Part shown: piece after piece, positions 1-20,000 of the stretch
Layout of the letters: each line of letters opens with the position of its first letter
How positions within the stretch are numbered: position 1 is the first letter of the stretch
From: an uncultured virus (IMG/VR IMGVR_UViG_3300006737_000026)
Lineage: Duplodnaviria > Heunggongvirae > Uroviricota > Caudoviricetes
DNA: 20,000 nucleotides
Reading direction: 5' to 3' (one strand)
IMG/VR virus record: IMGVR_UViG_3300006737_000026
The notes under the pieces: model-generated
Told to the model about the DNA's origin: nothing
The model's database searches: none
The model's input: the letters and a program-made list of their open reading frames with translations, nothing else
Program-made: the position numbers and the translations under genes

Positions 1-102
1 GGACAACAAAACGCACCTCAAGAAACGGAGATTGAAAGTTATGTCGTCGGAGGAATCAAACAAGATGTCACAGCAAACTCCTTCGCTGGATTCAGTTTAT
101 GA
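1..102 (+). CDS. nrdB: Ribonucleotide reductase class Ia beta subunit, C-terminal fragment (runs in from the left edge)
   Basis: Frame 1 reads GQQNAPQETEIESYVVGGIKQDVTANSFAGFSL*, the typical NrdB C-terminal tail (APQExEIxSY..G.I). Confidence 0.9.
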   Translation, partial: GQQNAPQETEIESYVVGGIKQDVTANSFAGFSL

Positions 103-208
103 TGACCTGCTAGATGCAGGTAATGAGATCGGTCCAGATGTGACAGACATGCTCTGGACCGCTGCTAAAAAAGAATCATTGAGAAAACATAAAAATGTAT
201 CACAATGA
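65..208 (+). CDS. Small hypothetical protein (47 aa) overlapping the nrdB 3' end
   Basis: Manual translation MSQQTPSLDSVYDDLLDAGNEIGPDVTDMLWTAAKKESLRKHKNVSQ*; GGAGG lies about 12 nt upstream. Below the ORF-track cutoff. Confidence 0.5.
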   Translation: MSQQTPSLDSVYDDLLDAGNEIGPDVTDMLWTAAKKESLRKHKNVSQ

Positions 209-232
209 ACTACTGGATATAAAAATCCATGC

Positions 233-240
233 TATAAATA
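233..240 (+). promoter_or_regulatory. T4-type late promoter TATAAATA
   Basis: Exact gp55 consensus, upstream of the riboswitch-like RNA and followed by hairpin TGTGATG-GATT-CATCACA (245-262). Confidence 0.75.
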
Positions 241-266
241 GTATTGTGATGGATTCATCACATATA

Positions 267-486
267 CGTTCATCCCTTCGGGGACGCAAGTAAGTCGCGG
301 AACGGAGCGTTCATCCCATGCTTGAGTTTTTACTCTACACTACACTCACATGTTCTCAGTCTGAGGCACTAGTGTTAAGGATTGAAAAACACCTCAACCT
401 GGACCCTGAGGTTCAGTTAGAGTTAGTTGAGACCGTAAAGGAATCAGCACCCGAGTGTTATTGGGACGCACACGACTGAAGGAACG
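267..486 (+). ncRNA. Glutamine riboswitch-like RNA (glnA / Downstream-peptide family), double-aptamer form
   Basis: CGTTCATCCC-TTCG-GGGACGCAAGTA-AGTCG (267-297), GAACG (300-304), second CGTTCATCCC (308-317) ... GGGACGCACA-CGACT-GAAG-GAACG (463-486). CGUUC/GAACG P1, AGUA/GAA E-loop and a downstream DUF4278-like gene all fit glutamine riboswitches. Confidence 0.75.
318..479 (+). CDS. Small hypothetical protein (53 aa) nested inside the riboswitch-like RNA
   Basis: MLEFLLYTTLTCSQSEALVLRIEKHLNLDPEVQLELVETVKESAPECYWDAHD*; GGAG at 304-307 is a plausible SD; two Cys. Confidence 0.7.
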   Translation: MLEFLLYTTLTCSQSEALVLRIEKHLNLDPEVQLELVETVKESAPECYWDAHD

Positions 487-522
487 GGGGACTGCAAACC
501 CTAACTCTTCAGGAGAAGACTC

Positions 523-690
523 ATGAACACACTTACACAGATCCGTAAGCAAATTCAGAAAGCAGCACGTCTGCACGATGCTCAGATTCATCACACTACA
601 TATCGTGGTGTGGAATATGACACACGTTGTGTAGAGAACAAGGAGACCCACGGGACTTTCTGCTATCGTGGAAAAACTTACACCAAATAA
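523..690 (+). CDS. DUF4278-like small protein (55 aa)
   Basis: MNTLTQIRKQIQKAARLHDAQIHHTTYRGVEYDTRCVENKETHGTFCYRGKTYTK*; two YRGxxY motifs typical of DUF4278; SD AGGAG at 511-515. Confidence 0.8.
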   Translation: MNTLTQIRKQIQKAARLHDAQIHHTTYRGVEYDTRCVENKETHGTFCYRGKTYTK

Positions 691-714
691 TCTTAACTAT
701 GTTAAGATGATAAC

Positions 715-739
715 AAAGCACCCACATGGGTGCTTTTTT
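715..739 (+). terminator. Intrinsic terminator after the DUF4278-like gene
   Basis: AAAGCACCC-ACAT-GGGTGCTTT followed by a T run. Confidence 0.8.
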
Positions 740-775
740 GGTATAATAAATATTGACAAACTATACAGGAGAGTC

Positions 776-1432
776 ATGAAAATCTTTCTGGACTGTTCTG
801 ATCCCGAGCTCATCGCTCAAGCATACGAGACTGGTTTAATCGACGGAGTTACTACAAACCCCAGTCTCATGTTGAAAGCAGGCGAAGACCCTAAGAGTAT
901 TATCAAGGAAATTTCTCACATTTTTCCTTGGAACTCTTCGGTATCTGCTGAAGTAGTCGGAGAGACTGCTGAGGAAATGCTAGACATGGCAGAAGACTTC
1001 ATCGAGATCGGACCAAACATTACAATCAAAGTACCATGCACACCCGAAGGTCTAAGGGCGTGTTATGAATTAACAACCAATGAAATCAGTGTTAACGTCA
1101 CTCTGATATTCAGTTCAGCACAAGCAATACTCGCTTCTAAGGCAGGTGCAACATACGTTTCACCTTTCGTGGGTAGAGTATATGACCAATCATTTGACGG
1201 TAATCAACTAATTGAGGAGATTGCAGATGTCTATGCTACACATCAGGCGAAGACCCAAGTCCTTGCTGCATCGATTAGGGATGTTCACCAAGTATCCTCT
1301 GCTTTTAGAGTGGGAGCTGATATTTGCACTATCCCTATTACCATTTTTGATAAGATGTACAAGCATGTTCTCACTGACAAAGGGTTAGAACAATTCGATA
1401 AAGATTGGAAATCCCTTCAGGAGAAAATTTAA
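776..1432 (+). CDS. talC: Transaldolase TalC (cyanophage auxiliary metabolic gene)
   Basis: MKIFLD start, GVTTNPS, Schiff-base Lys in IKVP, NVTLIFS, YVSPFVGR, LAASIR. Glu in SAEVV and Phe in SPFVGR favour transaldolase over FSA. Start at ATG 776 after AGGAG, not the track's 668; AATAAATA late-promoter-like site at 745-752. Confidence 0.95.
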   Translation: MKIFLDCSDPELIAQAYETGLIDGVTTNPSLMLKAGEDPKSIIKEISHIFPWNSSVSAEVVGETAEEMLDMAEDFIEIGPNITIKVPCTPEGLRACYELTTNEISVNVTLIFSSAQAILASKAGATYVSPFVGRVYDQSFDGNQLIEEIADVYATHQAKTQVLAASIRDVHQVSSAFRVGADICTIPITIFDKMYKHVLTDKGLEQFDKDWKSLQEKI

Positions 1433-1596
1433 TGCCGAGAGGACAAGTGAAGAAGGACGAAATGGAAGTCCGAGTTCTTAAAATTAAGAATCAATTATAT
1501 GATGGTTCTTACTCTGCTAAAAATCATGAGTGGCATGATGGAGCACATCATGCACTCAATGAGGTATTAAATATTTTACAAGAGTACCGCTCATGA
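1432..1596 (+). CDS. Hypothetical cyanophage protein (54 aa)
   Basis: MPRGQVKKDE...; TAATG overlap with the talC stop. Confidence 0.7.
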   Translation: MPRGQVKKDEMEVRVLKIKNQLYDGSYSAKNHEWHDGAHHALNEVLNILQEYRS

Positions 1597-1757
1597 ATAA
1601 AAAAAACTTAAAAGTTCTAATACAAGACCTTGAGTTTGCAATTGCCGAACTTAAGGCAGAAGTTTACGCCGATGCCTCTGCTTACATAGATAAGAGTAGC
1701 GAGCGCATAGCGGCTAGATACATTGACCAAAACGACGACGACGGAGACCCCGACTAA
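1593..1757 (+). CDS. Hypothetical cyanophage protein (54 aa)
   Basis: Manual translation MNKKNLKVLIQDLEFAIAELKAEVYADASAYIDKSSERIAARYIDQNDDDGDPD*; ATGA overlap with the previous stop. Confidence 0.7.
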   Translation: MNKKNLKVLIQDLEFAIAELKAEVYADASAYIDKSSERIAARYIDQNDDDGDPD

Positions 1758-2178
1758 TTATGAAAACCCCTGGATTTTTAATGGAACCCCTTTTCTATCT
1801 GAGAACATTGACGACCATTTCGGTTTTGTCTATTGCATTACAAACACACTTACTGGTAAAAGGTACATCGGAAGAAAATACTTTCACCAACTACGAAAAC
1901 CTAGAGGTGGTGGTAGGAGAGTTCAAAGTGAAAGCGACTGGAAAAAATACTACGGAAGCTCTCGTGAACTTACTGAAGATCGCAAACGGTACGGAAATCT
2001 GGTCTTCAAACGGGACATATTAAGCCTACATAAGAGCAAGGGACTCACAAACTTTGAAGAGACCCGCCAACTTTTTATCAACAACGTACTTACGGAGAGC
2101 ATGGACGATGGGACACCTGCATACTACAACAGCAATATCCTTGGTCGGTACATGCGAAAAGATTATTTCAAGCCTTGA
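1723..2178 (+). CDS. GIY-YIG family nuclease-like protein
   Basis: GFVYCITN...KRYIGRK motif pair, WKKYYGSS, conserved Glu and C-terminal YYNSNI; TTG start is uncertain. Confidence 0.75.
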   Translation: MTKTTTTETPTNYENPWIFNGTPFLSENIDDHFGFVYCITNTLTGKRYIGRKYFHQLRKPRGGGRRVQSESDWKKYYGSSRELTEDRKRYGNLVFKRDILSLHKSKGLTNFEETRQLFINNVLTESMDDGTPAYYNSNILGRYMRKDYFKP

Positions 2179-2203
2179 CCGCTGCTAATTCATCTGTTAT
2201 AAT
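2175..2203 (+). promoter_or_regulatory. Sigma70-like (early) promoter
   Basis: TTGACC-N17-TATAAT with TG extension. Confidence 0.75.
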
Positions 2204-2230
2204 TCAGAGGTAGTCAAGGGAGTCTTCCAA

Positions 2231-2418
<188 letters not shown>

Positions 2419-2461
2419 TTGTCCCTTTGGGACACACTGGTCCATTATAAGGTAAAATCTT

Positions 2462-2674
2462 ATGACTACAGCACAAAAGTTCTCGTCTGTTGTTGGTATT
2501 CTATATGATGCCATTGATCGACAAGTGACACTTGACATCGAGTATCCTATTCTTTATAATAAAGTATTGAAATTCTATGAGGAGAAAGGTGTTGATTTTT
2601 ATGGTGATGTAGATGAGGATTATGACATTCTCCTCAACAAACTTGAACAGGACCTATTTTATTATGAAACCTGA
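2462..2674 (+). CDS. Hypothetical protein (70 aa)
   Basis: ORF track; AAGG SD; packed with neighbouring genes. Confidence 0.7.
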   Translation: MTTAQKFSSVVGILYDAIDRQVTLDIEYPILYNKVLKFYEEKGVDFYGDVDEDYDILLNKLEQDLFYYET

Positions 2675-2909
2675 AGTTCTTCTAGAACGCTTCCCCTATC
2701 GTTATGTTCAGTCTGGGACGATCGAACTCAATGGTCGTCCTGACTATCGAATTCAAAAGTTCGATGAATGGACAAAGCGTTACAAAGACATGTATCTCCT
2801 AGACAATTCAATTCAATTGGATTATGCTATGGAGGACTTTGAATACACGAAATGGTTAGACCCTGCTCGTGTCCCATGTTACATTCGCGATACCGTTACT
2901 TCCTCATGA
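2664..2909 (+). CDS. Hypothetical cyanophage protein (81 aa)
   Basis: MKPEVLLERFPYRYVQSGTIELNGRPDYRIQK...; start refined to ATG 2664. Confidence 0.75.
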   Translation: MKPEVLLERFPYRYVQSGTIELNGRPDYRIQKFDEWTKRYKDMYLLDNSIQLDYAMEDFEYTKWLDPARVPCYIRDTVTSS

Positions 2910-3208
2910 ACCCTTACTTGCAAGCAGTCAAAGCACTTGAAAATTGTGTCAAAGATGCTATGGAAAACAATGTTGATGCCAATACTCAAAGCGAGATTTG
3001 GCGACACTACCAAGGCATGAAGGCGATTGATAAGCAAATCGGTCGTACATCCAACTACAGTATCTCTACTAGTGGTAATGATACGATTTCATTTGATTAT
3101 GATGGGATTGTGGCAGGGCAACCTGTTAACTTTTCCTCAGTCGGTCAGGATGTGATTACCTTTGGTGATTACAGTGATTACAAAAGTCAGGAGTATCGTC
3201 CTGACTAG
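2906..3208 (+). CDS. Hypothetical protein (100 aa)
   Basis: MNPYLQAVKALENCVK...; ATGA overlap with the previous stop. Confidence 0.7.
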   Translation: MNPYLQAVKALENCVKDAMENNVDANTQSEIWRHYQGMKAIDKQIGRTSNYSISTSGNDTISFDYDGIVAGQPVNFSSVGQDVITFGDYSDYKSQEYRPD

Positions 3209-3321
3209 TCTTTCCCAATAGACTTTAAACTAGATGGGTTTTGACTGGATGACAGTCGCCTATAACCAAGGAGTTTGCTCGTTCTTCAGCAAAATGAGAT
3301 GGTGGAGTCAATGACCCATTT
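3207..3321 (+). ncRNA. Structured RNA, manA-motif-like (compact)
   Basis: AGTCT/AGACT hairpin followed by TTAAAC; outer AGATGGGT/ACCCATTT and TGACT/AGTCA pairings; GGAG/CTTC stem with CTCGTT/AATGAG pseudoknot; TGGTGGAGTCAATGACCC. Resembles cyanophage manA RNA from memory; not searched. Confidence 0.55.
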
Positions 3322-3323
3322 AC

Positions 3324-3348
3324 AAGGACCCATAATGGGTCCTTTTTT
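3324..3348 (+). terminator. Intrinsic terminator
   Basis: AAGGACCCA-TAA-TGGGTCCTT followed by TTTT. Confidence 0.85.
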
Positions 3349-3380
3349 ATTGGATTCAAAATCTTAATATTTGAAAGTGC

Positions 3381-3409
3381 TTGACAATTGTAAAAAAATT
3401 ATATATAAT
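3381..3409 (+). promoter_or_regulatory. Consensus sigma70 promoter for the hli operon
   Basis: TTGACA-N17-TATAAT, perfect consensus. Confidence 0.85.
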
Positions 3410-3432
3410 GTAACAGTTCTTCACACATTAAC

Positions 3433-3642
3433 ATGACAGTTACAACAAACGACTCAGGTCAAACAAATATGTGGGCAAGAGAAACCCAACCATGGATTTC
3501 TCAAACCGATGCAGAACGCTACGGATACCAGACACATGCTGAGAAGGCAGAACTCTGGAACGGACGTACTGCAATGATGGGTTTTGTTGCGGCCTTGATT
3601 TCTTACGCATTTACTGGTAAACTGTTTTTTGGAGTTCTCTAA
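3433..3642 (+). CDS. hli: High-light-inducible protein (69 aa)
   Basis: AELWNGRTAMMGF chlorophyll-binding motif (ExxNGRxAMxG) and one TM helix. Confidence 0.92.
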   Translation: MTVTTNDSGQTNMWARETQPWISQTDAERYGYQTHAEKAELWNGRTAMMGFVAALISYAFTGKLFFGVL

Positions 3643-3662
3643 TCCATTAAATAGATTTTACC

Positions 3663-4154
3663 ATGGCACAAATCCCTGAAGTAACTTTTCAAACCTTTGA
3701 CAAGGGATGGGGTTCATTCTCATCTCTCGACATCATCCAAGACAAAAGGATCGTTATCTTTGCACTACCTGGAGCATTCACTCCTATCTGTAGCAACCTG
3801 ATGCTTCCCGCTTATGAAGAAGCATATGATGAGATCCTTGATCAAATGATTGATGAAGTCTATTGTCTCTCTGTCAATGACTGCTTTGTTATGAACGCTT
3901 GGTTTGATCAGATGGGTATCGAAAAAGTCAAATCTATTGCTGACGGGAATGGTGAATTCACGAATGCAATGGGTATGTCGATTCCCAAGACAAATAGGGG
4001 ATTCGGATTCCGTTCTTGGAGATATGCTATGGTGGTCGATAACGGAGAAATTGAAATGACTTTTGTGGAAGACGGAAGGATGGGTAACTGTCCCTCTGAT
4101 CCATACTTGGTTAGCGATCCTTCGACCGTCCTGAAGTATCTTAAGAGTAAGTAA
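3663..4154 (+). CDS. Peroxiredoxin, PRX5/redoxin type
   Basis: LPGAFTPICS (PxxxTxxC), SVND.FVMNAW, ADGNGEFT, RSWRYAMVVDNG. Confidence 0.9.
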   Translation: MAQIPEVTFQTFDKGWGSFSSLDIIQDKRIVIFALPGAFTPICSNLMLPAYEEAYDEILDQMIDEVYCLSVNDCFVMNAWFDQMGIEKVKSIADGNGEFTNAMGMSIPKTNRGFGFRSWRYAMVVDNGEIEMTFVEDGRMGNCPSDPYLVSDPSTVLKYLKSK

Positions 4155-4303
4155 TGCCTAATCCTGACCAACTGTACATTGATATGCAGAAGCTCGACGA
4201 TATGTACGAAGAGCTACTCTGGCATCCAGACGACGAACTACAATTTACTCACGATGGTACTCGTATCATCATCACTAACAAAACACTAGAGGAAAAACAA
4301 TGA
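4154..4303 (+). CDS. Small hypothetical protein (49 aa)
   Basis: MPNPDQLYIDMQKLDDMYEELLWHPDDELQFTHDGTRIIITNKTLEEKQ*; TAATG and ATGA overlaps at both ends. Confidence 0.7.
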   Translation: MPNPDQLYIDMQKLDDMYEELLWHPDDELQFTHDGTRIIITNKTLEEKQ

Positions 4304-4407
4304 ACGAAAACGCAGAACGCATTAATGGTTGGGCAGCAATGCTCGGCGTGATCGCAGCAATGGGATCTTATGCAACTACAGGTCAAATCATTCCTGGCAT
4401 TTGGTGA
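4300..4407 (+). CDS. hli: High-light-inducible protein, minimal (35 aa)
   Basis: MNENAERINGWAAMLGVIAAMGSYATTGQIIPGIW*: AExxNGxxAMLG plus the TGQIIPGxW tail of multicopy/phage Hli; SD GAGG. Missed by the ORF track. Confidence 0.92.
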   Translation: MNENAERINGWAAMLGVIAAMGSYATTGQIIPGIW

Positions 4408-4411
4408 TCAC

Positions 4412-4549
4412 ATGACATTAGAAGTCGGTCAAACGATCATATTTTGTTTGACACCTTTCTTTTTCATGTTACTCTTTATTCAAACAGAGGATGATGACGA
4501 TCAAGGTGGTGATGGTGGGATAATGATGCCCGCCTACAGTCCAACATAA
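4412..4549 (+). CDS. Small single-TM protein with acidic/Gly tail (45 aa)
   Basis: MTLEVGQTIIFCLTPFFFMLLFIQTEDDDDQGGDGGIMMPAYSPT*. Confidence 0.65.
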   Translation: MTLEVGQTIIFCLTPFFFMLLFIQTEDDDDQGGDGGIMMPAYSPT

Positions 4550-4568
4550 GTTGTTTACAAAAACAATC

Positions 4569-4649
4569 ATGGCACTTTTAGTAACAGCATCAATCTTGCT
4601 TGCCACCTTCGTAGGTGGCGCGATGGCAACGCAATCAGGAGAGGAGTAA
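4569..4649 (+). CDS. Very small hydrophobic peptide (26 aa)
   Basis: MALLVTASILLATFVGGAMATQSGEE*; A-rich leader; stop codon lies in the terminator loop. Confidence 0.5.
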   Translation: MALLVTASILLATFVGGAMATQSGEE

Positions 4650-4663
4650 TCCTCTCTTTTTTT
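4638..4663 (+). terminator. Intrinsic terminator closing the hli operon
   Basis: GGAGAGGA-GTAA-TCCTCTCT followed by a T run. Confidence 0.75.
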
Positions 4664-4695
4664 ATACATAATTATGTTGAGAAGCAAATCAAATC

Positions 4696-4893
4696 ATGTC
4701 CAGAGATCCTAATAACACATCCCGTTGGGTTGCAACTCGTCGCACTGAGGACAAACAGATTGAGTATCTTGTGTCACATGCTACCTGGTCACCCGACAAA
4801 CGATTCGCTAAGGTGTTCGATGCCCAGTCAGAGGCAAGAAAATACATGAAAGAGTCTGGACTCAAGGGCACAGTACGAAAATTCGTGCTATAA
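4696..4893 (+). CDS. Hypothetical basic protein (65 aa)
   Basis: ORF track; same strand as neighbours and fills the gap. Confidence 0.65.
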   Translation: MSRDPNNTSRWVATRRTEDKQIEYLVSHATWSPDKRFAKVFDAQSEARKYMKESGLKGTVRKFVL

Positions 4894-4917
4894 TACTAGG
4901 GTAAGCACCTTCCCACT

Positions 4918-5307
4918 ATGATCTTAGAAACAATTCTGGCTCTCAGTGCAGTTGATTATGATCACCTGGCTCGCACTGTGCAGGTAGAGGCAGCACCTAA
5001 CACCATGGATGAATTCTGCGTGGCAGTATCTGTCCTGAATCGTGTTAGATCGCCATACTACCCCAATAACGTTGCTGATGTAGTGTATGCACCTGGTCAG
5101 TATGAAGGATTCAACTACTGGAGACCTGCTGCAAAAGCATCTGTTATAAACCGTCTGAAGAATAAGGATAATCTTCTTAAAGCATATTCTATTATTGGAG
5201 ATCGTACCGATTTCAAAGGACAGTCCCAACTTCCTTGGCGTGTAGCATCGGAAGATCCGATGTGTCACGAGCGAGGTAATTTCTTTCACTATCACTGGCA
5301 ATCATGA
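4918..5307 (+). CDS. SleB/Hydrolase_2-family cell wall hydrolase
   Basis: LARTVQVEA (catalytic Glu), AVSVLNRV.SP.YPNNV.DVVYAPGQY, GNFFHY. Confidence 0.85.
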   Translation: MILETILALSAVDYDHLARTVQVEAAPNTMDEFCVAVSVLNRVRSPYYPNNVADVVYAPGQYEGFNYWRPAAKASVINRLKNKDNLLKAYSIIGDRTDFKGQSQLPWRVASEDPMCHERGNFFHYHWQS

Positions 5308-5657
5308 TCAGGATTAGAGCAATCAGAAACCTTTTTAATCTGTCTCAACCAGAGGCAGAAGAGTATCAGGAGCAGGCAATCATCGATGTTGATGACGATG
5401 GTCTAGACTACGAAGATCAGTATTACACTGGCGTTCCTGCTGCTCCATATCTTGTTCCTGACCCTTGGTTTGGTAATGAAGCACCTCCTTATACGGAGAA
5501 GCAACTTGATTACATGGAGAAAGAAACTGAAATCAAAAAGCAAGACGAAGCACGTCGTGAAGAATCAGGTGAAGAACCTGTTAACATTCACGAAGTGATG
5601 TACGAGATTGCGACAAAGAACACCCCTGAGTTAGGTGGTTCTGAAAACCTTTTTTAG
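5304..5657 (+). CDS. Hypothetical acidic protein (117 aa)
   Basis: ORF track; ATGA overlap with the upstream stop. Confidence 0.7.
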   Translation: MIRIRAIRNLFNLSQPEAEEYQEQAIIDVDDDGLDYEDQYYTGVPAAPYLVPDPWFGNEAPPYTEKQLDYMEKETEIKKQDEARREESGEEPVNIHEVMYEIATKNTPELGGSENLF

Positions 5658-5680
5658 GTACAACTACTCAAAATTTTCAC

Positions 5681-5714
5681 TTGACGGGTTTCCCGTACTG
5701 TGTTAATATAAATA
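5681..5714 (+). promoter_or_regulatory. Overlapping early and late promoters of psbA
   Basis: TTGACG-N17-TAATAT (5681-5709) overlapped by TATAAATA (5707-5714). Confidence 0.75.
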
Positions 5715-5745
5715 CATGAACGAATGAGGGTTTCCTCACTTTCAC

Positions 5746-5850
5746 CCACGCCTCACCAAGACTAAACAGCGTGGTAAAATAATAGTCTTTCATACCTCTG
5801 CTTAGGGTGCAGAGGAATAGTAACTCCACCATTACCCTGATGGTCTTACT
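5746..5850 (+). ncRNA. PhotoRC-II-like structured psbA leader
   Basis: CCACGC/GCGTGG stem with AAGACTA/TAGTCTT pseudoknot; CCTCTGC-TTAGGGT-GCAGAGG and ACCAT-TACCCTG-ATGGT hairpins with complementary loops; directly upstream of psbA. Confidence 0.75.
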
Positions 5851-5863
5851 TATTTCAAATACA

Positions 5864-6946
5864 ATGGCTCAAACTACTCTTACACGCCAACAGGGCGTGT
5901 CTAACTGGGAACAGTTTTGCGAGTGGGTAACCTCAACAAACAACCGCCTCTATGTGGGTTGGTTCGGCGTGTTGATGATCCCAACTCTGCTTGCTGCTAC
6001 CATTTGCTTCATCGTCGCATTCATCGCGGCTCCTCCTGTCGACATCGATGGGATTCGTGAACCAGTTGCTGGTTCTCTCATGTACGGTAACAACATCATT
6101 TCTGGTGCTGTTGTCCCTAGTTCCAACGCAATTGGACTTCACTTCTACCCCATCTGGGAAGCTGCTTCCCTAGATGAATGGTTGTACAACGGTGGTCCAT
6201 ATCAATTGGTAGTCTTCCACTTCCTCATTGGCGTCTTCTGCTATATGGGTCGTGAATGGGAACTGTCCTATCGTCTGGGTATGCGTCCCTGGATCTGCGT
6301 TGCCTACAGCGCACCTGTCGCTGCTGCTTCTGCAGTCTTCCTCGTTTATCCTTTCGGTCAAGGTTCTTTCTCTGATGGCATGCCTCTTGGTATCTCTGGT
6401 ACTTTTAACTATATGCTTGTATTCCAAGCAGAACACAATATCCTTATGCACCCGTTCCATATGCTCGGTGTTGCTGGGGTATTCGGTGGATCTCTTTTCT
6501 CTGCTATGCATGGAAGTCTTGTTACTTCCTCACTCGTCCGCGAGACAACTGAAACAGAGAGTCAGAACTACGGTTATAAGTTCGGACAAGAGGAGGAAAC
6601 CTACAACATCGTTGCTGCACACGGCTACTTCGGTCGTTTGATCTTCCAATACGCTTCATTCAACAACAGCAGAAGTCTTCACTTCTTCCTTGCTGCATGG
6701 CCTGTGATTGGTATCTGGTTTACTGCACTTGGTGTTAGCACCATGGCATTCAACCTGAACGGTTTCAACTTCAACCAGTCCATTCTGGACAACAACGGTC
6801 ACGTTCTCCCCACCTGGGCAGACGTTCTGAACCGTGCTGGTCTGGGTATGGAAGTAATGCATGAGCGTAATGCTCACAACTTCCCACTCGACCTTGCTGC
6901 TGCTGAGAGCACGCCTGTCGCACTCCTGGCACCTAGCATCGGTTGA
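5864..6946 (+). CDS. psbA: Photosystem II reaction centre protein D1
   Basis: [39 protein letters not shown]; uninterrupted; YMGREWE (E130 form); start refined to ATG 5864. Confidence 0.99.
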
Positions 6947-6964
6947 TATAGGTTACATACAACT

Positions 6965-6992
6965 AAAGGACCCTACGGGGTCCTTTCTTTTT
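6965..6992 (+). terminator. Intrinsic terminator after psbA
   Basis: AAAGGACCC-TACG-GGGTCCTTT followed by CTTTTT. Confidence 0.85.
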
Positions 6993-7009
6993 CTTCATTA
7001 TGTAAAGTT

Positions 7010-7240
7010 ATGTCTCACGATCTTTTAGAATTACTTACTTATTATGTGATCGTCTCAGTTGTTTTTGTTGGCGCTCCTGGAGTCTTCCTCTTCATAGTCT
7101 TCATGCCTGCTATCCAAAACACTAAGGGACGTATGGTTGGATATAAGGATCATAAAACATATGGTGACTCATCTACATACGAGAATACACCAAGTGATTA
7201 CACCAAACACACCATACAAGTTAGCGGTTATAATCCGTGA
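7010..7240 (+). CDS. Hypothetical membrane protein (76 aa) between psbA and psbD
   Basis: Hydrophobic N-terminal half (YYVIVSVVFVGAPGVFLFIVFMPA). Confidence 0.75.
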   Translation: MSHDLLELLTYYVIVSVVFVGAPGVFLFIVFMPAIQNTKGRMVGYKDHKTYGDSSTYENTPSDYTKHTIQVSGYNP

Positions 7241-7334
7241 TACTTGGCCACAACTCTACTATCTACAAGGAATGAAAAATGGTCGCTTCAACTCTAAGTC
7301 CCCCACGGAGGGGATGGTTCGATGTCCTCGATGA
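7194..7334 (+). CDS. Small ORF overlapping the psbD start (46 aa)
   Basis: GTG start gives [23 protein letters not shown]...; resembles a short TPYKLA.IIRDTWP peptide I recall upstream of psbD in cyanomyoviruses (unverified). Confidence 0.45.
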
Positions 7335-8334
7335 TTGGCTTAAACGAGATCGTTTCGTTTTTGTTGGTTGGTCTGGACTACTTCTTTTTCCCACTGCTTA
7401 CCTTGCTATTGGCGGTTGGCTTACTGGCACGACTTTCGTTACGAGCTGGTATACCCATGGACTCGCTAGTTCCTATCTTGAGGGTGCAAATTTTCTTACA
7501 GCGGCAGTTAGCACTCCAGCTGACGCTATGGGTCATTCTCTTCTTCTTCTCTGGGGTCCTGAGGCTCAGGGGAGTTTCGTCAGGTGGGTCCAACTTGGAG
7601 GGCTTTGGACCTTTGTTGCTCTCCACGGTGCATTTGCACTAATCGGTTTCATGCTCAGGCAGTTTGAACTTGCACGTCTTATCGGTATCCGTCCCTACAA
7701 TGCTATTGCTTTCAGTGGTCCTATTGCTGTTTTTGTCAGTGTATTTCTCATCTATCCTCTGGGACAGTCGTCCTGGTTCTTCGCGCCATCGTTCGGTGTC
7801 TCCGCGATCTTTAGGTTCCTTCTCTTCCTTCAAGGCTTTCATAACTGGACGCTGAACCCCTTCCATATGATGGGTGTTGCAGGTATCCTGGGAGGAGCAC
7901 TTCTTTCTGCCATTCACGGAGTTACTGTTGAAAACACACTCTATGAGGATGGGGAGCAGGCAAATACTTTCAAGGCTTTTGACTCTACGCAAGAGGAGGA
8001 GACTTACTCGATGGTTACTGCGAACCGTTTCTGGTCACAGATCTTCGGTATTGCTTTTAGTAATAAGCGTTGGTTGCATTTCTTTATGCTCTTCGTTCCC
8101 GTCATGGGTCTCTGGACAAGTTCTATCGGTATTATTGGACTCGCTCTTAATCTTCGTGCTTACGACTTCGTATCTCAGGAGATTCGTGCAGCGGAGGATC
8201 CTGAATTTGAAACCTTCTACACCAAGAATATCCTCTTGAATGAAGGTATTCGTGCCTGGATGGCACCAGTGGATCAACCACACGAACAGTTCGTCTTCCC
8301 TGAAGAAGTTCTGCCTCGTGGTAATGCTCTCTAA
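7279..8334 (+). CDS. psbD: Photosystem II reaction centre protein D2
   Basis: [39 protein letters not shown]. Confidence 0.99.
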
Positions 8335-8350
8335 ATAAAAGTAAAACATC

Positions 8351-8617
8351 ATGCTTGGTAAACTTGATCCTGAAGAGAGGGTTCTTTCTGAACCCTCCAT
8401 TGCACAGCAAATTTCAACACTGATGGATGCTATGGGATGGGATTGTCACGATGACATTCACGTCGAATCTGCTGGTACATCTGTCTATATGATTGATGGA
8501 GCAGGTACTAAATGGGCACCAGTAAAAGGAACCGTGAAGTACAACAAAGATGCTTTCATCGTCATCAAGAATAGGACACGAGATCCGTATAAACCATCTC
8601 AAAAATCCGATCAGTAA
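8351..8617 (+). CDS. Hypothetical cyanophage protein (88 aa)
   Basis: ORF track; TAAATA late-promoter core overlaps the psbD stop (8332-8337). Confidence 0.75.
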   Translation: MLGKLDPEERVLSEPSIAQQISTLMDAMGWDCHDDIHVESAGTSVYMIDGAGTKWAPVKGTVKYNKDAFIVIKNRTRDPYKPSQKSDQ

Positions 8618-8622
8618 TATGA

Positions 8623-8653
8623 AATAAATAGAGGGTAACAACCCTCTATTTTT
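8623..8653 (+). promoter_or_regulatory. Late promoter embedded in a terminator-like hairpin
   Basis: AATAAATA (8623-8630) overlaps the 5' arm of AAATAGAGGGT-AACA-ACCCTCTATTT (8626-8651), followed by TT and the ATG at 8654. Confidence 0.7.
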
Positions 8654-11176
8654 ATGCCTGAATATTATTATCCAGAGGGACCAATGGGACCTACCTGTGA
8701 TATTGTCAGGGATGATGATTTCACAGGAGCACCTGCTAAACGACGTATCGTTGATGATGGTGACGGTAGAGTTTACACATATGGTCCTATTGATTTTTCT
8801 GCTCTGGAGTCAGTGGTCGGACCAGGTACAATTCCTGCAATTGTTGCTCGCAGATGTAAGGTGCGAGAGTTACCAGATGGGAGTATAGAATATTATGATT
8901 GTGTAGATGATTTCTTAAATGATATACCCACTGCTGAGGGTGGCATGGGTAATGATCCATATGACTGGAAATATACATCCCTCAACCCATTCGGATTGGA
9001 TGATAATTTCTTAGTACCTAATGCAGGTCCAGATATTTGTTCTCCGTTTGATGCTGATATTAATATCATTCCTACTAGATTCTTTAATGCTGATGGGACT
9101 TTTGTAGATAAGATTCAAACAGAAAGATCTAGTCCTCCAACATTTAATGTGACATCTGAGGACTCGACATTCATTAATCCTGCGACTATAACAGCAGAGT
9201 TTTCTACAGATCGTCAAAACTTAGTGATCGGTGGAACTGGAGATGGTATTGTTCAACTTACATTAGACTGGGATGATAAACCAAGTATTTCTGGTCAAGC
9301 AGTCGGCACACTTACTGTTGCAGGTGCATCGTTTAGTCAAGGTAATAAAGAGAAAGGTAGTAAGAGTAGATCGGTTCAAGTAACTGCAGGACAGTCATAC
9401 CCAATCAGTACAAGTGGATCGGGTACTGCTGGGAGCAGACTTGCCACTAACACTTTGATTGAATATGATGACGATGCTGGCAATGGATTTGATATTAACG
9501 CTTCACTCGCAATTACTGATATCTTGCCATTAGAACCAACTACTAACGTGGCAGGATTCTGGTCTGATGAAGGTAACAAATATGCAGTGTGGGTTAATCC
9601 TGCAGTTTGTACTCTTCCTCGTGAAGAACAGACAGTGACATATCAAGTTCCTATTCCTGAGGATGGAGTATATGGATTTGAATTTGCTTGTGATGATAAC
9701 GCACAGTTATTCCTAGGAGATAGTGAGACACCTCTCCTCTCTGCTGTAGGGGGTATCTTTGCAGGTGGAACATACAACACTCCATACACTACTACAACCA
9801 ATCTGACTGCGGGTACGCTGCAGGTGGTGGTAAGATGTACAAACTCTGATGCAGGATTCGTAGGTGCTGATGGTTTACCTGAAGGTCTTGCATATTCCTG
9901 GGCAAGAAACCCTGGTGGTTGGTATATAAAAATCTGTCAAGGTGGTCAGTGTGTAATACCCACTAATATCAATTGGGTTCCTTCTGGTCCTCACCCTTCA
10001 TGGTCTGATTTCTTGGACAAGTATGCTGTGTATCCAAGCAATACAACTCCATTGGCAGGGACAGGTCACACTGCAACTTGGAATCTTTCTCTGGTTGAAA
10101 CTGGTAACTATGAATTAGAAGTTCAGGCGGATGACACTGCTGCTATGTCATTCGATGGTACAAGTTTGGGTACAGTTTTGTATAGTGGCAACAGTGGTTC
10201 TAGCACCATATACAGTCTGACTAATGTGGTGTCTGGAGGTCACACTATTGGAGCAGTGGTGACTAATGATCCAAACGTATCAATTAATAATTGGTCTAAG
10301 AATCCAGCAGGTGTTGGTTGGACTTTGAAAAAACTGAGCACCGTATCAAACATCACTGCAAAATTTAATAATGCAGGTGACCTGGTTGTTGGTGGAGAAG
10401 GTACTGGCACAGTTACATTGAATTATGAATGGGATGAAAGACCCGAGTATTCAACTGCTTCTGTATCTGCAGTCTTTGATTCAAGTGGTAATCTGGTAGT
10501 AACTGGTTCTGGATCTGCTCAGGTTGAATTAGAATTTGAGTGGGATGATAATCCAAGCACATATGGTCAAGCACTTGGTACTGTAACTTGGTCAGGATTG
10601 AGTGGAGTATCATTTACTCAGACAACTGGAGTATCATATGGTAGCGATGATGACACAACTAATATCACCGCTGGACAGACCTACAACATAAATATTAGTG
10701 GCGGTAGCGGATACGGTGGTTTCACTATTAAAGATAATGGAACTAAGATATGCTTTAAAGATTTAGATGGTAATGATTGTAATGCTGAAGTGAGAATCGG
10801 CACCATCACACAGAATCTAACTGAACTCTCTCCAGATAAAGCCTTGACATCTTACACTGTTAACGGTTATACTTTTACTACAGGTGCTGCTGACACAGGA
10901 ACTTCCTCAGCAGTGATTAACGTAACGGCAGGTACAACATATCCTGCTACCATTGTTGGTAATCCAAATGGATTCTCACTCAAACGATCAAAAACCAAAA
11001 TTTGTTTCCAAGATAGTGTTGGAACAGATTGCAATGCTTCAATAACCATTAGTGGAAGCACCAATGGAAATACTGATCAGATTGTTGCAACCTCTTTGGA
11101 TTTGAATGTTGGTGGCGATGGTAATTTAATTTGGCACACTAGACTTGCTAGTGGATACACTTACACCAGTCTCTAA
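8654..11176 (+). CDS. Large beta-rich protein with two PA14-like modules and three WDD-type repeats; probable virion/adhesion protein
   Basis: G/T/S/D-rich; GxYxxxxxxDDxAxxxxxx and WxxNPxG motifs each occur twice; LVxxGxG...WDDxP repeat occurs three times; late promoter upstream. Confidence 0.7.
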   Translation: MPEYYYPEGPMGPTCDIVRDDDFTGAPAKRRIVDDGDGRVYTYGPIDFSALESVVGPGTIPAIVARRCKVRELPDGSIEYYDCVDDFLNDIPTAEGGMGNDPYDWKYTSLNPFGLDDNFLVPNAGPDICSPFDADINIIPTRFFNADGTFVDKIQTERSSPPTFNVTSEDSTFINPATITAEFSTDRQNLVIGGTGDGIVQLTLDWDDKPSISGQAVGTLTVAGASFSQGNKEKGSKSRSVQVTAGQSYPISTSGSGTAGSRLATNTLIEYDDDAGNGFDINASLAITDILPLEPTTNVAGFWSDEGNKYAVWVNPAVCTLPREEQTVTYQVPIPEDGVYGFEFACDDNAQLFLGDSETPLLSAVGGIFAGGTYNTPYTTTTNLTAGTLQVVVRCTNSDAGFVGADGLPEGLAYSWARNPGGWYIKICQGGQCVIPTNINWVPSGPHPSWSDFLDKYAVYPSNTTPLAGTGHTATWNLSLVETGNYELEVQADDTAAMSFDGTSLGTVLYSGNSGSSTIYSLTNVVSGGHTIGAVVTNDPNVSINNWSKNPAGVGWTLKKLSTVSNITAKFNNAGDLVVGGEGTGTVTLNYEWDERPEYSTASVSAVFDSSGNLVVTGSGSAQVELEFEWDDNPSTYGQALGTVTWSGLSGVSFTQTTGVSYGSDDDTTNITAGQTYNINISGGSGYGGFTIKDNGTKICFKDLDGNDCNAEVRIGTITQNLTELSPDKALTSYTVNGYTFTTGAADTGTSSAVINVTAGTTYPATIVGNPNGFSLKRSKTKICFQDSVGTDCNASITISGSTNGNTDQIVATSLDLNVGGDGNLIWHTRLASGYTYTSL

Positions 11177-11177
11177 A

Positions 11178-11447
11178 ATGGAACTACCAAAAATTAGAAA
11201 CATAGATTTACCCAAGGAACTTAGAGAGGTTCTTGGTGATGGGGATGCAGAGTTTGATGCACTCATAGACCCAGATGATTTTATTGACGTGCAGTTAAAC
11301 CCAGATGCTTTTTATGAGGAACGTCATGGGACGGCATTGAAATTACTAGAAGTGAGAAAAAGTTTAAACGAGAGGAAAAGAGATGAGATACAAGGACACT
11401 ATCAAGGGGGCGAAGAAAATAATCAAGAAAGCGAAGAAGCACCCTGA
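11178..11447 (+). CDS. Hypothetical protein (89 aa)
   Basis: MELPKIRNIDLPKELRE...; starts just after the previous stop. Confidence 0.7.
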   Translation: MELPKIRNIDLPKELREVLGDGDAEFDALIDPDDFIDVQLNPDAFYEERHGTALKLLEVRKSLNERKRDEIQGHYQGGEENNQESEEAP

Positions 11448-11547
11448 ACATTACACTAAAGAAGAACTTGCCTTTGTTAAGATGCTCAAGAGACAAGCGA
11501 AGGCATCCTTGGAGAGGAAACACAGAGAAGAAACCGAACAGGAGTGA
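11383..11547 (+). CDS. Small basic hypothetical protein (54 aa)
   Basis: MRYKDTIKGAKKIIKKAKKHPEHYTKEELAFVKMLKRQAKASLERKHREETEQE*; SD GAGG upstream; missed by the ORF track. Confidence 0.65.
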   Translation: MRYKDTIKGAKKIIKKAKKHPEHYTKEELAFVKMLKRQAKASLERKHREETEQE

Positions 11548-11559
11548 AGATTTGATTGT

Positions 11560-11626
11560 TATAAATACCTACTTGTAACGTTACAAAACTGTAACACTTG
11601 CCATTTCTTCAGGTCTGTGTTACAAT
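11560..11626 (+). promoter_or_regulatory. Late promoter plus sigma70-like promoter
   Basis: TATAAATA at 11560-11567; TTGCCA-N17-TACAAT at 11598-11626 with TG extension. Confidence 0.7.
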
Positions 11627-11708
11627 ATTCCCAAGCGAACGGACAGTCGATCCGTTCCATCATCTGCGGGTAATCACTCCGCAAGCAAACAAACGAGGTA
11701 TTAATTCA

Positions 11709-12086
11709 ATGATCAAATCTGCAATCGCAACTCTCGCCGCCACTGCCGCTATTGTGGCTCCGTCTGCTGCCCTTGCTGGCCCCTACGTTAACGTAGAAGC
11801 CAATGCTGGTTGGACAGGTTCTAACTACAACGGAACAAATACAGATCTTCACGTTGGCTACGAAGGCGATCTGGGCGAATCCGCTTCTTACTACGTTCAG
11901 GGTGGCGCTACCGTGCTGAGTCCTGACGGTGGTGAGTCTGATACCGTCCCTTCAGGTAAAGCAGGCGTGGGTCTGGGTCTGACCGAGCGTCTTGGCGCAT
12001 ATGGTGAGGTCTCCTTCGTCGGTTCAGGCGATGACAACATCGACCGTGGATACGGCGGTAAACTGGGCGTGAAGTACAACTTCTGA
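11709..12086 (+). CDS. Small outer-membrane beta-barrel (porin-like) protein with signal peptide
   Basis: Ala-rich Sec signal ending ALA-GPYVNVE, alternating beta strands, C-terminal GVKYNF (BAM signal); SD GAGG; start refined to ATG 11709. Confidence 0.8.
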   Translation: MIKSAIATLAATAAIVAPSAALAGPYVNVEANAGWTGSNYNGTNTDLHVGYEGDLGESASYYVQGGATVLSPDGGESDTVPSGKAGVGLGLTERLGAYGEVSFVGSGDDNIDRGYGGKLGVKYNF

Positions 12087-12110
12087 TTCCCTGATACATA
12101 AGTTAAATCT

Positions 12111-12135
12111 GGGGGACCTAGAGGTCCCCTTTTTT
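12111..12135 (+). terminator. Intrinsic terminator
   Basis: GGGGACC-TAGA-GGTCCCC followed by TTTTTT. Confidence 0.85.
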
Positions 12136-12149
12136 ATTCTTTGACTATT

Positions 12150-12386
12150 ATGAAATTTGCAGTATATACACGGACTGGATGTCCGTATTGCGACAAAATT
12201 AAAACGGTTCTCTCAGCAAAAGGTTATAGATATGAAGAGTACCAATTAGATGTTCACTTTAATCGGCAGGACTTCTACAAAGAATTTGGGAACGGTAGCA
12301 CTTTTCCTCAAGTTCTGTTAGACTCTAAGAAGATCGGTGGATGCACCGATACTGTCAAACACCTCCGTGAAAATAATCTTATCTGA
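12150..12386 (+). CDS. nrdC: Glutaredoxin (T4 NrdC-like)
   Basis: CPYC active site, TFPQV, IGGCTD. Confidence 0.9.
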   Translation: MKFAVYTRTGCPYCDKIKTVLSAKGYRYEEYQLDVHFNRQDFYKEFGNGSTFPQVLLDSKKIGGCTDTVKHLRENNLI

Positions 12387-12724
12387 TGAACGACGAATTC
12401 TACGAACTTGTTGAAAATGCTATTGATGCCGCTTTTGAAAAAGATTGCTTCCTTTTCAATTGCTACAGTTATCTAAAGCACACTAAGACTACCCGCAAAC
12501 AAGTTCGTGAGTTTATTAACTCCACCTCTGCAAAGAATGTTGCTTTAACGTGTGCCGATTTAGAAGCGTACATCAAAGGTGGTGACAAAACTCTTCGTGA
12601 AGCGTATGGATTTTTAGGAAAACCTAAAGCGAGAAAGATACATAAGTATCTTCAAAAGATTTTGACTGATGCGGTCAAGTACGAAATCGACAGGAAACCA
12701 GGACGCAAAAAGCGTTCTAAATAA
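12386..12724 (+). CDS. Hypothetical cyanophage protein (112 aa)
   Basis: ORF track; TGATG overlap; basic C-terminus RKPGRKKRSK. Confidence 0.8.
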   Translation: MNDEFYELVENAIDAAFEKDCFLFNCYSYLKHTKTTRKQVREFINSTSAKNVALTCADLEAYIKGGDKTLREAYGFLGKPKARKIHKYLQKILTDAVKYEIDRKPGRKKRSK

Positions 12725-12784
12725 TGTCAGAGTTCACAAGGAGGTTGGTTTCCAAACACACACCATAAAACATCGGGGGAAACC

Positions 12785-13024
12785 ATGTTAATCGCACTAG
12801 CAGTCTTAGTAACAATCGGTGCTTTCATTCTAGGAAGCGTCGTTACTTGGTTGGCAAAAGGTTACGTTGAAGATTATATCGAAAACGCTGCTTACGCCAA
12901 ATCAGTAACCCATCCAGAAATGTTTGATGAAAATGGAAACATGTTGCACGACGATCTGATCTATATCAGACCTGACACCCAATACTGGGATCCATCATTT
13001 GACTCAGACGAGGAGGATGATTAA
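12785..13024 (+). CDS. Hypothetical membrane-anchored protein (79 aa)
   Basis: N-terminal TM helix, HPEMFDENGN, acidic tail. Confidence 0.8.
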   Translation: MLIALAVLVTIGAFILGSVVTWLAKGYVEDYIENAAYAKSVTHPEMFDENGNMLHDDLIYIRPDTQYWDPSFDSDEEDD

Positions 13025-13040
13025 TTAATCGGAGTTTATT

Positions 13041-13505
13041 ATGCCTACACGATCTATTGAAAATAGCAACTCTAGGTTGCTCGTCAGCGAGGTCTTACGC
13101 AAGGTCTCAAATGCTAAAACCAAAAAGGAAAAAGTTGATTTGCTGAGGAAACACAATAGCACCGCTCTTCGTCAATTATTGATTATCAATTTTGACGATA
13201 GCGTTGTCTCCCTTCTTCCAGAAGGTGATGTTCCCTACACACCTAACGATGCTCCCGTTGGTACAGATCACACTCGCCTAGAGCAAGAGTATCGTGGTCT
13301 TTATCGTTTCTTCAAGGGCGGTGCTAAACTTCCTGCTCTCAAGAGAGAGTCTATGTTTGTGCAACTCCTAGAAGGATTATCATCTGAAGAGGCAGAGCTT
13401 CTTGTCTTGGTCAAAGATGGTAAACTTACTGATAAGTATAAGCGCATCACAAAAACTGTTATTCAAGAAGCATTCCCCTCAATTGAGTGGGGAGGTAGGT
13501 CTTGA
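13041..13505 (+). CDS. Conserved T4-like phage hypothetical protein (154 aa)
   Basis: LPEGDVPY, KRESMFVQLLEGL; SD GGAG. Confidence 0.8.
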   Translation: MPTRSIENSNSRLLVSEVLRKVSNAKTKKEKVDLLRKHNSTALRQLLIINFDDSVVSLLPEGDVPYTPNDAPVGTDHTRLEQEYRGLYRFFKGGAKLPALKRESMFVQLLEGLSSEEAELLVLVKDGKLTDKYKRITKTVIQEAFPSIEWGGRS

Positions 13506-13774
13506 GTAAATCTGGTGTAAGAGTAATGAAACAGGGTTGTGATCCAAAAGAAGCTGAGGATCGTACCCTGCCCTATACAACTTATTTGATTACTTACTTG
13601 GTCGATGGTAAGGAAACATATGATCTGGCAATGACAGGTACTCAGGTAGAGCTCTTTGATTATTACTATGATCTCTACAAAAAAGATTTTTTAAATTTCA
13701 AACAAACAGAAGGTAGAATTAATCCGAAATTATGGGTGGATCCGAACGCACCAAAAGCGAAGCGAGGAAAATGA
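13502..13774 (+). CDS. Hypothetical cyanophage protein (90 aa)
   Basis: TTG start after GGAGGT; LFDYYYD, EGRINPKLW. Confidence 0.75.
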   Translation: MSKSGVRVMKQGCDPKEAEDRTLPYTTYLITYLVDGKETYDLAMTGTQVELFDYYYDLYKKDFLNFKQTEGRINPKLWVDPNAPKAKRGK

Positions 13775-14022
13775 CAGTTTACTTCGATGAACGTGCCGAA
13801 AAACAAAAGGCAGAAGAAGATGCTGAAGCAGAGAAACAAGCGCAAAGAGAAGAAACAACAAAGATTCTATCAAGAGTAATTGTTGTATTTGCCAGACCAG
13901 CAGTTCTTATGCTAGTATGGAATTGGTTGATGCCAGGTCTGTTTGGTCTTGCGACCATCGGATACCTTAAGGCATTTGGACTGGTTTTATTGTCCCGTAT
14001 GTTATTTGGTAAAGATGACTAA
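13771..14022 (+). CDS. Hypothetical membrane protein (83 aa)
   Basis: Start refined to the ATGA overlap at 13771; WNWLMPGLFGL hydrophobic C-terminal half. Confidence 0.75.
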   Translation: MTVYFDERAEKQKAEEDAEAEKQAQREETTKILSRVIVVFARPAVLMLVWNWLMPGLFGLATIGYLKAFGLVLLSRMLFGKDD

Positions 14023-14725
14023 AGTATGTTTGATCTCTGTTACTCCTGATGCAGAGAAGACAATTGGATATATTGCTCGCGTAAGCAATCCTGCAAATCA
14101 GGAGAACCCGAAAGTTTCGGGACTGCTTAAGTATTGTATTAAGCATGGTCATTGGTCTGTGTTTGAGCAGGCACATATGACCTTGGAGATTTCTACGACC
14201 AGGGCAATCGCAGCTCAAGTGCTTCGTCATAGGTCGTTTACATTTCAAGAGTTTTCACAACGCTATGCAGATTCATCTCTGCTGAGTAAGACGATTCCGT
14301 TGCCCGAACTGCGTCGTCAAGATACAAAGAATCGACAGAACTCTATTGATGATGTTGATCCTTTCTTGAATCAGAAATTCCAAATCTTGATGCAGCATCA
14401 TTTCCAAGATGCGATGAAACTCTATCAAGATATGCTTGACTCTGGGATTGCAAAGGAATGTGCAAGAAATGTGCTTCCTTTATGCGTAGGGACCAAATTA
14501 TACATGACGGGCAATCTAAGAAATTGGATCCATTATATCGAATTGCGTTCCGCCAACGGCACCCAGAAGGAGCACCAAGACATTGCACTGCTCGCTAAGC
14601 AGCATTTCATCTGTCAGTTCCCAACGATCTCTGAGGCGCTTGGATGGTGCTCTGAGGGCGAAGACTGTGGATGTGATGAGGACACCTATGCCGACTGTAT
14701 TCAACCATCTCTGAGGATTGACTAA
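14015..14725 (+). CDS. thyX: Flavin-dependent thymidylate synthase
   Basis: HWSVFEQ and RHRSFTFQEFSQRY (RHRx7S ThyX motif); start refined to ATG 14015. Confidence 0.95.
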   Translation: MTKVCLISVTPDAEKTIGYIARVSNPANQENPKVSGLLKYCIKHGHWSVFEQAHMTLEISTTRAIAAQVLRHRSFTFQEFSQRYADSSLLSKTIPLPELRRQDTKNRQNSIDDVDPFLNQKFQILMQHHFQDAMKLYQDMLDSGIAKECARNVLPLCVGTKLYMTGNLRNWIHYIELRSANGTQKEHQDIALLAKQHFICQFPTISEALGWCSEGEDCGCDEDTYADCIQPSLRID

Positions 14726-14955
14726 TGCCTACCTACCCTGTAAAAAACACAAAGACTGGAGAGACCAAAGAACTCCACATGACCATGAAAGAATATTGTG
14801 ACTGGAAGGATGCGAATCCTGACTGGGACAAAGACTGGATGGCAGGAGTTGGGGGTACTACATATGGTACACCTAAAATGGATGATGGTTTCAAAGAAGT
14901 CATGTCCAAAGTTCAAAAAGCACACCCTCGTGCAAACCTGAGTCGTTACACCTAA
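14725..14955 (+). CDS. Small conserved protein with an FmdB-like N-terminus lacking the Cys ligands
   Basis: MPTYPVKNTKTGE...DGFKEVMSKV...HP; lies between thyX and phoH. Confidence 0.7.
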   Translation: MPTYPVKNTKTGETKELHMTMKEYCDWKDANPDWDKDWMAGVGGTTYGTPKMDDGFKEVMSKVQKAHPRANLSRYT

Positions 14956-14958
14956 ATT

Positions 14959-15720
14959 ATGGCAAGAGCAAGAAAGAAAACTGGTACTCCCCAAACATAT
15001 CCTAATGGTATGAGTGCAAAGCAAATGAAGAGGAAGAAACCTATTGATTCTTCTTACATGGTTCCTATCAAACCCTTGACAGATAATCAAACCATTGCGT
15101 TTGAGAGTTATGAACTGGGTAAGAACTTGCTATTGCATGGTGCAGCAGGTACTGGTAAGACATTTATCACATTGTATCTCGCATTGACCGAGGTACTTGA
15201 CGAAAATACACCTTATGATAAAATATACATTGTAAGGTCTCTTGTGCCTACTCGTGAGATTGGTTTCCTTCCTGGCGATCATGAAGACAAGTCAGCACTC
15301 TATCAGATTCCATACAAGAACATGGTTAGATACATGTTCAGCATGCCAGATGATAATTCTTTTGAGATGTTGTATGACAATCTCAGAGCACAAGAAACTA
15401 TTTCATTCTGGTCAACTTCGTTCATTCGTGGCGTCACTCTTGACAATGCGATTGTTATCGTCGATGAGTTTAGCAACTTAAACTTCCACGAACTTGATTC
15501 TATGGTCACCCGTATTGGTGAGGACTCTAAGATTATGTTCTGTGGTGATATCACACAATCCGATCTAGTAAGAGAGAACGAGAGAACAGGAGTATCTGAT
15601 TTCATTCGTATCCTTCAGAACATGCAAGAGTTTTCTTGTATTGAGTTTGGTATTGATGATATTGTTCGTTCTGGTCTGGTTAAGTCGTACCTGATCGCAA
15701 AATATAATCTTGGTTTCTAA
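14959..15720 (+). CDS. phoH: PhoH-family ATPase
   Basis: GAAGTGKT, EIGFLPG, RGVTLDNAIVIVDE, GDITQSD, DIVRSGLVK. Confidence 0.95.
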   Translation: MARARKKTGTPQTYPNGMSAKQMKRKKPIDSSYMVPIKPLTDNQTIAFESYELGKNLLLHGAAGTGKTFITLYLALTEVLDENTPYDKIYIVRSLVPTREIGFLPGDHEDKSALYQIPYKNMVRYMFSMPDDNSFEMLYDNLRAQETISFWSTSFIRGVTLDNAIVIVDEFSNLNFHELDSMVTRIGEDSKIMFCGDITQSDLVRENERTGVSDFIRILQNMQEFSCIEFGIDDIVRSGLVKSYLIAKYNLGF

Positions 15721-16403
15721 TGCCGTTTAATTTTATTGATGTTAACCTCAAAGAACATGTTGAGGTTGAAGCTGTGGATCGTGATGGTACTCGCTTTTAC
15801 CCTATCCCTGGGGCGGATAAATATTATCCGAGTGTTACCTCAATCACATCGTTTAAGAACGCTCAGTTCTTCGCAAATTGGCGGAGAAAAATTGGTGAAA
15901 CAGAGGCTAATCGCATCACCGCTCGCGCTACACAACGCGGCACAGCATTCCATTCTATTACTGAAGATTATTTCAAAGGTAACTTAGATCTAGACAAATA
16001 CTTGGAAAATAATCCATTGTCTGTTAGAATGTTTCAGTTAGCAAAATCTACGTTGGATCGAATCGATAATGTACATTGTCTAGAGACCTTTCTCTATTCA
16101 CATTATCTTGGTCTAGCAGGTCGAGTAGACTGTATTGCTGAATTCGATGGCGAATTGGCAGTGATCGATTTTAAAACCTCCACTAAAGATAAGAAAGAAT
16201 CGTATATCGAGCACTACTTTGTGCAAGAGACTGCATATGCAGCGATGTTCTTTGAAAGGTCAGGGATTGAGGTAAAGAAAATTGTCACACTTATCGCCAC
16301 TGAAGAAGGCTCTGTTCAAGTATTTGAGAAGTACAATCTTGATGACTATTTACAATTACTCAAATCCTATATTGAAGAATTTGTTAGGGGAAGACATGCC
16401 TAA
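15720..16403 (+). CDS. PD-(D/E)XK exonuclease (Cas4-like phage exonuclease)
   Basis: YPSVTS, RGTAFH, LAGRVDCIAE, IDFKTS, QETAYA. Confidence 0.9.
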   Translation: MPFNFIDVNLKEHVEVEAVDRDGTRFYPIPGADKYYPSVTSITSFKNAQFFANWRRKIGETEANRITARATQRGTAFHSITEDYFKGNLDLDKYLENNPLSVRMFQLAKSTLDRIDNVHCLETFLYSHYLGLAGRVDCIAEFDGELAVIDFKTSTKDKKESYIEHYFVQETAYAAMFFERSGIEVKKIVTLIATEEGSVQVFEKYNLDDYLQLLKSYIEEFVRGRHA

Positions 16404-16647
16404 AGAGCAGATTGAGGACAAGTTTCTCACACCAACTAAATTCTCTCTGGAGATTGAACGTCTGGTGAAAAAGAGTAATGGTTTGATTACCTACATCGAA
16501 GCAGTTGTAACATACTGCCAAGAGAATGAGATCGAACTTGAAACTGTACCTAAACTTATCAACAAACCGTTGAAAGAACGTCTGCGACATGAGGCACAAC
16601 GTTTAAACTACATGAAACAATCATCTAAAGGAGTTCTACCACTGTGA
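16396..16647 (+). CDS. gp33: Late-transcription coactivator gp33
   Basis: FSLEIE..V, YIEAVV.YC.ENEIE.ETV.KLI.KPLKE.L..EA..LNY; canonical position before gp59; start refined to 16396. Confidence 0.9.
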   Translation: MPKEQIEDKFLTPTKFSLEIERLVKKSNGLITYIEAVVTYCQENEIELETVPKLINKPLKERLRHEAQRLNYMKQSSKGVLPL

Positions 16648-17243
16648 CAGGATTTGAAGTGTATAAGATGTATCTTGCATTGAATCAGCACTTCACTAAA
16701 TCCGATTACGATTACTTCAAATATAGGGGAAAGGTCCGTGCAAACGAAAGTTCATTTGAACAAAGACGTGACCGATATTTCTTTAAAAAATTAGCGACAA
16801 GGCATTCCGATAAAAAACTATTGGAATACTTTGTCGCTAATTTCATATCTGACCCTAAGGGGTATTTGAGATCGTTTAGTGAAGATATATACTCTGATTG
16901 GAGGATACACCAAGAGTCTTTTACTTATAAATTTAGACAAGAGATCAACTTATTGTTAGAAGATCTCGATACACCATATGAAAAGACGTTTGAAACTATT
17001 TTCCATACTAAACGTGGGGAACATCCACATCTAGTAAAACGTTATTTCGCTGGTGAAGTATCAATAGAAACCCTAACTGTATTAGAACATTGTTTGGGAT
17101 ATGTTAATGACCTTGATAAGAAGTTAACAGATCCTATGTGGAAGGACACTAGGATGAGAATTAAAAAGTATGAACCATTCCTTTCAATAGATTGTAAGAA
17201 ATACAAGGGAGTTATTTTAGACGCTATTAAATTGAAACTATGA
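16644..17243 (+). CDS. gp59: Helicase loader gp59
   Basis: FEVYKMYLAL..HF...YDYFKY.GK, RDRYFF.KL; GTG start. Confidence 0.92.
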   Translation: MTGFEVYKMYLALNQHFTKSDYDYFKYRGKVRANESSFEQRRDRYFFKKLATRHSDKKLLEYFVANFISDPKGYLRSFSEDIYSDWRIHQESFTYKFRQEINLLLEDLDTPYEKTFETIFHTKRGEHPHLVKRYFAGEVSIETLTVLEHCLGYVNDLDKKLTDPMWKDTRMRIKKYEPFLSIDCKKYKGVILDAIKLKL

Positions 17244-17572
17244 GTTTTTTCAATTCGGAACAAGTACAAGAAAATCTGCAAGATATTTTCCACACTTATC
17301 AACAGGTTGCATCGATGACATCTAAACTTGCTAGTATGAATACTAAAGAGAAACTAGATCACATTGATGACTGTAAAACTTTGATTGACAAGCAGCGAAA
17401 CTTTTACTTTAGATTAACTCTTGCTGCATCGGAGGATCCAGAGGCAGCAGATATGAAGACCAGGATCAACGCTTTGACCCATGCCTTCGGTTACAAAGAC
17501 CTTATGGAGTGCATGGATGCCATGGTCATGACACTAGAACAAGCGGCACAGAGGGAGCTTGACCAACCCTAA
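17240..17572 (+). CDS. Conserved hypothetical protein (DUF1825-like)
   Basis: MSFFNSEQVQ..., KQR.FYFRL.L..DPEA; lies between gp59 and gp32. Confidence 0.7.
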   Translation: MSFFNSEQVQENLQDIFHTYQQVASMTSKLASMNTKEKLDHIDDCKTLIDKQRNFYFRLTLAASEDPEAADMKTRINALTHAFGYKDLMECMDAMVMTLEQAAQRELDQP

Positions 17573-17587
17573 ATAGTATGCTACGAT
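17559..17587 (+). promoter_or_regulatory. Nested early and late promoters for gp32
   Basis: TTGACC-N17-TACGAT with TG extension; TAAATA (17570-17575) lies inside the spacer. Confidence 0.65.
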
Positions 17588-17638
17588 TACACAGTAGCAA
17601 ACCAAACAAACTACACATTCAATACGGAGAATACGATT

Positions 17639-18595
17639 ATGTCTTTTGCATCTCTCAAAAAAGCGTCCTCTGCAGGCAACACGTTTGCTCGCTTGACCAA
17701 AGAGATCGAGAAACTTAACCAACCTGCTGCAGGCAGTGGCGCTGATGAGCGACTCTGGAAACCCGAACTGGACAAGTCTGGTAACGGTTATGCAGTAATC
17801 CGATTCCTCCCTGCTCCTGATGGCGAAGATATGCCTTGGGCGAAGGTCTGGAGTCACGCATTCAAGGGTCCTGGCGGACAGTGGTACATTGAGAACTCTC
17901 TCACCACTCTCGGCAAAGATGATCCTGTCGGTGAAATGAATCGCGAACTGTGGAACAGTGGTCGTGATAGCGATAAGGAGATCGCTCGTGCTCAGAAACG
18001 TAAACTCTCCTACTACAGCAACATCTATGTTGTAAGTGATCCTGCACACCCCGAGAACGAGGGTCGTGTATTCCTCTACAAGTTCGGTAAGAAGATCTTT
18101 GACAAGTTGGTTGAAGCAATGCAACCTGCATTTGCTGATGAGTCACCTGTCGATCCTTTCAACTTCTGGAAGGGTGCTGACTTCAAACTGAAGATCCGCA
18201 AGGTTGATGGTTACTGGAACTATGACAAGTCTGAGTTCGCTGCACCTGGAACACTGGGTGGTTTCGATGATGACAAACTGGAATCTATCTGGAGTCAGGG
18301 ATATTCCCTCGCAGAGTTTGAAGATCCTAAGAACTTCAAGTCCTATGAAGATCTCAAGAAGCGTTTGAACATGGTTCTTGGACTCTCTGCAGCACCTGCA
18401 CGTCGTGTTGATGAGTCCCTTGAGGATGAGTCTGAAGGTCGTGGTAGTTTCAACGCTCCTGACATCACTTACAATTCTAATCAACCCGATTGGGCAGCAG
18501 AAATCAAGGAAACTTCTAAAGCAGTTGCTTCCTCTCCTGTACAAGATGAAGATGACACTCTGTCATACTTCGCACGTCTTGCTGAGGAAGAGTGA
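17639..18595 (+). CDS. gp32: Single-stranded DNA-binding protein gp32
   Basis: MSFASLKK, GNGYAVIRFLPA, WYIENSLTT, KFGKKIFDK, NYDKSEF, acidic tail DDTLSYFARLAEEE. Confidence 0.97.
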   Translation: MSFASLKKASSAGNTFARLTKEIEKLNQPAAGSGADERLWKPELDKSGNGYAVIRFLPAPDGEDMPWAKVWSHAFKGPGGQWYIENSLTTLGKDDPVGEMNRELWNSGRDSDKEIARAQKRKLSYYSNIYVVSDPAHPENEGRVFLYKFGKKIFDKLVEAMQPAFADESPVDPFNFWKGADFKLKIRKVDGYWNYDKSEFAAPGTLGGFDDDKLESIWSQGYSLAEFEDPKNFKSYEDLKKRLNMVLGLSAAPARRVDESLEDESEGRGSFNAPDITYNSNQPDWAAEIKETSKAVASSPVQDEDDTLSYFARLAEEE

Positions 18596-18708
18596 TGGAC
18601 GTTGTTCATGCTTGGAACTCCATGTCTTACGGCGAGGGGTTCCTTTTCTCGGTCTGGGTGGTCGGGATGTATTACATCAAACTTAGAATGGACAAGTATT
18701 TTCGATGA
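18595..18708 (+). CDS. Small membrane protein (37 aa)
   Basis: MDVVHAWNSMSYGEGFLFSVWVVGMYYIKLRMDKYFR*; TGATG and ATGA overlaps on both sides. Confidence 0.7.
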   Translation: MDVVHAWNSMSYGEGFLFSVWVVGMYYIKLRMDKYFR

Positions 18709-19166
18709 AACTAATTCCTTTAGCACTTCTGCTCCTCGCTAGTCCTGCTTATGCAGGTGGTCCCAGAGTTCCTTACCGATCAACAGGTGACTATTCAAAT
18801 CACCGTGCGTACAGTGACTACAAATCCAATAGAGGATATGCTTCAGAGAATAAATGTTACCGAAAGGAATATCGCGAGGAGTATATTCCTGGCAACTCCA
18901 GTTCTCCTGGATACGTTGTAAGGTACAAAGAGAAAGTTGAAATTCCTTGTGGAAGAAGAAACTACTATTATAATGATCCTCCTATCAAGCACCCTAAAAA
19001 AGACGCAGATGTTGATGACAACTCATGCGTCGAAGGTTCTATCCTTGGTGGTATCGGTGGCGCTGGTTTAGGTGCTGCTCTGTCCCGTGGAGACGGACGC
19101 CTCTGGGCAATCCCTCTAGGTATTGTCGGTGGTGCTGTAGCAGGATGCCAAATCGATGGGGGTTGA
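18705..19166 (+). CDS. Secreted/membrane protein with a C-terminal glycine zipper
   Basis: Signal peptide (..SPAYA), Cys pairs, GSILGGIGGAGLGAAL...GIVGGAVAG. Confidence 0.8.
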   Translation: MKLIPLALLLLASPAYAGGPRVPYRSTGDYSNHRAYSDYKSNRGYASENKCYRKEYREEYIPGNSSSPGYVVRYKEKVEIPCGRRNYYYNDPPIKHPKKDADVDDNSCVEGSILGGIGGAGLGAALSRGDGRLWAIPLGIVGGAVAGCQIDGG

Positions 19167-19250
19167 TTAGACACCCCAAACTAAATTCGACCTTAGATTC
19201 CCAGAAAGTCGCAAAAAAAATCGCGGCAAAAAATGGGTTTCTAAGGTTTT

Positions 19251-20000
19251 TTAGTATCCGCCACCATAACCAGGTGAAGGCGATGGAGATGGGGAGGGAG
19301 AAGGAGAAGGCGAAGGTGAGGGTGAAGGGGATGGAGACGGTGATGGGGACGATACAGTAGTAGTAACTGTAGTAGTGCCAACAACTCCTGTAGAACTTGT
19401 CGCAGTAACTGCGGTTGCTACACCAGCGGAGGCAGAAAGACTAGGACCATCATCATAAGTCACAGCACCAGTTGCAGAAGCAACAGCAACACCAATACCA
19501 GTGTTATAGTTAACTGAACCAGTATTTGATAGGAACCTGGAAGCAAGACTTAGAGGTGTCTTCTTATTACCTTCTTCATCCAATTCAGCACTAGGTTCAT
19601 AACCAACCAATTCTTCAAATTCTTCAACAATTTGATTTACCAATTGACCTGTAGGAATACGAATTTGACGTTTTAACTCATTTACTGCATATTCATGCTC
19701 ATAGTTAGTTACAGGGTAAATACTCTCTTCCTGTGTCTTTTGTGTTCCATCTGGTAATACAGCACGAAAATCTGCTGTTACTTCAATACCTTCCTTGATA
19801 TAAACTGTACCATCATCAAGGATTGTTTCAACAGTTTCGTAATGATGGACACTATCAGCATCTTCATACTTTTTGTAGATGTAAGAAAGTAGATCATCTT
19901 GTTCTTTTGGCCACTGTTCATATACATCAGTTATATTGTTGATGATAAGAACGACCCAATCCATTCTCGGATCAGAAAAATATTTGTACGCCACTGAAGC
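19251..20000 (-). CDS. gp53: Baseplate wedge protein gp53, 5' end outside the window
   Basis: AYKYFSDPRMDWVVLIINNI..VYEQWP, VHHYET, VTNYEHE...NE.KRQI; frame open to the window edge; convergent with gp32 as in T4-like cyanophages. Confidence 0.88.
   Translation of the reverse strand, partial: ASVAYKYFSDPRMDWVVLIINNITDVYEQWPKEQDDLLSYIYKKYEDADSVHHYETVETILDDGTVYIKEGIEVTADFRAVLPDGTQKTQEESIYPVTNYEHEYAVNELKRQIRIPTGQLVNQIVEEFEELVGYEPSAELDEEGNKKTPLSLASRFLSNTGSVNYNTGIGVAVASATGAVTYDDGPSLSASAGVATAVTATSSTGVVGTTTVTTTVSSPSPSPSPSPSPSPSPSPSPSPSPSPGYGGGY
19272..19349 (-). repeat. (Ser-Pro)13 coding repeat at the gp53 C-terminus
   Basis: 13 NGGNGA hexamers on the + strand with varied wobble positions. Confidence 0.9.

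Follow-up and report, generated by a model that had tools for sequence, protein, structure and literature searches.

A probable glutamine sensor with two interlocked cores and a gene in its hairpin loop in an uncultured tailed virus

The window (the whole stretch of 20,000 nucleotides analysed here) comes from a marine cyanophage. Its leader at positions 267-487 probably forms one folded sensor with two glutamine-I-type cores, in which the third helix of the outer core is capped by a permuted inner core; the pairing pattern across relatives points to this. The usual view makes each riboswitch aptamer a compact non-coding module, and a tandem a string of beads. Hundreds of cyanophage genomes appear to carry a putative glutamine sensor whose cores are interlocked by one helix, one core being permuted, and whose hairpin loop is a gene slot. 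Since standard scans catch a fragment of the element or nothing, the switch and its regulon are probably under-counted in phage and metagenome annotation. The element would tie host nitrogen status to an IF17-like protein, which bears on phage nitrogen handling during infection. The natural forms with and without the gene can be seen as a ready-made experiment on the competition of ribosome and ligand for one RNA, and the same forms could show whether two pockets on one helix sharpen the response. The original prediction took the layout to be undescribed, and the literature search agrees, with Ames and Breaker 2011 lying outside its reach.

Layout of the leader

Two kinds of relatives were aligned, long forms with the gene in the P2' loop (72 sequences) and short forms without it (34 sequences), both among the matches listed. 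The features of the window are the following.

233..240, + strand: possible promoter element TATAAATA, seen in the sequence and conserved in relatives L001 and L002
245..262, no strand assigned: palindrome TGTGATGGATTCATCACA, seen in the sequence immediately 5' of the aptamer
267..271, + strand: outer P1 5' strand CGUUC, partner 482-486, invariant in 72/72 long and 34/34 short forms
273..284, + strand: outer P2 hairpin UCCC-UUCG-GGGA, with covarying pairs
285..292, + strand: CGCAAGUA, pocket strand and 5' half of the E-loop, invariant in the long-form alignment
293..297, + strand: 5' strand AGUCG of the shared helix P3, partner 473-477, from covariation
299..305, + strand: GGAACGG, inner P1' strand (300-304) with flanking G299 and G305; G299 and 301-305 invariant
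304..307, + strand: GGAG, Shine-Dalgarno (SD) sequence of the nested gene, in the inner P1' hairpin loop
308..312, + strand: inner P1' strand CGUUC, partner 300-304
314..318, + strand: inner P2' 5' strand UCCCA, start-codon A included, partner 462-466
318..479, + strand: nested gene of 53 codons and a stop for a two-cysteine helical microprotein (phrog_504), from profile match and coding signal
462..466, + strand: inner P2' 3' strand UGGGA, within codons TGG GAC
467..472, + strand: CGCACA, inner pocket strand (G468, C469) and junction; C467, G468 and A470 invariant, C469 in 71/72
473..477, + strand: P3 3' strand CGACU, from covariation
476..481, + strand: CUGAAG, end of P3 and 3' half of the E-loop, containing the nested stop UGA (477-479); alternative partner 507-512
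482..487, + strand: outer P1 3' strand GAACG and G487, invariant; AAACG in L157 and L201
507..515, + strand: CUUCAG (507-512), complement of 476-481, overlapping the SD AGGAG (511-515) of the downstream gene
523..690, + strand: putative regulated gene of 55 codons and a stop, DUF4278/IF17-like, with two YRG motifs
715..736, + strand: intrinsic-terminator-like hairpin with a T run, closing the unit

In the proposed fold the outer core would be a canonical three-way junction made of P1 (267-271/482-486), P2 (273-284), the E-loop and P3 (293-297/473-477). P3 would lead not into a loop but into a second three-way junction; it spans 175 nt, second junction and gene included, and is thus not a local hairpin. 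The inner core would be a circular permutation of the outer one, with P1' (300-304/308-312) closed by GAG and P2' formed by 314-318/462-466, and it would hold the same pocket nucleotides, namely CGUUC, the G and C of CGCA, and G-GAACG-G. The outer E-loop strands AAGUA (288-292) and GAAG (478-481) are conserved and flank P3, while the inner core has neither of them. G286 and C287 match the triple and linchpin nucleotides, whose roles are given in the accessible part of PMC6698751.

The repeats named in the original prediction are in place: CGTTCATCCC at 267-276 and 308-317, GGGACGCA at 281-288 and 463-470, and GAACG at 300-304 and 482-486. AGTCG (293-297) is the reverse complement of CGACT (473-477), with AAGTA before it and GAAG after its partner. 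The copy 1 stem TCCC/GGGA (273-276/281-284) is capped by TTCG and in copy 2 the ATG at 318 lies directly 3' of TCCC (314-317), both as claimed, and the open reading frame 318-479 of 53 amino acids ends TGG GAC GCA CAC GAC TGA. Its last codons and stop overlap aptamer strands, and its SD GGAG (304-307) and start overlap RNA strands, as the first reading had it. The window holds two copies of CGTTCATCCC against 0.07 expected and three of GGGACGCA against 0.27 expected, numbers that were each reached in 1/200 shuffles; the third GGGACGCA copy, at 6282-6289 on the minus strand, has nothing to do with the element.

Upstream of the aptamer, TATAAATA at 233-240 presumably resembles the T4 late-promoter consensus, and a sigma-70 scan gave no site at these positions. 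Other palindromes stand around -10 in relatives, at the same place as TGTGATGGATTCATCACA.

Covariation and topology

In the long forms 96.6% of the helix cells are paired, compared with 92.9% in shuffles and 30-56% with the partners slid, and seven pairs have changes on both sides; for the short forms the figures are 95.2% of cells and nine pairs. All long-range helices covary across the insert of about 145 nt, as had been anticipated, and homologues lacking the insert exist. Among the 72 long forms the first pair of outer P2 is U:A in 57, A:U in 14 and G:C in 1, and its fourth pair takes five standard types (C:G, U:A, G:C, A:U and U:G). The last pair of P3 is G:C in 64, G:U in 6 and A:U in 2 long forms; in the short forms its first pair is A:U in 29, G:C in 3 and G:U in 2, and an extension pair is U:A in 10, A:U in 9 and G:C in 3. 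The third P3 pair is C:A or A:C in 23/34 short and 25/72 long forms. Inner P2' begins with U:A in 69 long forms and C:G in 3, its later pairs are C:G in 53, U:A in 9, U:G in 7 and other in 3, and the pair at the start-codon A is A:U in 61/72.

P1 and P1' are constant in all sequences other than a set of variant loci. Inner CAACG/CGUUG turned up at 21 unique loci in a wider scan, and the outer strands of these loci are CGUUC/GAACG in 13, CGUUU/AAACG (the form to which outer P1 covaries in L157 and L201) in 2, and incomplete in 6. Nested pairing fits 15/15 of the complete variant loci and tandem pairing 0/15, and these deciding sequences belong to few lineages, in which the changes were possibly one or two events. 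The long forms bear on the same question: G300 is replaced by C in 5/72, each time with G at 312, so that pair 300:312 is G:C in 67, C:G in 5 and unpaired in none, and tandem pairing would leave these five unpaired in both helices.

The pocket nucleotides, whose roles are named in the available text of PMC6698751, are invariant or nearly so in both cores of long and short forms; C1:G, G2:C with the G of CGCA, and the long-range C:G pair are present in both. G305 is invariant although it is a loop base in the secondary structure. As far as the alignments can tell, the covariation fits a nested and not a pseudoknotted topology. The original prediction had left two versions of the shared helix side by side; the back-to-back one with a circularly permuted core stands, and the tandem one with a long-range pseudoknot falls on the 15/15 variant loci.

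The nested gene

The protein of 318-479 matches phrog_504 with E 2.8e-26 over residues 1-53 of 53. In 69/72 long forms the frame opens at the ATG next to P2' and extends to the U of CGACU before RA, where the E-loop supplies the UGA or UAA stop; the other three end elsewhere (L045 reads on, and the stop lies 15 nt earlier in L055 and L086). The column entropy of the three codon positions is 1.24 / 0.78 / 1.42, the second position being the least variable and the third the most. Median dN/dS is 0.47 over 1093 pairs, with dS near saturation (median 1.36). Homologues share 19-66% identity, differ in length by whole codons and keep C12 and C47 invariant. By tblastn, 311 phage records contain one full-length copy each, and the switch halves flank the gene in 6/6 divergent isolates. 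GGAG occurs in the inner loop of 42/73 long forms and of 0/32 short forms. The structure model of the protein has pLDDT 81; Pfam gave no match, the Atlas gave unnamed clusters only and Foldseek against the PDB gave 0 matches at E<=0.001. Judged by this coding behaviour across homologues, which bears out the original call of a gene, the P2' loop holds a real gene where other phages have a tetraloop.

The downstream gene and its control

IF17-like homologues inactivate glutamine synthetase in Synechocystis. The protein of 523-690 scores 22.1 bits (E 0.0002) against DUF4278 (PF14105), whose gathering cut-off is 25.3, and matches phrog_545 with E 4.8e-33; a search of PDB sequences returned 0 matches. 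Among its homologues 73/79 match DUF4278 at E<=0.01 (best 1.2e-7), and Y27 R28 G29 Y48 R49 G50 are invariant. By these profile matches the downstream gene probably belongs to the DUF4278 family and is IF17-like. In the accessible part of PMC6212724, DUF4278 is the family under glutamine switch control in cyanobacteria.

In 85/102 relatives a complement free of mismatches is found 9-11 nt ahead of the ATG, whereas shuffles reach a mean of 1.9 and a maximum of 7. The covarying pairs of this anti-SD helix are A:U 34, G:C 26, G:U 25 and A:C 0. The DUF4278/IF17-like gene thus appears to be controlled through a covarying anti-Shine-Dalgarno helix.

Alternative readings

Another arrangement, the one in which the literature lists tandem glutamine riboswitches, would have two ordinary aptamers in a row (267-304 and 308-486) that close separate P1 helices, with AGUCG/CGACU either unpaired or forming a pseudoknot between the aptamers. 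In most sequences any of the four P1 strands can replace another of its kind and hence both pairings are possible; Rfam matches only unit 1 of the window and only unit 2 of L004 and L024, and unit 1 is the predicted fold of the nascent 5' half. The halves are separate hits in the 2010 glnA seed alignment (PMC2864571, as far as its accessible part goes), and the available text of the 2022 review (PMC9481103) counts 157 doublets as separate switches. Nevertheless, this arrangement is very unlikely, as in 15/15 complete variant loci it makes the pair facing the junction C:C, G:G, U:C or G:A in both helices, and it splits the E-loop, leaving AAGUA in unit 1 and GAAG in unit 2. Moreover, P3 covaries between the units, Rfam favours the nested register in L016 and L011, and prediction makes the tandem fold lacking P3 the weaker one (-70.9 vs -73.5).

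A reading of the 145 nt from 318 to 462 as a spacer or a structured RNA domain, with an open frame that is incidental and untranslated, is hardly credible. Such a spacer would agree with no known family for the protein beyond phage clusters and 0 structural relatives at E<=0.001, but it leaves unexplained a frame kept in 69/72 very divergent sequences with length changes in whole codons, the second codon position being the least variable and the third the most, two invariant cysteines, a GGAG present only where the reading frame is, and a confident structure model. Rather unlikely, but deserving more weight, is the idea that the fold is nested and only the outer core binds glutamine, the inner junction being a relic of a duplicated aptamer which serves as P3 cap and gene frame. 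The inner core lacks the E-loop that turns the glutamine-I chain, and may therefore not bind; its junction strands are C and CGCA plus 2 nt, compared with GAAG and CGCAAGUA in the outer core. Its P1' loop has only 2-5 nt after G305, possibly tight for the long-range G:C pair, and single aptamers show that one core suffices. A relic would be expected to drift, yet G299, 301-305, 308-311, A313, C467, G468 and A470 are invariant in 72/72 and C469 in 71/72, the matching columns of the 34 short forms show no variation or at least 90% conservation, and even the loop base G305 does not vary. The sole varying inner P1' pair flips in single aptamers too and is one that PMC6698751, in its accessible part, calls not highly conserved. 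One nested sensor with two glutamine-I-type cores remains the preferred reading.

Proposed mechanism

For the nested two-core sensor, glutamine would stabilise the fold by analogy with the gifB switch and keep CUGAAG (476-481) in P3 and the E-loop. With CUGAAG so held, the SD of the 523-690 gene would be freed from its pairing with 507-512, which would make an ON switch. The SD and AUG of the nested gene would lie in P1'/P2' and its stop in the E-loop; the folded sensor should therefore hinder initiation of the nested gene, and a ribosome translating it would need to open the anti-SD helix as well as the two cores. We infer from geometry and from the known glutamine-I switches that glutamine binds, that either reading frame is translated and that a terminating ribosome unfolds the sensor; the filling of two pockets, the direction in which control acts and its competition with translation are inferences too.

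A tentative extension, which may well be wrong, is a two-output switch with opposite directions, in which low glutamine would favour the nested two-cysteine protein and high glutamine the IF17-like gene. At low glutamine the leader would be open, and ribosomes would load at GGAG/AUG (304-320) and end on the E-loop UGA. At high glutamine two ligands at both ends of the shared helix would lock the fold cooperatively, the nested start would be buried and the IF17-like start freed, and a translating ribosome would reset the sensor. If true, one RNA of 220 nt would signal nitrogen status to two phage proteins oppositely.

Profile searches and predicted folds

Rfam gave no match at gathering score in 230-540. 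Among insert-less relatives, RF01739 covers the full length of the short doubles L016 and L011 in the nested register with 43.6 and 41.0 bits (cut-off 35), their inner 38-39 nt being taken as a P3 insertion. With E-value thresholds, copy 1 alone was matched in the window by Glutamine (RF01739; 265-308, 25.8 bits, cut-off 35) and by Glutamine-II (RF01704; 264-311, 26.8 bits, cut-off 33). On unit 2, RF01739 scores 35.3 bits in L024 and 34.5 bits in L004. A covariance model built from the 34 short forms gave a single match in the window, 264-387; the 3' half of this match is false, as such a search does not bridge the insert of 145 nt.

Glutamine-II switches are recognised by a pseudoknot, with GGAACG in a 3' hairpin loop and the 3' strand of that hairpin after GGAACG. 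This identity was rejected for the window, where 26.8 bits lie below the cut-off of 33, the hairpin is a make-shift one of 3 bp and the covariation is nested, not pseudoknotted. The host group, marine picocyanobacteria, is reported with the type 2 and not the type 1 glutamine switch in the accessible part of PMC6212724.

By prediction the nested fold falls short of the minimum-energy fold by about 8 kcal/mol (-73.5 vs -81.6), and the minimum-energy fold of 262-530 has the anti-SD helix and P2' formed and the full aptamer not. The predictions for 262-330, 262-317 and Bellamy 498-590 stay within what shuffling gives (z -0.13 to -1.09). Single-sequence folding, as modelled here, does not discriminate between the models.

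Comparison with known systems

The Salmonella mgtA and mgtCBR leaders are alike in that the reading frames mgtL, mgtM and mgtP lie in a sensing leader and their translation alters helix choice. They differ in that these encode short regulatory leader peptides, not conserved proteins, and stand outside aptamer helix loops. Group I introns of T4-like phages likewise have a conserved RNA core around a looped-out gene whose ends reach core pairings; there the RNA is a ribozyme and not a ligand sensor, and the reading frame is a homing endonuclease. The aptamers of the glycine switch stand in series and are docked by tertiary contacts. The tandem glycine riboswitch has two homologous aptamers for one amino acid and one platform, as here; unlike it, the present cores are nested through a common Watson-Crick helix, with a gene inside. 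Table 1 of PMC9481103, in its accessible part, lists the glycine switch as a 'dual aptamer'.

Tandem glutamine riboswitches have been catalogued by Weinberg 2010 (PMC2864571) and Sherlock 2022 (PMC9481103; 157 doublets, 4 triplets), and like the present leader they contain two glutamine aptamer-like units. Alignment rows in the accessible part of PMC2864571 match each half of this element type, and the available text of PMC9481103 files doublets under 'multiple expression platforms', as separate switches. Unlike catalogued tandems, the units proposed here are interlocked and have one common helix and one expression platform.

The closest comparison is glutamine-I (RF01739; leader of Synechocystis gifB/IF17, accessible part of PMC6212724). 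Common to both are P1 CGUUC/GAACG, a stem-loop after CGUUCA, the CGCA/CGGA pocket strand, the E-loop, a third helix and the position before a DUF4278 gene, with translational ON control expected through a freed ribosome binding site. Unlike in glutamine-I, the third helix here ends in a second pocket-bearing junction and not in a loop, a protein gene stands in a hairpin loop, and the window is below the Rfam cut-off.

Relatives and occurrence

Positions 240-540 of the window match 424 phage records, of which 201 cover at least 80%. The double element also occurs in phage Bellamy and at least 34 metagenomic relatives, where a loop of 4-13 nt, and no gene, caps the second stem; the pattern used for the metagenomic sample requires CGCAAGTA and a short first hairpin, and counts are among the matches listed. 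Single-aptamer relatives read CGCAAGUA, a local hairpin and GAAGGAACGG, that is, the outer core with an ordinary P3, and their 5' strand CGUUG pairs with 3' CAACG. A scan for 5' CGTTGA gave 26 loci and 0 doubles, mostly single aptamers with a few chance-like matches or cut records.

Contigs at 80% likeness from four marine metatranscriptome runs (4 studies) cover 257-351 and 409-693, and they stem from relatives, as they have many differences from the window. No contig piece of these four runs spans the whole stretch, and the matches mean presence in RNA libraries only, not proof of transcription or 5' ends. Each of 23 RNA runs contains only about 0.03 of the sampled words. The NtcA box GTAN8TAC is absent upstream of the switch in the window and present upstream of it in 59/102 relatives.

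Structure of the double element

Comparison of relatives establishes, at the level of sequence, a nested double glutamine-riboswitch core in the window. Helices are named after the glutamine-I crystal structure (PMC6698751): P1 is CGUUC/GAACG, P2 the stem-loop following CGUUCA and P3 the third helix, while primes mark the inner, circularly permuted core.

267-271 with 482-486, P1 of the outer core
273-284, P2 hairpin of the outer core
293-297 with 473-477, P3, shared by both cores
300-304 with 308-312, P1' of the inner core
314-318 with 462-466, P2' of the inner core
318-479, nested gene of 53 codons, in the P2' loop
523-690, downstream gene, DUF4278/IF17-like

All repeated words and complements of the original prediction were found in the window at their coordinates; CGTTCATCCC occurs in 2 copies against 0.07 expected and GGGACGCA in 3 against 0.27, both above chance. 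At the Rfam gathering score there was no match at the double element of the window, and with E-value thresholds the first copy only was matched, by Glutamine-II (26.8 bits, cut-off 33) and by Glutamine (25.8 bits, cut-off 35).

A blastn search with 240-540 matched 424 phage records, 201 of them with coverage of at least 80%, and in phage Bellamy the same double element has its second UCCC/GGGA stem closed by UUCG. A pattern scan of IMG/VR gave at least 120 stretches; the pattern requires CGCAAGTA and a first hairpin with 2-14 nt between CC and GG, and by design excludes forms with a gene in the first hairpin. The scan stretches listed, four isolate loci and the window made a working set of 125 records, comprising 113 doubles, 7 elements called single (among them L030, which is a double of odd form) and 5 truncated short of the 3' end. 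The 115 distinct elements among the records listed fall into length groups of 45-56, 79-101 and 213-321 nt; therefore the insert is optional, and forms with and without it are both common.

In the isolates S-8S55, Syn19 and syn9 (L126, L127 and L130, bases 1-150) an annotated gene ends right before GACGCAAGTA, the first hairpin likewise holding a gene. Three CGTTCA units are seen in locus L087 (300-630, oriented), the first being an orphan 5' half and the other two a nested double whose first hairpin contains the gene and whose second hairpin is short.

The nested structure was evaluated in 34 short doubles, with P2' closed by a short loop (of 35 found among the matches listed; L116 omitted), and in 72 long doubles including the window (of 73 found among the matches listed; the 321-nt L087 omitted). 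In the short forms 95.2% of cells are paired, versus 88.4% in shuffled sequences and no more than 57.8% when partners are slid, and both-sided changes occur at 9 pairs; the respective values for the long forms are 96.6%, 92.9% and at most 56.0%, with 7 pairs. Long-range pairs across the ORF covary in the 72 long doubles, both in P3 and in P2', which span the insert: the last pair of P3 is G:C in 64, G:U in 6 and A:U in 2, one P2' pair is U:A in 69 and C:G in 3, and another is C:G in 53, U:A in 9, U:G in 7 and other in 3. The start-codon A is paired with U in 61 of the 72. The third pair of P3 is U:A in the window (295 with 475; columns 39/98 of the short-form and 40/304 of the long-form alignment), and a conserved mismatch, C:A or A:C, occupies this place in 23/34 short and 25/72 long forms.

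In most sequences the two CGUUC strands are identical, as are the two GAACG strands, and pairing could be either nested or tandem, that is, as two side-by-side aptamers. In 5 of the 72 long forms the middle strands are CAACG and CGUUG, mutually paired (C:G), and tandem pairing would leave an end unpaired in both helices. A scan for this variant gave 21 distinct riboswitch loci, with outer strands CGUUC/GAACG in 13, CGUUU/AAACG in 2 (L157, L201) and incomplete in 6; nested pairing fits 15 of the 15 complete loci and tandem pairing none, these loci belonging to few lineages and representing few independent events. In 2 of the 15, both strands of the outer helix are altered as well, in a change independent of that in the inner helix. 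On these loci the side-by-side pairing, which the original prediction had kept as an alternative, was rejected. Single-aptamer relatives, in which CGCAAGUA is followed by a local hairpin and then GAAGGAACGG, match the outer core, their P3 being an ordinary one, and the E-loop halves are divided, one lying in copy 1 and the other in copy 2. The Rfam Glutamine model spans the short doubles L016 (43.6 bits) and L011 (41.0 bits) end to end and places the inner 38-39 nt within P3 as inserted sequence; these insert-less relatives, a natural version of the loop deletion suggested earlier, score above the cut-off in the nested register. The observation itself is confirmed, and the reading of two back-to-back cores, one permuted, on a shared helix is supported by the sequences, which narrow it to the nested topology.

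Both glutamine classes share their ligand contacts (PMC6698751): a C1:G pair, a G2:C pair on which the G of the CGCA strand is laid, and a long-range C:G pair ending the helix. All the contact nucleotides are in the inner junction (C308, G309, G468, C469, C303, G304 and G305), invariant save C469, which is conserved in 71/72; in the secondary structure G305 falls in a loop, yet it never varies. The sole changing pair of P1' also flips in single aptamers and is the one named as not highly conserved (PMC6698751). The inner junction has no E-loop. Two pockets would be likelier than one, because the inner junction has all contact nucleotides, conserved.

The nested gene

By its coding pattern the ORF in the P2' loop is a real gene, with its SD, start and stop all within the sensor strands. 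In 69 of the 72 long forms the frame opens at the ATG adjoining P2' and closes at the U of CGACU, with GA or AA after it (L045 reads on; L055 and L086 end at a UAG 15 nt earlier), and the stop at the CGACU site is UGA in 44 and UAA in 28 of the 72. Products have 49-66 residues, 19-66% identity to the protein of the window and invariant C12 and C47. Column entropy at codon positions 1/2/3 is 1.24, 0.78 and 1.42, and median dN/dS is 0.47 (1093 pairs, dS 0.05-2, near saturation), being below 1 in 96% of pairs. The protein gives a full-length match to phrog_504 and is predicted to form three short helices (pLDDT 81); no informative relatives were found in Pfam, Atlas or PDB. The claim that a whole 53-codon ORF is placed in a stem-loop is upheld. 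Through tblastn 311 phage records were found with one full-length copy each, and the switch halves flank the gene in all six divergent isolates examined. GGAG is present within the inner hairpin loop in 42/73 long and 0/32 short forms (Fisher p 2e-9, overstated since the sequences are related).

Expression platform and downstream gene

The motif CURAAG (476-481) reaches from the last bases of P3 into the E-loop. In 85 of 102 distinct relatives its mismatch-free complement, which overlaps the first SD bases, lies 9-11 nt upstream of the ATG of the downstream gene; shuffles average 1.9 such cases and reach 7 at most. The variable base of this anti-SD helix is A:U in 34, G:C in 26, G:U in 25 and never A:C, and the helix is formed in the minimum-energy fold; alignment evidence establishes a covarying anti-SD helix that is in competition with P3 and the E-loop.

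Two YRG motifs are invariant in the downstream protein, whose DUF4278 score is 22.1 bits, below the cut-off of 25.3; 73/79 homologues match DUF4278 at E<=0.01. The DUF4278 domain is the mark of IF17, which inactivates glutamine synthetase, and it is mostly DUF4278 genes that glutamine riboswitches precede; in the gifB switch translation is turned ON, probably because a helix that blocks the ribosome binding site is melted (PMC6212724). By analogy, this ON logic would fit the switch of the window as well.

It may be proposed that glutamine stabilises the fold, freeing the SD at 511-515, and that the folded state impedes initiation at 318. A ribosome translating the nested gene would unfold both cores, and one halted at 477-479 would cover the anti-SD strand, exposing the downstream SD regardless of ligand. 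The sequence fits reciprocal control, coupling and mere tolerance of a passenger gene alike.

Two further helices were noticed here. At 487-501, between P1 and the anti-SD partner, the window has a small hairpin (GGGG ... CCC); relatives carry a counterpart (GGA...UCC or GGG...CCC), pointing to conservation of a spacer helix. In L004 (584-625), L015, L050, L055, L071, L095, L114, L127, L130, L157 and L201 aptamer and SD are separated by a further module of about 35 nt, absent from the window, which consists of AACGGATCC, a stem closed by a 4-nt loop, and GAGAAGGTTAA; by eye its stem seems to covary.

Previous descriptions

Brief mentions of glutamine riboswitches in T4-like cyanophages exist (PMC9964418, PMC9602691). 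In the 2010 glnA seed alignment, rows matching each half appear as hits of their own, and the P3 strands are unpaired there (PMC2864571, supplement 5 part 128). A 2022 review lists 157 doublets and 4 triplets, under multiple expression platforms (PMC9481103); 'nested' and 'circular' were not found in its text. In the literature on glutamine riboswitches (cyanophage, tandem, E-loop) no shared helix, permuted core or gene inside an aptamer was found, and there the layout appears undescribed, as had been supposed; Ames and Breaker 2011 and the supplement of the review, outside that scope, might bear on the tandem reading.

Genomic setting

The source of the window is a T4-like cyanomyovirus, with Synechococcus phages as closest DNA relatives. 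A small ORF precedes the element, and talC (ORF 668/776-1432, transaldolase in the annotation of relatives) comes right after the unit.

715-736, terminator-like hairpin at the end of the unit
2345-2418, tRNA (Rfam gathering score, 75 bits)
5734-5828, PhotoRC-II RNA (Rfam gathering score, 60.3 bits)

The small upstream ORF (32-208) matches phrog_12245 (E 1.6e-22), a family of unknown function; in L001 the gene upstream is the ribonucleotide reductase beta subunit. At 233-262 the window has TATAAATA and then the palindrome TGTGATGGATTCATCACA, and no GTAN8TAC was found upstream of its switch. At this place most relatives show instead a GTAN8TAC box together with TTGACT and a -10 that sits within a palindrome, GTAN8TAC being present in the 70 nt upstream of the switch in 59/102.
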